The position numbers and the translations under genes were made by a program. Below the pieces are notes generated by a model. That model saw only the letters and a program-made list of their open reading frames with translations. It searched no databases and had not been told where the DNA came from. Positions 1-64,000 of a stretch of DNA of 64,000 bases are shown here, in pieces. How positions within the stretch are numbered: the stretch's first letter is position 1; each line of letters opens with the position of its first letter. The stretch comes from a phage. The stretch lies in the NCBI GenBank assembly GCA_036930585.1, contig GCA_036930585.1_3066.1; one strand, 5' to 3'.

Positions 1-226
1 CATATTCAAGAGGACCTTTTTCTGTTTCAATAAAGAAATCAAAATTTACTGTATTAAATTTACGTTCTTCCTTCACTAATTTAACTTGAGAAGATGAACG
101 GTCAATGTAAACCTTTTCAACTTCAAAACATGTTAAAATGCCATAATCATCAATCAAAGCTTTAGCCGCGTCTTGATCATATTTATATCCATTTTCAATG
201 GATGATACTTTCGCATAAAGAATCAT
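1..226 (-). CDS. hypothetical protein, partial (3' end beyond window start); start ATG at 226 overlaps upstream stop (ATGA)
   Basis: Open minus-strand frame from ATG at 224-226 running to position 1 (MILYAKVSSIENGYKYDQDAAK...); translationally coupled to ORF 229..627. Confidence 0.4.
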   Translation of the reverse strand, partial: MILYAKVSSIENGYKYDQDAAKALIDDYGILTCFEVEKVYIDRSSSQVKLVKEERKFNTVNFDFFIETEKGPLEY

Positions 227-228
227 TA

Positions 229-627
229 TCAGCCTTCATCAACAATAGTGTGAGTATTAGCATTTACGATTTGCCACCAATCAAAGCGATTAGAATCCAT
301 CGGTTTGTTTTCATTTTCTTTGATAATGTCACGGAGTTCATCTTCAGAGAATGCTTTAGCGATTAAATCGGTATACCCACCACGTGGATAATAATTATCA
401 CCTGCAAACAAAAGGAAATTTACCTTCCCGGAAGGAACATACGCTTCCTTAGGATACTTGTTTCCTGCGTGGTCAACCACTTCAATATAACGGTAAGGAA
501 TATCGGTTCTTTCAACCCATTGCCATGCCGCTGCAGGGGAATCGAAAGCATCTACACCTAAACGATTATCTTCATCTTTAGACGGATTATTTTCGTAATC
601 CGCATATACATAATATTCAACGTTCAT
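229..627 (-). CDS. hypothetical protein (132 aa)
   Basis: ORF track; start overlaps stop of upstream ORF (TAATG); no recognisable motif. Confidence 0.5.
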   Translation of the reverse strand: MNVEYYVYADYENNPSKDEDNRLGVDAFDSPAAAWQWVERTDIPYRYIEVVDHAGNKYPKEAYVPSGKVNFLLFAGDNYYPRGGYTDLIAKAFSEDELRDIIKENENKPMDSNRFDWWQIVNANTHTIVDEG

Positions 628-812
628 TATTCACCTTTAGAAATTTTATCCATAACAATAGCAATTAAACCAATTAAAAATGCTACTACAAGTGAAAACA
701 CATTTTCTGCTGTAGTCAATAATCCACATATAAATCCAACAAACATTGAAAAACTAAAAGCGGAAGCAGAAATTGCAATAGCAACATTTCGAATTAATTC
801 ACAACGTTTCAT
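627..812 (-). CDS. small hydrophobic protein, two predicted transmembrane helices (61 aa)
   Basis: ORF track; two hydrophobic stretches; RBS GAGGAGAATAAAATG; sits directly downstream of an early-promoter stem-loop. Confidence 0.5.
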   Translation of the reverse strand: MKRCELIRNVAIAISASAFSFSMFVGFICGLLTTAENVFSLVVAFLIGLIAIVMDKISKGE

Positions 813-870
813 TTTATTCTCCTCAGTAGTAGATAGGGTAATAGTATCACTACCCTATCTAAAAGTAAAC
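813..870 (-). promoter_or_regulatory. early-promoter stem-loop module (PeSL-like): GTTTAC -35, extended -10 TGATACTAT inside a 10-bp inverted repeat
   Basis: Plus-strand gtaaac at 865-870; inverted repeat agatagggta/taccctatct (831-860) with loop atagtatcac; orientation matches downstream minus-strand gene. Confidence 0.45.
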
Positions 871-1104
871 TTATTTTTTACGAAAAATTGATTTATTTTC
901 TGCTGCCCATTTTTCAATAACTGCAGCAGGACCAGTAACAACAATTTTATCACCGTAATCTTCTGCGGCGAGTTGACCGAAATTATCTAATGCATCACGA
1001 AGAACTCCATGAGGCATTTCACCCATTTTATCTTTCTTGCCAGTGTAAATAAACTCAACTTTTACATCAGCAGTTTCAGCAATAAATTCTTGGTAAGTTT
1101 TCAT
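871..1104 (-). CDS. internal-protein-like small protein with capsid-targeting-sequence-like N-terminus (MKTYQEFIAE); track ORF extends to 1116
   Basis: N-terminus MKTYQEFIAE matches the T4 internal-protein capsid targeting sequence as I recall it; ends in I-A-E, a gp21-protease-type site; located in the IP position next to 57B. Confidence 0.6.
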   Translation of the reverse strand: MKTYQEFIAETADVKVEFIYTGKKDKMGEMPHGVLRDALDNFGQLAAEDYGDKIVVTGPAAVIEKWAAENKSIFRKK

Positions 1105-1116
1105 TTTGATTTCCAT

Positions 1117-1180
1117 TTGGTTTTGTTTTGATAGGGTAATAGTATCACAACTAAAACCCTATGTAAACAACTTTGTGAAA
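1117..1180 (-). promoter_or_regulatory. early-promoter stem-loop module (PeSL-like)
   Basis: gtaaac at 1163-1168 (minus-strand GTTTAC), TGATACTAT -10 in loop of inverted repeat atagggt/accctat; near-identical 35-bp box tgtaaacaactttgtgaaattattttaaatcttct shared with 1491-1525. Confidence 0.45.
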
Positions 1181-1438
1181 TTATTTTAAATCTTCTAATC
1201 GTTTCTTCATCTTAGAACCATTTTTAGCAATTTCTCCTGCATCGGAGCATAATGCTAAAAGTGCTTTAACTTTAGTTTGGTCTCCTTTAAAAGATGAAGG
1301 ATCGACCGCAGCAGCAAGTTCTTTAATACGAGAGAAAAGACGCTCAGCTTCAGCTAAAGCCATTCCAAGCTTTACTTCCATACCGTGGGAAGATTCAGTG
1401 ATAGTAGTTTTTGTAGCAAACTCTTTGAAAGTTTTCAT
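1181..1438 (-). CDS. internal-protein-like small protein (85 aa) with CTS-like N-terminus MKTFKEFATK...ITE
   Basis: ORF track; N-terminal similarity to CTS pattern MKT(Y/F)(Q/K)EF; I-T-E candidate gp21 cleavage site; RBS AGGAAA upstream. Confidence 0.55.
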   Translation of the reverse strand: MKTFKEFATKTTITESSHGMEVKLGMALAEAERLFSRIKELAAAVDPSSFKGDQTKVKALLALCSDAGEIAKNGSKMKKRLEDLK

Positions 1439-1455
1439 TTTTATTTTCCTAATTA

Positions 1456-1511
1456 ATTTTGATGAGGTAATAGTATCACTACCTCATCAGTATGTAAACA
1501 ACTTTGTGAAA
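1456..1511 (-). promoter_or_regulatory. early-promoter stem-loop module (PeSL-like)
   Basis: gtaaac at 1494-1499; inverted repeat gatgaggt/acctcatc (1461-1488) enclosing GTGATACTATTACC. Confidence 0.45.
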
Positions 1512-2196
<685 letters not shown>

Positions 2197-2197
<1 letters not shown>

Positions 2198-2922
2198 TAT
2201 AGTACCTTTAGTGTATTTTTAATTTTAGAAAAAAGTTCTTCAAGAGAACCATCGTTTGTAATTACTAAATCGCCATCACGAATTGGCAATCCAGCTTCTG
2301 TAATATGTGTATCATTGGATTTTTGACCAGGACGAACTACATGAATTACTGTAGCACCCATCGCCCTAGCCGCATCCATTTCATGATCTTGACGGGTATC
2401 AGGAACGATATAATAATCATAACCTGAGTTAAATTTATCAAGATAATCTAAAGCAAATAATTTTACCCAGTACATGCGGTCGAAGTTATTAACAATCAAA
2501 TCCGTACCTAGGGCTTGCATCAGACGACGGACTGACCATTGATCTTCAATATTATTTATAACGTCAATAATCTTGTTAAATGCTACGGAATTAACTGATT
2601 CTTGTCCTTCGTCATCAAAAACAAACACACCTTTAATTGGGCTTTTACCATTAAGATAGCAAAATGCTTGTTCCATAATCGTGATTACTTCTAATTTAGT
2701 TAGATTTAAATTAGTCTCACGATCATAGTCAATTCCTTCAAACTCTTTACGAGTTAAGCAAGGATAGTCGGTATTTGCTGCAAATACTCCCCATGCATAA
2801 GCCAATGCATCCTTAATAGGACCAGCAAGTTGGTATTTAACTGCAGAATAATTGCTCATGATAAAATCAGCAGTAGTATCTTTTCCACTACGCTTTACAC
2901 CGCTTAAAAAGATTAGTTTCAT
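2197..2922 (-). CDS. 1: deoxynucleoside monophosphate kinase
   Basis: 241 aa, P-loop GVKRSGKDT near N-terminus, matches T4 gp1 length and position. Confidence 0.85.
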
Positions 2923-2971
2923 ATGTTTCTCCTCAAATTTAGTTAAGATTATAACACATGAAACTGAAGCA

Positions 2972-3502
2972 TTAAACTTCCGCTATAATTTTTCCATCTT
3001 TTTCTACTTGAAAATACGTATAAGGAATCGTTGCTGTACATACTAAAGCCGGGTCTGAATCTTCTGTGTAGCTAAATTCTACTTCAGATAGGTCAGAAAC
3101 CCAAGGCTTATAAAAATTTATTGACATCACGATTTCAGTTTTGCTATTATCTAAAATGTAAAGCGTAATGTATTCAGGACCTGTTTTTTGGGCAGTATTT
3201 TCACCTGTAAGATAGTTGCTAGTTCCTAGCATCCATTCATACATTCCTATCCATGACTTAAGTTCTTCATCAACTATAAATCTCACGATGAGTGGATCGT
3301 ACTCAAATGTAGCACCTGGACGTTGTGCTCGGCCCAGTCCAAACGGCCCAGTCACGGTATCAGTAACAGGTATTCTAATTCCTGGAATAGGAACTGACTG
3401 AGCATTTAAAGTAAAAGCAGATGTAGTATTACTATGTGGTATTGATACTACAAAGTTAGTTGTATTTGCTTGGTTAAAAATTTGTTGCAGTGCTTGCGAC
3501 AT
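2972..3502 (-). CDS. 3: tail completion / sheath stabiliser protein gp3
   Basis: 176 aa from internal ATG at 3502 (MSQALQQ..., RBS GAGGAA); track ORF starts 27 codons upstream at 3583; T4 order 1-3-2-4. Confidence 0.7.
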   Translation of the reverse strand: MSQALQQIFNQANTTNFVVSIPHSNTTSAFTLNAQSVPIPGIRIPVTDTVTGPFGLGRAQRPGATFEYDPLIVRFIVDEELKSWIGMYEWMLGTSNYLTGENTAQKTGPEYITLYILDNSKTEIVMSINFYKPWVSDLSEVEFSYTEDSDPALVCTATIPYTYFQVEKDGKIIAEV

Positions 3503-3608
3503 ATATTCCTCATAATGCTTTATAACTGTTGGTGGTATAATGGGTCTAAGTCCCTTCCATTCAATTCCATTTAGAACAAACAACAGAAAAGAATGGAAGA
3601 TAATAGAA

Positions 3609-4433
3609 TTAGATATTTGACCAGACTTTGTTTGCAGAGAAACGTTTTCCTTTGGAGTAGAAGCTTTGGAGTGGCATCAACACAACGTTCGCCCAGTCTT
3701 TCGGGGCGATTTCAACAAGGCTACCCATAATATTACCAGGTATATATGCCTTAATCATTTGGTCTGCACCCCTAAATCCTTTCACTTGACTCCAATCAAT
3801 TTTTAATTTCGTTTTATTAGTAATAGTAGGTGTATTTGCATATTGCTTTAAAAGCTCTTCTAGAAACTGTTGACGAGCTTTAGGTGGAATATAGTGCAAG
3901 TTCAATCCGTACATTAAATTATGCTTACCTAAACCAAGGTAAATTATCAAAGGAAATTTATCCCAGTAAGGAAGAGTTTCCTTGTGTTTAGCATCATAAG
4001 CAAAAGCATATATTCGTCCCGGCTGCGGGCGAACAACTTTATGTCCTTTTACTTGCTTAATAGTTTCAGCAAACCACTTTCTGGTTTTATTATTAATTGC
4101 TGCGCCTTCATTACGAATTTTATCGCGCAATGTTTGTCTGAATGAATTTATCATAAGCAGTTGTCTTTCTTGCTTATTGAGTTTATTCATTGGTTTTGAT
4201 TCAAGCTTTTGAATCTTTTCAGCCGTTTTAATTCCTGAAGCATATTTTGACATTGCTGAAGTAAACGTAGAGTATTTGATTCCTCTTTCTTCAGCAAATT
4301 GCTTTCCTGTCATTCCTTTTGCTTTGGCCTTTTTATATTCAAGACCTATCTGAATCCATTTCTTTTCGTTTAATGATTGCTTAACCTTTGGAACTTGGGG
4401 AGTGCTTTCATTAATTATTTGAAAAATAGCCAT
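3609..4433 (-). CDS. 2: DNA end protector protein gp2
   Basis: 274 aa, same length and position as T4 gp2. Confidence 0.8.
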
Positions 4434-4885
4434 TATGCCCCCTTAAAGCCAAGAGCTCGTAATCCATCTTCTGTCAGAATTCTAAATTTTATTCCACGCT
4501 TTTCAGCTAAAGCTTGCGCTGCTTTCCATTTGTCGGTATTAACGGAATATGTATAAATTTCATTCATAAATCTTTTCTTCGCTGCGGTTGTTAGATGTGC
4601 TGGTTTAACTGGTGGTTGTGTTTCTTTTTTAGGCTTTATTTCAATAAAAAATTCTTGCCCAGAAGAATCTTTCATCCAAATATCCATGAAGTATCTACGT
4701 TTTTTCCCTTCGGCATTACAAAAATAAGGAATTACTGCTGTTTCACTACCCCATGCAATAATTTCTGGATTTTTATCTAACCATTCAAAAAAGAATTTTT
4801 CCCAATTTGATCTATACGTAATTTTTTTAGGGTCACCTCTATACTTTGATATATTTTTAGGAACCCATTTTCCAGAATATGCCAT
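4433..4885 (-). CDS. 4: head completion protein gp4
   Basis: 150 aa, overlaps gene 2 start (ATGA), position as T4. Confidence 0.8.
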
Positions 4886-4896
4886 TGGATTCTCCT

Positions 4897-4919
4897 TATA
4901 AATAGATAATATATTTATA
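4897..4919. promoter_or_regulatory. divergent T4-type late promoters (TATAAATA) for gene 53 (+) and gene 4 (-)
   Basis: tataaata at 4897-4904 (+) and tatttata at 4912-4919 (= TATAAATA on minus). Confidence 0.55.
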
Positions 4920-4932
4920 AACAGGAGGGCCC

Positions 4933-5523
4933 ATGCTCTTTACATTTTTTGATCCGATTGAATATGCGGCCAAAACGGTGAATAAAAACGCGCCGACTAT
5001 TCCTATGACAGATATTTTTAGAAACTATAAAGACTATTTTAAACGCGCTCTTGCGGGATACCGCTTACGTACTTATTATATCAAAGGTTCACCACGCCCG
5101 GAAGAATTAGCAAATACTATATATGGAAATCCACAGTTGTATTGGGTTTTATTGATGTGTAATGATAATTATGACCCGTATTATGGATGGATTACTTCAC
5201 AAGAAGCAGCTTATCAAGCATCTATACAAAAATACAAAAATGTAGGTGGAGACCAAATAGTATATCATGTGAATGAGAACGGTGAAAAATTTTATAATTT
5301 AATATCATACGATGATAATCCATATGTTTGGTATGATAAAGGTGATAAAGCTAGAAAATATCCTCAATATGAAGGAGCACTTGCTGCTGTTAATACGTAT
5401 GAAGATGCTGTTCTTGAAAATGAAAAACTTCGTCAAATAAAAATAATAGCAAAATCAGACATTAATTCATTTATGAACGACCTTATACGTATAATGGAGA
5501 AATCTTATGGAAATGATAAGTAA
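4933..5523 (+). CDS. 53: baseplate wedge protein gp53
   Basis: 196 aa, position before gene 5. Confidence 0.8.
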   Translation: MLFTFFDPIEYAAKTVNKNAPTIPMTDIFRNYKDYFKRALAGYRLRTYYIKGSPRPEELANTIYGNPQLYWVLLMCNDNYDPYYGWITSQEAAYQASIQKYKNVGGDQIVYHVNENGEKFYNLISYDDNPYVWYDKGDKARKYPQYEGALAAVNTYEDAVLENEKLRQIKIIAKSDINSFMNDLIRIMEKSYGNDK

Positions 5524-7237
5524 TAACCTTAATTGGTTTGTTGGTGTTGTTGAAGATAGAATGGACCCATTAAAATTAGGTCGTGTTCGTGTTCGTGTGG
5601 TTGGTCTGCATCCACCTCAAAGAGCACAAGGCGATGTAATGGGTATTCCAACTGAAAAATTACCATGGATGTCAGTTATTCAACCTATAACTTCTGCAGC
5701 AATGTCTGGAATTGGAGGTTCTGTTACTGGACCGGTAGAAGGAACTAGAGTTTATGGTCATTTTTTAGACAAATGGAAAACTAACGGAATTGTCCTTGGC
5801 ACGTATGGTGGAATAGTTCGCGAAAAACCTAATAGACTTGAAGGATTTTCTGATCCGACTGGACAGTATCCTAGACGTCTAGGAAATGATACTAACGTAT
5901 TAAACCAAGGCGGAGAAGTAGGATATGATTCGTCTTCTAATATTATCCAAGATAGCAATCTAGACACTGCGATAAATCCTGATGATAGACCACTATCAGA
6001 GATTCCAACTGATGATAATCCAAATATGTCAATGGCTGAAATGCTTCGCCGTGATGAAGGATTAAGACTAAAAGTTTATTGGGATACCGAAGGATATCCG
6101 ACAATTGGTATTGGTCATCTTATCATGAAGCAGCCAGTTCGTGATATGGCTCAAATTAATAAAGTTTTATCAAAACAAGTTGGTCGTGAAATTACTGGAA
6201 ACCCAGGTTCTATTACAATGGAAGAGGCGACAGCTTTATTTGAGCGTGATTTGGCTGATATGCAACGTGACATTAAATCACATTCTAAAGTTGGCCCAGT
6301 CTGGCAAGCTGTCAACCGTTCTCGTCAAATGGCATTAGAAAATATGGCATTTCAGATGGGTGTTGGTGGTGTAGCTAAATTTAACACAATGTTAACTGCT
6401 ATGTTAGCCGGAGATTGGGAAAAGGCATATAAAGCTGGTCGTGATTCATTGTGGTATCAACAAACAAAAGGCCGTGCATCCCGTGTTACCATGATTATTC
6501 TTACGGGGAATTTGGAATCATACGGTGTTGAAGTAAAAACCCCAGCTAGGTCTCTATCAGCAATGACTGCTACTGTAGCTAAATCTTCTGACCCGGCTGA
6601 TCCTCCTATTCCAAATGACTCTAGAATTTTATTCAAAGAACCAGTTTCTTCATATAAAGGCGAATATCCTTATGTGCACACAATGGAAACTGAAAGTGGA
6701 CATATTCAGGAATTTGATGATACTCCTGGGCAAGAACGATACAGATTAGTTCATCCAACTGGAACTTATGAAGAAGTATCACCGTCAGGAAGAAGAACAA
6801 GAAAAACTGTCGATAATTTGTATGATATAACCAACGCTGATGGTAATTTTTTGGTAGCCGGTGATAAAAAGACTAACGTCGGTGGATCAGAAATTTATTA
6901 CAACATGGATAATCGTCTTCACCAAATAGATGGAAGCAATACAATATTTGTACGTGGCGATGAAACTAAGACAGTTGAAGGCAATGGAACTATCCTAGTT
7001 AAAGGTAATGTTACTATTGTAGTTGAAGGTAATGCTGACATTACAGTTAAAGGAGATGCTACCACTTTAGTTGAAGGAAATCAAACTAACACAGTAAATG
7101 GAAATCTTTCTTGGAAAGTTGCTGGGACAGTTGATTGGGACGTTGGTGGTGATTGGACAGAAAAAATGGCATCTATGAGTTCTATTTCATCTGGTCAATA
7201 CACAATTGATGGTAGCCGTGTGGATATTGGGTTATAA
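5507..7237 (+). CDS. 5: baseplate central spike / tail lysozyme gp5
   Basis: 576 aa; lysozyme domain DEGLRLKVYWDTEGYPTIGIGHL (T4-lysozyme-like E/D/T); C-terminal VxGxxxxx beta-helix repeats. Confidence 0.92.
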   Translation: MEMISNNLNWFVGVVEDRMDPLKLGRVRVRVVGLHPPQRAQGDVMGIPTEKLPWMSVIQPITSAAMSGIGGSVTGPVEGTRVYGHFLDKWKTNGIVLGTYGGIVREKPNRLEGFSDPTGQYPRRLGNDTNVLNQGGEVGYDSSSNIIQDSNLDTAINPDDRPLSEIPTDDNPNMSMAEMLRRDEGLRLKVYWDTEGYPTIGIGHLIMKQPVRDMAQINKVLSKQVGREITGNPGSITMEEATALFERDLADMQRDIKSHSKVGPVWQAVNRSRQMALENMAFQMGVGGVAKFNTMLTAMLAGDWEKAYKAGRDSLWYQQTKGRASRVTMIILTGNLESYGVEVKTPARSLSAMTATVAKSSDPADPPIPNDSRILFKEPVSSYKGEYPYVHTMETESGHIQEFDDTPGQERYRLVHPTGTYEEVSPSGRRTRKTVDNLYDITNADGNFLVAGDKKTNVGGSEIYYNMDNRLHQIDGSNTIFVRGDETKTVEGNGTILVKGNVTIVVEGNADITVKGDATTLVEGNQTNTVNGNLSWKVAGTVDWDVGGDWTEKMASMSSISSGQYTIDGSRVDIGL

Positions 7238-7240
7238 ATA
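7233..7240 (+). promoter_or_regulatory. T4-type late promoter TATAAATA overlapping gene 5 stop, upstream of GIY-YIG gene
   Basis: tataaata at 7233-7240, about 15 nt before ATG 7256. Confidence 0.5.
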
Positions 7241-7255
7241 ATTCAGAGGTAAATT

Positions 7256-8119
7256 ATGAAGAAATCCAAAACCATACAATTCCGTTACATTTATAAATCA
7301 ACAGTAACCAACCCAAAGGGGTTGGTTCGAATATATATAGGAAAGCATGAATCCAGATATTTTAATCTAGAGGATGATAATTACGTAGGAAGCGGGGATT
7401 ATATACAAAAGATTAAAAACAAACCAGGCTATGCTATAGATTTCGAAATTATCGAATTCGTTTCAACACTCGATGTTTTAAATGAAAGAGAAAAATTTTG
7501 GATATCTGAATATAGAAAAACGGGCCAGTGTGTTAATATAAAAGACGGTGGAGATGGATTTTCTTCAAACGATTTAAAACGAATGTGGTCTAATCCTGAG
7601 TATCGAGAAACTCAACTTAAAGCTTTGGCAAAAGGAAAATCTACAAAAGAATTTTCAGAAAAAATTTCAAAAATTAATAAACTTAGATGTTCGGAATCGG
7701 AATATCGAAAGAAAATGAGTAATGCGATGAAAACTGCTTTTGAAAATGATCCCACATTAAAAATTCGTATTTCTAATACTGTCAAATCTTTATGGAAATC
7801 CGATGAATATAGAAACAAATTAATTAATCATCCAGGAAAAATAGAAGGAACGAAAAAATCCTGGAATAATCCTTTAATAAGAAAATCAAGATTAGATACT
7901 AGAAATAAAAAACTAAGATCAGTTGAACCTTGGATTAGTATTGAAAAAGTCAAAAAACTTTGGGAGGATTTGGGAAAACCTCATCCGCAGAAATATAAAT
8001 GGTTTAGAGAAAAAGCAATTGAACATAATCTACCGGATGTAAGTTATAACGCAATTTTAAAAGCATTGAAAAAATGTGATTATAAATTTACACCATTGGA
8101 GAATTCAATAATTGGCTAA
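7256..8119 (+). mobile_element. GIY-YIG homing endonuclease (Seg-like) with NUMOD3-type repeats
   Basis: N-terminal YIY...YIGK...E...N catalytic pattern (RYIYKSTVTNPKGLVRIYIGK, EREKFWISEY, NIKDGG); repeated SNPEYRETQL / SESEYRKKMS / KSDEYRNKL modules. Confidence 0.8.
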
Positions 8120-8153
8120 TATACTTCCTTTAAATACCGACTTAGGAGAATCC

Positions 8154-8648
8154 ATGGAAGGTTCTTCTATCGACGTCACCTTTACCGCTCAATTAGAAAC
8201 AGGTGAAACGTTAGTATCTATAAATATAACTAGTTACGAAGAAACTCCTGGGGTTTTAGTAGAAGAAAATCGCTTATACGGAACATATGAATCTGTGTTT
8301 GGATTTGGAAATGACGCGTTGAAATATCGTTTAGGCGATGAATTTAAAACTGCTGCTTCATGGGAAGAACTTCCTACTGATTCTGATACTCAGTTGTATT
8401 TATGGAAAGCTCCTCAAAACCTCCAGAAGACATTCACTTACGAAGTAACATTAATATATGACTACCAAGAACAAAGTGAATCTGGAGGTTCTGGCAGTAA
8501 TTCTAGGTCATCTTCTGATACTACTGAACCGACAGATCCTCCTGCTCCAGTAAGAAAAACTCTCGTTAAAAATTATACTAAAACTATAGTTGGAAATTGG
8601 AGTCGTTGGGCTAATAAATTAAGAAGCTATGTGTATGAGAGGTCATAG
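8154..8648 (+). CDS. hypothetical protein (gene 5.x region); track ORF starts at TTG 8112
   Basis: ATG at 8154 with GGAG RBS; acidic, Ser/Thr/Pro-rich C-terminal half. Confidence 0.5.
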
Positions 8649-8942
8649 ATGTCAGGATTAAGTTATGATAAATGTGTTACTGCTGGTCATGAAGCATGGC
8701 CTCCAACAGTTGTGAATGCTACACAAAGTAAAGTATTCACTGGAGGAATTGCTGTTCTCGTAGCAGGTGATCCAATTACAGAACATACAGAAATTAAAAA
8801 GCCATATGAAACACATGGCGGAGTGACACAACCTAGAACTTCTAAGGTATATGTCACTGGAAAGAAAGCTGTTCAAATGGCTGATCCAATATCATGCGGT
8901 GATACTGTGGCTCAGGCATCATCTAAAGTATTCATTAAATAG
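8649..8942 (+). CDS. 5.4: PAAR-like central spike tip protein gp5.4
   Basis: 97 aa, immediately upstream of gene 6 as in T4. Confidence 0.75.
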
Positions 8943-8950
8943 GATTCAAA

Positions 8951-10933
8951 ATGGCAAATACCCCTGTAAATTATCAATTAACAAGAACAGCAAATGCTAT
9001 TCCCGAGATATTCGTCGGGGGTACGTTTGCTGAAATAAAACAAAACCTCATTGAATGGCTTAATGGCCAAAATGAATTTTTGGATTATGATTTTGAAGGC
9101 TCAAGATTAAACGTTCTGTGTGACCTTTTAGCTTATAATACATTGTACATTCAACAGTTTGGTAATGCTGCTGTGTATGAAAGCTTTATGCGTACTGCTA
9201 ACTTACGAAGTTCAGTTGTTCAAGCTGCACAAGATAACGGATATTTACCTACTTCAAAATCCGCTGCGCAGACCGAAATTATGTTAACATGCACCGACGC
9301 ATTGAATAGGAATTACATTACTATTCCTCGCGGAACTCGCTTTTTAGCATATGCAAAAGATACTTCTGTTAATCCATATAACTTCGTTTCTACCGAAGAC
9401 GTTATTGCTATTCGTGATAAAAATAACCAATATTTTCCGCGTTTAAAATTGGCCCAGGGACGTATAGTAAGAACTGAAATCATTTATGATAAATTAACAC
9501 CTATTATCATTTATGATAAAAATATTGATAGAAACCAGGTTAAATTATACGTTAATGGAGCAGAATGGATTAACTGGACAAGAAAGTCAATGGTTCATGC
9601 TGGTTCTACATCGACAATTTACTACATGCGTGAAACTATTGATGGAAATACTGAATTCTATTTTGGTGAAGGTGAAATTTCTGTTAATGCTTCTGAAGGA
9701 GCTTTGACCGCTAATTATATCGGAGGTCTTAAACCTACTCAGAACTCTACGATTGTTATTGAGTACATCAGTACTAATGGTGCTGACGCGAACGGAGCAG
9801 TCGGATTTTCATACGCAGATACATTAACAAATATAACTGTCATCAATATTAATGAAAATCCAAACGATGACCCAGATTTTGTTGGGGCAGATGGCGGCGG
9901 TGATCCAGAAGATATTGAGCGTATCCGCGAATTGGGTACTATTAAACGCGAAACCCAGCAACGCTGCGTAACTGCGACTGACTATGATACATTCGTTTCA
10001 GAGAGATTTGGTTCTATTATTCAAGCAGTTCAGACTTTCACTGATTCTACTAAACCTGGTTATGCATTTATTGCTGCTAAACCTAAATCAGGCCTGTATT
10101 TAACTACTGTACAGCGTGAAGATATTAAAAATTATCTCAAAGACTATAATTTAGCTCCTATTACGCCATCAATTATTTCTCCTAATTATCTTTTTATTAA
10201 GACTAATTTAAAAGTCACATATGCTTTAAATAAGCTGCAAGAATCCGAACAGTGGCTCGAAGGTCAAATAATTGATAAAATTGATCGTTATTATACCGAA
10301 GACGTAGAAATTTTTAATTCATCTTTCGCTAAATCTAAGATGTTGACATATGTAGATGATGCAGATCATTCTATCATTGGCTCATCAGCGACAATTCAAA
10401 TTGTTCGTGAAGTACAAAACTTCTATAAAACGCCTGAAGCAGGTATTAAATACAATAATCAAATAAAAGATCGTTCTATGGAATCTAATACGTTTTCATT
10501 TAATTCTGGACGAAAGGTTGTAAATCCTGATACTGGTTTAGAAGAAGATGTATTATATGACGTTCGCATAGTATCAACAGACCGAGATTCTAAAGGAATT
10601 GGTAAAGTTATTATTGGTCCATTTGCTTCTGGCGATGTTACAGAAAATGAAAACATTCAGCCATATACAGGCAACGATTTTAACAAATTAGCAAATTCTG
10701 ATGGACGCGACAAATACTATGTTATCGGTGAAATAAATTATCCAGCTGATGTGATTTATTGGAATATCGCTAAAATTAATTTAACATCTGAAAAATTTGA
10801 AGTTCAGACCATCGAATTATATTCTGACCCAACCGATGATGTTATCTTTACTCGCGACGGTTCACTGATTGTATTTGAAAATGACTTACGTCCACAATAC
10901 TTAACTATCGATTTGGAGCCTATATCACAATGA
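8951..10933 (+). CDS. 6: baseplate wedge protein gp6
   Basis: 660 aa, same as T4 gp6; overlaps gene 7 start (ATGA). Confidence 0.9.
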   Translation: MANTPVNYQLTRTANAIPEIFVGGTFAEIKQNLIEWLNGQNEFLDYDFEGSRLNVLCDLLAYNTLYIQQFGNAAVYESFMRTANLRSSVVQAAQDNGYLPTSKSAAQTEIMLTCTDALNRNYITIPRGTRFLAYAKDTSVNPYNFVSTEDVIAIRDKNNQYFPRLKLAQGRIVRTEIIYDKLTPIIIYDKNIDRNQVKLYVNGAEWINWTRKSMVHAGSTSTIYYMRETIDGNTEFYFGEGEISVNASEGALTANYIGGLKPTQNSTIVIEYISTNGADANGAVGFSYADTLTNITVININENPNDDPDFVGADGGGDPEDIERIRELGTIKRETQQRCVTATDYDTFVSERFGSIIQAVQTFTDSTKPGYAFIAAKPKSGLYLTTVQREDIKNYLKDYNLAPITPSIISPNYLFIKTNLKVTYALNKLQESEQWLEGQIIDKIDRYYTEDVEIFNSSFAKSKMLTYVDDADHSIIGSSATIQIVREVQNFYKTPEAGIKYNNQIKDRSMESNTFSFNSGRKVVNPDTGLEEDVLYDVRIVSTDRDSKGIGKVIIGPFASGDVTENENIQPYTGNDFNKLANSDGRDKYYVIGEINYPADVIYWNIAKINLTSEKFEVQTIELYSDPTDDVIFTRDGSLIVFENDLRPQYLTIDLEPISQ

Positions 10934-13900
10934 CAGTAAAAGCACCTTCAGTCACTAGTCTCAGAATTTCCAAGTTATCCGCAAATCAGGTGCAAGTACG
11001 CTGGGATGACGTTGGTGCTAATTTCTACTATTTTGTAGAAATCGCTGAGACAAAAACGAACTCGGGGGAAAATCTCCCGAGTAATCAATACAGATGGATT
11101 AACTTAGGATATACTGCAAATAACAGCTTCTTTTTTGATGATGCTGACCCATTGACATCATACATTATCAGAGTAGCTACAGCTGCGCAAGATTTTGAGC
11201 AGTCTGATTGGATTTATACCGAAGAGTTTGAAACTTTTGCTACAAATGCTTATACATTTCAAAACATGATTGAAATGCAATTAGCCAATAAATTCATTCA
11301 GGAAAAATTTACTCTTAATAATTCTGATTATGTTAATTTTAACAATGACACTATAATGGCTGCATTGATGAATGAATCATTTCAATTCAGCCCATCGTAT
11401 GTTGATGTTTCATCAATAAGTAATTTTATTATTGGTGAAAATGAGTATCATGAAATACAAGGTTCTATTCAGCAAGTATGTAAGGATATTAACCGAGTTT
11501 ATTTGATGGAATCAGAAGGGATTCTATATCTTTTTGAGCGCTATCAGCCTGTAGTTAAAGTATCCAATGATAAAGGACAAACCTGGAAAGCTGTAAAGCT
11601 CTTCAATGACCGTGTAGGATATCCTTTATCTAAGACAGTATATTACCAATCTGCAAACACAACATACGTTCTAGGATACGACAAGATTTTCTATGGCCGT
11701 AAATCGACTGACGTTAGATGGTCAGCAGATGATGTCAGATTCAGTTCGCAGGATATAACATTTGCTAAACTTGGCGACCAGTTACATTTAGGATTTGATG
11801 TAGAAATCTTTGGTACTTATGCGACTTTACCAGCGAATGTATATCGTATAGCTGAAGCCATTACTTGTACGGATGATTATATCTATGTTGTTGCCAGAGA
11901 TAAAGTTAGATATATAAAAACGAGCAATGCACCTATAGATTCTGATCCATTATCTCCAACATATTCGGAAAGGCTATTTGAATCTGATACAATGACTATA
12001 ACTGGAAATCCTAAAGCAGTATGCTATAAAATGGATTCTATTGGTGATAAAGTTTTTGCTCTTATTATCGGTGAAGTTGAAACATTAAATGCTAATCCTA
12101 GAACGTCAAAAATAATTGATTCTATTGATAAAGGAATATATGTTTTAAATCATGACACAAAAACGTGGAAAAGAGTTTTTGGCAACACTGAAGAAGAAAG
12201 AAGACGTATTCAACCTGGGTATGCGAATATGTCAACTGATGGTAAATTAGTTTCTCTATCTTCGAGTAATTTTAAATTTTTAAATGATAACGTTGTTAAT
12301 GACCCTGAAACTGTAGCAAAATATCAGTTAATCGGTGCCGTTAAATATGAATTTCCTCGTGAATGGTTAGCTGATAAGCAGTATCATATGATGGCATTTA
12401 TAGCAGATGAAAAGTCTGATTGGGAAACTTTTACGCCTCAGCCAATGAAATACTATGCAGAACCATTCTTTAACTGGTCTAAAAAGTCTAATACACGGTG
12501 CTGGATAAACAACTCTAATAGGGCTGTGGTAGTTTATGCAGATTTAAAATATACTAAAGTTATTGAAAATTTTCCAGAAACATCGCCAGATAGATTAGTT
12601 CATGAATACTGGGATGACGGCGATTGCACTATAGTAATGCCAAACGTTAAATTCACGGGATTTAAAAAATATGCGTCTGGGATGCTTTTTTATAAATCTT
12701 CTGGTGAAATAATTTCTTATTATGATTTTAACTATCGTGTGAGAGATACAGTAGAAATTATTTGGAAGCCGACTGGAGTATTTTTAAAAGCATTTTTACA
12801 AAACCAAGAGCATGAGACTCCTTGGGCACCAGAAGAAGAGCATGGATTAGCTGACCCTGATTTAAGACCATTAATTGGCACAATGATGCCTGATTCTTAT
12901 TTGTTGCAGGATTCGAATTTTGAGGCATTTTGTGAAGCATATATTCAATATCTTTCTGACGGATACGGAACTCAGTATAATAATTTACGAAATTTAATTC
13001 GTAATCAGTATCCACGAGAAGAGCATGCGTGGGAATATTTGTGGTCAGAGATATATAAAAGAAACATTTATTTAAATGCTGACAAACGTGATGCTGTTGC
13101 AAGATTTTTTGAATCACGTAGTTATGATTTTTATTCTACTAAAGGAATTGAAGCATCATACAAATTTCTTTTTAAAGTTCTTTATAATGAAGAAGTTGAA
13201 ATTGAAATTGAATCTGGAGCTGGTACTGAATATGATATAATCGTTCAATCTGATTCTTTGACTGAGGATTTAGTAGGACAAACGATTTATACAGCTACAG
13301 GAAGATGTAATGTTACTTATATAGAAAGAAGTTATTCTAATGGTAAATTGCAATGGACCGTGACTATACATAATCTTTTGGGGCGTTTAATAGCAGGGCA
13401 AGAAGTTAAAGCAGAAAGACTTCCTAGTTTTGAAGGCGAAATTATTCGTGGGGTTAAAGGAAAGGATTTGCTTCAAAATAATATAGACTATATTAATAGA
13501 AGTCGATCATATTATGTAATGAAAATTAAATCCAATTTACCTTCTTCTCGTTGGAAATCTGACGTTATTCGTTTTGTTCATCCAGTAGGATTTGGATTTA
13601 TAGCAATCACGCTTTTAACTATGTTTATTAATGTCGGTTTAACTCTTAAACACACAGAGACAATAATTAATAAATATAAAAACTACAAATGGGATTCTGG
13701 ATTGCCTACTGAATATGCTGATAGAGTAGCTAAATTAACTCCAACTGGCGAAATTGAACATGATTCAGTAACAGGAGAAGCAATTTATGAACCTGGCCCA
13801 ATGGCTGGTGTAAAATATCCTCTTCCTGATGACTATAATGCTGAAAATAATAATTCAATATTTCAAGGTCAATTGCCTTCTGAACGACGCAAGTTAATGA

Positions 13901-14028
13901 GTCCTCTATTTGACGCATCTGGAACAACATTTGCACAATTTAGGGATTTAGTTAATAAACGTCTAAAAGATAATATAGGAAATCCAAGAGACCCTGAAAA
14001 TCCAACACAGGTTAAAATAGATGAATGA
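10930..14028 (+). CDS. 7: baseplate wedge protein gp7
   Basis: 1032 aa, same as T4 gp7. Confidence 0.9.
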   Translation: MTVKAPSVTSLRISKLSANQVQVRWDDVGANFYYFVEIAETKTNSGENLPSNQYRWINLGYTANNSFFFDDADPLTSYIIRVATAAQDFEQSDWIYTEEFETFATNAYTFQNMIEMQLANKFIQEKFTLNNSDYVNFNNDTIMAALMNESFQFSPSYVDVSSISNFIIGENEYHEIQGSIQQVCKDINRVYLMESEGILYLFERYQPVVKVSNDKGQTWKAVKLFNDRVGYPLSKTVYYQSANTTYVLGYDKIFYGRKSTDVRWSADDVRFSSQDITFAKLGDQLHLGFDVEIFGTYATLPANVYRIAEAITCTDDYIYVVARDKVRYIKTSNAPIDSDPLSPTYSERLFESDTMTITGNPKAVCYKMDSIGDKVFALIIGEVETLNANPRTSKIIDSIDKGIYVLNHDTKTWKRVFGNTEEERRRIQPGYANMSTDGKLVSLSSSNFKFLNDNVVNDPETVAKYQLIGAVKYEFPREWLADKQYHMMAFIADEKSDWETFTPQPMKYYAEPFFNWSKKSNTRCWINNSNRAVVVYADLKYTKVIENFPETSPDRLVHEYWDDGDCTIVMPNVKFTGFKKYASGMLFYKSSGEIISYYDFNYRVRDTVEIIWKPTGVFLKAFLQNQEHETPWAPEEEHGLADPDLRPLIGTMMPDSYLLQDSNFEAFCEAYIQYLSDGYGTQYNNLRNLIRNQYPREEHAWEYLWSEIYKRNIYLNADKRDAVARFFESRSYDFYSTKGIEASYKFLFKVLYNEEVEIEIESGAGTEYDIIVQSDSLTEDLVGQTIYTATGRCNVTYIERSYSNGKLQWTVTIHNLLGRLIAGQEVKAERLPSFEGEIIRGVKGKDLLQNNIDYINRSRSYYVMKIKSNLPSSRWKSDVIRFVHPVGFGFIAITLLTMFINVGLTLKHTETIINKYKNYKWDSGLPTEYADRVAKLTPTGEIEHDSVTGEAIYEPGPMAGVKYPLPDDYNAENNNSIFQGQLPSERRKLMSPLFDASGTTFAQFRDLVNKRLKDNIGNPRDPENPTQVKIDE

Positions 14029-15025
14029 TTCAAGTGTTATCTATCGTGCGATAGTTACTTCAAAATTTAGAACAGAAAAAATGTTGAATTTTTATAATTC
14101 AATTGGGAGTGGTCCGGATAAAAACACTATCTTTATCACATTTGGAAGGTCAGAACCGTGGTCATCAAATGAAAATGAGGTGGGCTTTGCCCCACCTTAT
14201 CCAACCGATTCTGTATTAGGCGTAACTGACATGTGGACGCATATGATGGGAACAGTAAAAGTTCTTCCATCAATGCTTGACGCTGTTATTCCTCGCAGAG
14301 ATTGGGGAGATACTAGATATCCGGATCCATACACATTTAGAATTAACGATATTGTAGTGTGTAACTCAGCTCCTTACAACGCTACTGAATCAGGCGCAGG
14401 CTGGTTAGTATATCGTTGTTTAGATGTTCCTGATACCGGAATGTGTTCAATAGCATCTTTAACTAATAAGGATGAATGCCTCAAATTAGGCGGAAAATGG
14501 ACTCCTTCTGTTAGGTCAATGACTCCTCCTAAAGGTCGAGGAGATGCGGAAGGAACAATCGAACCTGGAGACGGATATGTTTGGGAATATCTTTTTGAGA
14601 TTCCGCCCGATGTATCTATAAATAGATGCACAAATGAATATATCGTAGTTCCTTGGCCTGAGGAATTAAAAGAAGATCCAACTAGATGGGGGTATGAAGA
14701 TAATCTCACTTGGCAACAAGATGATTTTGGATTAATTTACCGGGTTAAGGCAAATACTATCCGTTTTAAAGCATATTTAGATTCAGTTTACTTTCCTGAT
14801 GCTGCATTGCCAGGAAATAAAGGATTTAGACAAATATCAATAATCACAAATCCTCTTGAAGCTAAAGCTCATCCAAATGACCCAAATGTTAAAGCTGAAA
14901 AGGATTATTATGATCCAGAAGATTTAATGAGGCATTCGGGCGAAATGATTTATATGGAAAATAGGCCACCTATTATCATGGCAATGGATCAGACAGAAGA
15001 AATCAATATTCTGTTTACATTTTAA
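14021..15025 (+). CDS. 8: baseplate wedge protein gp8
   Basis: 334 aa, same as T4 gp8. Confidence 0.9.
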   Translation: MNDSSVIYRAIVTSKFRTEKMLNFYNSIGSGPDKNTIFITFGRSEPWSSNENEVGFAPPYPTDSVLGVTDMWTHMMGTVKVLPSMLDAVIPRRDWGDTRYPDPYTFRINDIVVCNSAPYNATESGAGWLVYRCLDVPDTGMCSIASLTNKDECLKLGGKWTPSVRSMTPPKGRGDAEGTIEPGDGYVWEYLFEIPPDVSINRCTNEYIVVPWPEELKEDPTRWGYEDNLTWQQDDFGLIYRVKANTIRFKAYLDSVYFPDAALPGNKGFRQISIITNPLEAKAHPNDPNVKAEKDYYDPEDLMRHSGEMIYMENRPPIIMAMDQTEEINILFTF

Positions 15026-15028
15026 ATT

Positions 15029-15056
15029 AAGGGAGCCCATGGGCTCCCTTTTTTCT
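15029..15056 (+). terminator. rho-independent terminator after gene 8
   Basis: hairpin gggagcccatgggctccc followed by tttttt. Confidence 0.6.
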
Positions 15057-15057
15057 T

Positions 15058-15065
15058 TATAAATA
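15058..15065 (+). promoter_or_regulatory. T4-type late promoter TATAAATA for gene 9
   Basis: tataaata about 25 nt upstream of ATG 15090. Confidence 0.55.
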
Positions 15066-15089
15066 CTATAAACTCATAAGGAAACCGCT

Positions 15090-15956
15090 ATGTTCATTCA
15101 AGAACCAAAGAAATTGATTGATACCGGCGAAATTGGTAACGCTTCTACTGGTGATATCTTATTCGACGGTGGTAATAAAATTAATAGTGATTTTAACGCA
15201 ATTTATAATGCGTTTGGCGATCAGCGTAAAATGGCAGTAGCAAATGGCACTGGAGCAGATGGTCAAATTATCCATGCTACTGGATATTATCAAAAGCACT
15301 CTATCGCGGAGTACGCAACTCCAGTGAAAGTTGGCACTAGACATGATATTGATACCTCTACTGTAGGTGTTAAAGTTATTATTGAAAGAGGAGAACTTGG
15401 CGATTGTGTTGAATTCATTAACTCTAATGGATCAATATCAGTTACTAATCCTTTAACGATTCAGGCTATTGATTCAATTAAAGGCGTTTCAGGTAATTTA
15501 GTAGTAACTAGTCCATATAGTAAAGTTACTTTACGTTGTATTTCATCTGATAATTCTACGTCGGTTTGGAATTATTCTATTGAAAGTATGTTTGGTCAAA
15601 AGGAATCACCTGCTGAAGGTACATGGAATATTTCTACATCTGGGTCAGTTGACATTCCATTGTTTCATCGTACTGAATATAACATGGCTAAATTGTTAGT
15701 TACATGCCAATCAGTAGATGGAAGAAAAATTAAAACGGCAGAAATAAATATTCTTGTAGATACTGTTAATTCAGCGGTCATTTCTTCTGAATATGCTGTC
15801 ATGCGGGTTGGAAATGAAACAGAAGAAGACGAAATCGCTAATATTGCATTTAGTATTAAAGAAAATTACGTAACGGCGACTATAAGTTCTTCAACTGTCG
15901 GTATGAGAGCAGCAGTTAAAGTTATCGCTACGCAGAAAATCGGGGTGGCTCAATAA
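15090..15956 (+). CDS. 9: baseplate wedge / long tail fiber connector gp9
   Basis: 288 aa, same as T4 gp9. Confidence 0.88.
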   Translation: MFIQEPKKLIDTGEIGNASTGDILFDGGNKINSDFNAIYNAFGDQRKMAVANGTGADGQIIHATGYYQKHSIAEYATPVKVGTRHDIDTSTVGVKVIIERGELGDCVEFINSNGSISVTNPLTIQAIDSIKGVSGNLVVTSPYSKVTLRCISSDNSTSVWNYSIESMFGQKESPAEGTWNISTSGSVDIPLFHRTEYNMAKLLVTCQSVDGRKIKTAEINILVDTVNSAVISSEYAVMRVGNETEEDEIANIAFSIKENYVTATISSSTVGMRAAVKVIATQKIGVAQ

Positions 15957-17761
15957 TGAAACAAAATATTAATATCGGTAATGTTGTAGATGATGGTACC
16001 GGTGACTACCTGCGTAAAGGTGGTATAAAAATAAATAAAAACTTTGATGAGCTTTATTATGAACTCGGTGATGGTAATGTTCCATATTCAGCCGGTGCTT
16101 GGAAAACTTATAATGCTTCATCTGGGCAAACATTAAAAGCTAAGTGGGGAAAATCATACGCTATTAATACTTCGTCTGGAAGAGTAACTTTACAACTTCC
16201 TAAAGGAACTGTTAATGATTATAATAAAGTAATTAGAGCTAGGGATGTATTTGCAACATGGAACATTAATCCAGTTACTTTAGTAGCTGCTTCTGGGGAT
16301 ACAATTAAAGGGTCGTCATCGTCAGTTGAAATTAATATTCAATTTAGTGATTTAGAGCTCGTTTATTGTGCTCCAGGACGTTGGGAATATGTCAAAAACA
16401 AACAAATTGACAAAATTATTAGTTCAGATATTAGTAATGTAGCACGTAAAGAATTTTTAGTCGAAGTTCAAGGACAAACAGACTTTTTAGATGTTTTCCG
16501 CGGAACTAGCTATAATGTTAATAACATCCGAGTAAAACACCGTGGTAATGAATTATATTACGGCGATGTATTTAGTGAAAACAGTGACTTTGGCTCTCCT
16601 GGGGAAAATGAAGGAGAATTGATTCCTCTTGATGGATTTAATATTAGGTTAAGACAGCCTTGTAATATTGGTGACACTGTTCAAATTGAAACATTTATGG
16701 ATGGTATATCACAATGGAGAAGTTCATATACAAGACGCCAAATAAAAGTATTAGATTCAAAATTAACGTCAAAAACTTCTTTAGAAGGAAGTATTTACGT
16801 TACTGATTTATCAACAATGAAATCAATTCCATTCTCTGCGTTTGGATTAATTCCTGGAGAACCTATTAATCCTAATTCTCTTGAAGTTCGTTTTAATGGA
16901 ATTTTACAACAACAAGCTGGAACAGCAGGATATCCTCTGTTTTTGTGTGAAGGTGCTAACTCAGATACGCAAGCAGGATGTATATCTCTTGGTGGTGAAT
17001 GGAAAGAATCTAACACAGATTATTCTATAGAATATGAAGATGGAAAACCTGTCAGTCTTTTATTTGATAGAAAATTTGAATCAGGTGATATAATCGTTAT
17101 AACATGGTTTAATAATGATTTAGGAACTCTTTTAGAAAAAGATGACATTATTGAATTAACTGATGACCGTTATGTTAGTAAAGGATCATCTACTGAAGTT
17201 ACTGGGGATGTAGCCTTAACAGATTTTGATAAAATCGGTTGGCCAAATGTTGAAAAAGTTGATTCTTATACTAGAACGTATAATTCAATATCATCTATTT
17301 TCGATAGCATTTATCCTGTAGGTTCAATTTATGAAAATGCTATAAACCCAAATAATCCGGTGACTTATATGGGGTTTGGTTCGTGGAAATTATTTGGTAA
17401 AGGACAAGTTTTAGTAGGATGGAATGATGATGTTACAGATCCAAACTTTGCATTAAACAATAATGATTTAGATTCTAGCGGAAATCCTTCACACACTGCC
17501 GGTGGAACAGTTGGAACAACGTCAGTAACGCTTGAAAATGCAAATCTTCCTGCGACTAAAACTGACGAAAGAGTTTTAATTGAAGATGAAAATGGATCAG
17601 TTATTATTGGAGGTTGTCAATATGACCCAGACGAAACTGGTCCTATATATACAAAATATCGTGAAGACTACGCAACAACAAACTCTTCACATACTCCTCC
17701 TACTAATATTAGTAATATTCAACCGTCTATTACTGTATACCGTTGGATAAGGATTGCATAA
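15956..17761 (+). CDS. 10: baseplate wedge / tail pin gp10
   Basis: 601 aa (T4 602). Confidence 0.88.
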
Positions 17762-18420
17762 TGAGTTTACTTAATAATAAAGCGGGAGTTATTTCCCGCT
17801 TAGCAGATTTTCTTGGTTTTAGAACTAAGAAAAATGATATTTCGATTATGAATAATCAGCCAGTAGGCGCTGTAACAATTTCACAAATATCAAAAGGTTT
17901 TTATGATTCAAATGTAGAATCTGCTATCAATGACGTTAGAAATATGGCAGAGCAACCGGTTGGAGCTGTATTAGTTAATATAAGCGGCGTATCTCCTACT
18001 GGCGTGCAACAAACCGACTATTGGTCATTTGAAGGAACTGTTACTGATACTTCAGTCAAATCAGGTGACCCAGTTATTGTTAACATGTTTGGTATTCCAG
18101 TTAAAGCTACTAATGGAATGACTTCAATTGAATTTACTAGTGCCGTTAGAATAGCTCTACAGGAAATGGTTGTAAAATTTATTGCAATTGATTCATTTGA
18201 AGACCATCCTACCATAGGAAATAAAATACAAGTTAAGTATTTAGATAACCAAGAACATATCTTAGAACAATACTCTGATAAAGGAATTACTTTCAAACAG
18301 GAAATAATTTCTCCTTCTAAACCTGGGTATGGAACTTGGCAATTATTAGGTGCGCAAACTGTTACGCTAGATAGTCACACACAACCTACAGTATTTTATT
18401 ATTTTGAGAGAGTAGCATGA
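17761..18420 (+). CDS. 11: baseplate wedge / short tail fiber attachment gp11
   Basis: 219 aa from ATG 17761 (TAATG overlap with gene 10); track ORF extends 6 codons upstream. Confidence 0.85.
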
Positions 18421-19973
18421 GTAACAATACATATCAGCACGTATCAAATGAATCAAAATATGTTAAATTCGATCCTACTGGATCGAATTTTCCTGGCACT
18501 GTTACGACAGTACAGTCTGCATTATCAAAAATAAGTAATATCGGCGTAAATGGTATTCCTGATGCAACTATGGAAGTTAAAGGAATAGCAATGATTGCGT
18601 CAGAGCAAGAGGTTTTAGATGGAACTAATAATTCTAAAATCGTTACACCAGCTACATTAGCAACAAGATTATTGTATCCAAATGCTACTGAAACTAAATA
18701 TGGTTTAACGCGTTATTCAACAAATGAAGAAACATTAAAAGGCTCAGATAATAATTCATCAATAACACCACAAAAACTGAAATACCACACTGACGATGTG
18801 TTCAAAAATAGATATTCGTCTGAGTCATCAAACGGGGTTATTAAAATATCATCTACACCTGCAGCTTTGGCTGGAGTTGATGATACTACTGCGATGACTC
18901 CGCTAAAAACCCAAAAACTTGCAATAAAATTAATTTCGCAAATAGCTCCTTCAGAAGACACTGCAACAGAATCGGTGAGAGGAGTAGTTCAATTATCTAC
19001 TGTTGCACAAATTCGTCAAGGAACTCTCCGCGAAGGATATGCAATTTCCCCGTATACCTTTATGAATTCTGTTGCAACACATGAATATAAGGGTGTTATA
19101 CGCCTAGGAACGCAGACTGAAATTAATAATAATTTGGGTGGTGTTGCAGTAACAGGTGAAACACTAAATGGTCGAGGAGCTACCGGTTCTATGCGTGGAG
19201 TAGTTAAATTAACGACGCAAGCCGGTATTGCCCCTGAAGGTGATAGCTCTGGAGCATTAGCATGGAACGCAGATGTAATTAATACTCGTGGTGGACAAAC
19301 TATTAATGGTTCTTTAAATTTAGACCATCTTACAGCAAACGGAATTTGGTCACGCGGTGGAATGTGGAAAAATGGCGATCAACCTGTTGCCACTGAAAGA
19401 TATGCGTCAGAAAGGGTTCCAGTTGGAACTATTATGATGTTTGCGGGTGATTCAGCACCTCCAGGTTGGAGTATGTGTCATGGTGGAACCGTGTCAGGTG
19501 ACCAATTTCCTGATTATAGAAACGTAGTTGGAACAAGATTTGGTGGGGATTGGAATAACCCTGGCATTCCTGATATGCGAGGTCTTTTCGTCAGAGGAGC
19601 TGGCACAGGAAGTCATATTTTAAATCAACGAGGACAAGATGGTTACGGGAAGGATAGACTTGGTGTAGGATGTGACGGAATGCATGTCGGTGGTGTTCAG
19701 GCACAACAAATATCATACCATAAACATGCTGGTGCCTGGGGGGAAAATGGAAATAACAGAGGTTATGCACCGTTTGGCGCATCTAATGGCAATGGATATT
19801 TGGGCAATGGTAGAAGCGCCGACTGGGACAACCATTTGTTCTTTACTAATGACGGATCTGAAATGGGTGGTCCTCGTGACTCGTTCGGCACGTTAAATCG
19901 TGAAGGATTAATTGGTTATGAAACTAGACCATGGAATATATCATTAAACTATATTATTAAAGTTCATTACTAA
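18417..19973 (+). CDS. 12: short tail fiber gp12
   Basis: 518 aa; N-terminus [13 protein letters not shown] as T4 gp12; C-terminal [18 protein letters not shown]. Confidence 0.9.
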
Positions 19974-19982
19974 GGATTACAA

Positions 19983-21440
19983 ATGATTGAATTAAAAGAT
20001 TTACCTTTTGTTGATAGCGTTCCTGACGAAGGTCAGGAACGTATTTCATGGATTAAAAATGGTGAAGAAATACTAGGAGCTAGCACTAAGTATGGAAACG
20101 ATGGATCAATGAATAGACCAATTGTTTCCGTGTTTAAAAACGTCGAGGTTCTTGATGAAAATGTGGGAATTCTTAAAACTGCCATTGAAACATCGCAGAA
20201 AGATATTAAAACAATTCAAGGAGTTTTAGATGTATCAGGAGATATAGAAGCACTATCGCAGATCAGTGTTAATAAAAATGACATATCGAATTTAAAGACA
20301 CTTACCAGTGAACACACTGATATATTAACTGGAACTAATAATACAGTTGACAAAATTATTGCTGATATAGGTCCATTTAATGATGAAGAAAACTCTGTTT
20401 ATAGAACAATTAGAAATGATTTATTGTGGATTAAACAAGAACTAGGGCAATATTCTCACCAAGACATTAACGGTCTTCCTGTTGTTGGTAATGCTAGCAC
20501 AGGAATGAAACACAGAATAATAACAAATAGTACATTATTATCTTCACAAGGCATTCGTTTAAGTGAATTAGAAAATAAATTTACTGAATCTGACGTAGGA
20601 TCATTGACGGTTAAAGTTGGTAAATTACGCGATGAACTTGGTAATAAACCAGTAGATTTTGGGCCAAATATTTATAATAGATTAAACACCATAGATGATA
20701 AACAAACTTTAATAATTTCTGATATAGCAGAAATTAAATCTTCTATTGGATACCCAGAAAATGTTTCTATAATAACAGAAATTAATAATAACAAAAGTAG
20801 CATTGAAGCTATTAATAATGAATTAAATCAGAGTGAAGGTGTTAAACAGCGCTTAACGGCTATTGAAACTTCTATAGGTTCAGATGATATTCCTTCTAGT
20901 ATTAAAGGAAAAATTAAAAATCACACAACTTCTATTGAGTATTTAAACGGAATTGTTGGTGAAAACACTTCGTCTGGTTTAAGAGCGAATGTTTCGTGGT
21001 TAAATCAAATTGTTGGAACTGACTCCAGCGGAGGACAACCGTCTCCTTCTGGATCTCTATTAAATAGAGTTTCAGTGCTTGAAGGAGAAGTTTCAGTTTT
21101 AAACAATAATGTTCAAAATATACAAGTTGAAATAGGAAATAATAGAACAGGAATTAAAGGTCAAGTTATTGAACTTACTTCACTTATAAATGGAAATAAT
21201 CCTGACGGATCAACTGTTGAAGAACGAGGATTAACTAATTCTATAAAAACGAATGAAACCAACATTGCGGCAGTCACACATGAAGTAAATACAGCTAAAG
21301 ACAATATATCCTCTTTACAGAGCAGCGTTCAAGCTCTACAAGAAGCAGGTTATATTCCTGAAGCTCCAAAAGATGGCCAAGCTTACGTTCGTAAAGACGG
21401 CGAATGGGTACTACTTTCTACCTTTTTATCACCAGCATAA
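19983..21440 (+). CDS. wac: fibritin (whisker antigen control)
   Basis: 485 aa coiled-coil; C-terminal foldon [27 protein letters not shown]. Confidence 0.92.
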
Positions 21441-21471
21441 CACGGGGCCGCAAGGCCCCAAAGGATTTTAA

Positions 21472-23173
<1,702 letters not shown>

Positions 23174-23214
23174 TAAATATTATAAACTAATTAAAGCCCA
23201 GATTAGGAGAAATC

Positions 23215-26355
<3,141 letters not shown>

Positions 26356-26383
26356 TATTAAAGCATATTAAAGAGGATTAAAA

Positions 26384-28363
26384 ATGACTTTATTATCTCC
26401 GGGCATTGAGCTCAAAGAAACTACGGTTCAAAGCACCGTGGTTAATAACTCTACTGGTACAGCAGCTTTGGCCGGTAAATTCCAGTGGGGTCCTGCTTTT
26501 CAGATTAAACAGGTTACAAATGAAGTAGATTTAGTTAATACTTTTGGTCAACCAACCGCTGAAACTGCTGACTATTTTATGTCTGCGATGAATTTCTTGC
26601 AGTACGGAAATGACTTACGAGTAGTTCGTGCTGTTGATAGAGATACCGCTAAAAACTCATCACCAATTGCTGGTAATATTGAATACACAATTTCTACCCC
26701 AGGTAGTAACTACGCGGTTGGAGATAAAATCACGGTCAAATATGTTTCAGACGTTATTGAAACTGAAGGTAAAATTACTGAAGTAGACGCAGATGGAAAA
26801 ATTAAGAAAATTAATATTCCTACTGCAAAAATTATCGCTAAAGCAAAAGAAGTCGGTGAATACCCGAAATTAGGTTCTAACTGGACTGCGGAAATTTCTT
26901 CATCTTCCTCTGGTTTAGCTGCAGTAATAACTCTTGGAAAAATTATTACTGATTCTGGTATTTTATTAGCTGAAATTGAAAATGCTGAAGCTGCTATGAC
27001 AGCGGTTGACTTTCAAGCAAATCTTAAAAAATACGGAATTCCAGGAGTAGTAGCTCTTTATCCAGGCGAATTAGGCGATAAAATTGAAATTGAAATCGTA
27101 TCTAAAGCTGACTATGCAAAAGGAGCTTCTGCATTACTCCCAATTTATCCAGGTGGTGGTACTCGTGCATCTACTGCCAAAGCAGTGTTTGGATATGGAC
27201 CGCAAACTGATTCACAGTACGCTATTATAGTTCGTCGCAATGATGCTATTGTTCAAAGCGTTGTTCTTTCAACTAAGCGTGGTGAAAAAGATATTTACGA
27301 TAGTAACATCTATATTGATGACTTTTTCGCAAAAGGTGGTTCAGAATATATTTTCGCAACTGCGCAAAACTGGCCAGAAGGCTTCTCTGGAATTTTAACT
27401 CTGTCTGGTGGATTATCATCAAATGCTGAAGTAACAGCAGGAGATTTAATGGAAGCCTGGGACTTCTTTGCTGACCGTGAATCTGTTGACGTTCAGTTGT
27501 TTATTGCGGGTTCTTGTGCCGGTGAATCTTTGGAAACAGCATCTACTGTCCAAAAACACGTCGTTTCAATTGGGGATGCTCGCCAGGATTGCTTAGTATT
27601 GTGCTCACCACCGCGCGAAACTGTAGTTGGAATTCCTGTAACTCGTGCAGTAGATAATTTAGTTAACTGGAGAACTGCGGCAGGTTCATATACTGATAAT
27701 AACTTTAATATTAGTTCAACCTACGCAGCAATTGATGGTAACTACAAATATCAGTATGACAAATATAATGATGTCAATCGCTGGGTTCCATTAGCAGCTG
27801 ATATTGCCGGTTTATGTGCAAGAACCGATAACGTTTCTCAGACTTGGATGTCTCCAGCTGGTTATAATCGTGGTCAGATTCTTAACGTTATTAAACTTGC
27901 TATTGAAACTCGCCAAGCTCAGCGCGACCGTTTATATCAAGAAGCTATCAACCCAGTAACTGGTACAGGTGGTGATGGTTACGTATTGTATGGTGATAAA
28001 ACAGCTACTTCTGTTCCTTCTCCATTTGATCGTATTAACGTTCGTCGTCTGTTTAATATGTTGAAAACGAATATCGGACGTAGTTCAAAATATCGTTTGT
28101 TCGAATTAAACAACGCGTTTACTCGTTCATCATTCCGCACAGAAACTGCCCAATACTTACAGGGAATTAAAGCTCTCGGTGGAATTTATGAATATCGTGT
28201 AGTTTGCGATACAACAAATAACACTCCGTCAGTAATTGATAGAAATGAGTTTGTTGCAACATTCTACATTCAACCGGCGCGCAGTATAAATTATATCCAG
28301 CTTAACTTCGTAGCAACTGCTACTGGTGCAGATTTCGATGAGTTAACTGGTCTTGCTGGTTAA
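26384..28363 (+). CDS. 18: tail sheath protein gp18
   Basis: 659 aa, same as T4. Confidence 0.93.
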   Translation: MTLLSPGIELKETTVQSTVVNNSTGTAALAGKFQWGPAFQIKQVTNEVDLVNTFGQPTAETADYFMSAMNFLQYGNDLRVVRAVDRDTAKNSSPIAGNIEYTISTPGSNYAVGDKITVKYVSDVIETEGKITEVDADGKIKKINIPTAKIIAKAKEVGEYPKLGSNWTAEISSSSSGLAAVITLGKIITDSGILLAEIENAEAAMTAVDFQANLKKYGIPGVVALYPGELGDKIEIEIVSKADYAKGASALLPIYPGGGTRASTAKAVFGYGPQTDSQYAIIVRRNDAIVQSVVLSTKRGEKDIYDSNIYIDDFFAKGGSEYIFATAQNWPEGFSGILTLSGGLSSNAEVTAGDLMEAWDFFADRESVDVQLFIAGSCAGESLETASTVQKHVVSIGDARQDCLVLCSPPRETVVGIPVTRAVDNLVNWRTAAGSYTDNNFNISSTYAAIDGNYKYQYDKYNDVNRWVPLAADIAGLCARTDNVSQTWMSPAGYNRGQILNVIKLAIETRQAQRDRLYQEAINPVTGTGGDGYVLYGDKTATSVPSPFDRINVRRLFNMLKTNIGRSSKYRLFELNNAFTRSSFRTETAQYLQGIKALGGIYEYRVVCDTTNNTPSVIDRNEFVATFYIQPARSINYIQLNFVATATGADFDELTGLAG

Positions 28364-28457
28364 TACGGTGCATTCTAAAGGCCTGTTTCGGCAGGCCATA
28401 TAAATACACTATATCCTTAATTCTTTAATTCTATATGCCCTAGGTTAAACATAGGGA

Positions 28458-28465
28458 TATAAATA
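28458..28465 (+). promoter_or_regulatory. T4-type late promoter TATAAATA for gene 19 (second copy at 28399-28406)
   Basis: tataaata about 15 nt upstream of ATG 28480. Confidence 0.55.
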
Positions 28466-28479
28466 CTACAGAGGCTAAT

Positions 28480-28971
28480 ATGTTTGTAGATGATGTAACA
28501 CGAGCGTTTGAATCTGGTGATTTTGCTCGACCTAACTTATTCCAAGTAGAAATTTCTTATCTTGGACAAAATTTTACATTCCAATGTAAAGCCACTGCTT
28601 TACCAGCTGGTATTGTAGAAAAAATTCCAGTCGGATTTATGAACCGTAAAATTAACGTAGCAGGCGATCGTACATTCGATGACTGGACTGTTACAGTAAT
28701 GAACGATGAAGCTCATGATGCTCGCCAGAAGTTTGTTGATTGGCAAAGCATTGCTGCTGGTCAAGGAAACGAAATTACTGGTGGAAAACCTGCAGAGTAT
28801 AAAAAGAGCGCTATTGTTCGTCAATATGCTCGTGATGCTAAAACAGTAACAAAAGAAATTGAAATTAAAGGTCTGTGGCCTACTAACGTGGGTGAACTTC
28901 AATTAGATTGGGATTCAAACAATGAAATCCAAACCTTTGAAGTAACTCTTGCTCTCGATTATTGGGAATAA
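28480..28971 (+). CDS. 19: tail tube protein gp19
   Basis: 163 aa, same as T4. Confidence 0.92.
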   Translation: MFVDDVTRAFESGDFARPNLFQVEISYLGQNFTFQCKATALPAGIVEKIPVGFMNRKINVAGDRTFDDWTVTVMNDEAHDARQKFVDWQSIAAGQGNEITGGKPAEYKKSAIVRQYARDAKTVTKEIEIKGLWPTNVGELQLDWDSNNEIQTFEVTLALDYWE

Positions 28972-29003
28972 AATGAATGGGGAGAAATCCCCATCCTGCT
29001 TAA

Positions 29004-30628
<1,625 letters not shown>

Positions 30629-30629
<1 letters not shown>

Positions 30630-30868
30630 TGGAAGGTTTAATTGAAGCTATTAAATCAAACGACCTCGTAGCCGCTCGTAAATTATTTGCTGAAGCCATG
30701 GCTGCAAGAACGACTGATTTAATTAAAGAAGAAAAAATCGCTATCGCTCGTAATTTCTTAATCGAAGGTGAAGAACCTGATGACGAGGATGATGACGAAG
30801 ACGAAGATAGTGATGATAAAGACGACAAAAAAGACAAGGACTCTGACGAAGACGAGGATGATGAATAA
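30629..30868 (+). CDS. 67: prohead core protein gp67
   Basis: 79 aa with poly-acidic C-terminus ([16 protein letters not shown]...). Confidence 0.85.
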
Positions 30869-31293
30869 TGCTTCTGATCCCTGAAACTCATGAATTAGTT
30901 CTCGAGAATGTCGAAGCACTTATTCCTGAAGCACAGGGTCGCTTTGACGAATTGTCTTCTGCTTTAAATAAAGACGATATAAATACAATTGTCGAGAATA
31001 TGCTTGATGATGAAACTGATTTAGCGGTTGCATTAGCTTCTATTAATGAAAATATGCCGTTAAATGAATTTATCGTTAAACATGTTTCTGCCCGTGGTGA
31101 AATTACTCGCACTAAAGATCGCAAAACCCGCGAACGTAATGCATTTCAAACTACCGGGTTGTCTAAAGCAAAACGTAGACAAATTGCTCGTAAAGCTACC
31201 AAAACGAAGATTGCCAATCCAGCAGGTCAATCTCGTGCTCAGCGTAAGCGTAAAAAAGCTCTTAAACGCCGTAAAGCATTAGGATTAAGCTAA
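30868..31293 (+). CDS. 68: prohead core protein gp68
   Basis: 141 aa, same as T4. Confidence 0.85.
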
Positions 31294-31931
31294 TGAATGA
31301 ACCCCAATTACTAATTGAAACTTGGGGTCAACCTGGCGAAATTATTGATGGCGTACCAATGCTTGAATCTCATGATGGAAAAGACTTAGGTTTAAAACCT
31401 GGTTTATACATCGAAGGAATATTCATGCAAGCGGAAGTCGTCAATAGAAATAAACGTCTTTATCCAAAACGTATATTAGAAAAAGCGGTAAAAGACTATA
31501 TTAATGAGCAAGTTTTAACTAAACAAGCTCTCGGAGAATTAAATCATCCTCCACGCGCTAATGTTGACCCGATGCAAGCCGCTATCATTATAGAAGATAT
31601 GTGGTGGAAAGGAAATGACGTATACGGACGAGCTCGTGTTATTGAAGGTGACCATGGTCCTGGAGATAAATTAGCAGCTAATATTCGTGCCGGATGGATT
31701 CCAGGAGTTTCTTCTCGTGGATTAGGTTCATTGACTGACACAAATAAAGGTTATCGTATCGTAAACGAAGGATTCAAATTAACTGTAGGTGTTGATGCAG
31801 TATGGGGTCCAAGTGCTCCAGATGCATGGGTAACTCCTAAGGAAATTACCGAATCACAGACGGCGGAAGCCGATACAAGTGCCGATGACGCCTATATGGC
31901 TCTCGCAGAGGCCATGAAAAAAGCGTTATAA
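31293..31931 (+). CDS. 21: prohead core protease gp21
   Basis: 212 aa, same as T4. Confidence 0.9.
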   Translation: MNEPQLLIETWGQPGEIIDGVPMLESHDGKDLGLKPGLYIEGIFMQAEVVNRNKRLYPKRILEKAVKDYINEQVLTKQALGELNHPPRANVDPMQAAIIIEDMWWKGNDVYGRARVIEGDHGPGDKLAANIRAGWIPGVSSRGLGSLTDTNKGYRIVNEGFKLTVGVDAVWGPSAPDAWVTPKEITESQTAEADTSADDAYMALAEAMKKAL

Positions 31932-31934
31932 ATA
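31927..31934 (+). promoter_or_regulatory. T4-type late promoter TATAAATA for gene 22
   Basis: tataaata overlapping gene 21 stop. Confidence 0.5.
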
Positions 31935-31961
31935 TTATTATCTAAACAACAGGACTACAAA

Positions 31962-32771
31962 ATGCTTAAAGAACAACTGATTGCTGAAGCGCAGAAAATT
32001 GATGCTTCCGTTGCTCTTGATAGTATTTTCGAATCAGTTAATATTTCTCCGGAAGCAAAAGAAACTTTCGGCACTGTATTCGAAGCTACCGTCAAGCAGC
32101 ACGCCGTTAAATTAGCTGAATCTCATATCGCTAAAATTGCTGAAAAAGCAGAAGAAGAAGTAGAAAAAAATAAAGAAGAAGCAGAAGAAAAAGCTGAGAA
32201 GAAAATCGCTGAGCAAGCTTCTAAATTCCTTGACCATCTTGCAAAAGAATGGCTCACTGAAAATAAATTAGCAGTAGATAAAGGTATCAAAGCCGAACTG
32301 TTTGAATCCATGCTTGGTGGATTGAAAGAGCTCTTCGTTGAACACAACGTTGTTGTTCCAGAAGAATCAGTTGATGTTGTAGCTGAAATGGAAGAAGAAC
32401 TGCAAGAACATAAAAAAGAATCAGCTCGTCTGTTCGAAGAACTCAATAAGCGTGACGCATATATCAATTATGTGCAGCGTGAAGTGGCATTGAGCGAAAG
32501 TACTAAAGATCTGACTGAGTCTCAAAAAGAAAAAGTCTCTGCTCTGGTCGAAGGTATGGATTATTCAGATGCATTCTCAAGTAAATTGAGTGCAATCGTA
32601 GAAATGGTGAAGAAATCTAATAAAGATGAAAGCACTATTACTGAGAGTATAAATACTCCTGATACTGAAGCAGCCGGACTGAATTTCGTCACTGAAGCTG
32701 TAGAAGATAAATCTGCACAAGGTGCAGAAGATATTGTAAGTGTATATGCGAAAGTCGCATCTCGTTTCTAA
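31962..32771 (+). CDS. 22: prohead core scaffold protein gp22
   Basis: 269 aa, highly charged helical, same length as T4. Confidence 0.9.
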   Translation: MLKEQLIAEAQKIDASVALDSIFESVNISPEAKETFGTVFEATVKQHAVKLAESHIAKIAEKAEEEVEKNKEEAEEKAEKKIAEQASKFLDHLAKEWLTENKLAVDKGIKAELFESMLGGLKELFVEHNVVVPEESVDVVAEMEEELQEHKKESARLFEELNKRDAYINYVQREVALSESTKDLTESQKEKVSALVEGMDYSDAFSSKLSAIVEMVKKSNKDESTITESINTPDTEAAGLNFVTEAVEDKSAQGAEDIVSVYAKVASRF

Positions 32772-32789
32772 TTTTAAAGGTTAACACAA

Positions 32790-34355
32790 ATGACTATCAA
32801 AACTAAAGCTGAACTTTTGAACAAATGGAAGCCATTACTGGAAGGTGAAGGTTTACCGGAAATTGCTAATAGCAAACAAGCGATTATCGCTAAAATCTTT
32901 GAAAACCAGGAAAAAGATTTCCAGACAGCTCCAGAGTACAAAGACGAAAAAATCGCCCAGGCATTTGGTTCTTTCTTAACAGAAGCTGAAATCGGTGGTG
33001 ACCACGGTTACAATGCTACCAACATCGCTGCAGGTCAGACTTCTGGAGCAGTAACTCAGATTGGCCCAGCTGTTATGGGTATGGTACGTCGTGCTATTCC
33101 TAACCTGATTGCTTTCGATATTTGTGGTGTTCAGCCAATGAACAGCCCGACTGGCCAGGTATTCGCACTGCGCGCAGTATATGGTAAAGACCCAATCGCT
33201 TCCGGTGCTAAAGAAGCATTCCACCCAATGTATGGTCCAGATGCAATGTTCTCTGGTCAGGGTGCTGCTAAGAAATTCGCTGCTTTGAAAGCAAGTGATA
33301 CTCTTGAAGTCGGAACTATTTACACTCACTTCTTCCAGGAAACTGGTACAGTATATCTGCAAGCTACAGCAGCTAAACAAATTGATTCAGGCGCATCTGA
33401 CGCAGACAAATTAGATGCTGAAATTAAGAAACAAATGGAAGCTGGTGTACTGGTAGAAATCGCTGAAGGTATGGCTACTTCTATCGCTGAACTTCAAGAA
33501 GGTTTTAACGGTTCTACCGATAACCCATGGAATGAAATGGGCTTCCGTATCGATAAACAAGTTATCGAAGCTAAATCTCGTCAGCTGAAAGCTGCTTACT
33601 CTATTGAATTAGCACAAGACCTCCGCGCTGTTCACGGTATGGATGCTGATGCTGAACTGTCTGGTATTCTGGCTACAGAAATTATGCTGGAAATCAACCG
33701 TGAAGTTGTTGATTGGATTAACTACTCCGCTCAGGTTGGTAAATCTGGTATGACCCTGACTCCGGGTTCTAAAGCTGGTGTATTTGACTTCCAGGACCCA
33801 ATCGATATTCGTGGTGCTCGCTGGGCAGGTGAATCCTTTAAAGCTCTGTTGTTCCAGATTGACAAAGAAGCAGTTGAAATTGCTCGTCAGACTGGTCGCG
33901 GCGAAGGTAACTTCATTATCGCTTCCCGTAACGTAGTTAACGTTCTGGCTTCAGTTGATACCGGCATTTCTTATGCTGCACAAGGTCTGGCTACTGGCTT
34001 TAACACTGATACTACCAAGTCAGTATTTGCTGGTGTTCTGGGTGGTAAATACCGTGTATATATCGACCAGTATGCTAAACAGGATTATTTCACCGTAGGT
34101 TATAAAGGTCCGAACGAAATGGATGCTGGTATTTACTATGCTCCATATGTAGCTCTGACTCCGCTGCGTGGTTCTGATCCGAAGAACTTCCAACCGGTAA
34201 TGGGATTCAAAACTCGTTACGGTATCGGTATCAACCCATTTGCAGAATCCGCTGCTCAGGCTCCGGCTTCTCGCATCCAGAGCGGTATGCCTTCTATTCT
34301 GAATAGCCTTGGTAAAAACGCTTACTTTAGACGTGTATATGTTAAAGGTATCTAA
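32790..34355 (+). CDS. 23: major capsid protein gp23 precursor
   Basis: 521 aa; N-terminus MTIKTKAELLNKWKPLLEGEGLPEIANSKQAIIAKIFENQEKDFQ as T4 gp23. Confidence 0.95.
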   Translation: MTIKTKAELLNKWKPLLEGEGLPEIANSKQAIIAKIFENQEKDFQTAPEYKDEKIAQAFGSFLTEAEIGGDHGYNATNIAAGQTSGAVTQIGPAVMGMVRRAIPNLIAFDICGVQPMNSPTGQVFALRAVYGKDPIASGAKEAFHPMYGPDAMFSGQGAAKKFAALKASDTLEVGTIYTHFFQETGTVYLQATAAKQIDSGASDADKLDAEIKKQMEAGVLVEIAEGMATSIAELQEGFNGSTDNPWNEMGFRIDKQVIEAKSRQLKAAYSIELAQDLRAVHGMDADAELSGILATEIMLEINREVVDWINYSAQVGKSGMTLTPGSKAGVFDFQDPIDIRGARWAGESFKALLFQIDKEAVEIARQTGRGEGNFIIASRNVVNVLASVDTGISYAAQGLATGFNTDTTKSVFAGVLGGKYRVYIDQYAKQDYFTVGYKGPNEMDAGIYYAPYVALTPLRGSDPKNFQPVMGFKTRYGIGINPFAESAAQAPASRIQSGMPSILNSLGKNAYFRRVYVKGI

Positions 34356-34369
34356 TCTTTGACGATTTA

Positions 34370-34400
34370 AGGGACCTTCGGGTCCCTTTAGTTGTTTTTA
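34370..34400 (+). terminator. rho-independent terminator after gene 23
   Basis: hairpin gggaccttcgggtccc followed by T-rich tract. Confidence 0.6.
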
Positions 34401-34403
34401 TGG

Positions 34404-34411
34404 TATAAATA
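34404..34411 (+). promoter_or_regulatory. T4-type late promoter TATAAATA for gene 24
   Basis: tataaata about 28 nt upstream of ATG 34439. Confidence 0.55.
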
Positions 34412-34438
34412 AATCATATAAACCAAAAGGAAAGCGCA

Positions 34439-35722
34439 ATGGCTAAAATCAACGAACTTCTGCGCGAATCAACCACAACGAATAGCAACTCAATCGGTCG
34501 CCCAAATCTCGTTGCTTTGACTCGCGCTACCACTAAATTAATATATTCTGACATTGTAGCAACGCAAAGAACTAATCAACCTGTTGCTGCTTTTTATGGT
34601 ATCAAATACCTTAATCCAGATAACGAATTTACTTTTAAAACTGGTGCTACTTACGCTGGCGAAGCTGGATATGTAGACCGAGAACAAATCACAGAATTAA
34701 CAGAAGAGTCTAAATTAACTCTCAATAAGGGCGATTTATTCAAATATAATAATATCGTTTATAAAGTATTAGAAGATACACCATTTGCTGATATTGAAGA
34801 AAGCGATTTAGAATTAGCTCTTCAGATTGCAATTGTTCTTTTAAAGGTTCGTCTATTTTCTGACGCAGCGTCAACAAGCAAATTTGAAAGCTCTGATAGT
34901 GAAATTGCGGATGCTAGATTCCAGATTAATAAATGGCAAACCGCAGTTAAATCTCGTAAACTTAAAACTGGCATCACAGTTGAATTAGCACAAGATTTAG
35001 AAGCAAATGGATTCGATGCTCCTAATTTCTTGGAAGATTTGCTTGCAACTGAAATGGCGGATGAAATCAATAAAGATATTCTACAGTCTTTGATTACAGT
35101 ATCAAAACGCTATAAAGTTACAGGAATTACTGATACCGGTTTCATTGATTTGAGTTATGCATCTGCACCTGAAGCTGGTCGTTCATTATACCGAATGGTA
35201 TGTGAAATGGTTTCGCATATCCAAAAAGAATCAACTTATACAGCAACGTTCTGTGTTGCTTCAGCTCGTGCTGCTGCGATTCTTGCTGCATCAGGTTGGT
35301 TAAAACATAAACCAGAAGATGACAAATATCTTTCACAAAATGCCTACGGGTTCTTAGCTAATGGTTTACCGCTTTATTGCGATACCAACAGTCCATTAGA
35401 TTATGTAATCGTTGGCGTAGTAGAAAATATTGGTGAAAAAGAAATTGTTGGATCAATTTTCTATGCTCCGTATACAGAAGGTCTTGACTTAGATGACCCT
35501 GAACATGTAGGTGCATTTAAAGTTGTAGTTGACCCAGAAAGCTTACAACCGTCTATAGGTTTATTAGTTAGATATGCTTTATCAGCAAATCCTTATACCG
35601 TAGCAAAAGATGAAAAAGAAGCGAGAATAATTGATGGTGGAGACATGGATAAAATGGCGGGTAGTTCAGATTTGTCTGTTTTATTAGGTGTTAAGTTACC
35701 AAAAATTATTGTTGATGAATAA
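34439..35722 (+). CDS. 24: capsid vertex protein gp24
   Basis: 427 aa, same as T4. Confidence 0.92.
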   Translation: MAKINELLRESTTTNSNSIGRPNLVALTRATTKLIYSDIVATQRTNQPVAAFYGIKYLNPDNEFTFKTGATYAGEAGYVDREQITELTEESKLTLNKGDLFKYNNIVYKVLEDTPFADIEESDLELALQIAIVLLKVRLFSDAASTSKFESSDSEIADARFQINKWQTAVKSRKLKTGITVELAQDLEANGFDAPNFLEDLLATEMADEINKDILQSLITVSKRYKVTGITDTGFIDLSYASAPEAGRSLYRMVCEMVSHIQKESTYTATFCVASARAAAILAASGWLKHKPEDDKYLSQNAYGFLANGLPLYCDTNSPLDYVIVGVVENIGEKEIVGSIFYAPYTEGLDLDDPEHVGAFKVVVDPESLQPSIGLLVRYALSANPYTVAKDEKEARIIDGGDMDKMAGSSDLSVLLGVKLPKIIVDE

Positions 35723-35726
35723 AACA

Positions 35727-35751
35727 AAGGGACCTTTCGGTCCCTTTTTAT
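35727..35751. terminator. bidirectional terminator between convergent gene 24 and rnlB
   Basis: hairpin agggacctttcggtccct flanked by A-run and T-run. Confidence 0.6.
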
Positions 35752-36756
35752 TTAACTTACCAATTCAATCCAAGCCGGACGAAGTACATCTTGTACCATT
35801 TTAACTAATTCCTTTTTAATCAGAGAAGGATTATCCGCTTGAGTTAGAGTAATACCTTCACGAGAAGTTTCTTCCAAAATATCTTGAACAGTTAGTCCCA
35901 TCACCTTTCCAAAATCCTTCGGACCAATTTCGCCAATTTTAGAAATAACGTTATTTACTCGGTTCAGTGTAACGTAGCAAGCTAAAATTCCCAGCAATTT
36001 ATTATCAGCTTCTGACAGCTCAACTTTAGCTTTAATAGGCTTATCAGACTTTTTCTTTTCACTAAATTTAGAGTTCTTGCATTTAATCGCTACGCGATTG
36101 CCATTAGGCATCCAAGAAGGATAACAAGGTTTCAATACATAACCTTCAGCGGTAAATACTTCGCCTTTTGCTTCGGCATTCCAGACGTATTTATTTGCAT
36201 CAACTAATCCAGCATGGTCTACTGTAAAATTATAATCTTGAACGACAGAATCTAAATCATTCGGCAATTTAATAAGTTCTTCAAATTTACCACGACCCAA
36301 AAGTGGAGCCATTTTAAATTTAAATGTATTACAGAATGATTCCATCATATAATCATCGACATAAGTCACATCACCACTTTCGGTAGTAACAATAATGTCA
36401 AATACATAAAAATCTTTATCGCCATAATCGACATTCTTCTGAATGCCAGGTCCAGCGAATTCGCCAAAGACTTGATAAGATACAACCGCTGAGGTTTCCA
36501 TAATATCTTGTACTGCTTTAATAGAATCTTCGTAATTCTTTAGAATAATTTCATACCCAAAGAAATCTTCAGCAGGAAGAATCGGTCCAGTACGTTTAGC
36601 ACAAGTAGCTTTATCACGCTCAATAATCAGTGAGAAATTTGTGCCATGAATCTTTTCACGAGCTACCCATTCGCCGCAAGTCAATCCCAAGCTATAAAGT
36701 TTTTCAATAAATTTAGAGTTGTAATGATTTTCAAGACTGCTATACTTTTTAAACAT
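35752..36756 (-). CDS. rnlB: RNA ligase 2
   Basis: 334 aa; nucleotidyltransferase motif I EKIHGTN. Confidence 0.9.
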
Positions 36757-36765
36757 AATTAATCC

Positions 36766-37044
36766 TCAAAATGTAATTTCTAACCAATCACCATCACGCT
36801 GATCACTATTGACTTTAAAACTAAATCCTTCTTTTCTCAGCCAATCACCAATTTCTTCAGTAATCAATTTATCGCGAGCAATACAATAATAACTAAAATG
36901 TGTTTTACCTTGTTCAGCTGCTTTATTAGCAAGTTCCGAAAAATCTTTAATAAAACACTCTAGCTTAAACTGTTTACTTTTAAGTGCTTTTTCGCGTAAT
37001 TGATTAGCAAAAGATTCATTTTCATAAAGATCATACTGTTCCAT
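36766..37044 (-). CDS. hypothetical protein (92 aa)
   Basis: ORF track; position of T4 24.2. Confidence 0.55.
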   Translation of the reverse strand: MEQYDLYENESFANQLREKALKSKQFKLECFIKDFSELANKAAEQGKTHFSYYCIARDKLITEEIGDWLRKEGFSFKVNSDQRDGDWLEITF

Positions 37045-37246
37045 TTTTCACCTTTTTATTAATATGTCTTTTTCTATAGACAACTTTTTCTCGAGTCTCA
37101 AATTTATTCTTAGCAGTCATAGCTCGAGCCCATAATACAGCCACTTCTTTCGCCTGTAAGTTCAATTCACGAGCAATTTCAATGAATGACTTTCCAGACT
37201 CATGGAGTGTAAACACCACAACCTCAGTTCTCATAATCAATCTCAT
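37031..37246 (-). CDS. small putative helix-turn-helix protein (71 aa)
   Basis: ORF track; HTH-like segment SFIEIARELNLQAKEV; position of T4 24.3. Confidence 0.5.
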   Translation of the reverse strand: MRLIMRTEVVVFTLHESGKSFIEIARELNLQAKEVAVLWARAMTAKNKFETREKVVYRKRHINKKVKNGTV

Positions 37247-37304
37247 GTTATCGAGTTGGTGCCATTATATACATCATTTTCTGATTGTGTTTTGTGTGCT
37301 TTCA

Positions 37305-37334
37305 AAATGAAGAAAGGGGCCGAAGCCCCTACGA
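37305..37334 (-). terminator. rho-independent terminator after hoc
   Basis: minus strand GGGGCTTCGGCCCC followed by TTTCTTCATTTTG. Confidence 0.55.
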
Positions 37335-37727
37335 TTATGGATAGGTATAGATGATACCAGTTTCTAAAGCAGTTTTATGAATGATGTATCCATTGCGCGA
37401 TTCTTGGACATCAACTTCTGGATAGTCTTTCATCATCTTCTGGAGAGTGTAACGATGCAAGTAGTACTTACTATCTGGATCGTCAGTTTTCCAATCTTTA
37501 CCTTCTTCAGTCATTTTTTGGATTTCATCCATAACCCACCAACCGCACCAGATATAAGCTGAAGTACGATGTGGAAGAGGATGAACATAAGGCAATTCGC
37601 CATCAACGGTCCAGACAAATGATTCGGTACCTTCAGCTGCAGCACCGGAGCCGGTCGCAGTGAAATTGGTTGTTGCTCCAATAACGGCCGTAGCCGCCAA
37701 AGGAGAAATATTTGCGGTATAAGCCAT
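37335..37727 (-). CDS. hoc: Hoc (highly immunogenic outer capsid protein), shortened form
   Basis: 130 aa; C-terminal ELPYVHPLPHR...GIIYTYP matches the Hoc capsid-binding domain; only about 40 aa of Ig-like N-terminal sequence. Confidence 0.8.
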   Translation of the reverse strand: MAYTANISPLAATAVIGATTNFTATGSGAAAEGTESFVWTVDGELPYVHPLPHRTSAYIWCGWWVMDEIQKMTEEGKDWKTDDPDSKYYLHRYTLQKMMKDYPEVDVQESRNGYIIHKTALETGIIYTYP

Positions 37728-37736
37728 AAGTTATCC

Positions 37737-38417
37737 TTATTTTAATGTTACGAAAGAAGAATTGCGTGTTTCACGAATTAGAACTGATCCGTCACGGTTA
37801 ATGTAATAAATTAAGCTAAATAAAGTTTGGTGTGCTGACGCGTGTTCAAAACTAGTTGGGTGAGATTTCCAATCCGGAGTTTCAGCAATCCATTGATAAA
37901 TCCACCAAGGAACAGTGCAGAATCCTGGATTTTTTCCAATCAGCTGAAGATTCGGACTAAAGTTTTCCGGAAGAGTAAATACAGACGGCTTTTCAGATTC
38001 AATAATCTCAGCTACAGCTTGTTCAAATTTTTCTTCAACAAAAGGAGTATCTTCAATCAAAACATCGGTATTTTCAGGAATTTTATCCGTTTCTACTACT
38101 TCAATTTTAATGTCAGATTTAACCGGAGAATCAATCAGAAGTGCTGCCTCTGGATTGACTTCTTCATCGTCATATTTTAATCCGTCTGCAGCATCAGCAG
38201 CATCAATTAAGTCTTTAATAGATAACCCATCAGTCTCTGGCATAGGTTCACTAGCGAGCTTCTGGAGAGCTTCTTCAATATCAGCAACGATATTATCAAA
38301 AGATTTATTCTTTTTGACCTTTATACCAAACTGTTCAGCATATTCAGCTAATTTAGCTTTAGCTTCTTTGTTATCATCAAGAGCCTTCAGCTCTGCAATA
38401 TAATCTTTATCTATCAT
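37737..38417 (-). CDS. inh: Inh, inhibitor of prohead protease gp21
   Basis: 226 aa, acidic; position between hoc and uvsW. Confidence 0.7.
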   Translation of the reverse strand: MIDKDYIAELKALDDNKEAKAKLAEYAEQFGIKVKKNKSFDNIVADIEEALQKLASEPMPETDGLSIKDLIDAADAADGLKYDDEEVNPEAALLIDSPVKSDIKIEVVETDKIPENTDVLIEDTPFVEEKFEQAVAEIIESEKPSVFTLPENFSPNLQLIGKNPGFCTVPWWIYQWIAETPDWKSHPTSFEHASAHQTLFSLIYYINRDGSVLIRETRNSSFVTLK

Positions 38418-38430
38418 AATATTTCCTCAG

Positions 38431-38438
38431 TATAAATA
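38431..38438 (+). promoter_or_regulatory. T4-type late promoter TATAAATA for uvsW
   Basis: tataaata about 30 nt upstream of ATG 38468. Confidence 0.5.
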
Positions 38439-38467
38439 TAGATATATTTATTACATGGTATTTAGAC

Positions 38468-39979
38468 ATGACTGACATTAAAGTACATTTTTATGATTTT
38501 AGTCACGTGAGAATTGATTGTGAAGAAAGTACATTTCATGAACTCCGTGATTTCTTTAGCTTTGAAGCTGATGGGTATCGTTTTAATCCGAAGTACAGAT
38601 ATGGCAACTGGGATGGACGAATCCGTCTTTTAGATTATAATCGTCTTCTTCCATTCGGCTTAGTCGGGCAAATTAAAAAGTTCTGTGATAACTTTGGCTA
38701 TAAAGCCTGGATTGACCCACAAATTAACGAAAAAGAAGAATTATCAAGAAAAGATTTTGATGAATGGCTTTCTAAATTAGAAATCTATTCAGGAAATAAA
38801 AGAATTGAACCACACTGGTATCAAAAAGATGCAGTGTTCGAAGGATTAGTTAATCGTCGTAGAATTCTTAATCTTCCAACATCCGCTGGTAAATCTTTAA
38901 TTCAAGCTTTGCTTGCGCGATATTATTTGGAAAATTATGAAGGTAAAATTCTTATCATTGTTCCAACAACTGCTCTGACAACTCAGATGGCTGATGACTT
39001 TGTTGACTATCGTTTATTCAGTCATGCAATGATAAAGAAAATCGGTGGTGGAGCATCAAAAGATGATAAATATAAAAATGATGCACCGGTCGTTGTTGGT
39101 ACATGGCAAACTGTAGTAAAACAACCGAAAGAATGGTTCTCACAGTTTGGAATGATGATGAATGATGAATGTCATCTTGCTACAGGAAAAAGTATTTCAT
39201 CTATCATATCAGGTTTAAATAACTGCATGTTCAAATTCGGTTTGTCTGGTTCATTACGTGATGGCAAAGCCAATATCATGCAGTATGTTGGAATGTTTGG
39301 TGAAATATTTAAGCCAGTAACGACTTCTAAGTTAATGGAAGATGGACAAGTAACTGAGCTAAAAATTAATAGTATTTTTCTTCGCTATCCCGATGAGTTC
39401 ACTACTAAATTAAAGGGAAAAACTTATCAAGAAGAAATAAAAATTATTACGGGGCTTAGTAAAAGAAATAAATGGATCGCTAAATTGGCTATTAAGCTTG
39501 CACAAAAAGATGAAAACGCTTTTGTCATGTTTAAACATGTATCGCATGGTAAAGCTATTTTCGATTTAATTAAAAATGAATACGATAAAGTTTATTACGT
39601 ATCAGGGGAAGTTGATACCGAAACACGCAATATAATGAAAACCTTAGCTGAAAATGGTAAAGGAATAATTATAGTAGCTAGTTATGGTGTATTTTCTACT
39701 GGTATTTCAGTTAAAAATCTGCATCACGTTGTTTTAGCACACGGTGTTAAATCTAAAATTATTGTATTGCAAACAATAGGTCGTGTATTACGTAAGCATG
39801 GTTCTAAAGCTGTTGCTACAGTTTGGGATCTTATAGATGACGCGGGCGTAGTTTCTAAATCAAAAACATCTTCTAAAAAATACTCGCATTTAAACTATCT
39901 TTTAAAACACGGCATTGATCGTATTCAGCGCTACGCAGATGAAAAATTTAATTACGTAATGAAAACAGTTAATTTATAA
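38468..39979 (+). CDS. uvsW: UvsW SF2 helicase
   Basis: 503 aa; Walker A TSAGKSL, DECH box MNDECH. Confidence 0.92.
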   Translation: MTDIKVHFYDFSHVRIDCEESTFHELRDFFSFEADGYRFNPKYRYGNWDGRIRLLDYNRLLPFGLVGQIKKFCDNFGYKAWIDPQINEKEELSRKDFDEWLSKLEIYSGNKRIEPHWYQKDAVFEGLVNRRRILNLPTSAGKSLIQALLARYYLENYEGKILIIVPTTALTTQMADDFVDYRLFSHAMIKKIGGGASKDDKYKNDAPVVVGTWQTVVKQPKEWFSQFGMMMNDECHLATGKSISSIISGLNNCMFKFGLSGSLRDGKANIMQYVGMFGEIFKPVTTSKLMEDGQVTELKINSIFLRYPDEFTTKLKGKTYQEEIKIITGLSKRNKWIAKLAIKLAQKDENAFVMFKHVSHGKAIFDLIKNEYDKVYYVSGEVDTETRNIMKTLAENGKGIIIVASYGVFSTGISVKNLHHVVLAHGVKSKIIVLQTIGRVLRKHGSKAVATVWDLIDDAGVVSKSKTSSKKYSHLNYLLKHGIDRIQRYADEKFNYVMKTVNL

Positions 39980-40004
39980 GGGCTTTGGCCCTTTGGAGAA
40001 AAAG

Positions 40005-40235
40005 ATGTTACTAGGATTTAAACAATTTCTTTATGAAGCTTCTATTGATGAATTTATGGGTAAAATTGCCTCTTGTCAAACATTAGAAGGTTTAGAAGAA
40101 CTTGAAGCTTATTATAAGAAAAGAGTCAAAGAAACTGAATTAAAAGATACTGATGACATCTCTGTGAGAGATGCTTTGGCAGGAAAAAGAGCTGAATTAG
40201 AAGATTCAGACGATGAAGTAGAAGAAAGCTTTTAA
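40005..40235 (+). CDS. uvsW.1: UvsW.1 small acidic protein
   Basis: 76 aa from ATG 40005 with GGAG RBS; track ORF starts at TTG 39993. Confidence 0.7.
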   Translation: MLLGFKQFLYEASIDEFMGKIASCQTLEGLEELEAYYKKRVKETELKDTDDISVRDALAGKRAELEDSDDEVEESF

Positions 40236-40289
40236 ATTAAAAAAGGCCCAACCAAAAAGGAAGGGCCAAAACTATAGACTAAAGGTCAC

Positions 40290-40457
40290 ACTATAGCAAA
40301 AGTTGCGTTTCATTTAATTGTTCTTCCGAACTTTCTGAAACTGGTAGTTCTTTAATGTAATTATAGCAAGGCCCAGGATGTACAGGACCTTTGTCTGTTT
40401 CAACAACCAATGCAGAATCGATTGGAGTTTTACAGACAACACAAATCTTATCTGACA
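40290..40457 (-). CDS. small Cys-containing hypothetical protein (55 aa), below track cutoff
   Basis: Hand-translated minus ORF MSDKICVVCKTPIDSALVVETDKGPVHPGPCYNYIKELPVSESSEEQLNETQLLL; fills gap between uvsW.1 and uvsY region. Confidence 0.45.
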
Positions 40458-40486
40458 TGATTGTCTCCTCTGAATTATATATCTAT

Positions 40487-40711
40487 TTATACAACTCTCA
40501 TATGCATATCAATGCCCATATCTTTAGAATAAAAATATTCATCAAGATATCCGGCAAATTTTCCTTTAATATAAAGAACATCTTCACCGCACGGGTGGTC
40601 GGCCAGGATACGAATATCCTGACGCTTAAGATTATGCTTTTTCATTAAGAATTGAATTTCCGTTTCAAATTCTTCTTCATAATTAAAAGCATCATCAATG
40701 TTATATCTCAT
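40487..40711 (-). CDS. hypothetical protein (74 aa) adjacent to uvsY
   Basis: ORF track; start overlaps uvsY stop. Confidence 0.55.
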   Translation of the reverse strand: MRYNIDDAFNYEEEFETEIQFLMKKHNLKRQDIRILADHPCGEDVLYIKGKFAGYLDEYFYSKDMGIDMHMRVV

Positions 40712-41124
40712 TATTTTCCAGCCTCAAATGCCCGCATGTCTTGAATATGCTTAATAGCAAATCCGCGTGATTTAATAGCATCAAGAGCTCCGCTACAGAA
40801 ATCCAATAAAATCCCCCAATACTGCAACGAGGTATCAACCTTTAAAACATCCTTATCAGCTGATAGAACTGTCTTCATTTCTGATTTCTCGTAACGATCC
40901 ATACTAAATTCATCACCATCTCCTCGTCCCGAGTAGTAGTCTAATTTAGCTTTAAGAGCAACTTTTTTCTGTGCATCAATTCTAAGCATTTCCTTTTTAA
41001 TACTTGAATGCTTATTAAGCCATTTACTATATAACATCACATTATTAGCTGCTTCATACTGTAATTTAGTCGAATCTATAAATACATCTTTCTTCAATTC
41101 TTCTTGAAGATCTTCTAATCTCAT
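40711..41124 (-). CDS. uvsY: UvsY recombination mediator
   Basis: 137 aa, same as T4; MRLEDLQEELKKDVFIDSTKLQYEAANN. Confidence 0.9.
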   Translation of the reverse strand: MRLEDLQEELKKDVFIDSTKLQYEAANNVMLYSKWLNKHSSIKKEMLRIDAQKKVALKAKLDYYSGRGDGDEFSMDRYEKSEMKTVLSADKDVLKVDTSLQYWGILLDFCSGALDAIKSRGFAIKHIQDMRAFEAGK

Positions 41125-41159
41125 ATTGTTCTCTATTCAATTGTTATTGGATGGACTTA

Positions 41160-41195
41160 GATTCATTATACCACGTTTATACGTGAAGCATTATA
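41160..41195 (-). promoter_or_regulatory. candidate MotA-dependent middle promoter for uvsY
   Basis: minus strand aatGCTTCA then 13 nt then TATAAT (plus tgaagca 41184-41190, attata 41165-41170). Confidence 0.45.
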
Positions 41196-41589
41196 CTCTA
41201 TTACTGGAAGCCAGTTGTAGTTTTATCTGCTCAATATCATCAGGGTTATCGATGACTGAAAAGCGTATTTCTACTATCAAAGTATAATCATCATAAACCG
41301 GCATTACATTAACTGCTAATTTATCAATACGTGGCTCATAGTTTCTTACTGCGCTTTCGATATTACGCTCAACCGTGTCAGCAGTAAGAGGAGTCATATT
41401 CTCAAAAAGTTGGTCAGATAAATCGCATCCAAATTCAGGGTCAAACGGTCTTGAACCTTTTCTTGTTGTAATAATTCCTAAAAGACTATTTTTAATTGAC
41501 CTTAATCCAAGTGATCTTGAAACGTCTTTGTTCCAATCCATTTTCATCTCTGGGTCAATATCAGAATAAAGCTTATTAATATTTGCCAT
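41191..41589 (-). CDS. 25: baseplate wedge protein gp25
   Basis: 132 aa, same as T4. Confidence 0.88.
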   Translation of the reverse strand: MANINKLYSDIDPEMKMDWNKDVSRSLGLRSIKNSLLGIITTRKGSRPFDPEFGCDLSDQLFENMTPLTADTVERNIESAVRNYEPRIDKLAVNVMPVYDDYTLIVEIRFSVIDNPDDIEQIKLQLASSNRV

Positions 41590-42215
41590 TACAATAGCTC
41601 AAAGAATTCTTTGAGTCCTCTTATTACATGAGCGTGAGTTTTTCCACACTCTGGACACTTAATTGGAACAGCCAAATAAACAGTAGGCTTTAAAAGCATA
41701 TCTTTTATAGCTACAATATCTGACTCTGTGATGATAGAATATAAATCTTCCAATTCTTTTTCATTTAAGTCTTCAACTGGAATGCTTTCACCGTTAGCAT
41801 GAATCGTTTCTATACATGATACTATCATGTGGGCTATATTTTTATCATCAAAAATTTTAGGGTAATGGAATTTAATTTTAATGTCACCCAGTGTATACCA
41901 GAGGTCTTCTGGTGCATCTATTTGTGTATGTAATAGATTTATATGGGTTGGTATTTCAGTTCCACAGGTGCACTTCCAGGAGTTTTCGTGATTAACTTCT
42001 CCAAGAGAATGCGCCCATAAATGAATCAGCAGTAGTTCTGATTCTTGGCGGTTTAAATCTTTTGCATTTGTACAGTCTTTGATTAGCTTTTTAACAATCT
42101 CTTCTACTGAACCATTCTTTTTAGCAGTAATAAGTTCTAGATATTCTTTAAGAGTAAATGCGCGACAGTTGATTATTTTAGAACCAACTCTCACATCAAA
42201 TTTGTATTCATACAT
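41589..42215 (-). CDS. 26: baseplate hub protein gp26
   Basis: 208 aa, same as T4. Confidence 0.85.
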
Positions 42216-42232
42216 ATTTAGCTCCTTTATTT

Positions 42233-42248
42233 ATCATATTTATAAATA
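42233..42248. promoter_or_regulatory. overlapping divergent late promoters for gene 26 (-) and gene 51 (+)
   Basis: tatttata 42233-42240 and tataaata 42241-42248. Confidence 0.5.
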
Positions 42249-42265
42249 GAATAAAAGGAGCATCT

Positions 42266-43015
42266 ATGGCAAACATTATTCGTTGTAAATTACCAGATGG
42301 TGTTCATCGTTTTAAACCATTTACGGTAGAAGATTATCGAGATTTTTTGTTAGTTCGAAACGATATAGAACATCGGTCACCACAAGAACAAAAAGAAATA
42401 ATTGCTGATTTAATTGCCGATTATTTTGGAGACTATCCGAAGACTTGGCAACCATTTATATTTTTGCAGGTATTTGTAGGGTCAATAGGTAAAACTAAAG
42501 TACCGGTCACATTTGTGTGTCCAAAATGTAAAAAAGAAAAAACAGTTCCATTTGAAATATATCAAAAAGAATTAAAGGAACCTGTTTTTGATGTAGCTAA
42601 TGTTAAAATTAAATTAAAGTTTCCTTCTGAGTTTTATGAAAATAAAGCAAAGATGATTACTGAAAATATTCATTCTGTTCAAGTAGATGAAATGTGGTAT
42701 GATTGGAAGGAAATTAGTGAATCGAGTCAAATAGAACTTGTTGACGCCATCGAGATAGAAACATTAGAAAAAATTCTCGATGCAATGAATTCTATTAATT
42801 TAACTCTACATATGTCATGCTGTAATAAGTACATTAAAAAATACACTGATATAGTAGATGTGTTTAAGCTATTAGTTAATCCAGATGAGATATTTACTTT
42901 TTATCAAATTAATCACACGCTTGTAAAAAGTAATTATAGCTTAAATTCAATAATGAAAATGATTCCTGCCGAGCGCGGATTCGTATTAAAACTGATTGAG
43001 AAGGATAAACAATAA
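42266..43015 (+). CDS. 51: baseplate hub assembly catalyst gp51
   Basis: 249 aa, same as T4. Confidence 0.85.
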
Positions 43016-44190
43016 TGAGTATGTTGCAACGCCCCGGATATCCAAATCTCAGCGTTAAATTATTTGAGAGTTATGACGCTTGGAGTAATAATAGATTTGT
43101 TGAATTAGCTGCTACTATTACCACATTAACTATGCGTGACTCTCTTTATGGTCGAAATGAAGGAATGCTACAATTTTATGATTCTAAAAACATTCATACA
43201 AAAATGGATGGAAATGAAATAATTCAGATTTCTGTAGCTAATGCAAACGATATTAATAATGTTAAAACACGAATTTATGGATGCAAGCATTTTTCCGTGT
43301 CAGTAGATTCAAAAGGCGATAACATCATTGCTATTGAATTGGGAACTATTCATTCTATAGAAAATCTTAAATTTGGTAGACCATTTTTCCCTGATGCAGG
43401 TGAATCTATAAAAGAAATGCTTGGTGTCATTTATCAGGATCGCACGTTATTAACTCCAGCAATAAATGCTATAAATGCTTATGTTCCTGATATTCCATGG
43501 ACTAGTACATTTGAAAATTATTTGTCCTATGTAAGAGAAGTTGCTCTAGCTGTAGGAAGTGACAAATTTGTATTTGTATGGCAAGACATCATGGGAGTTA
43601 ACATGATGGACTATGATATGATGATAAATCAAGAACCGTATCCAATGATTGTCGGTGAGCCATCTTTAATAGGTCAATTCATCCAAGAATTAAAATATCC
43701 ATTAGCATATGATTTCGTTTGGTTGACTAAATCAAACCCGCATAAACGTGATCCAATGAAAAATGCTACTATCTATGCTCATTCATTTTTAGATTCTTCA
43801 TTGCCAATGATTACTACAGGAAAGGGCGAAAACTCTATTGTAGTGTCAAGGTCAGGTGCTTATTCTGAAATGACTTATAGGAATGGCTATGAAGAAGCTA
43901 TTCGTCTTCAAACTATGGCACAATACGATGGCTATGCTAAATGTTCTACTGTCGGTAATTTTAACTTGACTCCTGGCGTTAAAATTATTTTTAATGATAG
44001 TAAAAACCAATTTAAAACAGAATTTTACGTTGATGAAGTTATCCATGAATTATCCAATAATAATTCAGTAACTCATCTATATATGTTCACTAATGCAACG
44101 AAACTGGAAACAATAGACCCAGTTAAGGTTAAAAATGAATTTAAATCTGATACTACCACTGAAGAAAGTAGTTCTTCCAATAAGCAATAA
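43015..44190 (+). CDS. 27: baseplate hub protein gp27
   Basis: 391 aa, same as T4. Confidence 0.9.
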
Positions 44191-44668
44191 AGAAGTTTCT
44201 ATTCCTAAAATGGGTCTTAAACATTATAACATTTTAAAAGATGTTAAAGGTCCTGATGAAAATTTAAAACTTCTTATTGATTCTATTTGCCCGAATTTAT
44301 CACCGGCAGAAGTTGATTTCGTTTCCATTCATTTATTGGAATTTAATGGAAAGATTAAATCTCGTAAAGAAATAGATGGTTATACTTATGACATTAATGA
44401 TGTTTATGTATGCCAAAGATTAGAATTTCAATACCAAGGAAATACATTTTATTTTAGACCGCCTGGAAAATTTGAACAATTTTTAACGGTGAGCGATATG
44501 TTATCCAAATGCTTGCTTAAGGTCAATGATGAAGTTAAAGAAATTAATTTTCTTGAGATGCCAGCATTCGTTTTAAAATGGGCAAATGATATTTTTACAA
44601 CTTTAGCAATTCCTGGCCCTAATGGTCCAATAACTGGAATTGGTAATATTATTGGATTATTTGAATGA
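44135..44668 (+). CDS. 28: baseplate hub distal protein gp28
   Basis: 177 aa, same as T4; overlaps end of gene 27. Confidence 0.8.
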
Positions 44669-46437
44669 AAAAGCCACAAGAAATGCAAACGATGCGTAGA
44701 AAAGTTATTTCAGATAATAAACCAACACAGGAAGCGGCTAAATCCGCTTCCAACACTTTATCTGGGCTTAACGATATATCTACGAAATTGGATGATGCTC
44801 AAGCTGCTTCTGAATTAATTGCTCAAACTGTCGAAGAAAAATCGAATGAAATAATTGGAGCAATTGACAATGTAGAAAGCGCAGTGAGTGATACTACTGC
44901 TGGTTCTGAGTTAATTGCTGAAACTGTTGAAATTGGCAACAATATTAATAAAGAAATCGGTGAATCACTCGGGAGCAAATTAGATAAATTAACAAGTTTA
45001 CTAGAGCAAAAAATCCAGACAGCTGGAATTCAACAGACTGGAACTAGTTTAGCCACGGTTGAAAGCGCTATTCCTGTTAAAGTTGTTGAGGACGATACAG
45101 CTGAATCTGTTGGTCCTTTATTACCGGCTCCTGAAGCAGTTAATAATGATCCTGATGCTGATTTTTTCCCTACCCCTCAGCCAGTTGAACCTAAACAAGA
45201 ATCGCCAGAAGAAAAACAGAAAAAAGATGCATTTAACTTAAAATTATCTCAAGCTTTAGATAAATTAACAAAGACTGTTGATTTCGGATTTAAGAAATCT
45301 ATTTCAATTACTGATAAAATATCAAGCATGCTATTTAAGTATACAGTCAGTGCTGCTATTGAAGCTGCTAAAATGACTGCAATGATATTGGCTGTTGTTG
45401 TCGGAATAGACCTGCTGATGGTTCATTTTAAATACTGGTCAGATAAATTTTCACAGGCTTGGGATTTGTTTAGTACAGACTTTACTAAATTCTCTAGCGA
45501 AACCGGAACATGGGGCCCTTTATTACAGAGCATCTTTAGTTCTATTGATGAAATTAAAAAATTCTGGGAAGCGGGAGATTGGGGCGGTTTGACGGTAGCT
45601 ATTGTAGAAGGGCTTGGAAAGGTTCTTTATAATTTAGGAGAGCTTATTCAATTAGGTATGGCTAAATTATCTGCAGCAATTCTTCGAGTCATTCCTGGCA
45701 TGAAGGATACTGCTGATGAAGTAGAAGGAAGAGCATTAGAAAATTTCCAAAATTCTACTGGAGCATCTCTTAATAAAGAAGACCAAGAAAAAGTAGCAAA
45801 TTATCAAGATAAACGAATGAATGATGATCTTGGCCCAATAGCAAAAGGATTAGACAAAATTGCGAACTGGAAAACTCGTGCATCTAACTGGATTCGTGGT
45901 GTAGATAATAAAGAAGCACTAACTACCGACGAAGAGCGTGCGGCAGAAGAAGAAAAATTAAAGCAACTTTCACCGGAAGAAAGAAAAAATGCTTTAATGA
46001 AGGCTAATGAAGCTCGTGCTGCGATGATTCGTTTTGAAAAATATGCCGATTCAGCTGATATGAGTAAAGACTCAACGGTTAAATCAGTTGAAGCTGCCTA
46101 TGAAGACCTTAAAAAACGGATGGATGACCCGGATTTAAATAATTCACCGGCAGTTAAAAAAGAACTTGCTGCTAGATTTTCTAAAATTGATGCTACTTAT
46201 CAAGAGCTCAAGAAAAATCAGCCTAATGCCAAACCTGAAACTTCTGCTAAATCACCAGAAGCAAAACAAGTCCAGGTAATAGAAAAGAATAAAGCACAGC
46301 AAGCTCCTGTTCAACAAGCATCTCCTTCGATCAATAATACTAATAATGTTATTAAGAAAAATACTGTCGTTCATAATATGACACCCGTAACGAGCACGAC
46401 TGCTCCTGGTGTATTTGATGCGACTGGAGTTAATTAA
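44665..46437 (+). CDS. 29: baseplate hub / tail length determinator gp29
   Basis: 590 aa, same as T4. Confidence 0.9.
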   Translation: MKKPQEMQTMRRKVISDNKPTQEAAKSASNTLSGLNDISTKLDDAQAASELIAQTVEEKSNEIIGAIDNVESAVSDTTAGSELIAETVEIGNNINKEIGESLGSKLDKLTSLLEQKIQTAGIQQTGTSLATVESAIPVKVVEDDTAESVGPLLPAPEAVNNDPDADFFPTPQPVEPKQESPEEKQKKDAFNLKLSQALDKLTKTVDFGFKKSISITDKISSMLFKYTVSAAIEAAKMTAMILAVVVGIDLLMVHFKYWSDKFSQAWDLFSTDFTKFSSETGTWGPLLQSIFSSIDEIKKFWEAGDWGGLTVAIVEGLGKVLYNLGELIQLGMAKLSAAILRVIPGMKDTADEVEGRALENFQNSTGASLNKEDQEKVANYQDKRMNDDLGPIAKGLDKIANWKTRASNWIRGVDNKEALTTDEERAAEEEKLKQLSPEERKNALMKANEARAAMIRFEKYADSADMSKDSTVKSVEAAYEDLKKRMDDPDLNNSPAVKKELAARFSKIDATYQELKKNQPNAKPETSAKSPEAKQVQVIEKNKAQQAPVQQASPSINNTNNVIKKNTVVHNMTPVTSTTAPGVFDATGVN

Positions 46438-46445
46438 GGAATAAT

Positions 46446-47540
46446 ATGGCAATTGTTAAAGAAATAACTGCTGATTTAATTAAAAAGTCCGGTGAGAAAA
46501 TTTCAGCCGGACAGAGTACTAAATCAGAAGTAGGAACTAAAACATACACAGCCCAGTTTCCAACTGGGCGTGCTAGTGGTAATGACACTATAGGGGACTT
46601 CCAGGTAACAGATCTATATAAGAATGGATTATTATTTACTGCATACAATATGTCATCTAGGGATTCTGGAAGTCTTAGAACGATGAGATCTAACTACTCT
46701 TCTTCATCTTCGAGTATTTTACGTACAGCCAGAAACACTATCAGTAATACAATATCAAAACTATCAAATGGACTAATATCAGATAATAATTCAGGAACAA
46801 TAAGTAAAGTTCCTGTTGCAAATATTCTTTTACCTAGATCTAAATCTGACGTCGATACGTCATCACATAGATTTAATGATGTTCAAGATAGTCTTATTAC
46901 AAGAGGTGGAGGTACTGCTACTGGTGTGCTAAGCAATATGGCTTCAACCGCAGTATTTGGAGCGCTGGAAAGTATAACACAAGGTATAATGGCTGATAAT
47001 AATGAACAGATTTATACGACAGCCAGAAGCATGTACGGCGGTGCTGAAAATAGAACTAAAGTGTTCACTTGGGATTTGACTCCGCGCTCAACAGAAGATT
47101 TAATGGCTATTATTAATATCTATCAGTATTTTAACTATTTTTCTTACGGTGAAACTAGTAAATCTCAATATGCTGCTGAAATAAAAGGATATTTAGATGA
47201 GTGGTACCGTTCTACTTTTATTGAGCCGTTAACTCCAGAAGATGCAGTTAAAAATAAGACGTTATTTGAGAAAATGACATCGAGTTTAACTAACGTTCTT
47301 GTAGTTTCAAACCCGACAATTTGGATGGTGAAAAACTTTGGTGCAACATCTAAGTTTGATGGAAAAACGGAAATATTCGGTCCATGTCAAATCCAGAGTA
47401 TCAGATTTGATAAAACACCTAATGGTAACTTTAACGGATTAGCTATTGCTCCAAATCTCCCTAGTACATTTACTCTCGAGATTACTATGAGAGAAATTAT
47501 CACGTTAAACCGTGCTTCTTTATATGCGGGGACTTTTTAA
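46446..47540 (+). CDS. 48: baseplate tail tube cap gp48
   Basis: 364 aa, same as T4. Confidence 0.88.
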   Translation: MAIVKEITADLIKKSGEKISAGQSTKSEVGTKTYTAQFPTGRASGNDTIGDFQVTDLYKNGLLFTAYNMSSRDSGSLRTMRSNYSSSSSSILRTARNTISNTISKLSNGLISDNNSGTISKVPVANILLPRSKSDVDTSSHRFNDVQDSLITRGGGTATGVLSNMASTAVFGALESITQGIMADNNEQIYTTARSMYGGAENRTKVFTWDLTPRSTEDLMAIINIYQYFNYFSYGETSKSQYAAEIKGYLDEWYRSTFIEPLTPEDAVKNKTLFEKMTSSLTNVLVVSNPTIWMVKNFGATSKFDGKTEIFGPCQIQSIRFDKTPNGNFNGLAIAPNLPSTFTLEITMREIITLNRASLYAGTF

Positions 47541-48505
47541 TGTATTCTTTAGAGGAATTTAATAATCAAGCAATAAACGCAGATTTCCAACGTAATAATA
47601 TGTTCAGCTGTGTTTTTGCTACAACTCCATCAACTAAAAGCTCTTCGTTGATAAGTTCAATTAGCAACTTTTCTTATAATAACTTGGGCCTAAATTCAGA
47701 TTGGTTAGGATTAACTCAAGGCGATATTAATCAGGGAATTACTACGCTAATTACAGCTGGCACACAAAAACTGATAAGAAAATCAGGGGTTAGTAAATAT
47801 CTTATTGGTGCCATGAGTCAACGTACAGTTCAAAGTTTATTAGGCTCATTTACAGTTGGTACATATTTAATTGACTTCTTTAACATGGCATATAACTCAT
47901 CTGGATTGATGATATACTCTGTAAAAATGCCAGAGAATAGATTATCCTATGAAACTGACTGGAACTATAATTCTCCTAATATTCGTATAACTGGGAGAGA
48001 ATTAGACCCTTTGGTTATTTCATTCAGAATGGATTCAGAAGCTTGTAACTATCGTGCAATGCAAGACTGGGTTAACGCTGTTCAAGACCCAGTAACTGGA
48101 TTGCGTGCTTTGCCGCAAGATGTCGAGGCAGATATTCAGGTTAATCTTCATTCTCGCAATGGATTACCACATACTGCGGTGATGTTCACTGGATGCATTC
48201 CAGTGTCCGTAAGCGCTCCTGAGTTATCATATGATGGAGATAACCAAATAACTACATTTGATGTTACTTTTGCGTATAGAGTGATGCAGGCTGGAGCAGT
48301 TGATAGACAAGCTGCGCTTGAATGGCTTGAATCTGCTGCTATAAATGGTATTCAAAGCGTTCTCGGAAATAGTGGAGGTGTTACTGGACTATCTAATTCG
48401 CTTTCACGACTCAGTAGATTAGGTGGAACTGCAGGAAGCATTTCAAACATTAATACTATGACAGGAATTGTCAATTCGCAAAGTAAAATATTAGGAGCAA
48501 TATAA
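47540..48505 (+). CDS. 54: baseplate tail tube initiator gp54
   Basis: 321 aa (T4 320). Confidence 0.88.
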   Translation: MYSLEEFNNQAINADFQRNNMFSCVFATTPSTKSSSLISSISNFSYNNLGLNSDWLGLTQGDINQGITTLITAGTQKLIRKSGVSKYLIGAMSQRTVQSLLGSFTVGTYLIDFFNMAYNSSGLMIYSVKMPENRLSYETDWNYNSPNIRITGRELDPLVISFRMDSEACNYRAMQDWVNAVQDPVTGLRALPQDVEADIQVNLHSRNGLPHTAVMFTGCIPVSVSAPELSYDGDNQITTFDVTFAYRVMQAGAVDRQAALEWLESAAINGIQSVLGNSGGVTGLSNSLSRLSRLGGTAGSISNINTMTGIVNSQSKILGAI

Positions 48506-48508
48506 CAA

Positions 48509-48540
48509 TGGGGACCTTTCGGTCCCCATATTTTTATTTA
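48509..48540. terminator. bidirectional terminator between gene 54 and the alt-side genes
   Basis: hairpin ggggacctttcggtcccc followed by atatttttattt. Confidence 0.6.
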
Positions 48541-48824
48541 CGGAATGAAATGAAAGCAGCAACTGAAGCAACTAAACTGTCTTCAATATAAACTTCAATT
48601 TTTACCGGAGCTTCTGACTCAAATTTACCTGTTACTACACCCTGAAAAATACTTTCAGTCTGTTCTGGCTTTGAAAAATTTTCAGAAGGAAAAATTCCAA
48701 ATTTTTTATCTGTTCCGAAAATTTTGATAAATTCATCATAAACTGCTTCATTAAAAGCGTTATCAGCAGGAATAACGCCTTCAACTACAAGTTCTTGACC
48801 TAAAAAGCGTAAAGAAGATTTCAT
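48534..48824 (-). CDS. hypothetical protein (96 aa), alt.-3 position
   Basis: ORF track; RBS GAGGAA; preceded by duplicated promoter element. Confidence 0.55.
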   Translation of the reverse strand: MKSSLRFLGQELVVEGVIPADNAFNEAVYDEFIKIFGTDKKFGIFPSENFSKPEQTESIFQGVVTGKFESEAPVKIEVYIEDSLVASVAAFISFRK

Positions 48825-48832
48825 TTTGTGTT

Positions 48833-48887
48833 CCTCATGTTATGTCAGTAAGACTACTATAACACAACACGAGGGACTTGTAAACTA
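48833..48887 (-). promoter_or_regulatory. early promoter within stem-loop; 53-bp element duplicated at 62881-62933
   Basis: minus strand GTTTAC (plus gtaaac 48881-48886), 17 nt, TATAGT; imperfect inverted repeat spanning the RBS. Confidence 0.5.
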
Positions 48888-49242
48888 CATTTTGAACTTT
48901 TTAGTACGCGTAATAGGCATGCGTCGATTTTATACTGTTTCATTGTTTGAAGAGCAGTATCAAAAACAGCATTAATGACACCAATTGGATTTCCACCCAA
49001 GTTTTTAAGCTTAACTAATGATAGTTTCTCATTAACACCTATCATTACGATATGCATCATTTTGTCGCCTGGTTTAACGTTTTATCTGTATCACCGCCAG
49101 AGGTGTATGTACAAAATCTAAATCCAGGAAGCACGCTTTCTTCGCCGGCTTGAATAGCAAAAATTTGTGGTATTTTATGCTTAGGATTTAAGTTAACAAC
49201 CGGCGCCGAAGCGCCGTCAAATAATTATGTAATAAGTTCCAT
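48857..49242 (-). pseudogene. decayed partial duplicate of the alt 5' region (alt.-1/alt.-2 position)
   Basis: MELIT then stop at 49242-49225 mirrors Alt MMELITELFD; in-frame 67-aa piece MMHIVMIGVNEKLSLVKLKNLGGNPIGVINAVFDTALQTMKQYKIDACLLRVLKS parallels Alt residues about 65-120. Confidence 0.6.
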
Positions 49243-49245
49243 GAT

Positions 49246-51297
49246 TTATCCTTGAACGAACTTGTAAGGCATGTTTGCAATATCTATGCAAGACGCAATA
49301 ATTCCAAGAGATGATTCTACTTTCTGTTTAACATTTGATGAAACAAATGATGCAAAGTCAACTCTGTCTTCTATATCACCTGTCATTGTAACCAATTCAC
49401 CAGTTTCCATTAAATGGTCTCCGTCATAGATTACCGATTCGGTGAGTTCTTCTGTGGTCATAACTTCAGCTTGAATAAGCTTGTTGTTAGTTCTAACTGT
49501 TCCATCGTTGTAAGATGCATCGGTTATTTTATTAACTTTGACCATTAATCCACGTGGCAAAATGACTTCCATTTCATTTGAAGGCGCTAAACTTCCACCG
49601 GGTAAAACAACATTAACCTTATCAGCCCCAGTAATAACCCATCCAATTCCAACTAAATTATCGCTAGAATTTACTAGTCCTTCATCAGTTTTATCAATAG
49701 AAACACTTAGACGCTTTTCGTCCGGTAAAACACCCACAGATGAATCAGTCATCCAAGTACCAAAAATATTTGGATATAATGGTGTTGACACAAAGTTTCT
49801 AAAATAAAAAACTCGATTTTTTACCATTGCTTCGTATATTGAAGGTAACATTCGTTGTGAACGATACAAAGTAATACCTTTTGGTAATCGTTCACCATTT
49901 TTAAAGGCTGAATCTAAATTATCAATGGCTTGTTCTATTTCAGGTGCTGTTAAAATACTTGTACGCTCATCTGGATTATATAATCCCAAAAGAGCATTAT
50001 TCATGTCTACATATCCTGAACCTACATATTCACGAATTCCGCGTTTTTGCGCTGGTGTGTATTTAGATGAATCTTTATTTTCGACTATAGGATGTAATGA
50101 CCATCCAGCGGTAAGAGCATATCCACGTAATTCTCTTCGAATAATCTTTGTTTTTATTGCATTCCAAGAATTTTGTACTAACTCATTCGCAGCATCTTGA
50201 TTTAAATGCGAATGCTTGTTAATGTTTCTTTCTAACCAAGCACCTTTATATTTTTCTAAAGTATCATCAACTATAGAAGCAATAGTTTCTAAAGTTTTTA
50301 TTGAAGTAATAGATTCTTTTCGTAATCTTTCTAAAGCTTTATTTTTTATTTCTGCATTAACATCAGATTCTTTATCTTCAGGAATTATAGAAGCTTCTCT
50401 GAATGCCATTCCAGCTGTAACACTGCTAAGAGCATTCTCTAGTGCAAATCCTGAAGTAGAAATAACAGTTAATTCATTAGCGTCAGAAATTAAAGGAGCG
50501 TCAGCGGGTTTATTTAATTCTGCTGCTGAAGCCTCAAATTTTTGAAACATCGGCGTTTCAAATCTAGAAGATTCCAATGATTGACTTTGCGCAATTGCTC
50601 TACGGGAAATTTTAACTTTAACGATTACGGCTTGGTCAGAACGTTTATCATTTTCTTGTGCAATTGATGCTGCAATTGCCTCATTTTTAGTTACTTGGGC
50701 TCCAGTATCTTTATTGATATAAACATCACCGACTTTCGATTCAACTTTAGTAAAGAGCTCGGTACTAATTTCCGGAACTCCTGGAATGTCTTCTAGTGAT
50801 ACATTTTTGCGATGTATAAGAATATATGCATACTTTTTATCATAATCCCAGAGTTCCTTAAGAAGGACGTATCTGCCACCTGAACGACTACGGATAAGTC
50901 TATCAGCAATAACTTGAATTTGTCGAGCTTGACCGGCGGTTTTAGACTTAAGAATACGAAGCATGCAGGCATCAATTTTATATTGACGCATTGTTTGCAT
51001 TGCAACAGTAAAAACTGAATTGATATAATTAATCGGGCTTGGACCAAGACCTTTTAATTTAGCAATTGAACCTTTAGCAGTTAATGTAAAAGGAACAATA
51101 TGCATCATTTTATCGCCCATCTTTAAATCACGATTAGTATCACCTCCAGATGTATAGGTACATAAACGAAAGCCTGGTTGTTCAATTGCATCATCAACAT
51201 GAACTGAAAAAATTTGTGGTATTTTCTTCTTTGGATTTAAGTTTGTAATCGGAAGAGTAGTATCTTCGTCAAATAATTCTGTAATTAGTTCCATCAT
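49246..51297 (-). CDS. alt: Alt ADP-ribosyltransferase (packaged, injected)
   Basis: 683 aa (T4 682), position between gene 54 and DNA ligase. Confidence 0.85.
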   Translation of the reverse strand: MMELITELFDEDTTLPITNLNPKKKIPQIFSVHVDDAIEQPGFRLCTYTSGGDTNRDLKMGDKMMHIVPFTLTAKGSIAKLKGLGPSPINYINSVFTVAMQTMRQYKIDACMLRILKSKTAGQARQIQVIADRLIRSRSGGRYVLLKELWDYDKKYAYILIHRKNVSLEDIPGVPEISTELFTKVESKVGDVYINKDTGAQVTKNEAIAASIAQENDKRSDQAVIVKVKISRRAIAQSQSLESSRFETPMFQKFEASAAELNKPADAPLISDANELTVISTSGFALENALSSVTAGMAFREASIIPEDKESDVNAEIKNKALERLRKESITSIKTLETIASIVDDTLEKYKGAWLERNINKHSHLNQDAANELVQNSWNAIKTKIIRRELRGYALTAGWSLHPIVENKDSSKYTPAQKRGIREYVGSGYVDMNNALLGLYNPDERTSILTAPEIEQAIDNLDSAFKNGERLPKGITLYRSQRMLPSIYEAMVKNRVFYFRNFVSTPLYPNIFGTWMTDSSVGVLPDEKRLSVSIDKTDEGLVNSSDNLVGIGWVITGADKVNVVLPGGSLAPSNEMEVILPRGLMVKVNKITDASYNDGTVRTNNKLIQAEVMTTEELTESVIYDGDHLMETGELVTMTGDIEDRVDFASFVSSNVKQKVESSLGIIASCIDIANMPYKFVQG

Positions 51298-51317
51298 ATC
51301 CTCTCTAGTGTTTATTC

Positions 51318-51325
51318 TATTTATA
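51318..51325 (-). promoter_or_regulatory. T4-type late promoter TATAAATA for alt
   Basis: plus tatttata 51318-51325, about 20 nt upstream of alt ATG. Confidence 0.5.
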
Positions 51326-51346
51326 AAATTAAAGGCCCGAAGGCCT

Positions 51347-51535
51347 TTAATAATCTATTGGTAAGAGAGTACGATATATTTCAAACTTTGGTCCTTTTTC
51401 ATAGGCATCAAATGTTTCTGTGAATTTATTATAAGCGTATGCATCTACAAATTCGAGAATGACTTGTGATACAGAAGTAGAAACATCTCCACCTTCTTTT
51501 TGAGCAATGACAATTGTTTCTAAGTAAGCTTTCAT
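51347..51535 (-). CDS. hypothetical protein (62 aa)
   Basis: ORF track; overlaps stop of gene 30. Confidence 0.45.
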   Translation of the reverse strand: MKAYLETIVIAQKEGGDVSTSVSQVILEFVDAYAYNKFTETFDAYEKGPKFEIYRTLLPIDY

Positions 51536-52995
51536 AAACCAGTTACCTCATGAAAATCACCAAATACATCTTCGAACGTATTAGCTTTAGTTTTATCTTC
51601 GCGTAAACGAATCGCAATCGGAAGAAATAATTTAACGTAATCAGTGCGGCCATCAGATTTTAACCAACCGTTGCATTCGCACTCTAGAATTTTTCCAATA
51701 TAATAATTTTGGTTTTCCATAATGCGAGTACGGTCAAGTTCATGCGATTTTACACCGGCTTTATCTTTTAAGCCTGAACCAGCATTTACCTTAATTTTTC
51801 CACACTCTGACTCAAGAATAAATCCACCTGCTTTAGTAGGGTCTTTACGGTGAGGATAAATTCCTACAATTTTTAAATCAACATCAATTACTTCTTTAAA
51901 TTTATAGAGATTTTTTGAACGAGCATTTTCCCATAATCCATCGATATTTTTGAGAATAATACCTTCAAGACCTTGGTCAATATACTTTTTATAAATTACC
52001 TTGGCTTCGTCTAGGTTATTTACTACCTGGTTTTCAATTAAAATTACTTTATCATAGCCTGATGTCATTTGTTCTAGTTTAGAAAAACGTACATCATATT
52101 TCAAACGAAATGCAGGAAGACCGTATATTTCTACCAACGGTACATAATCCCAGACCTGAAACTTCATGCATTGTGCTTCTTTTTCAGAAATGGTTCCCTT
52201 TAAAGATTTATTGGCGATGCCATTAGATGCAGTACGTGATTCAGCTACTTCGGCGAATTCTTTAGCTTTACTGTTTTCAGGATAAGCATCAAAAAGAAAA
52301 TCTAGGCCTTCTGGCTCCTTTTCAACTTGCTCATGGTATACCAATTCGCCATCAATTAACACGCCTTCTGGATGAATCTGGCGGGCTTCAGCGGTCATTT
52401 TGATTAATTCTTCCTTAAGAAGATCTAATCCTAGATATTCATTACCAGCTCGTGATAAAAGACGAACGTCATCTAATTCATCACCTCTGACTTCGGCAAA
52501 GCACCGAGCTCCATCAGCTTTTAACTGGGCAAAGGCTGGAAATTTGATATTCTTATTAATGCCTTTTTCATCATAAGAACTTGCGAGCATTTGAGGTTGT
52601 TCAGGAATTAAACCTGGCCAAACTTTGTTTGCAATAGATACTGAAGCACCGCATTCAAGGTCTCGCATCATCACCCGACGCAAAACTTCAACATCATCTT
52701 TTTTACCGTCAGTAATATATCCAGTTAATTCCTCAATTGCCGCATTTCCAGTCAATTTCCGAGTAGCTAACGTGAATTCAATGAAGTCAAGCATATCGGT
52801 AAGAGTCAACATTCCAAAACTCTGGGTAGCAATACCCGGTTTAGGCCATTTCTTGATATAATACTGTAACCCACGAGAATAAGTCAGACGATATACTCGT
52901 TTAAGCAATTCATTATCTTTATTCTTTTCAAGAATTGCTTGCTTCTGCTTAGTTGAACCAATAGATGCTATTTCGTTCAGAATTTTAAGAATCAT
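51532..52995 (-). CDS. 30: ATP-dependent DNA ligase
   Basis: 487 aa; adenylation motif KADGAR; N-terminus MILKILNEIASIGSTKQKQAILEKNKDNELLKRVYRL. Confidence 0.95.
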   Translation of the reverse strand: MILKILNEIASIGSTKQKQAILEKNKDNELLKRVYRLTYSRGLQYYIKKWPKPGIATQSFGMLTLTDMLDFIEFTLATRKLTGNAAIEELTGYITDGKKDDVEVLRRVMMRDLECGASVSIANKVWPGLIPEQPQMLASSYDEKGINKNIKFPAFAQLKADGARCFAEVRGDELDDVRLLSRAGNEYLGLDLLKEELIKMTAEARQIHPEGVLIDGELVYHEQVEKEPEGLDFLFDAYPENSKAKEFAEVAESRTASNGIANKSLKGTISEKEAQCMKFQVWDYVPLVEIYGLPAFRLKYDVRFSKLEQMTSGYDKVILIENQVVNNLDEAKVIYKKYIDQGLEGIILKNIDGLWENARSKNLYKFKEVIDVDLKIVGIYPHRKDPTKAGGFILESECGKIKVNAGSGLKDKAGVKSHELDRTRIMENQNYYIGKILECECNGWLKSDGRTDYVKLFLPIAIRLREDKTKANTFEDVFGDFHEVTGL

Positions 52996-53261
52996 TGTTC
53001 ATCCTTTAGAGTTTGGTTTACAGCTCTATTATAAATCAATTCATCATTAAGCTCAGTCAAAGACCTGTGGTACGTGGTTCTAACTTTATTTCCTTGCATC
53101 CAGTGCTTGACGTAAATGAAACCTTGCTCTACACATTTTTTAAAAATTCGTTCGTCTTTTTGAGCTCGGAATTCTGGATTGCATCTAAAAAATTGATTTA
53201 CGTGACCGTAATCACGTGTAGTATTACCTTCATTTTCATAAATAGTGTGAACAACAAACAT
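52992..53261 (-). CDS. hypothetical protein (30.1 position)
   Basis: ORF track, 89 aa. Confidence 0.55.
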   Translation of the reverse strand: MFVVHTIYENEGNTTRDYGHVNQFFRCNPEFRAQKDERIFKKCVEQGFIYVKHWMQGNKVRTTYHRSLTELNDELIYNRAVNQTLKDEQ

Positions 53262-54088
53262 TAGAATGCTCCTTGGAAAATATTATTAGCACCAGTAGGT
53301 CTATTATACAAATACTCTATGCCACCGGGTTTAATATAGTTCCATGTCTGAAACGGATGCGTCTGATATGGATTATAAGGATTAAATCCAGGAGTTCTCC
53401 AGGTAGTGTTCCAAGGAAAAGAATCGTTTTTAATCATCTTTTCAATTACATCTTTTATAGCTTTTTCACTATCAAAACTTTCTTTATTTTCCTTCGGTGA
53501 AAAAAGCTTATTTTCTACATCATTCCATGTATAAACTCGCTGAGCAGTTTTTGGAATATTGTCACGCTCTCCTCGAGCCATCCAATAAACAGGAACATTT
53601 AATATTTCACTCGCATGATCGCAATGGTGAGCGAGATCGTCAATATAACAAATCACGTTATATTTCTCTTTTGCCTTTTTAAACAACTCTTCTTTTGAAG
53701 AATCATGACCACACATCAGTACTTCTGAGAAGGCACCAGGAAAAAGAGCGTTTAAATTAAATTGACGATTCAGCAGAGCGTCAATAGAATCACCCAATGC
53801 TGTAACAGCTACAAAATTATAATCTTCTTTTAATTTGTTAATTACACACAGGGCATCTTTATACGGAGACAAGTAACGAATAAAATCTGAACGATTGTAT
53901 TTTTCAATTAGCTTGACGCCAAGTTCTTCGTCACAATTAAAGAGTTTACCTGGAGAAATAAATTTCTCATCCTGGATCATTTTTAAAATATGTTCTAACG
54001 GAAGATTATATTTCTGAGCAAAATAAGGAAGGCCCGATTGCCAGCTTAAACATACTCCATCAATATCAGTTAAAATAGTAGGCTTCAT
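53261..54088 (-). CDS. putative HAD-superfamily hydrolase (30.2 position)
   Basis: 275 aa; N-terminal motif ILTDIDGV (DxDG[TV]). Confidence 0.6.
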   Translation of the reverse strand: MKPTILTDIDGVCLSWQSGLPYFAQKYNLPLEHILKMIQDEKFISPGKLFNCDEELGVKLIEKYNRSDFIRYLSPYKDALCVINKLKEDYNFVAVTALGDSIDALLNRQFNLNALFPGAFSEVLMCGHDSSKEELFKKAKEKYNVICYIDDLAHHCDHASEILNVPVYWMARGERDNIPKTAQRVYTWNDVENKLFSPKENKESFDSEKAIKDVIEKMIKNDSFPWNTTWRTPGFNPYNPYQTHPFQTWNYIKPGGIEYLYNRPTGANNIFQGAF

Positions 54089-54549
54089 AGAGAGTCTCTT
54101 AATAGGTTTAACACATCAATAAATTCAGCTTCGGTTAGTATTGTATCATCTTTTGTTAGACCACTGGCCATGCTGTGCTTCAAAACTTTTCCTTTCGAGG
54201 CTTGTAATGCATCACGAAAGCCCTTGTTTTGAATCGCTGCTTCAAAATATGCATTTGTGTATAATTCTTTCCACGCCGGGGAGTATCTTGAAAATGGAAC
54301 TCCAAGCCAGAAGAGGGTCCCACGGTCCTGAGCTCTAGCATAAGACCTTCCAGCTTGTTGAGCGGCAAGCCCGGATAACCCAAATACACGACGTTGTTGT
54401 TCAACGTTTTTCACCTTGCATCCTTGGAGGAATCCTTCAAGACCTCCAAATTGAATACCATCCATAACGAAAGGCCAATGGGCGAAATTACTTAATGCAC
54501 ATGATGGCCACCTAAAATTACTTCTAATCTCTAACTCAGACATTTTCAA
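54085..54549 (-). CDS. hypothetical protein (30.3 position)
   Basis: ORF track, 154 aa. Confidence 0.55.
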   Translation of the reverse strand: MKMSELEIRSNFRWPSCALSNFAHWPFVMDGIQFGGLEGFLQGCKVKNVEQQRRVFGLSGLAAQQAGRSYARAQDRGTLFWLGVPFSRYSPAWKELYTNAYFEAAIQNKGFRDALQASKGKVLKHSMASGLTKDDTILTEAEFIDVLNLLRDSL

Positions 54550-54742
54550 TGCTTATAATTTCAACATCAGCCCAATGACCATAGTTTGGTAGACGAAATT
54601 CAACTGGCCAGTCACTGCCTTTTTCTAATATAATAGACTCAATTTGTGGTTCTTCATGTTCATCGGTATATGGATTTTTATCTGTTACTTTATATGTGAC
54701 CTTAATGTACTGAATTCCAAAAATCTTATTAATTATATTCAT
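54536..54742 (-). CDS. hypothetical protein
   Basis: ORF track, 68 aa, overlapping neighbours. Confidence 0.5.
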   Translation of the reverse strand: MNIINKIFGIQYIKVTYKVTDKNPYTDEHEEPQIESIILEKGSDWPVEFRLPNYGHWADVEIISIENV

Positions 54743-54936
54743 ACTAATTCCTTTAATCCGTAGATAGGAGATAATTCATCACCCATACGAAGGTCTTCAT
54801 TTCCATCTACCCAAGAAACAATATAAGCCTCTTTTACTTGAACATCTCCCAATTTAAATGCAGGTAAAACCTTAGAAATTAATCCAGGTATACCAACTCC
54901 CTTTAATTCAACGGTTTGATCTAAAAAGAATTTCAT
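54739..54936 (-). CDS. hypothetical protein
   Basis: ORF track, 65 aa. Confidence 0.5.
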   Translation of the reverse strand: MKFFLDQTVELKGVGIPGLISKVLPAFKLGDVQVKEAYIVSWVDGNEDLRMGDELSPIYGLKELV

Positions 54937-55223
54937 TAGAACCTCATCTGAAAACCATGCGATTTAACATTACCTCCACCAATATCAGAGATATTAATTT
55001 CGCGCGCAATTGAGGGGTCAATGTCAATTTCACGATTGAGTTTAGTGATAGCTAAAGTATCGCGCCCATTTACAGTACGAAACTCTAAAGGACAAACCAC
55101 ATCAACGTAGTTTTTAATCGATTCGCTAGTAGGCTGCAAATGTGCAGGAAGGTCTTTAGGCGCCTTTGAGAAAACTACTTCGCAGAAGTTTTTACGAGTA
55201 TCAAAATAAGTGGTCATAAACAT
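54936..55223 (-). CDS. hypothetical protein
   Basis: ORF track, 95 aa. Confidence 0.5.
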   Translation of the reverse strand: MFMTTYFDTRKNFCEVVFSKAPKDLPAHLQPTSESIKNYVDVVCPLEFRTVNGRDTLAITKLNREIDIDPSIAREINISDIGGGNVKSHGFQMRF

Positions 55224-55264
55224 AATAATTTCCTCAATAAGGGGCTGAAGCCCCTCATTTTATT

Positions 55265-55630
55265 TTAAATATCAAATTCGTTAAGAACTACATCAAAGAT
55301 TGCTTCAAGATGCTCAGGTTTAGCTCTGTTACTCAGAATATGACGAATCCAAGTTTTAACTAAGAGTTTACGATTAGCACCATTCCAGCAAGGATGAGTC
55401 CCTAAATCGCGTTGACGGAAATCATCATCCAGAGCGATTTTAAAGTTGGAACCTTCCATCGTGATTGAAACCGTGATACCGTTTTCAAATCGCATATAAA
55501 CGTAATTAGGAGTCATATACTGTTCAATTTCGCATACTGATCCATTTTGATGTTTCCAAAGGCAGATGGTATCAATAGAACCTGTAATACCATTAGAAAC
55601 ATATTTACGTTCAAAGTTAATGTAGTTCAT
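55265..55630 (-). CDS. hypothetical protein (30.7 position); track ORF starts at TTG 55642
   Basis: ATG at 55630 with RBS GGAGAATAAAATG. Confidence 0.55.
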   Translation of the reverse strand: MNYINFERKYVSNGITGSIDTICLWKHQNGSVCEIEQYMTPNYVYMRFENGITVSITMEGSNFKIALDDDFRQRDLGTHPCWNGANRKLLVKTWIRHILSNRAKPEHLEAIFDVVLNEFDI

Positions 55631-55642
55631 TTTATTCTCCAA

Positions 55643-55697
55643 GATGTTTAATTGCGGTACAGGTATATAATATCATGTCCTGTACCAAAGTAAACAA
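55643..55697 (-). promoter_or_regulatory. early-promoter stem-loop module (PeSL-like)
   Basis: minus GTTTAC (plus gtaaac 55690-55695), 17 nt, TATTAT inside inverted repeat gtacagg/cctgtac. Confidence 0.45.
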
Positions 55698-56030
55698 TTA
55701 TTTTACTACTTTCCAATACTGCATGTCAAGTTTACCGACTTTTTTCATCTTCTTAATTAAGCGTTCGGCACGTTGGCGAGCTGTAACATAATGCCATTCG
55801 CCTAATTCATTTTGTTCAATTTTTCCAACGATTACTGTATTCAATTCATAAATCCAACCAGTAAAGAAATTATGAACTTGAATTGTAAAGGTGAAATCTG
55901 TTCCCATACCTTCTGTTGTTTCTACTTCAATAATATCACCTTCAACTGCCATTAAGAACCACATAGTTTCATTATATTTACCGTTGAAGCATTTAGTTTT
56001 AACTGCAGCGTTCAGATTAATCGTTTTCAT
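55698..56030 (-). CDS. hypothetical protein (30.8 position)
   Basis: ORF track, 110 aa; RBS AAGGAGAATAAAATG. Confidence 0.55.
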   Translation of the reverse strand: MKTINLNAAVKTKCFNGKYNETMWFLMAVEGDIIEVETTEGMGTDFTFTIQVHNFFTGWIYELNTVIVGKIEQNELGEWHYVTARQRAERLIKKMKKVGKLDMQYWKVVK

Positions 56031-56040
56031 TTTATTCTCC

Positions 56041-56095
56041 TTTGTTTGTGTAAGATAATACTATCACAAAGGAACCGTACTGTAAACAACTTTGT
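56041..56095 (-). promoter_or_regulatory. early-promoter stem-loop module (PeSL-like), same family as 813-1511
   Basis: gtaaac 56083-56088; shares the box tgtaaacaactttgtg and the loop motif TACTATC with the IP-locus modules. Confidence 0.45.
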
Positions 56096-56104
56096 GCAAT
56101 CTTT

Positions 56105-56140
56105 GGAAAATAAAAAAGGACTCCCGAAGGAGTCCTCAAC
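56105..56140 (-). terminator. rho-independent terminator
   Basis: minus strand AGGACTCCTTCGGGAGTCCT followed by TTTTTATTTT. Confidence 0.65.
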
Positions 56141-56317
56141 TTATGCTTTCTGCTTACCAAAACGAGAAGCATCATCTCGAAGAACCGCACGTGCTCGGCG
56201 CATGATCTTCTCAACAGTTTGATTGATACGAGAGTTCGACCCACGCTTGTAGCCAGCGCGTTTAGAATCACCAACTTTCTTTTCAACTGCTTTCTTTGCT
56301 TTAGCTTGTTTTGCCAT
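56141..56317 (-). CDS. small basic protein (58 aa from MAKQAK; track ORF extends to 56359)
   Basis: Lys/Arg-rich MAKQAKAKKAVEKKVGDSKRAGYKRGSNSR...; start choice uncertain. Confidence 0.5.
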   Translation of the reverse strand: MAKQAKAKKAVEKKVGDSKRAGYKRGSNSRINQTVEKIMRRARAVLRDDASRFGKQKA

Positions 56318-56561
56318 TATAAATTCTCTTTTAAATGAAAATGCAGGACTTATTGGCATTGCCTGCGCAAGCCCTCAAGGGGAACATAGGTTTTGTATAT
56401 TTACCGACAGGATAACCATAAACCTCGTCATCATTCACATTCAAGAGGTACACCGTAAAACTGCCGGGGTCTTAAAACTATAATGATTCGCAAATCATTA
56501 ATCAGACAGTTCGACGGCTCCTCGATTTTAGCTCACACTAAGGCAGTGAATCTCCAATAAA

Positions 56562-56810
56562 TTACTTCAGTGTTACCACAAAGTGACGAACTGCTTTTCG
56601 TGCAGCAGAAGCCAGAGGCTTAGCATATTTAAGTTCATCTTTTTCCTGAAGCTCAGCAGCTAATGCAGTTTGAGCAGGATTCAGATGTTTGAAATAACGC
56701 AGGATTTCAAGAGCTTCGGCTTCAACATCAATAGATGCGCCATAGTTTTCGTGACCATTATTCCATGCGTTTCGTTGCAGTTCAAGAGCGTGTTGTAATT
56801 GTTTAATCAT
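56562..56810 (-). CDS. rIII: rIII lysis inhibition accessory protein
   Basis: 82 aa, MIKQLQHALELQRNAWNNGHENYGASIDVEAEALEIL; position before gene 31. Confidence 0.85.
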   Translation of the reverse strand: MIKQLQHALELQRNAWNNGHENYGASIDVEAEALEILRYFKHLNPAQTALAAELQEKDELKYAKPLASAARKAVRHFVVTLK

Positions 56811-56957
56811 TTAAAAATTCTCGTTAGAGATTAAAACTCGGTAGTCACGTTCTTCTGAATTTCATCTTCTTTCGACAGATCTCTCAGTTGTAGACTACCA
56901 CATAGAATTGTTCGGTTAACTTATTATTCCGACACCCAATTCATATTATTATTTATA

Positions 56958-57293
56958 TCACTTATAAAGACACGGAATAGCTTTATAGTGACAGGTAACG
57001 AATTTTTGTTTAATTTCTTTTGGCTGCTTAAGACCCAGAGCTACAAAAGGATGCGGAACATTTCGAATTTGACCAACTGGAAGAGAAGTCAAATCGCCAA
57101 CTTCGCAGAAACCTTCAGGAACATCAGGACCGACAGAGTGAACTACACACAGTTCAGGAACTTCACCTTGAACACGTTTACCGATAATAAGTCCTGATTC
57201 TGTAACTTCTTCATCACCGGCTTGTGCAGGTTCAGAAACTAAAATAACATATTCACCGACAGCACGAATTGGTAGCTGTTGTACTTCAGACAT
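56958..57293 (-). CDS. 31: gp31 co-chaperonin (GroES-like)
   Basis: 111 aa, [39 protein letters not shown]. Confidence 0.9.
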
Positions 57294-57324
57294 CGTTTTT
57301 TCCTTTTTGTTAACAGATGAATTA

Positions 57325-57349
57325 ATAATAACAAATAATTCTTAAAGCA
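57325..57349 (-). promoter_or_regulatory. candidate MotA-dependent middle promoter for gene 31
   Basis: minus aaaTGCTTTAag then 12 nt then TATTAT (plus taaagca 57343-57349, ataata 57325-57330). Confidence 0.45.
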
Positions 57350-57350
57350 T

Positions 57351-57659
57351 TTATTTACCAATAAATTGGAGCAAATGCTCAACTTTCATACCATTAACGG
57401 AAATCAATTTGTCAATAGAAAAACCTCGCCATGCACCAAGCTCAACATCAAATACCGGAATCATGTCAGTAGATTCTTTCCGAGTAGATTCAGTCAATTT
57501 GCCAGTTTGCATGGTTGGCATAAAGTCCGCGTCGCGAGTACCTTTCATAACACGAATAGTACCGTCAGACTTTTCAAAAACTACGTTTGAAACACCCATG
57601 GACAATTTAGTTTTCAAAATTTCACGAATTGCTACTTTTTGTTCAGTCGTCAGTTTCAT
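57351..57659 (-). CDS. hypothetical protein (102 aa)
   Basis: ORF track. Confidence 0.5.
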   Translation of the reverse strand: MKLTTEQKVAIREILKTKLSMGVSNVVFEKSDGTIRVMKGTRDADFMPTMQTGKLTESTRKESTDMIPVFDVELGAWRGFSIDKLISVNGMKVEHLLQFIGK

Positions 57660-57896
57660 TTATTTACCTATTACAGTTTTAATATGAGTTGTTCCACGTT
57701 CTTTAAGAGTGGAAAGTAATTTTTGGCATTTTTCTAAATCAGATTTCCAACTATATGGTCTATCAATACAAACCCATTCTGACTTATAATACTGCTTCCA
57801 TTTAGAGAAAAAATATTTCTTATACTCTACAGCAAATGAAATATTCTCATTAGAATAAGAACTAATTGCTGTGAGCTGTACCAAACGAAATTTCAT
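57660..57896 (-). CDS. hypothetical protein (78 aa)
   Basis: ORF track; start overlaps cd stop. Confidence 0.5.
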   Translation of the reverse strand: MKFRLVQLTAISSYSNENISFAVEYKKYFFSKWKQYYKSEWVCIDRPYSWKSDLEKCQKLLSTLKERGTTHIKTVIGK

Positions 57897-58477
57897 TATT
57901 CACCACAGAATTCGTTGATATTTTCCCAGTTTAACTTATTCAAGTTTTTCTTAGGAACATTAAACACTTCAATACCTGCATTTCGCAGAATATCATCCCA
58001 GCCAGGTTTATTTTTATCGTATGTTTCGCAATAAACCAGTTTTTTAATTCCAGACTGAGCTATCGCTTTTGCGCAATCCGGACAAGGAGAAAGTGTTACA
58101 TACATAGTAGCACCTTCAATTGAAGAACCATTTCGTGCAGCAAACAAAATCGCATTTAGTTCAGCATGAATTTCATTTTTAGATGACCATTCCGAGTGAG
58201 CACTACGATGTTCTTTCGCCAAGACAAAGCGATCAGTTGAACCAAATGATACACATTCAGGCTTATGACCTTGAATGATAGTATGTTTAGGCTTATTCAG
58301 CAACCAACCTTGCTCAGCAGCATAATCACAGCAGTTCACACCACCTGCAGGTGAACCATTATATCCAGTAGAAATAATACGTCCATTCTTTTCAATTACT
58401 GCTCCTACTTTCCAGGAGCAACATTTTGATTCTTGTGATACTAAATATGCAATTTGAAGTACTGTACTCGCTTTCAT
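57896..58477 (-). CDS. cd: dCMP deaminase
   Basis: 193 aa; zinc-binding deaminase motifs HAELNAI and PCPDCA. Confidence 0.92.
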   Translation of the reverse strand: MKASTVLQIAYLVSQESKCCSWKVGAVIEKNGRIISTGYNGSPAGGVNCCDYAAEQGWLLNKPKHTIIQGHKPECVSFGSTDRFVLAKEHRSAHSEWSSKNEIHAELNAILFAARNGSSIEGATMYVTLSPCPDCAKAIAQSGIKKLVYCETYDKNKPGWDDILRNAGIEVFNVPKKNLNKLNWENINEFCGE

Positions 58478-58812
58478 TTCATAATCACCAGATAAGCAGA
58501 TTTAGCAGTTTCAACACGATAAATTTCGTGACGAAGTTTAGTTATACTTTTAATAACAGAACTAATTATATTCTGCCCATCTTTAAAGCGGTTTTTCTTA
58601 TCAATAAAAATTGCGCCAACCATCTTTTTGTGAAGCTCAACCGGATACTTCGTCACAATAATAGCATCATACACAGAAGGATGAATACTATTCACCAGAG
58701 TATCATTCATTAAAGTTATTCTAATGAACTTTGCTGTTTCAGAGTCAAGCGCTCTATGATCGCCAGTATCATTTTTAATACAATTATCAATTATATCAGT
58801 TAAATTCATCAT
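58474..58812 (-). CDS. hypothetical protein (cd.1 position)
   Basis: ORF track, 112 aa. Confidence 0.5.
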   Translation of the reverse strand: MMNLTDIIDNCIKNDTGDHRALDSETAKFIRITLMNDTLVNSIHPSVYDAIIVTKYPVELHKKMVGAIFIDKKNRFKDGQNIISSVIKSITKLRHEIYRVETAKSAYLVIMK

Positions 58813-59048
58813 AGTACGCCATACACCCTTTGTGCTTCAACTAATCCATCAAAATCCAATTTGAGATGTGTTATTTGGTCACCATCACCTGGATTCACAA
58901 TTACTAATACTGAACGAGGAGTTTCGGTAATAACACGAACCGATGTTTCGGGAAATCGTTCAGAAACCTTATTTACTAATTCCTGCGCAAATAGTTTAAC
59001 TTTTTCTTCTTGGAATTCTTTAACAGTAATTGGTTTTTCACTTAGCAT
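58809..59048 (-). CDS. hypothetical protein (cd.2 position)
   Basis: ORF track, 79 aa. Confidence 0.5.
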   Translation of the reverse strand: MLSEKPITVKEFQEEKVKLFAQELVNKVSERFPETSVRVITETPRSVLVIVNPGDGDQITHLKLDFDGLVEAQRVYGVL

Positions 59049-59569
59049 GTTGATCCCAGCTCCTTACTTTCAACGTTTTTAACTAATTTGACAGAAACTA
59101 ATTCAGCATCTTGGGTAATCATTACCGGGCCTTCTTCATACTCTTCAAGATATTCTAGAGCTTTCTTTTTAGCTTCTTCCTTTGTATCAGTTTGAGCATA
59201 GATATAAAACATGCAACCAGTAATACCTACTACTTTCCACTTAATTTCTTTATCAGTTTTAATTTCAAATTTACTGACAGAATCATCTTTTTGAACTTCT
59301 TCGAAAAAAGAATATTCTAACATATAAGCAATTGAAAATAACGGGCTAACTTTATAGGATTCACCCATTACATCAACAGCTTTATACCAACAATCATCAA
59401 TTTCGCGTTTAATGCTAATAACATTCTTTGCAGGGTCAATTTTTACTTTAAATGAATTTTCCCCAATAAACTGGGCGATTCGTTTATTAGCCCCGCAAGT
59501 TTCATTAAAAATATCTTTATACCCAGTTTTAAAGCGATAAACCTTATCTTCTTCAAACCATTCGCTCAT
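59042..59569 (-). CDS. hypothetical protein (cd.3 position)
   Basis: ORF track, 175 aa; RBS GAGGAA. Confidence 0.55.
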   Translation of the reverse strand: MSEWFEEDKVYRFKTGYKDIFNETCGANKRIAQFIGENSFKVKIDPAKNVISIKREIDDCWYKAVDVMGESYKVSPLFSIAYMLEYSFFEEVQKDDSVSKFEIKTDKEIKWKVVGITGCMFYIYAQTDTKEEAKKKALEYLEEYEEGPVMITQDAELVSVKLVKNVESKELGSTC

Positions 59570-59574
59570 TTCAA

Positions 59575-59631
59575 TTTCCTCATTTGTTTTGGTAGAGCTA
59601 TAATATCACAACTCTACCGTAAAGTAAACCA
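59575..59631 (-). promoter_or_regulatory. early-promoter stem-loop module (PeSL-like)
   Basis: gtaaac 59624-59629; inverted repeat ggtagag/ctctacc enclosing TGATATTAT. Confidence 0.45.
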
Positions 59632-59937
59632 TTAAATCGCTTTGAATTCCGCAGTTTGAGATTCAAAGCAAATGTCGCCTTTGATAACTAGCTCAGCATC
59701 AAGACCGAATACAACAATGATATGCGCGGAACCTGGATACAACGTAATGGCAATAGAATCCACCTGGTCTGGAAGCAAAGTGTTCAATACATGAGTCACT
59801 TGAGCGTGGATTCGAAGCTCAGCTGTGTTATCAAGTTTTTCAAACATATTATTAGCGATAATTTGGCTAAACACTACTTCTACGATTTTAGAGTAAGTCG
59901 GAAACATATTTACCTCACATAATTTTCTTCGAGCCAA
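59632..59937 (-). CDS. hypothetical protein (cd.4 position)
   Basis: ORF track, 101 aa. Confidence 0.5.
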   Translation of the reverse strand: MARRKLCEVNMFPTYSKIVEVVFSQIIANNMFEKLDNTAELRIHAQVTHVLNTLLPDQVDSIAITLYPGSAHIIVVFGLDAELVIKGDICFESQTAEFKAI

Positions 59938-60102
59938 TCAATAACATCCAAAGCGTTATCAAAAGTTGCGCCATCTACTTTGTCTTCTGTTTCATAATCA
60001 AGAACATCTAGGCCTACTCTTCCGTCAACAATAGGCCATAGACAAAATAGATATTTCTTTTCTTTTTCAATTTTATCACAAAGACGATAAATCTTTTCTA
60101 GG

Positions 60103-60110
<8 letters not shown>
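59910..60110 (-). CDS. hypothetical protein
   Basis: ORF track, 66 aa. Confidence 0.45.
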
Positions 60111-61500
<1,390 letters not shown>

Positions 61501-61504
<4 letters not shown>

Positions 61505-61731
61505 TTATTTTTCTCAACCAATGATTGAATATAATCATGCAGGTCTTTAGATGCTTTACCCCACTTATTTTGATATTCATTTTTAAGATTAGCACGTGAT
61601 TGAGCTAATAAAACATCATTAGTTGGAGGTAAAGATTCTAATCGCTGAATCTGGCGTCCATAAATCATTGCAGCCATCTCGGATTCATAAATCAATCCTT
61701 TGAGATGTTCAAATTGATGCCATGAAATCAT
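61501..61731 (-). CDS. hypothetical protein
   Basis: ORF track, 76 aa. Confidence 0.5.
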
Positions 61732-62027
61732 TTACATTTATCCTCTTTTAACTCTTGACGATAATAACATATCATAGTTTTCTGATCATGTACATATCGT
61801 TTTACATCATTAAGCCAAATACGAAATTCCTGGGAATCTTCGAATGGCATACCGACCCAAGCTTTACCATCAATAACTTTAACTTGCCAAGATAATTTAG
61901 CTTCGTCATATGACTTTATTTGTACAGGCCAATTAGGATGAACTGTTTCTTTCTTTACTTCTAGAGGCTTTGTCGAACAACCAACTAGAAGACCAATAGA
62001 TAATATTACTGCTGATAGTTTAATCAT
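61728..62027 (-). CDS. putative lipoprotein (99 aa)
   Basis: N-terminal signal with lipobox MIKLSAVILSIGLLVGCSTKP. Confidence 0.55.
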   Translation of the reverse strand: MIKLSAVILSIGLLVGCSTKPLEVKKETVHPNWPVQIKSYDEAKLSWQVKVIDGKAWVGMPFEDSQEFRIWLNDVKRYVHDQKTMICYYRQELKEDKCK

Positions 62028-62377
62028 TTAGAAAGGTCCTGGATGTCTTCTGCGAACTTGTTGAAGGAGTTGTTGATTTGTTTTTCAACCAATCCTGGCT
62101 TATGAGCCACCACATCCGCCTTCTTTGCATCTTTGCGCAGTTTTTCATTTTCACGCTCAATAGCAGCAATTGCCTCACGATTTTTATTATTCATCGCATC
62201 AATATAATTATACTGAATTCGCAAATTATTTAATGCTAAGGCGTTTTCATTGGCCGTTTTTGTAATTTCAGTAACTGATGTTTCTAATCTTTCTACCTTA
62301 TTTTTTAAAATAATAGATGTTCCGCCAAATGCTATTACAAGTAATAGCAATCCAGCTGTAAAATTACTTACATGCAT
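62024..62377 (-). CDS. membrane-anchored coiled-coil protein (117 aa)
   Basis: N-terminal hydrophobic helix LLLLVIAFGGTSIIL then charged helical region. Confidence 0.5.
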   Translation of the reverse strand: MHVSNFTAGLLLLVIAFGGTSIILKNKVERLETSVTEITKTANENALALNNLRIQYNYIDAMNNKNREAIAAIERENEKLRKDAKKADVVAHKPGLVEKQINNSFNKFAEDIQDLSK

Positions 62378-62874
62378 AAAGTTTTAATAACCTCTATAAT
62401 ATCGTCTTGAGAAAGACCGTTAATTAAAATATGATGTTCAGCCGGAGATTTAGAAATTTTAAAGCACGCCGCAACATCTTCTGCCATATCCGATGCGCTA
62501 CGATTTGGATTACTAATTCCAAGACGATGCTTTCCTGTCAAAGGATTAACGATGATATAGCATTTGCAGCTATTGATATGAACATTAGGTTGAGTCTGAT
62601 TAATAAACACTTCACAATCATACTTAGCGAGTTGATTTTCTAAAAAGACTTTCATCTCCTCAACCGCATCAGGAAGCATATCACGGGCTTGCTCAAGACG
62701 ACGATTTCGATATTCTTTAATGGTTGTTTTCCGCTTTACTTGCTTAGCTAAATCTTTCTTAAGATCGGTGATATATCCAACTCGACGATTTCCTTTGAAT
62801 ACAGAAATCCCATCTGTAGTATCACCGTATGCTTCAACGACCATTTCAGTAGTAATGAGCTGCAAATCCATCAT
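62368..62874 (-). CDS. alc: Alc, inhibitor of host transcription; track ORF starts 4 codons upstream at 62886
   Basis: Position immediately downstream of rnlA as in T4; about 167-168 aa from MMDLQLITTEMVVEAYGDTTDG with GAGGGA RBS. Confidence 0.7.
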   Translation of the reverse strand: MMDLQLITTEMVVEAYGDTTDGISVFKGNRRVGYITDLKKDLAKQVKRKTTIKEYRNRRLEQARDMLPDAVEEMKVFLENQLAKYDCEVFINQTQPNVHINSCKCYIIVNPLTGKHRLGISNPNRSASDMAEDVAACFKISKSPAEHHILINGLSQDDIIEVIKTLCM

Positions 62875-62880
62875 AAAGTC

Positions 62881-62933
62881 CCTCATGTTATGTCAGTAAG
62901 ACTACTATAACACAACACGAGGGACTTGTAAAC
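62881..62933 (-). promoter_or_regulatory. early promoter within stem-loop; second copy of the 53-bp element at 48833-48885
   Basis: identical run cctcatgttatgtcagtaagactactataacacaacacgagggacttgtaaac in both places. Confidence 0.5.
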
Positions 62934-62936
62934 AAC

Positions 62937-64000
<1,064 letters not shown>

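Follow-up and report, generated by a model that had tools for sequence, protein, structure and literature searches.

The internal-protein gene ip6 of a T4-like phage: a candidate packaged and injected protein with the capsid targeting sequence of T4 IPII and IPIII

Introduction

We analysed a 64,000-nucleotide stretch of phage DNA (the window), a Tequatrovirus (T4-like) segment whose first 3 kb are 99.7-99.8% identical to vB_EcoM_WL-3, YUEEL01 and JK08. The open reading frame (ORF) at positions 871-1116 on the minus strand contains ip6, which is already named as Ip6 of T6-type phages and is one of the polymorphic internal-protein (IP) genes of the T-even phages; it is not new. It is highly probable that the product is Ip6 and, jointly, that it is packaged. 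The best overall explanation, in which ip6 encodes a precursor that would be packaged by its capsid targeting sequence (CTS) and injected as an inhibitor of host defence, appears likely to us. The identification is the re-discovery of an annotated gene from a well-described class, and a homologue of the mature protein Ip6* without the CTS, P0012, is a small new observation.

Injected proteins act before phage gene expression and therefore decide whether modified T-even DNA survives the first contact with a host. Each of Ip1, Ip2 and Ip3 of T4 inhibits one GmrSD type IV subtype without cross-protection (PMC12373910). They were matched to GmrSD subtypes only recently (2007, 2025), and Ip4-10 are still orphans. 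The target of Ip6, once identified, would explain part of the host range of the phages carrying it.

Results

Identity of the gene

The ORF translates into 81 residues, MEIKMKTYQEFIAETADVKVEFIYTGKK...AAVIEKWAAENKSIFRKK, and reads MEIK-MKTYQEFIAE-TADVKVEF...RKK. It can be divided into two parts:

871-1104, minus strand: ip6 coding sequence, precursor of internal protein Ip6 (77 aa and stop; bounds as annotated in JK08 (ip6), YUEEL01 and T6)
1105-1116, minus strand: upstream in-frame ATG and MEIK codons, most likely 5' untranslated region with the Shine-Dalgarno sequence GGAAA (1110-1114)

The 77-aa protein matched PHROG 8111 ("internal virion protein") over its full length (E=1.5e-52, profile positions 1-77 of 77) and is 98.7% identical to T6 Ip6 over all 77 residues, with a single conservative substitution, V62I. 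The proposal of an earlier, sequence-based note that the ORF encodes an internal protein with a T4-type CTS is supported; packaging itself we infer. According to tblastn, the protein is encoded in 246 phage records, with at least 99% identity in 110 of them, and more than 100 deposited genomes have an identical protein; the 246 include T6 (at 98.7%) and several phages isolated on clinical or pathogenic strains. The T6 protein shares the locus (Ip5 to trna.4), the flanking repeats and PHROG 8111 with the one in the window, and functionally nothing distinguishes the two.

The nomenclature can be followed through the public records. The T6 annotation (MH550421, AXN58171.1) gives 'Ip6', adjoining 'Ip5 ... 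replaces ipI', and the VR7 record (2010) is worded 'similar to bacteriophage T6 Ip6'. Orthologues in VR7, JK08, PST and GiZh are named ip6 or ipVI, and many public records label Ip6 an internal head or virion protein. Judging from this GenBank naming chain, the 'ip6' of Repoila et al. 1994 would be this exact sequence.

The family is narrow, comprising 11 clusters (90% identity) in a set of 5.8 billion proteins, and scans of IMG/VR and metagenomes found only close T-even copies. An exhaustive search gave three family representatives, one of them spurious. Several candidate relatives were rejected: P0013 (491 aa, five matching stretches) is an NHL-repeat protein with a score inflated by its repeats and hence spurious, P0011 is an assembly chimera of ribosomal protein L14 and the Ip6 C-terminus, and P0002 and P0003 (98 aa) are read-through ORF calls.

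Translation start

The true start of ip6 is almost certainly the second ATG. The upstream ATG at 1114-1116 is not preceded by a Shine-Dalgarno sequence and overlaps the GGAAA of the MKTYQEF start, a motif found likewise before T4 ipII and ipIII. VR7-type and ECML-359 alleles have GGAG and lack an upstream in-frame ATG, and in KIT03-type alleles the extension differs and could start only at a GTG. The PHROG 8111 profile begins at residue 5 of the 81-aa form; both the profile and the public records have the 77-aa form. We placed the gene at 871-1104 because of the Shine-Dalgarno position, the extensions in other lineages, the public records and the PHROG profile. Thus, the in-frame ATG behind the MEIK extension considered in the earlier note does exist, but the extension is probably untranslated, given the GGAAA overlap and the 77-aa records.

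It is barely credible that the frame is open by chance, or that the protein really made is the 81-aa MEIK form, in which the leader would be displaced and without function. A length of 81 aa is indeed given by some gene callers (P0001), and the closest sublineage keeps the upstream ATG, as MEIK or METK. The extension is, however, absent or different in other lineages, ip6 is under purifying selection (dN/dS of 0.10-0.35) and so many phage records encode Ip6, while the 81-aa form, cleaved at Glu, would result in the same mature protein. We exclude a chance match because of the exact 10-residue N-terminal match, the syntenic IP locus and the purifying selection.

Capsid targeting sequence and predicted cleavage

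The precursor is predicted to consist of a leader and a mature part:

1075-1104, minus strand: capsid targeting sequence MKTYQEFIAE (codons 1-10), predicted gp21 cleavage after Glu10 (I-A-E / T)
874-1074, minus strand: predicted mature Ip6*, 67 aa, 7.4 kDa, pI 6.5, ferredoxin-like beta-alpha-beta-beta-alpha-beta domain

The leader, which the earlier note had recognised as the T4 internal-protein CTS, indeed matches the N-termini of T4 IPII and IPIII, as translated from NC_000866, in 10/10 residues. It is not the leader of IPI, which, as translated from the T4 gene, has 19 residues, MKTFKEFTSTTTPVSTITE (MKTFKEF...ITE), as opposed to the 10 residues in Ip6. MKTYQEFIAE is quoted as the CTS (PMC8442874), and the first 10 residues of IPIII suffice for the packaging of a foreign protein in T4 heads and are cleaved off by gp21 (PMC9026906, PMC8442874). 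Residues 4 and 7 matter most for targeting, residues 8 and 10 for processing (PMC9026906, PMC8442874), and gp21 cleaves after Glu in L/I-X-E (PMC9026906).

The Leu/Ile-x-Glu cleavage context reported in the earlier note is present as well: I-A-E at residues 8-10, followed by T, is the only [LI]xE site in Ip6. The P1' residue is Thr here, as opposed to Ala in T4, and is T, S or A across the Ip6 alleles. The CTS is conserved across these alleles even though their mature parts are only 48-83% identical. Cleavage after Glu10 would release a 67-aa, 7.4-kDa near-neutral Ip6*, for which the N-terminal semi-tryptic peptide is predicted to be TADVKVEFIYTGK. Packaging and processing of Ip6 are thus predicted from the sequence. 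Literature searches on Ip6, on Ip5/Ip6 of T4-like phages, on polymorphic internal proteins and on internal head proteins in virion mass spectrometry gave no hits, and neither virion proteomics nor N-terminal sequencing of Ip6 came to light in the literature searched. Phage fPS-65 has an identical protein, and its paper reports no proteomics.

Prohead genes and the proposed route into the head

The window also encodes the machinery on which a CTS-bearing protein would depend, together with the portal protein gp20, gp23 and Alt:

31293-31931, plus strand: gp21 prohead serine protease, the expected CTS-removing enzyme (Pfam Peptidase_S77, E=1.5e-111)
30629-32771, plus strand: prohead core genes 67, 68, 21 and 22 (ORFs), the scaffold targeted by CTS proteins; gp22 matches Pfam T4_CASP (E=5.7e-90)

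In the mechanism that we propose, the early-type promoter of ip6, and possibly read-through from further upstream, would provide the transcript for the 77-aa precursor, whose N-terminal CTS would bind it to the gp22 scaffolding core. Subsequently, gp21 would cut the precursor after Glu10, and the 67-aa Ip6* would stay with the DNA in the head and be injected along with it. By analogy only, Ip6* would then act stoichiometrically in the cytoplasm within seconds of infection.

Directly upstream of ip6 there is only an early-type promoter. The nearest late-promoter motif on the same strand, TATAAATA, is located at 2553-2560, ~1.4 kb upstream and inside gene 1. The missing adjacent late promoter is no argument against packaging because the T4 genes ipI, ipII and ipIII share this early-promoter layout, and about 360 copies of each of their products are packaged (PMC9026906).

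Architecture of the polymorphic locus

The gene ip6 lies beside ip5 in the classical, polymorphic locus of ipI, which 57B and trna.4 delimit:

2197-2922, minus strand: gene 1, dNMP kinase
1967-2197, minus strand: 57A
1512-1970, minus strand: 57B, anti-CBASS nuclease Acb1 (Pfam PF23474, E=2.5e-60)
1457-1527: repeat copy 1 (~71 nt), upstream of ip5; promoter 1498 to 1470, hairpin about 1460-1489; same sequence as upstream of T4 ipI
1181-1438, minus strand: ip5, neighbouring internal-protein gene, 85 aa, IPI-type leader MKTFKEFATKTTITE (PHROG 3499 'internal head protein', E=1.2e-49)
1126-1196: repeat copy 2 (~71 nt), upstream of ip6; hairpin about 1123-1170, -18.1 kcal/mol, z -4.4
1139-1167, minus strand: sigma-70 early-type promoter upstream of ip6, TTTACA-17-TACTAT with TG extended -10 (promoter scan)
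828-898: repeat copy 3 (~71 nt), downstream of ip6 and upstream of trna.4; hairpin about 830-861, -18.5 kcal/mol, z -4.4
627-812, minus strand: trna.4
229-627, minus strand: trna.3

The promoter scan called a sigma-70 early-type promoter in the repeat copies of both ip5 and ip6. An inverted repeat covers the conserved -10 region in all three copies, with folding energies of -17 to -18.5 kcal/mol (z about -4.4), and T4 ipI, ipII and ipIII have the same promoter/hairpin layout upstream. No intrinsic terminators were found in the ip5/ip6 locus. Compared with T4, ip5 (so named in JK08) takes the position of ipI behind an identical promoter, and the insertion point of ip6 and an additional repeat copy coincides exactly with the promoter/hairpin preceding T4 trna.4; repeat copy 3 aligns with the T4 element at that place. 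The content of the locus varies among phages.

Genes between 57B and trna.4
T4: ipI
This window, T6, JK08 and YUEEL01: ip5 and ip6
KIT03: ip6 alone
VR7: five ORFs
ECML-359: five ORFs, 5/5 with CTS-like starts

The alleles have also been exchanged. The KIT03 ip6 (L012 1801-2034) is 83% identical to 871-1104 of the window with a dS of 0.37, between 57B and trna.4 flanks that are 99-100% identical with a dS of 0.05-0.08; this divergence between near-identical flanks indicates allele exchange. In its C-terminal half KIT03 Ip6 is similar to the VR7 allele, a sign of mosaic exchange between alleles. Exchange of ip6 alleles agrees with what later reviews ascribe to Repoila et al. 1994.

The 71-nt repeat runs into coding sequence (1181-1196 and 1512-1527), and both 57B and ip5 end in ...EDLK-stop (GAAGATTTAAAATAA). 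These shared ends imply that recombination at the repeat shaped the C-termini of the upstream genes. Ip5, with a basic mature part (pI 9.2), has three [LI]xE sites (ITE15, LAE30 and IKE40), so that gp21 could cut it more than once. Acb1, Ip5 and Ip6 would together form a small counter-defence cluster, and many records still label 57B 'RNA ligase' or hypothetical.

The second IP locus and DNA modification

In the near-identical genome of YUEEL01 the second IP locus is empty: the lysozyme gene e is directly followed by denV (L013 7053-7113), and the 60-bp gap keeps the T4 ipIII-type promoter/hairpin. The empty locus implies a phage type without ipII and ipIII, in which Ip6 is the only bearer of an IPII/III-type leader.

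YUEEL01 also carries a-gt and a T2/T6-type beta-glucosyl-HMC-alpha-glucosyltransferase (L014 21439-22641 and 34253-35095), a combination implying gentiobiosyl-hmC DNA. The IP repertoire (Ip5/Ip6 as opposed to Ip1-3) may co-vary with the type of DNA modification.

The mature domain

The earlier note had judged the mature part of about 67 aa to be unlike any T4 IP, and this was borne out. Ip6* has no sequence similarity to mature IPI, IPII, IPIII, Ip5 or the other ORFs of the locus; the best BLASTP hit against mature IPI* had E=3.4 over 10 residues. Searches with Ip6 returned no similarity in NCBIfam and no PDB chain at E<=10 by sequence. A Pfam match to IF3_C (PF00707) was rejected, with E=0.0065 and 16.8 bits below the cut-off of 34.8, as it reflects only a shared beta-alpha-beta-type topology.

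The AlphaFold model, computed from an 8-sequence alignment, has a pLDDT of 82.3 and a beta-alpha-beta-beta-alpha-beta core, and the CTS is modelled as a low-confidence helix. The model is ferredoxin-like, and IPI*, with which the earlier note had suggested a structural comparison, was not among the fold matches listed. The best structural match in BFVD was VR7 Ip6 (TM 0.91), and Foldseek against the PDB returned nothing at E <= 0.001. As modelled, the fold is generic ferredoxin-like and offers no functional clue. The loop GKKDKMGEMP (residues 22-31) is invariant in the Ip6 alleles. Ip6* has equal numbers of K+R and D+E (11 each) and a pI of 6.5, and so is not basic like the mature T4 IPs (pI 9.0-9.65), although a basic mature protein does not strictly define the T4 IPs.

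A homologue without the targeting sequence

P0012, a protein of 63 aa encoded on a Logan SRR21291451 contig (L007 3001-3192, plus strand; also in L008-L010), is 60% identical to Ip6* and starts three to four residues past the predicted cleavage site. Its gene has in-frame stops upstream, its own Shine-Dalgarno sequence and a GTTTAC-type promoter. The contig belongs to a divergent, otherwise unrelated metagenomic phage; it encodes a T4-type baseplate protein (Pfam PF12322), shows a weak MotA-like match, and has the P0012 gene at a different locus. The comparison suggests that Ip6 would be a CTS fused to a free-standing module, and the lack of a CTS in P0012 supports a soluble, cytoplasmic site of action for the Ip6 domain. 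Nucleotide similarity of L007 to isolates (about 73% identity) is confined to about 440 bp (2816-3255) around P0012.

Discussion

Comparison with known internal proteins

Polymorphic IP loci were reportedly described by Repoila, Tetart, Bouet and Krisch (EMBO J 1994) as carrying a conserved leader on unrelated ORFs. They are said to have flanking repeats of about 70 bp with an early promoter and an overlapping inverted repeat, and the number and identity of the ORFs are said to vary between phages. All of these features are reproduced at the window locus, without any difference in kind. Ip6 belongs to a class described since 1994, which PMC3012670 and PMC12373910 cite from Repoila et al. for the T-even IP loci. 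Ip6 has the traits of T-even CTS-bearing IPs: the MKT[YF]xEF N-terminus, the L/I-X-E site, the hyperplastic locus with repeats, and the prohead core and gp21. The similarity to IPI* in sequence or fold that would characterise an IPI*-type GmrSD inhibitor was not found.

The closest counterparts in T4 are IPII and IPIII, which share with Ip6 the identical CTS, the IAE site, the GGAAA Shine-Dalgarno sequence and the early promoter/hairpin upstream. However, their mature sequences are unrelated to that of Ip6 and basic (pI 9.4-9.65, compared with 6.5), and their genes are situated at the e-denV locus, which is empty in the ip6 phage type (YUEEL01). Ip2 and Ip3 have GmrSD targets, whereas 'ip6' is among ip4-10, which gave no reproducible interaction (PMC12373910). 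IPI, in turn, is encoded at the same locus between 57B and trna.4 and has a mature size of 76 aa, compared with 67 aa for Ip6*. IPI* is an inhibitor of GmrSD from E. coli CT596, and the logic of an injected stoichiometric inhibitor proposed for Ip6 is the same. IPI* is reported to consist of two beta-sheets with terminal helices at the flanks, whereas Ip6 is predicted to be ferredoxin-like and has no sequence similarity to it.

Alternatives to an injected inhibitor

A packaged Ip6 might instead serve the particle itself, as a prohead-core filler, a co-scaffold or a DNA-associated protein replacing IPII and IPIII. The empty second IP locus of YUEEL01, where Ip6 is the sole bearer of an IPII/III-type CTS, would fit such a role, as would the head-assembly aberrations of T4 IPIII mutants (PMC9026906). 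We nevertheless hold it to be improbable: with its pI of 6.5, Ip6* is not basic, which makes neutralisation of DNA charge unlikely, ip6 is absent from T4 and occurs in only 246 phage records compared with 895 matching the 3-kb locus query, and its alleles are swapped between lineages in a pattern typical of arms-race accessory genes. Moreover, all three T4 IPs now have anti-restriction targets (PMC12373910).

Even more doubtful, and in our view very improbable, is an Ip6 that acts only as an early cytoplasmic protein, its CTS-like N-terminus being a relic of recombination without meaningful packaging. The early-type promoter directly upstream, with no late promoter adjacent, is compatible with this idea, and the CTS-less homologue indicates that the domain can function without packaging. 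Against it, the CTS has been kept across alleles whose mature parts have diverged to 48-83% identity, the packaged T4 IPs have the same early-promoter arrangement, and the ten residues of the CTS are enough for unrelated proteins to be packaged.

Possible role against host defence

Our preferred reading remains that of a packaged and injected Ip6*. By analogy with the T4 IPs, Ip6* may specifically inhibit a modification-dependent nuclease (type IV, GmrSD-like) or another first-line defence, a proposal to which we give an even chance; its target may be relevant to T6-type gentiobiosyl-hmC DNA. The neighbouring gene 57B supports an anti-defence role because it encodes the anti-CBASS nuclease Acb1. 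IPIII without its CTS is active from the cytoplasm (PMC9391042). Against such a role, assays of 'ip4-10' on eight GmrSD systems showed no reproducible inhibition, the 'ip6' of that study being linked to Ip6 by name (PMC12373910), and T6, with Ip5 and Ip6 in its deposited genome, is still restricted by GmrSD-ECOR17 and by the leaky GmrSD-ECOR21.

More tentatively, Ip6* could inhibit a host defence other than the tested GmrSD subtypes, such as a nuclease or sensor specific for gentiobiosyl-hmC or a non-restriction first-responder, and a module of ~63 aa might be delivered either by injection (with the CTS) or by immediate-early expression (as the free form in L007). We consider this proposal possible rather than probable. 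If true, it would show T-even phages turning early anti-defence genes into injected ones by means of a 10-residue tag.

Other reading frames with CTS-like starts

In YUEEL01, a 54-aa ORF upstream of the DNA primase gene, in the position of T4 61.1 (L014 39353-39517, plus strand), starts with MKTYKEFIKE-D. Its leader has an I-x-E end and is the only other CTS-like start in that genome; the ORF may encode an unrecognised packaged protein or be a coincidence. ECML-359 (Gaprivervirus) contains two unannotated ORFs of this kind, one of 99 aa starting with MQTFHEFLVE (L005 1857-2156) and an Ip6-like one of 84 aa starting with MKTYQEFINE (L005 2501-2755), with about 48% identity to Ip6. Once both are counted, the ECML-359 locus has five tandem CTS ORFs.

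Follow-up and report, generated by a model that had tools for sequence, protein, structure and literature searches.

The ip5 gene of a T4-like phage: a predicted internal head protein cassette with an IPI-type leader in the 57B-trna.4 slot

The stretch of DNA analysed in the current study (hereafter the window; 64,000 nucleotides) carries at positions 1181-1438, on the minus strand, an open reading frame of 85 codons with an ATG start and a stop at 1181-1183, whose product begins MKTFKEFATKTTITESSHG and reads in full translation (85 aa) MKTFKEFATKTTITESSHGMEVKLGMALAEAERLFSRIKELAAAVDPSSFKGDQTKVKALLALCSDAGEIAKNGSKMKKRLEDLK. The identification of this frame as ip5, an internal protein (IP) gene of the T-even phages, can be regarded as practically certain. 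The protein is 100% identical to RB15 Ip5 (CAA84462) and shares about 96-99% identity with the alleles of T2 and RB51; it is matched over its whole length (residues 1-85, E 1.2e-49) by PHROG 3499 ('internal head protein'), and the gene also occurs in T6 and PST. Besides, a 1601-nt query over the locus was 99.8-99.9% identical to dozens of records of Escherichia, Shigella and Yersinia Tequatrovirus phages, and genes 20, 67, 68, 21, 22, 23 and 24 lie further along the window, which, together with the neighbours of the locus, places the window in a T4-like (Tequatrovirus) genome. The genes around ip5 are arranged as follows:

229-627, minus strand: trna.3 (open reading frame and PHROG match)
627-812, minus strand: trna.4 (open reading frame and PHROG match)
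871-1104, minus strand: ip6, a second IP-type gene in the adjoining cassette (77 aa; PHROG 8111 'internal virion protein', E 1.5e-52; leader MKTYQEFIAE/T, the slash marking the cut here and below)
1181-1438, minus strand: ip5 coding sequence (PHROG 3499)
1512-1970, minus strand: 57B (Pfam Acb1 PF23474, E 2.5e-60)
1967-2197, minus strand: 57A (Pfam GP57)
2197-2922, minus strand: gene 1 (dNMP kinase)

The label ip6 is used in the public annotations of JK08, T6, PST and VR26. For this gene the mechanical list of open reading frames gives an ATG at 1116 (871-1116, with the protein starting MEIK-MKTYQEFIAE...), while the annotations and the conserved leader favour the ATG at 1104; its mature product would be near-neutral (pI 6.5), as opposed to the basic internal proteins of T4. 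The gene directly upstream of ip5, 57B, is the anti-CBASS phosphodiesterase Acb1 and is 99.3% identical to T4 57B, so that the IP cassette slot adjoins another counter-defence gene. An overlapping plus-strand frame at 1398-1520 was regarded as spurious, and an inverted repeat inside ip5 (1199-1213 and 1291-1305; 15 nt, 87% complementary) as due to chance. A scan of window positions 1-3200 with Rfam, at E values up to 1, gave no match.

The window thus has a Tequatrovirus IP locus of the T6 type, in the order 57B, ip5, ip6 and trna.4, and the content of the slot between 57B and trna.4 varies among related phages:

The window, T6 and PST: ip5, ip6 (identical order 57B-ip5-ip6-trna.4)
T4: ipI
T2: ip5, ip7
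RB15: ip5, ip9, ip7, ip8
VR26 (Gaprivervirus): an open reading frame, ip9, ip5, ip6

The ip5 of T2, T6, RB15 and PST is the same gene as that of the window, the differences being a missing codon in T2 and the varying partner cassettes, and the T6 record states of its ip5 that it 'replaces ipI'. The T2 allele (MH751506.1) has one Ala codon fewer (AAAV to AAV, in the loop after helix 1) and otherwise differs from the window by 11 synonymous substitutions. An earlier reading made from the letters alone (the sequence-only reading) had proposed a second IP-like cassette gene in a promoter-flanked slot, and this agrees with the position of the frame between 57B and trna.4 next to ip6, with its PHROG 3499 match and with public annotation. 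Its further suggestion, that independent cassettes had been captured into this slot, is right, given the flanking repeats on both sides, and was already in print. Indeed, ip5 is a known gene, its name, leader, cassette flanks and presumed role being present in earlier work or in current annotations, and public records call it ip5, ipV or 'internal head protein'. Repoila et al. in 1994 are said to have named the gene and described its leader, cassette flanks and presumed role; our account of that work follows its GenBank record and the later papers that cite it.

The flanks of the cassette are built from a 71-nt direct repeat present in three copies, of which those at 1126-1196 and 1457-1527 are 87% identical. 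The elements read from these flanks are:

1447-1450, minus strand: ribosome-binding site AGGA, 8 nt upstream of the ip5 ATG, read from the sequence and kept in T4 ipI, RB15 and T2
1457-1527, minus strand: upstream PeSL-like repeat, with TTTACA (1498-1493), a spacing of 17 nt, TACTAT (1475-1470) and a stem-loop at 1460-1489 that overlaps the -10 element
1126-1196, minus strand: downstream PeSL-like repeat, with TTTACA (1167-1162), a spacing of 17 nt, TACTAT (1144-1139) and a stem-loop at 1131-1162
828-898, minus strand: third copy of the flanking repeat, between ip6 and trna.4, more diverged (61% identity to the reference copy), with a stem-loop

The early promoter, TTTACA-17-TACTAT with TG before it, was found twice by the promoter scan, and the copy in the downstream repeat is the predicted driver of ip6. 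The hairpins of the three repeat copies have z-scores of -2.9, -4.5 and -5.3, the upstream stem-loop folding at -20.5 kcal/mol (z -4.45) and that of the third copy at -21.1 kcal/mol (z -5.3). The upstream repeat is near-identical, with a few substitutions, to the 57B-ipI intergenic region of T4. This arrangement matches the PeSL consensus of PST and T4, TTTACW-N17-TAYWAT with a stem-loop (PMC4122927), and the same consensus and overlapping stem-loop of the PeSL cassettes (Arbiol 2010; Comeau 2014) are found here on both sides of each cassette. Arbiol et al. noted that Repoila et al. had seen this element around the IP loci, and considered the elements of the T-even IP loci to be analogues, not homologues, of the PeSLs of RB49 and phi1 (PMC2839356). 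Unlike the described PeSLs, however, the repeat of the window reaches into the end of the gene that precedes it: the upstream copy takes in the final five codons and the stop of 57B, and the downstream copy those of ip5.

A promoter-plus-stem-loop repeat of 71 nt can serve as recombination homology. On the minus strand, ip5 (1181-1196) and 57B (1512-1527) have in common their last five codons and stop, GAAGATTTAAAATAA, encoding EDLK and the stop, and this shared stretch may be a recombination footprint. The Ip5-like protein of Mosigvirus diverges from Ip5 right after ...RLE, where the shared repeat stretch begins, while the ip5 of VR26 also has a terminal EDLK but lacks the remainder of the repeat, which complicates the direction of transfer. 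Regarding the timing of expression, no late promoter was found directly upstream of ip5. The late-promoter motif TATAAATA is present in 25 copies in the window against 9.7 expected, a count reached by 0 of 100 shuffles, with examples at 2553-2560 (minus strand), 4912-4919 (minus strand) and 31927-31934 (plus strand). Late expression of ip5 probably comes by read-through from the minus-strand motif within gene 1 (2560-2553), and this motif could provide late read-through of 57A, 57B, ip5 and ip6 together.

The protein can be divided, on the basis of its leader, into the following predicted parts:

1394-1438, minus strand: propeptide, residues 1-15, MKTFKEFATKTTITE, an IPI-type capsid targeting sequence (CTS) that aligns with the T4 IPI leader in protein and in DNA
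1394-1402, minus strand: predicted gp21 tripeptide Ile13-Thr14-Glu15, the same ITE as at the T4 IPI cut site
1394-1396 and 1391-1393, minus strand: predicted cut between Glu15 and Ser16, placed at the sequence level
1184-1393, minus strand: predicted mature Ip5*, residues 16-85 (70 aa, 7.5 kDa, pI 9.2, 14% Lys, three-helix bundle)

The leaders compared, taken from the translated IP genes of T4 and of RB15 and T2, are these:

IPII and IPIII: MKTYQEFIAE/A
Ip6: MKTYQEFIAE/T
Ip9: MKTYQEFISE/A
Ip8: MKTYQKFIVE/A
Ip7: MKTFKEFINE/A
T4 IPI: MKTFKEFTSTTTPVSTITE/ATLT
Ip5 (window): MKTFKEFATKTTITE/SSHG

The sequence-only reading had noticed that the leader followed by SSHG resembles a CTS and gp21 site, which holds (F4, F7 and ITE15/S are all present), and had taken the leader for a degenerate, diverged form, which was mistaken, since it is an IPI-type leader minus four residues and homologous at the DNA level. 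The comparison that it had recommended, of the leader with CTS variants of other T4-like phages, led to the leader class of T4 IPI. The packaged IPI of T4 is cut from 95 aa to the 76-residue IPI* (PMC3012670), and the cut therefore falls after ITE19. The leader of Ip5 is four residues shorter than that of IPI, owing to a 12-nt indel, and has a few substitutions; its MKTFKEF is an exact match to T4 IPI and to Ip7. When T4 ipI is aligned with the ip5 DNA of the window, homology extends from the 3' end of 57B through the promoter, stem-loop and ribosome-binding site into the leader codons, with this 12-nt indel as the single one, and it ends at the ITE codons. Judged on these alignments, the Ip5 leader is of a second canonical class, that of T4 IPI, and is not degenerate. 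A start of the form M[KQ]T[FY]x[EDKT]F was found only in ip5 and ip6 among the window's 584 Met-initiated frames of 40 aa or more, whereas 0.003 were expected from composition; this excess and the match at the DNA level indicate that the resemblance of the leader reflects homology, and the chance similarity that the sequence-only reading had named as its own possible undoing is ruled out.

Studies of the CTS have described its function and its determinants at positions 4, 7, 8 and 10, targeting being reported to depend on positions 4 and 7 and processing on the residues around the cut (PMC9026906). Ip5 retains Phe4, Phe7 and Ile-x-Glu, and the xTE/SSHG junction is kept in all Ip5 alleles of Tequatrovirus and Gaprivervirus, despite their differing leader length. 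Moreover, ITE/S fits the [LI]xE motif at the gp21 cut positions of the window's gp23 (LTE65/A) and gp24 (LRE10/S), both of them known cut sites in T4, and ITE/S is present in the window's gp21 (KEITE/SQ) and gp22 too. Two more [LI]xE motifs lie in predicted helix 1 of mature Ip5, on the minus strand, namely LAE/A (1349-1357) and IKE/L (1319-1327), at residues 28-30 and 38-40. If the specificity of gp21 were purely sequence-based these internal motifs would be cut as well, and presumably they are shielded from the protease by the fold.

The same body is found behind several leaders in other phages. An Ip5-family gene is carried by 497 of 50,697 phage records, about 269 of which are at least 80% identical and located in the 57B-trna.4 slot, while about 228 are Mosigvirus genes, roughly 47% identical, that lie between e and denV, where T4 carries ipII and ipIII. 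Searches of protein databases gave only 5 near-identical Ip5 clusters with a word-indexed search and only 3 Ip5 representatives with an exhaustive HMMER search of 1.84 billion representatives (50% identity), and neither search returned a distant homologue with an annotation; the family is confined to relatives of the T-even phages. The leaders seen on the Ip5 body are:

The window: MKTFKEFATKTTITE/S
RB70: MKTYKEFATETIITE/S
VR26: MKTYQTFMTE/S
A further variant: MQTYQTFITE/S
Mosigvirus: MKTYSEFLSESILNE/A
A further variant: MKTYTDFLAE/S
A further variant: MKTYKEFTLSE/A

All seven have M1, T3, Y/F4 and F7, and a Glu right before the conserved body, which is the pattern of a functional propeptide and not of a relic. 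In addition, ip5 is under purifying selection, with a dN/dS of 0.06 against the VR26 allele (at a dS near saturation) and 11 synonymous and 0 non-synonymous differences from the T2 allele. The Ip5-like protein of Mosigvirus, of the RB69 group (for example NC_041864 gp147; 'RB69ORF127c'), has a mature body homologous to that of Ip5, at 47-55% identity (BLASTP E 1e-18), and its predicted helices are the same. It differs in its leader (MKTYSEFLSE-SILNE/A), in its longer C-terminus and in its location, its gene adjoining the lysozyme gene e within the e-denV IP locus that holds ipII and ipIII in T4. A homology of Ip5 with T4 IPII and IPIII, suggested by the presence of this homologue in their slot, was rejected (BLASTP E >1).

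Regarding the mature body, the sequence-only reading had described it as helical and Lys-rich, and both properties were borne out. The AlphaFold2 model of Ip5, obtained from a shallow alignment of 7 sequences with a mean pLDDT of 83, has three helices (15-44, 54-63 and 67-84) and a pLDDT above 90 in the body, with a disordered leader (pLDDT 53-56), and the full-length protein contains 15.3% Lys compared to 7.1% in the long open reading frames of the window. The net charge of Ip5* is only about +3. The searches gave no relatives of this fold outside its own family. Pfam had no model for Ip5, a sub-threshold match to DUF7890 (13 bits) being the only one, and NCBIfam gave no match. A profile search of the PDB sequences gave none with E below 0.05, the best (E 0.058) being to designed helical bundles, and Foldseek found no match with E below 6 in the PDB and only the Ip5 of VR26, a member of the same family, in BFVD. 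Mature Ip5 was also compared with Ip1*, Ip2* and Ip3*, with all pairwise BLASTP E values above 1 and no fold similarity, the mature bodies of different IP families being mutually unrelated; nor did the PDB and BFVD searches link it by sequence or fold to any characterised inhibitor.

A close counterpart is T4 IPI, which occupies the same slot as ip5 and shares with it a near-identical upstream region (57B end, promoter, stem-loop and ribosome-binding site) and a leader of the class MKTFKEF...TTxxITE, cut after ITE. Both mature proteins are small and basic (76 aa and pI 9.0 for IPI*, 70 aa and pI 9.2 for Ip5*), whereas their bodies show no sequence relationship (best BLASTP E 2.5) and IPI* is described as two beta-sheets flanked by helices (PMC3012670) while Ip5* is predicted to be all-alpha. 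With IPII and IPIII of T4, which have the canonical 10-residue CTS MKTYQEFIAE, Ip5 has in common M1, K2, T3, an aromatic residue at position 4, F7 and a leader that ends in Glu; it differs from them in its unrelated body and in a longer leader (15 residues, Lys at position 10), which shifts the predicted cut to Glu15. IPII and IPIII are packaged and injected small proteins from a polymorphic locus with promoter-type flanks, a description that would also fit Ip5, with packaging and injection predicted in its case.

The head machinery of the window is close to that of T4. The prohead protease that would remove the Ip5 propeptide is encoded as follows:

31293-31931, plus strand: gene 21 (212 aa, 99.5% identical to T4 gp21)

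The identity to T4 is 97.8% for gp22, 100% for gp68 and 93.8% for gp67. The last of these (30629-30868, plus strand; 79 aa compared to 80 aa in T4) has diverged most among the core and scaffold proteins compared, and its differences presumably sit in the acidic, Asp/Glu-rich tail. From the biology of IPI and IPIII in T4 and the near-identical gp21, gp22 and gp68, we infer that Ip5 would be packaged, cut and injected. The gene would be expressed from its own early promoter and, late in infection, by read-through; the 15-residue propeptide would attach Ip5 to the scaffolding core while the prohead assembles; gp21 would cut after Ile-Thr-Glu15; and the 70-residue basic Ip5* would stay in the head with the DNA and enter the host with it. 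In the first seconds of infection Ip5* might then, by analogy with other internal proteins, bind and neutralise a host defence directed against the incoming modified DNA. The leader and the machinery together make packaging and processing of Ip5 very probable, and cleavage by gp21 after Glu15 is strongly suggested by the junction; virion proteomics on the presence of Ip5 in virions or on its cleavage was not found in the literature searched.

The known target of T4 IPI* is the GmrSD of CT596. Recent work has shown that Ip1, Ip2 and Ip3 each inhibit one specific GmrSD type IV restriction enzyme, with no cross-protection, IPII and IPIII acting on GmrSD-ECOR21 and GmrSD-ECOR17 (PMC12373910). In the same study, published in 2025, ip4-10, ip5 included, gave no reproducible inhibition against a panel of GmrSD variants (PMC12373910, Supplementary Fig. 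9), and T2 and T6, which both carry ip5, were restricted by GmrSD-ECOR21 and GmrSD-ECOR17 (PMC12373910). The null result of this screen, the restriction of T2 and T6 and the uninformative fold argue against a simple extension of the analogy with Ip1-3. We nevertheless lean towards an anti-defence role for Ip5*, by analogy with its T4 counterparts and in view of the anti-CBASS gene 57B next to it. The likeliest target would be a type IV (GmrSD-like) nuclease variant outside the panel or another early-acting system, a target within the GmrSD family taken by itself seeming to us rather unlikely. With 497 of 50,697 records, Ip5 ranks among the commonest internal proteins, and finding its target would extend the arms race known for Ip1-3 and GmrSD and would aid host-range prediction for therapeutic T4-like phages.

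Other explanations of the locus were also considered. Internal proteins have classically been viewed as basic filler, and Ip5 could be packaged and processed and yet act as a generic 'filler' that neutralises the charge of the DNA or aids its condensation or ejection, without a specific target. Ip5* is indeed basic (pI 9.2, 14% Lys), like IPI*, IPII* and IPIII*, its body has no recognisable fold relatives, and the screen of ip4-10 yielded no target; however, a non-specific polycation has no need of a well-packed three-helix fold kept at a dN/dS of 0.06, the net charge is only about +3, and the neighbouring Ip6* is neutral (pI 6.5). The gene-for-gene replacement seen among phages with near-identical heads points instead to selection by host range, and all three T4 internal proteins, long regarded as fillers, proved to be specific inhibitors (PMC12373910). 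For these reasons we consider the filler explanation improbable.

It is less probable still, and in our judgement very improbable, that Ip5 is an ordinary early cytoplasmic protein, neither packaged nor cleaved, whose leader is a relic of cassette recombination. Directly upstream of ip5 there is an early promoter only, but T4 IP genes that have this type of promoter give packaged products. The leader DNA lies within the stretch common to T4 ipI and could persist as recombination homology, but its protein sequence is conserved on diverged alleles, at another locus and within other DNA flanks, with M1, T3, Y/F4, F7 and the Glu before the body retained even in the 47%-identical Mosigvirus homologues, and in T4, whose gp21 and scaffold are essentially those of this phage, the almost identical leader of IPI is functional. 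The broken ip5-like gene of Mosigvirus HX01, which indicates that the gene is dispensable, speaks for a relic as well. Finally, the idea that the frame is not a gene at all and resembles a targeting leader by chance, which its small size and the lack of a Pfam or NCBIfam match might suggest, is refuted, with a probability close to nil, by the 497 phage records, the purifying selection, the promoter and ribosome-binding site, the confident predicted fold and the expectation of 0.003 leaders by chance.

Taken as a whole, the locus is likely to be best explained by ip5 being an interchangeable IP cassette whose product is packaged, processed and injected and acts against host defence. A more specific proposal, to which we give somewhat less than an even chance, starts from the joining of the same three-helix body to at least two leader classes and its placement in both IP loci. 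According to this proposal leader and body would be modular, the propeptide DNA would serve both as capsid address and as 5' recombination arm, and Ip5* would be an injected inhibitor of a defence outside the tested GmrSD clusters, either an unsampled type IV enzyme or another early-acting system. As to the copy in Mosigvirus HX01 (NC_018855), the Ip5-like gene next to e is annotated as two short open reading frames (41 and 33 codons) and gives a two-piece tblastn match, so that it looks like a disrupted copy, which fits dispensability on some hosts.

Follow-up and report, generated by a model that had tools for sequence, protein, structure and literature searches.

A predicted Seg-type GIY-YIG homing endonuclease gene at the gene 5/5.1 junction of a T4-like phage genome

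SegF of bacteriophage T4, whose gene is located between genes 56 and soc, is an example of intronless homing. The Seg enzymes of T4 are active and are preferentially inherited in crosses, and the characterised free-standing endonucleases of the T-even phages reportedly cut hundreds of base pairs or more from their own genes (PMC2988022). A second point of reference is I-TevI, the endonuclease of the td intron. Here we analyse an open reading frame (ORF) found in a phage sequence of 64,000 nucleotides, hereafter the window, which is the whole stretch of DNA that was analysed. We consider it probable that this ORF encodes a Seg-type GIY-YIG homing endonuclease, nearest to SegF and SegB of T4, carried on a cassette of ~0.9 kb that homes to the empty gene 5/5.1 junction.

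The ORF is free-standing, encodes 287 amino acids and occupies positions 7256-8119 on the plus strand, with a Shine-Dalgarno GAGG (7246-7249, +) legible in the sequence 6 nt before its ATG. A sequence-only reading had reported an ORF of this length in the gene 5 region, and the ORF is real; the start at 7233 given there is the position of a promoter motif. That reading also placed the gene between genes 5 and 5.4, while it is gene 5.1 that directly follows the ORF. Gene 5 (5507-7237, +), which encodes the baseplate hub and tail lysozyme, matches Pfam Gp5_OB, Phage_lysozyme and Gp5_C and ends with the stop codon TAA at 7235-7237. Gene 5.1, assigned from the T4 annotation and PHROG_1168 (1.6e-73), runs on the plus strand from an ATG of the annotated type (8154-8648) or from an alternative TTG at 8112, and it is followed by gene 5.4 (PAAR; 8649-8942). 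The PHROG_1168 alignment begins at residue 1 of the TTG-started form; an ATG start stands at the equivalent gene 5.1 position in other genera and in the allele C context described below.

Junction alignments place the point where the sequence common to endonuclease-free phages resumes at ATTGGCTAA (8111-8119, +). In the window these nine nucleotides supply the last two codons and the stop of the endonuclease ORF, and in native phages they form the end of gene 5 and include the TTG that may start gene 5.1. Genes 5 and 5.1 overlap by 8 nt in T4-type coordinates, and the cassette site falls within this overlap. The cassette itself contains a gene 5 end (...S R V D I G L stop), whose stop codon is fused to a late-promoter motif, followed by the Shine-Dalgarno sequence and the ORF ending on ATTGGCTAA. 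Gene 5 remains intact because the cassette supplies a replacement for its end.

The gene is sporadic rather than universal at this site, as it was found in 33 full records and 2 fragments among the 655 records matching the flanks (about 35/655), and the site is empty in T4 and Elenatom. Three diverged alleles (A, B and C, with the window carrying allele A) share the same site and the same architecture, which recur in T6, vB_SsoM_113, fPS-2, F2, ZQ3 and CEV1. The F2 and ZQ3 copies have 99.7-99.8% DNA identity to the window gene, and the window protein is 100% identical to the cluster that holds the ZQ3 protein; the T6-type allele shares 82% DNA and 86% protein identity with the window gene. In the collection searched, the window is the only case of the F2-type allele on a T4-like backbone, and a search of IMG/VR for further copies returned one locus only. 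Between the three alleles dN/dS is 0.08-0.09, with synonymous sites saturated, and these values indicate strong purifying selection on the whole protein, catalytic residues included. We considered whether the final 31 nt of the ORF arose by duplication, from a native gene 5 tail that then decayed, and rejected this: the permutation result for allele A (p=0.024) was accompanied by non-significant results for alleles B and C, and only ATTGGCTAA is shared with the native tail.

Analysis of the catalytic domain (residues about 9-101; 7280-7558, +) upheld the GIY-YIG pattern claimed by the sequence-only reading. The ORF contains Y11-I-Y13, I26-Y-I-G29, Y43-x-G-S-G47, E79 and N94, and across 50 relatives Y13, Y27, G29, Y43, the GSG, E79 and N94 vary little or not at all. 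E79 lies in a motif matching that of I-TevI E75 (ERENFWI against EREKFWI), and N94 matches N90. The catalytic residues are likewise kept on alignment with the Seg enzymes, with the motifs of the ORF aligning with those of SegA to SegG. PHROG_314 ('homing endonuclease') matched the ORF at 6.7e-20, the family profile matched the I-TevI catalytic domain at E=3.4e-10, and the ORF product has the alpha/beta GIY-YIG fold. Pfam PF01541 (GIY-YIG) did not reach its gathering cut-off of 22.6 bits in a search with the N-terminal 105 aa (12.2 bits, E=0.24); among the 50 relatives, PF01541 was matched in 11 and SegE_GIY-YIG in 16 (E<=0.001). A Foldseek search against the PDB returned no match for the protein. 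No arginine equivalent to I-TevI R27 could be placed by sequence alignment; the helix bearing R27 lands in an insertion of the profile alignment, and the same gap occurs in the active T4 Seg enzymes. R34 is a candidate counterpart and is not conserved across the family. Weak matches of the ORF to GerD and PEPcase in Pfam/NCBIfam were dismissed as helical-repeat artefacts, leaving no curated match. Judged by its motifs, profile matches and conserved residues, the ORF belongs, as the sequence-only reading had proposed, with the Seg-type GIY-YIG homing endonucleases and is an ordinary representative of that known class.

Downstream of the catalytic domain, the AlphaFold model shows a tandem array of 17-residue helical units, about 5-6 in number, with the core W-x-x-P-E-Y-R (residues 103-223; 7562-7924, +), the helix breaking every 17 residues. 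The earlier count of three NUMOD3-like repeats was too low, and Pfam gives no support for NUMOD3 in this protein: PF07460 gave no match to the ORF even at E<=10, and an HMM made by hand from T4 NUMOD3 units gave no significant match. NUMOD3 was matched in 6 of the 50 relatives, and residues 165-181 align with a Pfam-recognised NUMOD3 unit of one of them, P0013 (residues 151-167; pairwise E=3e-24). The units are presumed to be NUMOD3-like and to form an extended DNA-binding region. They are followed by a helical, helix-turn-helix-like C-terminal domain (residues about 226-273; 7931-8074, +) that is common to the C-termini of SegA and SegF.

SegF is the best T4 match of the ORF product (26% over 165 aa). 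The two proteins share the K-H-E-S and Y-x-G-S-G motifs, an additional T/N-P-K-G turn joining strands one and two and a similar C-terminal domain, and both genes abut or overlap the gene upstream. In both genes the same codons carry a GAAA-type hairpin, which in the 5' coding part of segF is described as an intrinsic terminator (PMC2988022). In the ORF this is a 9-bp hairpin on codons T-N-P-K-G-L-V (7306-7327, +), the positional homologue of the segF terminator; its two sides co-change in 5 of 9 pairs, and the observed score was reached by 0 of 500 shuffles. The hairpin is not a family-wide trait, as it is missing from three more distant segF-like relatives. In contrast to segF, the ORF hairpin has no U-tract, the repeat array is longer, the locus and presumably the target are different, and the ORF has the promoter motif TATAAATA where segF reportedly has no promoter of its own (PMC2988022). 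With I-TevI the ORF product shares, as far as its sequence and model indicate, a modular catalytic domain, an extended linker or helical region and a C-terminal helical DNA-binding domain. Both genes have a late promoter, for the ORF a predicted one, directly upstream, and the ORF product would also share cleavage near the insertion site if our target prediction is right. Unlike I-TevI, the ORF is not intron-encoded and has no zinc finger and no alignable R27; nor is its ribosome-binding site sequestered by a significant hairpin, the structure predicted for the read-through RNA being weak (z=-1.5).

The motif TATAAATA (7233-7240, +) is the T4 late-promoter consensus. It overlaps the stop codon of gene 5, in agreement with the late promoter noted there by the sequence-only reading, and is conserved in all three alleles. 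The window holds 25 copies of the motif, where shuffles predict 9.7. The gap from this copy to the ATG of the ORF is 15 nt, and the other copies preceding ATG-started ORFs in the window have gaps of 14-29 nt; the sole outlier, at 73 nt, belongs to an ORF that is also preceded by a closer motif at 14 nt. The fPS-2 record independently labels the same motif 'predicted late promoter'. The leader of a transcript from this site would be just about 10 nt long. Gene 5 is itself a late gene. As no terminator-like site was found on the plus strand between gene 5 and the ORF, late expression of the endonuclease would not depend on TATAAATA alone. A further late-promoter-like motif, TATAAATT (8081-8088), lies inside the ORF upstream of gene 5.1, within a 15-nt stretch that is identical across the three alleles; this conservation is a hint only, since about one such run is expected by chance.

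Comparison of the window with F2 and Elenatom revealed a mosaic patch of about 985 bp (7165-8150). Within it the window differs from F2 at 4 positions (99.6% identity), and beyond it the F2 flanks differ from the window by 20-35 positions per 100 nt (about 30%). Against the endonuclease-free Elenatom, the window shows 0 differences over 6800-7212 and 8142-8800. The heterology to the empty site inside the patch measures 44 bp, and the patch edges lie no more than 47 nt and about 10 nt away from the heterology. Travelling with the endonuclease gene is a variant 3' end of gene 5 (7213-7237, +), which reads AGC CGT GTG GAT ATT GGG TTA TAA in place of the native TCG AGG ATT GAC ATT GGC TAA, the changes being mostly synonymous with one added Leu codon. 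Codons resembling GGT AGC CGT are native in Krischvirus JSE. The last codons of gene 5, from 7213 onward, are part of the mobile patch. The patch is consistent with preferential inheritance and co-conversion of flanks, as read from natural genomes with no assumed direction of transfer. The gene looks active and recently acquired.

The proposed homing cycle would begin late in infection, with enzyme synthesis from TATAAATA and/or from gene 5 read-through. In a mixed infection the enzyme would cleave the DNA of phages without the gene, at its uninterrupted gene 5/5.1 junction. The predicted target lies around GATGG-ATCGAGGATTGAC-ATTGG^CTAATATACTTCC..., with a cut expected no more than about 45 bp from GATGGATCGAGGATTGACATTGGCTAATATAC when the site is empty. 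The sequence-only reading placed the target in gene 5 or 5.4, and one in or close to the gene 5 end fits the mosaic boundaries. Because the characterised free-standing T-even endonucleases reportedly cut far away, the junction target is one that we infer from the short mosaic patch. Repair of the break would copy the cassette from the endonuclease-bearing genome, as in intronless homing. The enzyme's own genome should be immune, its site being destroyed by the insertion and by 13 nt of adjacent, mostly synonymous changes.

Four endonuclease-free phages keep the variant gene 5 end and the final 33 nt of the ORF, fused at TTATAAAT. This 8-bp direct repeat has its left copy at 7232-7239 and its right copy at 8080-8087 (+), the latter containing most of TATAAATT. 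We read these phages as footprints of gene loss by deletion between the two repeats, with the right copy as the deletion endpoint; such a footprint should be uncuttable. The alternative is that the four represent the ancestral empty site rather than deletion derivatives and that the true target is this variant site, not the T4-type junction. We regard this as unlikely. The repeat bounds the cassette on both sides and can be read as an insertion point, and allele B has the same flanks as the footprint, an outcome that repeated conversion would also give. Against it, homing does not create target duplications, and a pair of repeats suited to slippage is unsurprising because TTATAAAT occurs three times in the cassette. 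The ancestral-site reading further needs the last 11 codons of the ORF to have pre-existed in frame within a spacer, and the T4-type junction is the one present in the closest backbones of the window.

Quite unlikely, in our judgement, is a resident gene that has lost homing and has spread or persisted only through ordinary homologous recombination of co-infecting T-even phages, perhaps being kept for its signals or another role. Recombination among T-even phages is intense, the cassette carries TATAAATA at 7233 and the conserved TATAAATT upstream of gene 5.1, and the retention of seg and mob genes is reportedly favoured by embedded promoters (PMC2988022). The strong purifying selection over the whole protein speaks against such a loss of function. 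In addition, the patch edges hug the heterology despite donor-type flanks about 30% divergent, and repair of a local break fits this better than random crossovers do. The four phages lost the gene with no apparent harm, which argues that it is not needed for expression of its neighbours.

Orthology to T4 segC, raised by the sequence-only reading and entailing displacement by one gene, is hardly credible: both are GIY-YIG genes of the gene 5 to gene 6 interval with 32% identity over 122 aa of catalytic domain, but segC in T4 lies one gene further downstream, between 5.1 and 5.3 (T4 annotation; PMC2988022 Table 1), neither segC nor 5.3 is in the window, SegC (annotated at 140 aa in the T4 record) resembles the ORF product in the catalytic domain only and is its third-best T4 match behind SegF and SegB, and the PKG loop insertion, internal hairpin and C-terminal domain are common to the ORF and SegF and not to SegC.

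The preferred reading, homing to the empty gene 5/5.1 junction, admits a tentative and rather doubtful extension in which the enzyme cuts a few tens of base pairs from its insertion point, the gene 5 end copy serves as an autorepression operator and the hairpin attenuates expression. Such close cutting would resemble that of intron-encoded enzymes and differ from the distant cutting reported for other free-standing T-even endonucleases, and a promoter-bearing gene 5 end acting as operator would parallel autorepression in I-TevI. If true, this would be a compact self-regulating cassette able to enter overlapping essential genes harmlessly.

Little in the identification is new, because public records already annotate the gene as seg-like (T6 'seg-like, T6ncORF142'; vB_SsoM_113 'putative Seg-like homing endonuclease'; fPS-2 g146); our literature search found no paper on this specific gene. 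No concept is changed, the gene class, regulation motifs and behaviour being textbook T4 biology. The analysis adds a Seg-family endonuclease, known from sequence, with a sharply bounded natural transfer footprint, and the patch of about 985 bp together with the 44-bp empty-site heterology allows the recognition site to be predicted precisely and cheaply. The engineering of Tev-type nucleases could profit from a new, well-defined GIY-YIG specificity. For the T-even phages, the empty site, three occupied alleles and deletion footprint provide a natural series for the homing cycle.

The window is a genome segment of a T4-like (Tequatrovirus) phage, and the endonuclease ORF within it is a real mobile Seg-type GIY-YIG endonuclease gene. 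Analysis of the gene order placed gene 5 at 5507-7237 (+), where Pfam recognises Gp5_OB, lysozyme and Gp5_C and a TAA stop lies at 7235-7237. It is followed by the 287-aa ORF at 7256-8119 (+), whose ATG is preceded by GAGG at a distance of 6 nt, gene 5.1 at 8154-8648 (+) when counted from its ATG, the Pfam-matched PAAR gene 5.4 at 8649-8942, and gene 6. The sequence-only reading had set the ORF between genes 5 and 5.4; its actual neighbours are genes 5 and 5.1. Genes 5.1 and 5.4 directly adjoin at 8648-8649, and T4 segC and 5.3 are missing here. Small antisense ORFs within gene 5, at 5529-5666 (-) and 6633-6800 (-), occupy the positions of T4 repEB and repEA (oriE region). Gene 5.1 possibly starts at an alternative TTG at 8112, which overlaps the upstream stop, instead of the T4-annotated ATG at 8154 (window 8112-8156). 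This longer form adds 14 conserved residues (ANILP...), which start with ATG in JSE, CIP9 and the allele C contig. The PHROG_1168 profile matches the longer form from its residue 1 onward.

Comparison with endonuclease-free phages such as T4 and Elenatom established the anatomy of the insertion. Their native junction reads ...GATGG ATCGAGGATTGAC ATTGGCTAA TATACTTCC..., in which gene 5 finishes on ATT GGC TAA and TTG GCT AA.. is a possible gene 5.1 start. The window reads ...GATGG TAGCCGTGTGGAT ATTGGGTTATAA ATAATTCAGAGG...[ORF]...ATA ATTGGCTAA TATACTTCC, so that the heterology spans 7213-8110 and the shared ATTGGCTAA (8111-8119) forms the end of the endonuclease ORF. The heterology starts with 13 densely changed nt, mostly synonymous (TCG AGG ATT GAC to AGC CGT GTG GAT), and the insert brings its own end for gene 5 (G L stop), with the late-promoter motif fused to this new stop. 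Since Krischvirus JSE natively has similar GGT AGC CGT codons, the variant end looks like a natural allele of foreign origin that came along with the insert, not one newly recoded. A reading of the final 31 nt of the ORF as a decayed remnant of the gene 5 tail failed a permutation test and was rejected.

Difference maps of the window demonstrated no differences from Elenatom over 6800-7212 and 8142-8800, and only 4 from F2, a phage with the same allele, over 7165-8150, against 20-35 per 100 nt outside. These maps confine the crossovers to stretches of sequence identity of 47 nt on the left and 9 nt on the right. A cluster of eight substitutions at 8127-8141 (CCTTTAAATACCGAC vs CCAATGAGCGCTGAT), located where the extended 5.1 frame begins and common only to F2-type phages, marks the patch's right edge. 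If a double-strand break drove the exchange, it would lie within the patch 7165-8150. The replaced empty-site sequence is 44 nt long and is the sole difference between cut and uncut genomes; together with a break in the patch, this leads us to predict the native gene 5/5.1 junction as the endonuclease target. Characterised free-standing enzymes usually cut at a distance from their own genes (PMC2988022).

The insert is not universal at this site: the full gene occurs in 33 of 655 flank-matching phage records, and two CEV1 fragments hold partial copies. Allele A (window, F2, ZQ3, CEV1) is 99.7-99.8% identical in DNA; allele B (T6, ACG-C40, Yersinia phages, vB_SsoM_113) shows about 82% DNA and 86% protein identity, and allele C, from one sequencing-run contig, 74% protein identity. 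All three share the identical place, gene 5 end, TATAAATA motif and Shine-Dalgarno sequence. Values of dN/dS between alleles are 0.08-0.09, with synonymous sites saturated, and indicate selection on the protein. Alleles A and B are themselves mosaic: the window and T6 (L005) show about 70% identity over 7200-7700, in the catalytic half, and about 95% over 7700-8100, in the DNA-binding half, which suggests that alleles have recombined within the gene.

In four endonuclease-free phages, 215Ecol030PP (L010), LF73P1 (L011), ESh36 (L012) and LF73P3 (L013), the variant gene 5 end is fused to the final 33 nt of the ORF, with TTATAAAT at the join (near 1888-1990 in each locus). This looks like the footprint expected from a deletion whose endpoints are the window's 8-bp repeats (7232-7239 and 8080-8087). 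A further copy of the 8-mer at 7291 indicates that such repeats are common here; that the four are ancestral empty sites is less likely than deletion. LF73P1 is F2-like on its left side and T6-like on its right.

The ORF alone goes unrecognised by curated libraries: Pfam GIY-YIG reached only 12.2 bits on the N-terminal part (cut-off 22.6), and neither Pfam NUMOD3 nor any relevant NCBIfam model matched. PHROG_314 'homing endonuclease' matches at 6.7e-20. The claimed GIY-YIG catalytic pattern was borne out by alignment with the T4 Seg proteins and I-TevI, which demonstrated the Seg-type pattern Y-I-Y13, I-Y27-I-G29-K-H, Y43-x-G-S-G, E79 and N94-I-x-x-G-G. An exhaustive search gave 1251 relatives at E<=0.001, only two with at least 40% identity, and in an alignment of 50 relatives Y13, Y27, G29, Y43, G45-S46-G47, E79, N94 and G98/G99 are invariant or nearly so; its profile matches the I-TevI catalytic domain over residues 5-93 (E=3.4e-10). 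No counterpart of I-TevI R27 could be aligned in the ORF, and equally none in the T4 Seg enzymes; Table 1 of PMC2988022 lists six of the latter as active (SegA, B, C, E, F and G). The encoded endonuclease is probably active. Residues 103-223 are predicted helices that break every 17 residues around a W-x-x-P-E-Y-R core, giving about 5-6 units rather than the three NUMOD3-like repeats first counted; 'NUMOD3-like' itself is plausible, as residues 165-181 align with a Pfam-recognised NUMOD3 unit of the relative P0013. Residues ~226-273 resemble the C-termini of SegA and SegF and a PADLOC homing-endonuclease profile, and disorder is predicted for residues 275-287. Distant relatives (L017, L020, L021, L022) occupy other positions in phages: flanked by terminator-like hairpins, following nrdD/nrdG, between the portal and prohead protease genes, and between gene 40-like and DnaB-type helicase genes beside uvsX, the last recalling the T4 segA position.

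Orthology to T4 segC, which had been left to alignment, was rejected. In one small search SegF (E=4e-9) and SegB (E=9e-9) matched better than SegC (E=5e-7), and an extra P-K-G turn is common to the ORF and SegF alone. The T4 order is 5, 5.1, segC, 5.3, 5.4, 6, with segC inserted at 5.1/5.3 (PMC2988022), whereas the ORF lies at 5/5.1; with segC and 5.3 absent, the segC site of this phage is empty, and a different endonuclease is carried one gene upstream.

The late-promoter box said to overlap the gene 5 stop is present as TATAAATA at 7233-7240 (+), and alleles A, B and C retain it. Copies of this motif exceed expectation in the window (25 vs 9.7 expected); 16 of the 25 precede an ORF of 80 aa or more that starts with ATG, at 14-29 nt in all but one, and the exception, at 73 nt, belongs to an ORF with a second motif at 14 nt. 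For the endonuclease copy the gap to the ATG is 15 nt, near the 14 nt found at 28458; the fPS-2 record annotates the equivalent of this copy as a 'predicted late promoter'. Read-through from gene 5 would be late too. RNA folding gave no significant structure hiding the ribosome-binding site. A late-promoter-like TATAAATT at 8081-8088, 23 nt ahead of the putative TTG start of gene 5.1, might drive downstream genes; it falls in one of only two ORF stretches of at least 15 nt identical in all three alleles, a conservation not above chance.

A 9-bp hairpin, AACCAACCC AAAG GGGTTGGTT, lies within the ORF at 7306-7327 on the T-N-P-K-G-L-V codons. Hairpins with different stems form on these codons in alleles B and C and in T4 segF as well, and the hairpin was absent in three more distant relatives. 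Both sides change together in 5 of 9 pairs, and the observed score was reached by no shuffle; in alleles B and C the hairpin is preserved through compensatory synonymous changes. For segF, PMC2988022 describes the hairpin as an intrinsic terminator within the 5' part of the coding region, but that of the ORF lacks a U-tract, so attenuation of the endonuclease gene is offered only as a hypothesis.

Several GenBank records already label the gene seg-like or homing endonuclease, and a literature search found no functional study of it. What the analysis adds is the precise layout of the insertion, the mosaic patch, the apparent deletion footprints and the predicted target.

Follow-up and report, generated by a model that had tools for sequence, protein, structure and literature searches.

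An apparent in-frame deletion in the hoc gene of a T4-like phage that leaves the capsid-binding domain and a short Ig-like stub

The Ig fibre of Hoc, the main display anchor of T4, is a textbook phage structure, with a proposed role in attachment to mucus and to surfaces of animal or bacterial origin. T4 Hoc (376 aa; PDB 5vf3, 8t1x) carries three complete Ig-like domains that form a fibre of ~180 Å, followed by a capsid-binding C-domain assigned to residues 281–376 (Fokine et al. 2023, PMC10385173), in which Y293, H295, H299, R300, Y304, W306, W309, W310, D313, Q354, E355–G359 and Y360 contact gp23* or hold the binding loop, and for which gp23 residues 326–344 are the published docking site (PMC10385173). 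The number of Ig domains varies naturally, with Hoc proteins of 1 to 10 Ig domains on record (PMC10385173), and includes the two-Ig "variant Hoc" of PhiPNJ-9, which lacks domain 3; published MUC2-binding determinants lie within intact domains 1–3 (PMC11853027). Phage production is unaffected in hoc or soc nulls, and N-terminal fusions of up to 90 kDa leave the affinity and copy number of Hoc unchanged, whereas C-terminal fusions bind 500-fold more weakly (PMC3012670). The negative charge of Hoc has been linked to particle dispersion (Fokine et al., PMC10385173).

Hoc of JS98/Dhakavirus-type phages, represented here by fDHCT2 (282 aa), combines a pair of intact Ig domains with a C-domain that has diverged (86% at the amino acid level), and binds MUC2 via an Ig domain that is lacking from the protein described below. 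Hoc of Salmonella phage SG1, a Tequatrovirus, is a 470-aa mosaic of four Ig-like domains and a C-domain, with a JS98-like N-terminus, a T4-type C-domain and T4-type flanks. An analogue for the question whether an anchor still binds by itself is T5 pb10 (PMC5292684), a hexamer-centre decoration made of an anchor domain and an Ig-like display domain, although its anchor fold is unrelated to that of Hoc and its domain order is reversed.

The window analysed here, a 64,000-nt stretch of phage DNA (GCA_036930585.1, contig GCA_036930585.1_3066.1), has the gene order uvsW-inh-hoc-24.3-24.2-rnlB-24-23, the same as in SG1, BYEP01, P8, MZ726795 and ON528739, and its hoc ORF occupies the syntenic site between inh and 24.3, as in Tevenvirinae genomes. 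Over the 24 kb around the gene, many E. coli Tequatrovirus genomes (e.g. U115, fFiEco06) match the window at ~97.8% identity, and the background is therefore that of an ordinary T4-like phage. The ORF is an intact single frame from a canonical ATG to a canonical TAA, free of frameshifts and premature stops and with its start and RBS in place, and is thus distinct from a pseudogene; its predicted product includes the stretch ...FVWTVDGELPYVHPLPHR. The original prediction, of a Hoc reduced to 130 aa with the capsid-binding domain kept and most of the Ig-like sequence gone, held for the ORF and its quoted translation, which matched T4 Hoc (5vf3_Z, 376 aa) at E=1.2e-64 (phmmer against PDB). A second hoc is absent from the 64-kb window, all other tblastn matches having E>1. 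Coordinates of the features are collected in Table 1.

Table 1. Positions of hoc, its parts and its signals, and of the Hoc docking segment of gp23, in the 64,000-nt window
Feature	Coordinates	Strand	Remarks
Truncated hoc ORF	37335..37727	-	130 codons + TAA; predicted 14.7 kDa, pI 4.9, net charge about -7
Codons 1-43 of hoc, first half of Ig-like domain 1	37599..37727	-	JS98/Dhakavirus-type
Codons 44-130 of hoc + stop, complete T4-type C-domain	37335..37598	-	261/264 nt identical to P8 hoc
GATGGCG, putative deletion junction at hoc nt 124-130, in the context ...GTTGATGGCG followed by AATTGCC...	37598..37604	-	
hoc Shine-Dalgarno AAGGA, overlaps inh stop codon	37734..37738	-	identical to T4-type hoc RBS (AAGGATAACTTATG)
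inh, 226 aa, upstream neighbour of hoc	37737..38417	-	
Terminator-like hairpin AGGGGCTTCGGCCCCT, then T-rich tail, 4 nt past hoc stop	37305..37330	-	
gp23 codons 326-344, Hoc docking segment	33765..33821	+	identical to T4 gp23

A motif scan of the window for the T4 late-promoter motif TATAAATA gave 25 occurrences in total, against 9.7 expected from shuffles, and none stands immediately before hoc or inh on the - strand. Since the motif is absent between inh and hoc, the two genes are probably co-transcribed. In the neighbourhood of the locus, the gap between gene 23 and gene 24 (34355–34439, 83 nt) and that between inh and uvsW (38417–38468, 50 nt) leave no room for an ORF. In T4 these two positions are occupied by the homing-endonuclease genes segD and segE. 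In the T4 clone T4_7t1, a GIY-YIG nuclease gene adjoins inh.

The C-terminal two thirds of the protein were assigned by alignment, with residues 44–130 corresponding to T4 Hoc 290–376 and S301T as the sole change (87/88 identical from G289; phmmer), a substitution also present in SG1 and P8. All of the published contact or loop residues are present (16/16), including the E355-S-R-N-G359 loop (ESRNG), the invariant columns of the C-domain are kept, and the only part of the 281–376 domain that is missing is the T4 linker, residues 281–288. An AlphaFold2 (AF2) model of the 130-aa protein, built on 27 homologues, had pLDDT values of 86–91 over residues 61–130 and placed four strands and three helices there, matching the published C-domain. 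In a PDB fold search with this model the only significant match was 8t1x_X, the T4 Hoc C-domain (E=9e-12, TM 0.75 on target). Retention of the capsid-binding domain, as predicted earlier, is supported by the sole substitution, the complete set of contact residues and the fold match together.

The partner surface on the capsid is also preserved. Window gp23 (32790..34355) matches T4 gp23 without change across about residues 307–408, docking segment included. Elsewhere, its substitutions relative to T4 are clustered at about residues 136–205, plus one at about 405, the protein being otherwise identical. Judged from the unchanged docking segment and the intact contact residues, the protein would bind as monomers, each in the middle of an expanded gp23* hexamer. 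It shares its locus, C-domain and gp23 docking site with T4 Hoc.

The N-terminal part was predicted to retain "about 40 aa" of Ig-like sequence, which proved to be 43 aa, with no complete Ig domain. Residues 1–43 aligned to Hoc 1–43 (22.5 bits, phmmer). T4 Hoc offers three complete Ig-like domains where the window protein has 43 residues of one, and these come from a JS98-type allele. A Pfam scan of the 130-aa protein returned no family even at E≤1; no Pfam model covers the C-domain, and the stub is of insufficient length. In the AF2 model the stub has pLDDT values of 54–76 and two short strands, and the PDB fold search with the 130-aa model gave no match to an Ig fold. Forty-three residues are too few for an Ig fold. 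Window Hoc thus has neither a complete N-terminal Ig-like domain of the kind that forms a surface fibre nor the folded, exposed, glycan-binding Ig-like domain that characterizes BAM-type adhesins. The stub has a GRAVY of +0.46 and, as half an Ig domain, exposes core residues; it is joined straight to the C-domain, the native linker (T4 residues 281–289) being absent.

The origin of the stub differs from that of the rest of the gene. At the protein level it is 95% identical to Hoc of the JS98/Dhakavirus-type phage fDHCT2, and at the DNA level 125/129 nt are identical to fDHCT2 hoc, compared with 103/129 (80%) for SG1 and 73/129 (57%) for T4-type P8. The RBS is T4-type, as is the last part of inh; homology to T4-type hoc breaks off at about nt 11 of the gene and is picked up again at nt 124–130. 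Since the hoc RBS is identical to the T4-type one, the switch from T4-type to JS98-type sequence lies at about hoc nt 9–11, and since T4-type homology resumes at nt 124–130, all that stands for the Ig array is a 120-nt JS98-type patch in a T4-type hoc. On the sequence comparison, then, the gene is a mosaic remnant and not a T4 hoc from which a segment has simply been deleted.

A parent was sought among 50,697 phage records, of which SG1 was the sole one to match the whole 1.8-kb query from inh to 24.2. The alignment of the window to SG1 hoc fell into two collinear blocks, the window lacking exactly 1020 nt (340 codons), and the sequence on either side of the gap is collinear and 95–98% identical. 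An in-frame internal deletion is supported by these alignments, and this part of the original prediction stood, subject to one correction: it had overlooked that the stub is JS98-type. SG1 hoc is the best available model, as far as sequence goes, of an undeleted parent, differing from the window in its 340 additional codons, in the N-terminal 129 nt and in the position of the type switch, which in SG1 is upstream of the RBS and in the window after the ATG. More distant blastn and tblastn searches with the N-terminal part returned Dhakavirus-like phages and SG1 only, with no match above 97% nucleotide identity that had T4-type flanks, and a search of IMG/VR for a parent combining a T4-type RBS with a JS98-type start gave 0 matches.

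In JS98-type hoc the junction heptamer GATGGCG is found at nt 124–130, within domain 1, and again directly before the start of the C-domain (GAATTACC), forming a 7-nt direct repeat, and in fDHCT2 it brackets the segment that is missing in the window. With SG1 as model parent, GGYG (4 nt) is shared at the junction, versus 7 nt with fDHCT2, and both deletion size and microhomology length therefore depend on the relative chosen as model. An assembly collapse of Ig repeats was considered as a separate candidate for the origin of the junction and rejected, as the endpoints are not at paralogous repeat positions and share ≤7 nt; the 4–7 nt shared with candidate parents are too little for an assembler, and the proviso that the junction might be a collapsed Ig repeat accordingly finds no support in the sequence.

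Loss of the sequence between two short direct repeats is a classical mode of mutation in T4. The parent would have been a mosaic hoc whose Ig array was JS98-type and whose C-domain was T4-type, and slippage or illegitimate recombination at the short direct repeat GATGGCG would be the most likely mechanism, removing the array in frame from codon 43 of domain 1 to the linker before the C-domain. The events may have taken place in two steps, with a mosaic parent arising first and the deletion following, or as one illegitimate exchange in a mixed infection. There is precedent for such junctions: that of the 164-aa hoc allele of phages WFK and WFL6982, an independent event, lies inside the 7-nt repeat CCAGAAG, and that of a 133-aa metagenomic allele lies at a 4–7-nt overlap.

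The allele was then placed against available collections. Of 735 phage records that matched the gene, 0 covered at least 80% of it; the exact junction, queried as a degenerate WTVDGELPYVHP pattern, gave 0 matches in IMG/VR and was found in 0 JGI metagenomes and 0 GTDB species genomes; and megablast of the locus against complete E. coli genomes gave no match. The exact protein occurred once in a large protein collection, under EMK4141246.1; it is annotated as "hypothetical protein V8280_003987 [Escherichia coli]" and encoded on a contig of 166,205 bp, and the collection names Logan as a source as well. The window therefore derives from phage DNA that was assembled along with a bacterial isolate. 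For hoc length, Tequatrovirus records sampled at even intervals were surveyed, 37 of them natural, giving inferred lengths of about 370–386 aa in 21 records and about 470–478 aa in 16; the sole shorter hoc in the sample belonged to a laboratory T4 mutant. A 283-aa form also exists, e.g. in BYEP01. The allele is a singleton, private to this phage, and presumably recent.

We consider it probable, at about 0.7, that this is a real, recent and private allele of a dispensable gene, in which the Ig array was lost in frame and whose 14.7-kDa product still docks on the capsid as an anchor that displays no fibre. With a normal RBS and terminator kept, the product should be made late, together with inh, and with the C-domain complete and the gp23 docking site unchanged, the best reading is that the 14.7-kDa protein occupies the hexamer centres. 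Each gp23* hexamer centre of an expanded capsid would be expected to hold one copy, with an acidic, unfolded stub of 43 residues exposed in place of a fibre of ~180 Å. As no fibre would be displayed, the allele should be null for Ig-mediated adherence to mucin and cell surfaces, with growth in culture unaffected. Net charge per Hoc molecule is -7 in the window, versus -17 for T4-type Hoc, and Hoc-borne negative charge per capsid would fall by about 60%. What the sequence comparisons establish is the intact ORF, its domain content, the junction, the mosaic origin and the rarity of the allele; from these we infer expression, capsid docking, the adherence phenotype and the order of recombination.

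The same deletion could instead be real but amount to an effective null, its product being unstable, degraded or unable to dock, and the virions lacking Hoc as do those of T2 or of hoc-deletion T4; the open frame would then reflect no more than the one-in-three chance of a deletion falling in frame. We regard this, the main rival reading, as unlikely, although several observations lend it weight. The gene is dispensable and both natural and laboratory nulls exist: in T2 (NC_054931.1, extracted locus 974–2087), whose hoc is a natural pseudogene, the sequence is spread over three frames and annotated as two "Hoc-like head decoration" fragments, and in the T4 mutant clone T4_7t1 (OL964745.1) the Hoc C-domain is gone. 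What is left of the Ig domain in the window is a half that cannot fold, with lower AF2 confidence (pLDDT 54–76) and no Pfam domain; the missing native linker might hinder docking, and the exposed half domain could cause misfolding, proteolysis or aggregation, which would make the allele a plain null. As a singleton, the allele has also given selection no time to act, and in the one pair of Ig-less alleles in which substitutions could be counted (P0027 and P0028, the 97- and 106-aa forms described below), 6 differences were nonsynonymous and 0 synonymous. Against this reading, the whole C-domain is kept without mutation, including 16/16 contact residues; binding by Hoc is unimpaired by N-terminal extensions of up to 90 kDa (PMC3012670); and natural Hoc-like proteins of PG7 and Muldoon set unrelated modules beside the C-domain (PMC10385173). 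T2, the T4 hoc-deletion display strains and T4_7t1 resemble the window phage in being viable without the fibre, but their C-domain is destroyed or removed, whereas that of the window is intact.

A protein search with the C-domain as query revealed independent in-frame alleles at the same locus that are Ig-less or Ig-reduced, of 164, 133, 182, 97/106 and 95 aa, and at least six independent alleles, including that of 130 aa in the window, combine the native start and an in-frame C-domain with loss of Ig sequence. Since the C-domain was the query, only in-frame survivors bearing it could be found, and the set is biased by ascertainment. These alleles share with the window the locus, the start, the C-domain and, as far as the model parents show, short-repeat junctions, but differ from it in endpoints and in parental alleles, indicating independent events. 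A description of the short in-frame alleles (164, 133, 182 and 95–106 aa) was not found in the literature.

The 164-aa hoc of WFK (MK373775.1, extracted locus 301–795) and WFL6982, both finished phage genomes, is annotated just as "hypothetical protein"; compared with the full-length relative MRostami-2023e, it has an in-frame deletion of 636 nt and keeps 73 residues of Ig domain 1 together with the C-domain. The 133-aa hoc comes from a metagenomic T4-like phage (ENA ERZ19219169 NODE_3882, 716–1117; Logan DRR256985, 713–1114), has a T4-type N-terminus and joins ...VDNVP to EPEGELPY, three codons from the junction in the window; its DNA is identical in the two assemblies, one a SPAdes contig and the other a Logan contig. 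The 182-aa hoc was found in Shigella sonnei assemblies. Hoc of 97 or 106 aa was present in three samples (extracted loci 4001–4321, 92–412 and 543–836), its N-terminus (MATPNNSMVEKDK) being what remains of a Hoc with one Ig domain, of Big_2 type. The substitution counts for P0027 and P0028 give no sign, at the sequence level, of purifying selection on the bare C-domain, the differences being too few to conclude from.

Recurrence of this kind could also mean that loss of the Ig array with an in-frame C-domain is selected, rather than a product of random decay. Possible gains would be escape from anti-Hoc antibodies, avoidance of sticking to non-host surfaces and persistence with a bacterial culture; the C-domain might serve a purpose by itself at the hexamer centre, or shedding the immunogenic and adhesive fibre might pay while an empty site is disfavoured. 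The pattern that suggests it is the set of at least six independent alleles of 95–182 aa with native start and in-frame C-domain, among them the 97/106-aa form in three samples and two T4-type alleles from bacterial isolate assemblies. We nevertheless hold selection to be quite improbable, because the set was ascertained through its C-domain, alleles that are out of frame or have lost the C-domain exist too, a hoc shorter than about 370 aa occurred in 0/37 natural Tequatrovirus records of the spread sample, the one testable pair (P0027/P0028) lacks a signal of purifying selection, and the window allele is a singleton.

That the true hoc is full-length and the short gene an artefact, produced by collapse of Ig repeats or by chimeric joining of reads from a Tequatrovirus and a Dhakavirus present together, is very improbable indeed: two phage types do meet in the gene, at boundaries that match the ends of the 120-nt patch, and it is a singleton out of a bacterial isolate assembly, but the junction joins the middle of domain 1 to the linker rather than two Ig repeats, the sequence shared at either patch boundary is ≤7–11 nt and far under assembler k-mer sizes, frame, RBS and terminator are all preserved, Logan is also listed for this protein (a possible second assembly), and comparable short alleles are reproduced, the 133-aa one in SPAdes and Logan contigs and that of WFK/WFL6982 in finished genomes.

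Read as an anchor that docks without displaying a fibre, the window protein is a new architectural variant of a known dispensable protein, rare and unsurprising, and changes no view of T4 biology. A natural anchor-only Hoc would be a ready control for work on adherence, dispersion and immunogenicity, and hints that some 87 residues might do as a minimal capsid-anchor tag. Taken with the other short alleles, it indicates that the Ig array has been lost repeatedly at short repeats; were such losses selected, the C-domain alone would be useful at the hexamer centre, or loss of the fibre would pay in some niches.

Two further observations were made on the short alleles. P0001 (E. coli) and P0006 (Shigella sonnei) carry a truncated T4-type hoc on virulent-phage contigs in bacterial isolate assemblies, which suggests phage carriage in, or contamination of, the cultures. 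In the SRR6426150 Logan contig, from an Aeromonas-phage-like T4 relative, the 95-aa hoc (4001–4288) consists of the capsid-binding domain alone and is followed at 4297–6170 by two opposite-strand genes that are absent from T4 at this place, one encoding 268 aa without a Pfam match and the other 352 aa with a weak collagen-repeat match; this pair may be a replacement surface module.

Follow-up and report, generated by a model that had tools for sequence, protein, structure and literature searches.

Two copies of an early-promoter cassette in a T4-like phage, with a predicted helix that may confine translation of alc and alt.-3 to their own transcripts

Introduction

T4-type phages carry promoter-early stem-loop (PeSL) cassettes (Arbiol, Comeau & Krisch 2010, PMC2839356; Comeau et al. 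2014, PMC4122927). Their stem-loops lie between the -35 and -10 elements or overlap the -10 element (PMC2839356), and the promoter consensus in PST/T4 is TTTACW-N17-TAYWAT (PMC4122927). The early promoters of T4 (Pe) form the 'uber' class, with a UP/-35/TGn/-10 organization (Hinton 2010, PMC2988021). A further arrangement is described for the T4 genes e, soc, 49 and I-TevI, in which a helix sequesters the ribosome-binding site (RBS) and a promoter lies between the two arms of that helix (PMC3014915, section 29).

Here, we analyse an exact 53-bp repeat in a 64-kb stretch of DNA (hereafter the window, meaning the whole stretch) from a phage of the genus Tequatrovirus (T4-like). The repeat lies directly upstream of two genes. 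The first, alc (62368..62871, minus strand), encodes a 167-aa inhibitor of host transcription and starts at the second ATG of ATGATG, as in the T4 annotation. Alc is an immediate-early product and terminates transcription on cytosine-containing DNA (PMC2988021). The second, alt.-3 (48534..48824, minus strand), encodes a non-essential protein of 96 aa and unknown function, for which deletion and escape mutants have been described (PMC11618068).

By its description, the element is of a known kind and can be placed in the published PeSL class. It is a compact intergenic unit with an upstream stop codon, a sigma-70-like early promoter, a stem-loop with G-T pairs, a Shine-Dalgarno sequence (SD) and an ATG; it occurs in several copies per genome; and it is implicated in the movement or replacement of modules by recombination within shared motifs. 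The stem-loop sits where PeSL stem-loops are found, with the 5' arm filling the promoter spacer and the -10 element in the loop. The association of PeSLs with indels and module exchange is also found here: the region of the alt.-3 copy is variable, an alt paralogue has been deleted beside it, and the alt.-3 cassette is specific to the genus. The differences concern function and arrangement. A terminator or attenuator role has been published for PeSLs, whereas by sequence criteria the stems analysed here have no U-tract and their 3' arm is the SD. In addition, the two copies are 14 kb apart, flank essential genes and show no recombinant joint.

The cassettes also match the T4 Pe class in the GTTTACA -35 element, the 17-nt spacer, the TGn extended -10 element with TAnnnT, the location on the minus strand before prereplicative genes and, in copy A, the A-rich upstream region. 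On the basis of these motifs nothing essential appears to set them apart, the A-rich region being weaker in copy B. By analogy, the mechanism that we propose resembles that of the known RBS hairpins of e, soc, 49 and I-TevI. There, the SD and/or AUG are buried in transcripts started upstream, which is predicted here, with covariation at alc. In the known genes, transcripts from the internal promoter lack the 5' arm and are translatable; here, the position of the promoter predicts that its transcripts would lack this arm. In both cases, the structure is conserved in related phages. The difference is that the internal promoter of the known genes is a late one (TATAAATA), which delays translation until late, whereas alc and alt.-3 have an early sigma-70 internal promoter, which would confine translation to the immediate-early burst. 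Neither alc nor alt.-3 is among the genes named in the review of these hairpins (PMC3014915).

Results

An exact repeat upstream of alt.-3 and alc

The window contains two exact occurrences of the 53-mer CCTCATGTTATGTCAGTAAGACTACTATAACACAACACGAGGGACTTGTAAAC, at 48833-48885 (copy A) and at 62881-62933 (copy B; plus-strand coordinates), about 14 kb apart. We found no further match in the window at up to three mismatches. The repeat finder extends the repeat to 59 nt with two mismatches (48830-48888 versus 62878-62936). An earlier note on this DNA had reported an exact 53-bp duplication upstream of the alt.-3 and alc reading frames, and this holds: both genes follow the repeat directly, and 100 shuffles gave no match to the 53-mer.

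The regions of both copies have matches of 95-99% identity in around 500 phage records. Essentially all Tequatrovirus records are hit at two positions by a 67-nt query, and both copies were found in about 450-500 related genome records. T4 (AF158101.6), T2, T6 and RB32 have both copies, each within its own flanks. The alc copy of T4 is the identical 53-mer (AF158101.6 136284-136336), while its alt.-3 copy differs from that of the window at a single base (52/53). An assembly artefact and the absence of the copies from relatives, which had been named as possible grounds for dismissing the repeat, are thus not the case, since T2, T4, T6, RB32 and hundreds of other phages carry both. The exact repeat is ordinary phage T4 biology, i.e. 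two early promoter-plus-leader cassettes, and is neither an artefact nor a mobile element.

Anatomy of the promoters and leaders

By their motifs, both copies are promoters of the sigma-70/T4-early type on the minus strand. Read on this strand, each copy is GTTTACA AGTCCCTCGTGTTGTGT TATAGT AGTCTTACTGACATAACAT GAGG. Both have TTTACA and TATAGT separated by a 17-nt spacer (10 of 12 consensus matches), with the TG of an extended -10 element one base before TATAGT, and both are among the best-scoring minus-strand promoter matches in the interval 47.5-64 kb. Copy B (62881..62933, minus strand) comprises the early promoter, leader and SD of alc and takes up most of the 65-bp rnlA-alc intergenic region. 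Its -35 hexamer TTTACA (inside GTTTACA) is at 62927..62932, its -10 hexamer TATAGT at 62904..62909 and its TG at 62911-62912; the predicted start site, placed by the usual spacing of about 7 nt, is near 62897. Copy A (48833..48885, minus strand) comprises the same elements for alt.-3 and overlaps the 3' end of the alt.-2 remnant open reading frame (ORF). Its -35 hexamer TTTACA is at 48879..48884, its -10 hexamer TATAGT at 48856..48861 and its TG at 48863-48864, which would put the start site near 48849. The earlier note had read the promoter as GTTTAC, 17 nt and TATAGT. The promoter stands, but not the spacing: 18 nt follow GTTTAC, and the canonical reading is TTTACA-17-TATAGT.

The sequence upstream of the -35 element is CTAAAAAGTTCAAAATGTA in copy A and CCCAGAAGGATACTAAGTT in copy B, the latter being less A-rich (as read without a scoring model). 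At the other end, the repeat finishes in the SD, and the start codons (48824 for alt.-3, 62871 for alc) follow 8-10 nt downstream in copy-specific sequence. At alc, the rnlA stop codon TAA, 4 nt, GTTTAC, GAGGG and the ATG are all found inside 65 bp. At copy A, the stop codon TAG of an alt paralogue adjoins GTTTAC in T2, T6 and RB32. The late-promoter motif TATAAATA is absent from both cassettes. So is the RegB cleavage motif GGAG from the Tequatrovirus SD, which on direct reading is GAGG. In the searchable literature, we found neither experimentally mapped start sites nor structure-probing or translation data for these two leaders.

A predicted helix between the promoter spacer and the SD

The promoter spacer is complementary to the SD region. 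In copy B, the 5' arm AAGUCCCUCGUGUUGUGUU (62909..62927, minus strand) lies in the spacer, and only RNA started upstream includes it. The 3' arm GACAUAACAUGAGGGACUU (62876..62894, minus strand) contains the SD GAGGG (62880-62884) and extends 5 nt past the repeat into alc-specific sequence. In copy A, the 5' arm is CCUCGUGUUGUGUU (48861..48874, minus strand), also in the spacer, and the 3' arm is GACAUAACAUGAGG (48833..48846, minus strand), which contains the SD GAGG (48833-48836). In the predicted folds of the read-through RNAs the SD is fully paired, with a minimum free energy of -33.7 kcal/mol (z -5.5) for copy B and of -23.3 kcal/mol (z -4.0) for copy A. The helix of copy A is weaker than that of copy B and has a C.A mismatch against its own flank. 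The RNAs that begin after the -10 element are predicted to be unstructured (z +0.08 and -0.49). Shuffling the spacer is an uninformative control for SD pairing, because pyrimidine-rich shuffles still pair with the SD, and we relied on the energy z-scores alone.

Relative to the predicted +1, the 5' arm is at -29 to -11, and the -10 element is in the loop. As the 5' arm is inside the -35/-10 spacer, it would be absent from transcripts of the own promoter, whose leader could not form the helix. Hence, the predicted helix can act only on read-through transcripts started upstream. The imperfect inverted repeat over the RBS reported in the earlier note is therefore recovered by RNA folding. Its placement after the promoter is wrong, the 5' arm being upstream of any own start site. 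As for the structure-based translational control suggested there, the idea fits the read-through RNA, in which the SD is predicted to be paired, but not the own-promoter leader, which is predicted to be unstructured (z around 0).

The SD of copy B reads GAGGG at 62880-62884, whereas it is GAGG in T4, T2, T6 and almost all relatives. In the T4 helix a C bulges out; here, the additional G pairs with it, and the 19-bp stem is uninterrupted. Of 451 records, only that of phage ACG-C40 shares this G, and none of the 451 is 100% identical over 62860-62940. Within Tequatrovirus, the variants found are transitions compatible with G.U pairing, and folding of the sense strand is more favourable than that of the antisense strand by 4-9 kcal/mol. 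A scan with Rfam 15 gave no family at the gathering score anywhere in the 64-kb window.

Hairpins at the other early promoters of the window

All seven strict early promoters in the window carry a hairpin in the spacer/-10 region. In four of the seven, the hairpin brackets only the -10 element and leaves the SD free. Promoter-spacer hairpins as a class must therefore have another or an additional role, e.g. the attenuator or recombination roles of PeSLs.

Three of these promoters are in tandem cassettes at 812-1527 on the minus strand, with the G of GTTTAC at 870, 1168 and 1499. They are 61-87% mutually identical (repeat family D1) and precede three small ORFs of 61-85 aa. Their hairpins bracket the -10 element without involving the SD, and they differ while remaining self-complementary (AGATAGGGTA/TACCCTATCT, ATAGGGT/ACCCTAT and GATGAGGTA/TACCTCATC). 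At 59569-59629 (minus strand), the early promoter before a 113-aa ORF has a hairpin GGTAGAG.../...CTCTACC that brackets the -10 element; a 90-mer ending at this promoter has no match within 12 mismatches in T4 122000-139000. At 56030-56087 (minus strand), upstream of a homologue of gene 30.8, the spacer UCCUUUG of a strict early promoter pairs with the SD region CAAAGGAG. This is a second, unrelated SD-masking arrangement, and it matches T4 at about 130.2 kb.

Sources of read-through transcripts

The 3' part of rnlA (RNA ligase 1; 62937..64000, minus strand) lies just upstream of copy B. With no terminator between the two, transcription of rnlA must continue into copy B. We looked for a late promoter before rnlA as a source of late read-through and found none; the T4 promoter at this place is of the middle type (MotA box ATGCTTC). 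The late-promoter consensus TATAAATA is found before alt only, at 51318..51325 (minus strand), 20 nt upstream of the alt start. Judging from its sequence, it is a likely origin of late transcripts that read through into copy A. A late promoter before alt also fits Alt being made late and packaged.

The interval 48857-49245 is the remnant of a second alt paralogue (alt.-1/alt.-2 in T4). It includes an alt.-2-like ORF of 67 aa (48857..49060, minus strand) that runs through the promoter of copy A. The paralogue is full-length (685 aa) in T2, T6, RB32, slur02, IME340 and Shfl2, and deleted beside copy A in T4 and in the window. We considered whether the edge of the repeat is tied to this deletion and rejected the idea: the joint is about 22 nt upstream of the -35 element, and RB32 has an identical copy A beside a full-length paralogue. 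Downstream, the convergent genes 54 and alt.-3 have a G+C-rich hairpin GGGGACCTTTCGGTCCCC between them, at 48508-48529, with a T-run on the plus strand only. A 70%-similar copy of it is found at 35729-35744, 12.8 kb away (repeat family D9).

Conservation and covariation of the helix at alc

We collected rnlA-alc intergenic regions from eight other genera (GenBank) and from 40 IMG/VR loci retrieved via an alignment of the Alc protein, which gave 35 unique sequences. The organization GTTTACA, 5' arm in the spacer and SD-containing 3' arm, with spacer-SD pairing, is found in 27 of them, from Gelderlandvirus, Karamvirus, Jiaodavirus, Dhakavirus, Bragavirus and further lineages. The arms covary, for example as TCTCCATTTGG/CCAAATGGAGA, TCCTCATCAG/CTGATGAGGA, ACCTCTCATTTT/AAAATGAGAGGT and CCCCGTTTTGTTG/CAACAAAATGGGG. 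Accordingly, the SD variants GGAG, GAGG, GAGAGG and GGGG are accompanied in the spacer by CTCC, CCTC, CCTCTC and CCCC. In the MAFFT alignment (A2), a helix of 13 pairs has 83.6% pairing, compared with 34-56% after sliding of the partner, and both sides have changed in 10 of the 13 pairs. The helix has a covariation score of 0.414, a value reached by none of 500 shuffles, while the slid versions score at most 0.156. RNAalifold, run on the same plain alignment, found compensatory changes in seven of eight pairs.

Given this pairing and covariation relative to the controls, the complementarity between spacer and SD at alc is under selection across T4-like genera. In terms of these alignments, the pairing is kept by covariation across at least seven named genera, Tequatrovirus included. 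It is lost in Mosigvirus, Kanagawavirus and a few others (L052/L067, L068, L069/L071), which keep the promoter with an unpaired SD. Since several lineages keep the promoter in this way, the gate that the helix would provide is dispensable.

The covariation alone cannot separate an RNA helix from a DNA palindrome, because across genera the stems are mostly perfect Watson-Crick and show no bias between the sense and antisense strands (11/26; p = 0.96). The strand-asymmetry test is thus informative only within Tequatrovirus, and the argument for RNA over DNA rests on the SD being one of the arms and on the sense-strand G.U pairs of this genus.

The alt.-3 cassette as a probable transplant from alc

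The situation at alt.-3 is different. In six other genera, the alt.-3 promoter adjoins the alt stop codon and has only a short hairpin wholly within the spacer (of the type CACC-AAGGA-GGTG), with a free SD. The alc-type cassette at alt.-3 is therefore specific to Tequatrovirus. Conserved within-spacer hairpins with covarying stems occur upstream of alt.-3 in the six genera (L028-L033) and upstream of alc in Mosigvirus (L024, L057, L075), for example CACC-AAGGA-GGTG, GCAC-AAGGAA-GTGC and ACGT-CGAATGA-ACGT.

From these comparisons we infer that the spacer-SD helix is ancestral at alc, and that the alt.-3 copy looks like a transplant of the alc cassette; the outgroups would give alc as the donor. 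The edges of the repeat are the -35 motif and the ...CATGAGGA motif, which are common to both ancestral cassettes. This fits replacement by recombination, as the PeSL model proposes, and the likely route is recombination within these two shared motifs that replaced the segment between them. The region of copy A is variable, with at least 80% of it covered in only 91 of 504 records.

We also considered a reciprocal exchange between alc and alt.-3 in Mosigvirus. The identity of 79% is within the consensus background of 58-82%, and we make no such claim. In Mosigvirus DCP548 (L005 2960-3100), an early-promoter cassette located between homologues of ndd and denB precedes an unrelated small gene, and its leader from the -10 element to the ATG is nearly the same as that of copy A (TATAGTAGTCCTACTGAAACATGAGGAACACAAAATG). 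This resemblance in sequence suggests a leader module common to different genes in different genera.

Discussion

We consider it probable that the repeat represents a T4-type early-promoter and leader cassette of the PeSL class present twice, in which the helix limits translation to RNA from the own promoter and in which the alc version has replaced that of alt.-3. This reading starts from the repeat itself and its promoter motifs, from the predicted helices, from the covariation at alc and from the comparative distribution. To these it would add two start sites, a translational block, and a direction and mechanism of transplant. The cassette would run from the -35 element (GTTTACA) to the SD (GAGG), the sequence between -35 and -10 being complementary to the leader and the SD. 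Initiation at the own promoter (predicted +1 near 62897 and 48849) would give a short unstructured leader with a free SD. RNA started upstream would carry both arms and form a helix of 18-23 bp that buries the SD. Such RNA would come from rnlA and further upstream in the case of alc, and from alt and its late promoter in the case of alt.-3. Alc and Alt.-3 would then be translated essentially only from their own immediate-early transcripts, and their synthesis would stop upon the shut-off of early promoters, even though read-through RNA persists. In the ancestor of Tequatrovirus, the segment of the alt.-3 cassette from the -35 element to the SD would have been replaced by the alc version.

The repeat could be explained in other ways. 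Because GTTTACA, TGnTAnnnT and a purine-rich SD are common to all T4 early promoters, one might think of chance resemblance through the promoter consensus, or of a sequencing or assembly artefact. Yet the five other strict early promoters of the window match the repeat at only 25-29 of the 53 positions, which puts its identity well above the promoter consensus. The shuffles gave no match, and the recurrence of both copies, in their own distinct flanks, in several hundred independently sequenced Tequatrovirus phages excludes an assembly artefact. The probability of this explanation is virtually nil, and we regard it as already refuted. It is quite unlikely, too, that exact identity is maintained by ongoing and frequent gene conversion (concerted evolution). 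This would fit the 100% identity of the copies in the window, in RB32 and in one IMG/VR genome (52/53 in T4), the G/A polymorphisms that the two loci have in common at positions 15 and 31, and the presence at alt.-3 of both a 'B-identical' haplotype (the window, T4, RB32 and others) and a divergent 'T/T/A' haplotype (T2, T6 and IME340). The latter pairs slightly better with the downstream flank of copy A itself. However, among the 13 Tequatrovirus genomes with both copies, which differ by 0-5 positions between A and B, the mean A-B distance within genomes (2.31) is not below that between genomes (2.38; permutation p = 0.36), and the two copies of T2, like those of T6, differ at 5 of 53 positions. 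(A pattern scan of IMG/VR gave 10 loci only, and GenBank phage records were used instead.) Copy B is near-invariant, with a mean B-B distance of 1.35, so that identity amounts to copy A retaining, or having once acquired, the consensus, in a genus that overall has diverged by only a few percent. As the distances within and between genomes are the same, the exact identity seen here reflects both copies keeping the genus consensus. Since both copies occur in each of T2, T4, T6 and RB32, the genus can be no older than the duplication. The 'recent copying or gene conversion' proposed in the earlier note is thus not supported in that form, given the permutation result and the genus-wide presence of both copies. 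An older copying event is supported, since the alt.-3 promoter is different in six genera while the alc-type architecture is ancient at alc.

Other explanations concern the hairpin. The stem-loop might act as a PeSL terminator or attenuator that stops or weakens transcription from upstream and insulates each gene, the masking of the SD being incidental. This role was proposed by the authors who defined PeSLs, a PeSL stem-loop of RB49/phi1 cut lacZ expression like a strong terminator (PMC2839356), and there is a hairpin at every strict early promoter of the window, whether or not it involves the SD. We nevertheless regard it as unlikely here. The alc-type stems are followed by no U-run in any genus, their tails being A-rich (e.g. 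AAAACGAAAUG and UAUUGAAAUG), their base is rich in A-U pairs, and in 27 of 35 lineages it is the SD, and not a fixed distance from the upstream stop codon, that the 3' arm follows. In the window, the tails are UAUGAUGG (copy B) and ACAAAAUG (copy A), which lack the U-tract of intrinsic terminators, and neither copy was flagged by the terminator scan. Absent U-tracts mean that these stems are not classical terminators, and on such sequence criteria we reject an intrinsic (Rho-independent) terminator. Alternatively, the element might work as DNA, i.e. as a palindrome or cruciform that tunes the promoter, binds a dimeric protein or forms a recombination hotspot that shuffles cassettes. The largely perfect, strand-symmetric stems outside Tequatrovirus are compatible with this, as are the constant position of the 5' arm directly after the -35 element, with the -10 element always in the loop or the stem, the association of PeSLs with indels and mini-circle formation (PMC2839356, PMC4122927) and the coincidence of the repeat boundaries with shared motifs. 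A palindrome, however, has no need of the SD as one of its arms, which is what the 27 of 35 lineages have, at a varying distance from the -10 element. Moreover, the opposite strand of the Tequatrovirus stems has A.C mismatches in place of their 1-3 G.U pairs. As for recombination, chimeric queries for the deletion joint and the duplication joint of a crossover between A and B had no contiguous match in 500 Tequatrovirus records. This absence is expected, because the interval holds essential genes, e.g. 30 and 31. We thus find a DNA-level role very unlikely.

A translational gate carried by an early-promoter cassette remains the reading that we favour. Its broadest form can be put forward only tentatively: that the alc gate, conserved in at least seven genera, confines Alc to the first minutes of infection, and that the whole gate was transplanted to the unrelated gene alt.-3. 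If true, this would mirror, with an early promoter, the late switch of genes e, soc, 49 and I-TevI. Tying translation to the proximal promoter would be a simple way to end the synthesis of early proteins while read-through RNA persists. That some early-promoter hairpins (those of alc, alt.-3 and probably 30.8) use the RBS as one arm would be new for T4. An alt.-3 cassette derived from that of alc, with breakpoints in the shared -35 and SD motifs, would support the modular shuffling of PeSLs. The covariation-supported helix at alc and its transplant to alt.-3 are modest new details, and neither changes the general picture of gene regulation in T4. If the gate was indeed moved as a whole, they would provide a natural case of a regulatory cassette carrying its logic to a new gene.

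Follow-up and report, generated by a model that had tools for sequence, protein, structure and literature searches.

The minus-strand segment that follows alt in the window (the whole stretch of phage DNA analysed here, 64,000 nucleotides) is in our estimate, at a probability of about 0.9, a pseudogene, namely the 5' stump of a further gene for an Alt-type ADP-ribosyltransferase, which most Tequatroviruses have in full length immediately behind alt. Alignments with relatives retaining this gene show the relic to derive from the full-length form through the loss, in one event, of 1,699 bp between a pair of 9-bp direct repeats. As it stands in the window the feature is the already known alt.-1/alt.-2 relic of T4 with one extra stop codon, an ordinary transcribed pseudogene. 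The refinement over prior annotation lies in its origin from a full-length paralogue by repeat-mediated deletion and in the complete decay series present in GenBank, which is tidy but not surprising.

Structure of the relic and its deletion junction

The window is a Tequatrovirus (T4-like) genome, and the region under study corresponds to the locus of alt.-1 and alt.-2 in T4. A query of 801 nt around the relic matched 503 phage records at 90-100% identity; the best match, Escherichia phage BYEP01, was 99.6% identical over the query and 100% identical over the relic itself. The minus strand carries, in order, DNA ligase, alt.1, a late-promoter motif, alt, the relic, alt.-3 and a terminator, after which gene 54 follows on the other strand (Table 1). 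The product of the window alt matches the Pfam family PF03496 (ADPrib_exo_Tox) over residues 375-615 with E 2.3e-32. The motif TATAAATA upstream of alt is what we take to be the T4 late-promoter consensus, and in T4 alt is expressed late (PMC9697503). A terminator at the position between alt.-3 and gene 54 is also annotated in phages e11/2, SP1 and JB75.

Table 1. Positions of the relic, its remnants and the neighbouring elements in the window
Feature	Position	Strand	Description	Basis
Late-promoter motif	51318..51325	-	TATAAATA; ~20 nt upstream of the alt start	Pattern search
alt	49246..51297	-	Intact Alt ADP-ribosyltransferase of 683 aa; functional paralogue, similar to the relic	
alt stop	49248-49246	-	TAA	
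Shine-Dalgarno-like site	49253-49249	-	AAGGA; 6 nt upstream of the MELIT start, within the alt 3' end	
Relic	49245..48857	-	Between alt and alt.-3	
Original paralogue start	49225..49242	-	ATG GAA CTT ATT ACA TAA, i.e. MELIT-stop	
Hairpin with cUUCGg tetraloop	49201..49216	-	CGGCGC-UUCG-GCGCCG; relic codons 9-14, ~30 nt past the alt stop	Centroid structure
Frameshift site	49080..49083	-	Run of 4 A; intact paralogues have 5 A	
67-aa ORF	48857..49060	-	Intact; equals T4 Alt.-2, phrog_15247	
Deletion junction	48896..48904	-	Single remaining 9-bp repeat CTAAAAAGT	Overlap of the window/RB14 BLAST pieces
Last 11 nt of ancestral paralogue	48885..48895	-	Includes its TAG stop (48887-48885), now in the wrong frame	RB14 alt.-2 3' alignment
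alt.-3 early-type promoter	48856..48884	-	TTTACA-17 nt-TATAGT with upstream TG	Promoter scan, 10/12 matches
alt.-3	48534..48824	-	Intact, 96 aa, DUF5498, phrog_1739; used here as constraint control	PF17602, E 1.4e-64
Bidirectional terminator hairpin	48508..48529	both	Between alt.-3 and gene 54	

The relic repeats the first ~116 codons of the neighbouring alt. Aligned as nucleotides with the 5' end of that gene (about 50930-51297), it stays colinear for ~360 nt, with one small gap of a codon (3 nt) close to the 5' end and another of 1 nt in an A-run; DNA identity is about two-thirds by inspection, the tool's mean column identity of 78% including gap columns. The relic ATG (49242-49240) opens 3 bases past the alt stop and leads through MELIT to a TAA at 49227-49225, in agreement with the MELIT and stop read in a preliminary description of this DNA, made from its letters and a list of open reading frames. 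The frameshifted stretch that it placed next is likewise present, the ~160 nt after this stop being alignable with alt yet out of frame because one A is missing from the A-run at 49083-49080. The same description held that an intact 67-aa ORF parallels Alt residues of about 65-120, and this is borne out for the first 55 residues of that ORF: BLASTP against the window Alt gave 34/55 identities (62%) over Alt residues 64-118 with E 2e-21, and the Alt family profile phrog_802 was matched over positions 64-120 with E 8e-20. Judged by the formal nucleotide and protein alignments that it had proposed, the likeness of the relic to alt is far above chance. A Pfam search with the 67-aa ORF gave no match; the ORF is without the ADP-ribosyltransferase catalytic domain.

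In RB14, T6, T2, JB75 and KMB39 an ORF of 2,058 nt and 685 aa occupies the space between alt and alt.-3; in RB14 it is the gene alt.-2 (YP_002854530, L005:6004-8061). Comparison of the window with RB14 yielded two aligned pieces, of 96% and 97% identity, which overlap by exactly 9 nt. The first comprises the 3' end of alt together with codons 1-116 (the first 348 nt) of the paralogue, and the second runs from the final 20 nt of the paralogue through the spacer and alt.-3. The overlap corresponds to the repeat CTAAAAAGT, of which four of the five intact genes (RB14, T6, T2 and JB75) have two copies at a distance of 1,699 bp. The deletion took codons 117 to about 681, the whole catalytic domain included, and joined the stump to the last 11 nt of the paralogue, out of frame since 1,699 = 3 x 566 + 1. 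Residues 1-55 of the 67-aa ORF equal ancestral residues 62-116. Because the junction is out of frame, residues 56-67 are unrelated to Alt: the reading frame runs past the old TAG at 48887-48885 to another TAG located in the -10 box of the alt.-3 promoter, so that these last 12 residues, SKCSLQVPRVVL, are a read-through into the intergenic promoter. The relic thus lacks a continuous frame from its MELITE start at three points: 1) the TAA at codon 6; 2) the 1-nt deletion at 49080-49083; and 3) the out-of-frame junction.

Because the relic DNA is only about two-thirds identical to alt, it is the paralogue, and not alt, of which it is a remnant. The deletion might have occurred by slipped mispairing or by short-homology recombination. 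The stump later gained the 1-nt deletion in the A-run and the change from GAA to TAA at codon 6, of which the window has both. The right breakpoint lies just short of the alt.-3 early promoter, 12 nt upstream of it, and the promoter survived; it may be that only deletions sparing this promoter survive.

Allele series and selective constraint

An 80-nt query spanning the junction was covered in 90 phage records and one over the undeleted left breakpoint in at least 315, the latter being a lower bound from megablast and both counts including duplicate records. A second Alt-type enzyme is intact in roughly three quarters or more of the sequenced Tequatroviruses, including T2 and T6. Our comparison covered 25 deletion alleles, those of the window and of two IMG/VR contigs among them. 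In all 25 the junction has the same position, and in 24 an identical sequence, with F25 lacking one A of the junction A-run; the deletion appears to have a single origin. All 25 retain at least part of the stump.

Codon 6 is GAA in 5/5 intact paralogues and in T4, and TAA in 15/25 deletion alleles including that of the window. The A-run has 5 A in 5/5 full-length genes and in 7/25 deletion alleles, the other 18 having 4 A. The two lesions divide the deletion alleles into four classes: A) GAA with 5 A, in which a 128-aa ORF is intact (three alleles: N2, SYGD1 and FL23); B) TAA with 5 A (four alleles: SG1, AV119, fPS-2 and EC128); C) GAA with 4 A, which is the classical arrangement of alt.-1 plus alt.-2 (seven alleles: T4, e11/2, SP1, F25 and others); and D) TAA with 4 A (11 alleles: the window, BYEP01, Lutter and others). 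As all four combinations are found among deletion alleles, the deletion came first, and the nonsense and frameshift lesions arose separately. Their joint presence in the window may reflect recombination or recurrence. The class A ORF, at 601-987 in N2 (L026), SYGD1 (L027) and FL23 (L028), consists of an Alt-like N-terminus and 12 junk residues. When IMG/VR was scanned for a deletion allele without damage (codon 6 as GAA, 5-A run and junction), none came up, and a scan there for the junction alone gave just two contigs, both of the T4 type; the undamaged allele was found by tblastn against phage records.

Among the five intact genes, the 348 nt shared with the stump vary at 27 synonymous and 2 non-synonymous sites, whereas variants private to the deletion alleles comprise 8 synonymous and 15 non-synonymous ones (Fisher p = 1.2e-5 against the intact genes), with the reservation that 'private' is defined against five intact alleles only and some of these variants may be older polymorphisms. 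In the same genomes alt.-3, our control, has 23 synonymous and 3 non-synonymous polymorphic sites. The ratio of diversity at codon positions 1+2 to that at position 3 is 0.26 in the stump, 0.14 in the intact genes and 0.08 in alt.-3, a measure less decisive than the count of private variants. These comparisons point to a relaxation of constraint in the stump that is visible but modest. The residual weighting towards third positions could stem from a recent origin together with recombination with intact alleles, and we read the pattern as one of recent, ongoing decay and not of constraint.

Of the variants private to deletion alleles that fall in the 67-aa ORF, most are non-synonymous (G>S, P>Q, F>L and S>G against 2 synonymous). 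The ORF is still 67 aa long in 21/25 deletion alleles. An insertion of 7 nt leaves only 18 aa of it in HY03, F1 has lost three codons of it through a 9-nt deletion, a 1-nt frameshift at the junction makes it 74 aa long in F25, and in ACG-C40 its stop is lost. With 67 aa kept in 21 of the 25 alleles and the 128-aa ORF complete in three, some residual function in some phages is conceivable.

Expression and possible products of the stump

A terminator scan found no terminator-like site on the minus strand between alt and the relic, and late alt transcripts should therefore run through it, so that the stump would still be transcribed as their tail. Ribosomes at the old start site would yield only MELIT, despite the good AAGGA Shine-Dalgarno sequence. 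Upstream of the 67-aa ORF there is only a weak AGG, the same as in the intact gene, and this ORF is probably an accidental leftover with a weak ribosome-binding site and without a function of its own. For T4, RNAs of both alt.-1 and alt.-2 have been detected and assigned to the 'middle' class (PMC9697503 Tables S2, S3). The T4 Alt.-1 and Alt.-2 proteins were undetected in the time-resolved proteome, the Alt.-1 intensities all being zero (PMC9697503 Table S2), in data which are from T4 and weak for small proteins.

The sole working element inside the relic coordinates would be the alt.-3 promoter at the 3' edge. A promoter is annotated at the identical place in phage Lutter, and it fits the early expression of alt.-3 in T4, in which the 96-aa Alt.-3 was detected early as both RNA and protein (PMC9697503). 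Besides this early-type promoter of its own, the strongly conserved alt.-3 has a strong GAGGA ribosome-binding site, and its product is an abundant early protein in T4. A stretch of 48 nt in a GenBank record of Staphylococcus phage SAJK-IND (MG010123.1, 31849-31896), at the end of that record, is 97.9% identical to the alt.-3 promoter region of the window; it is probably a contamination or mis-assembly of that record.

The hairpin with the cUUCGg tetraloop has an unchanged sequence in the intact RB14 paralogue and therefore did not evolve in the relic. We rejected the idea that it is a newly evolved terminator, as the intact paralogue contains the identical sequence within its coding region and the hairpin is not followed by a T-run. 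For the A-run, programmed frameshifting and transcriptional slippage were considered and likewise rejected, there being only 4 A, with 5 A as the ancestral in-frame state and, in the window, a stop upstream. A second cUUCGg hairpin, AAAGGCC-UUCG-GGCCUUU, is found at about 51340-51357 (minus strand), in the interval from alt.1 to the late promoter of alt, a place for which a terminator is annotated in other records. In intact paralogues the first hairpin is only ~25 nt past the start codon and might damp translation. An Rfam search at a permissive threshold gave two chance-level matches only, both outside the relic, and no known RNA family within it.

One could suppose that the stump is retained as a cis-acting spacer, either as a 3' untranslated region of the alt mRNA with a stabilising hairpin or as a means of spacing the alt.-3 promoter from alt. 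The position of a stable hairpin ~30 nt past the alt stop, that of the alt.-3 promoter at the 3' end of the stump, and the survival of the stump in every allele examined would suit such a role. Yet the hairpin was inherited unchanged from coding sequence, the fold of the whole 81-nt stretch is unexceptional (z = -1.5), no known RNA family is matched, and phage KAW1E185, described below, has no separate stump at all; we consider this reading very unlikely.

Still less likely is that the 67-aa ORF (Alt.-2) is translated as a functional micro-protein that acts alone, for example by binding the prohead core or a host target. The length kept in 21/25 alleles, an Alt-like part that is mostly conserved, a PHROG family of its own (phrog_15247) and the presence of the transcript in T4 speak for it, as does the overlap of the alt.-1 stop with the alt.-2 start in T4 (ATGA), through which translational coupling would be possible. 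In the window, however, the upstream ORF ends after 5 codons, 165 nt earlier, and the ATGA coupling is lost; only the weak AGG that the intact gene also has at this place lies upstream. Further, HY03 has a broken form of the ORF and F1, F25 and ACG-C40 have altered ones, its private variants are mostly non-synonymous, its final 12 residues are frame-shifted promoter sequence, the N-terminal 61 residues are absent, and the T4 protein went undetected.

The preliminary description had also offered a small packaged peptide as an alternative to a broken pseudogene, seeing in the Alt N-terminus the part expected to direct capsid packaging. The gp21 prohead protease cleaves according to the rule (L/I)-x-E, and E6 of MELITE would be the residue after which it removes an N-terminal peptide. 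gpAlt is a prohead core protein of ~40 copies from which gp21 removes a small N-terminal peptide (PMC9958956). In the window a stop replaces this E6, so that the N-terminal peptide is not attached to a protein body, and the 67-aa ORF begins only at ancestral residue 62. A packaged product from the window allele is therefore very unlikely, and the proposal finds no support here, given the 5-codon N-terminal ORF, a 67-aa ORF that is without the N-terminus and altered in four phages, and T4 equivalents undetected as protein. The packaging idea is conceivable only for the 128-aa class A alleles. It is very unlikely that a stump product, whether from the 67-aa ORF or, more plausibly, as the 128-aa fragment of N2, SYGD1 and FL23, enters the prohead core or binds an Alt partner and modulates the packaging or activity of functional Alt; were it so, T4-type phages would carry a truncated 'decoy' rather than debris.

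The intact paralogue, earlier annotation and comparison with known systems

The intact paralogue is 41% identical to Alt over its full length, with ~68% identity in the N-terminal ~240 residues and ~25% in the remainder. It matches PF03496 with E 9e-20, the domain lying at residues 416-620 in RB14 Alt.-2, and in the alignment it keeps LYR, FVST and E-x-E (EAEVILPRG), which we take to be the motifs expected of an arginine-specific (R-S-E) ADP-ribosyltransferase. A search of the searchable literature found no study of its function, probably because the model phage T4 is without an intact copy. The relic itself matters little for the window, and experimental attention would be better spent on this paralogue than on the relic. 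Escherichia phage vB_EcoM_KAW1E185 (L023:3004-5061) has a single alt-type gene, which is chimeric: nt 1-1785 correspond to alt (95.6% identical to RB14 alt) and nt 1754-2058 to the paralogue (94.8%), with the crossover within a shared stretch of 32 nt. This chimera looks like the product of an unequal crossover of the tandem paralogues and, if so, would represent a second independent route to the loss of one copy.

The T4 RefSeq record (NC_000866) lists alt.-1 (T4p199, 61 aa) and alt.-2 (T4p198, 67 aa) at the same position, with the note that 'alt.-1 and alt.-2 together reflect an old duplication of the first part of gene alt, into which a stop codon and new ...'. Nolan et al. 2006 (PMC1524935) place both among the paralogous duplications of adjacent genes in T4; theirs was the only relevant source in a full-text literature search on 'alt.-1' and 'alt.-2', to which a broader search for literature on duplications or pseudogenes added nothing relevant. 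On this account only the first ~350 nt of alt were ever copied, and a stop and a new start were acquired afterwards; within a single genome, only the 5' part is indeed visible as a duplicate. We regard it as highly improbable: other phages have at this very place an intact 685-aa paralogue with whose 5' end the stump shares 96% identity, against about two-thirds with its own neighbour alt, and the 3' end of the stump corresponds to the final 20 nt of that gene and the spacer following it, with the 9-bp repeat at both breakpoints. The preliminary description, which spoke of a decayed tandem duplicate of the alt 5' region, was hence right as to decay and pseudogene status and wrong as to a duplication limited to the 5' part, the repeats and the RB14 alignment identifying the remnant of a complete 685-aa paralogue. 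The converse suggestion that the short form is ancestral and that T2, T6 and RB14 gained 1.7 kb, as the 'apparent insertion in alt.-2' noted in the T6 record would have it, can be dismissed, since that segment encodes a homologue of Alt residues ~119-680 with the ADP-ribosyltransferase domain in its proper order, the junction of the short form does not keep the frame, and an insertion would have had to re-create a colinear Alt homologue exactly. The 'duplication of the first part' of T4 and the 'apparent insertion' of T6 thus describe the history in reverse, and T4 is a natural deletion mutant of a second Alt-type enzyme.

Relic ORFs of 67 or 128 aa are named 'ADP-ribosyltransferase' or 'NAD(+)--arginine ADP-ribosyltransferase' in F25, F26, JEP6, SP21535, pSe_SNUABM_01 and SYGD1, though they are without the catalytic domain. 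For the 67-aa ORF together with the MELIT stub we recommend the label of a pseudogene in place of 'ADP-ribosyltransferase'.

A comparison of the window relic with the known systems showed that: 1) It shares with T4 alt.-1/alt.-2, to which the preliminary description had also pointed, the locus between alt and alt.-3, the same CTAAAAAGT junction, the same A-run frameshift and a 67-aa ORF identical in length and sequence (phrog_15247, E 8.8e-50, full length); unlike T4, it has TAA instead of GAA at codon 6, which reduces the 61-aa Alt.-1 ORF (phrog_23015) to MELIT. 2) With the paralogue of RB14, T2, T6, JB75 and KMB39 it shares an orthologous locus, with 96% identity in the first 348 nt and ~97% in the last 20 nt and spacer; it is, however, without the 1,699 bp that encode the PF03496 domain and the R, S-T and E-x-E motifs of this 685-aa protein. 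3) It is homologous to the N-terminal ~116 residues, including the MELITE N-terminus, of T4 gpAlt, the capsid-packaged mono-ADP-ribosyltransferase, but has neither the catalytic domain nor a continuous frame, and its DNA is only about two-thirds identical. 4) A precedent in annotation is g192c of Yersinia phage fPS-2, labelled 'similar to N-terminal of RNA polymerase-ADP-ribosyltransferase Alt; putative pseudogene', which represents the same deletion allele with TAA at codon 6; in contrast to g192c, which has the 5-A run and no frameshift, the window relic is frameshifted as well.
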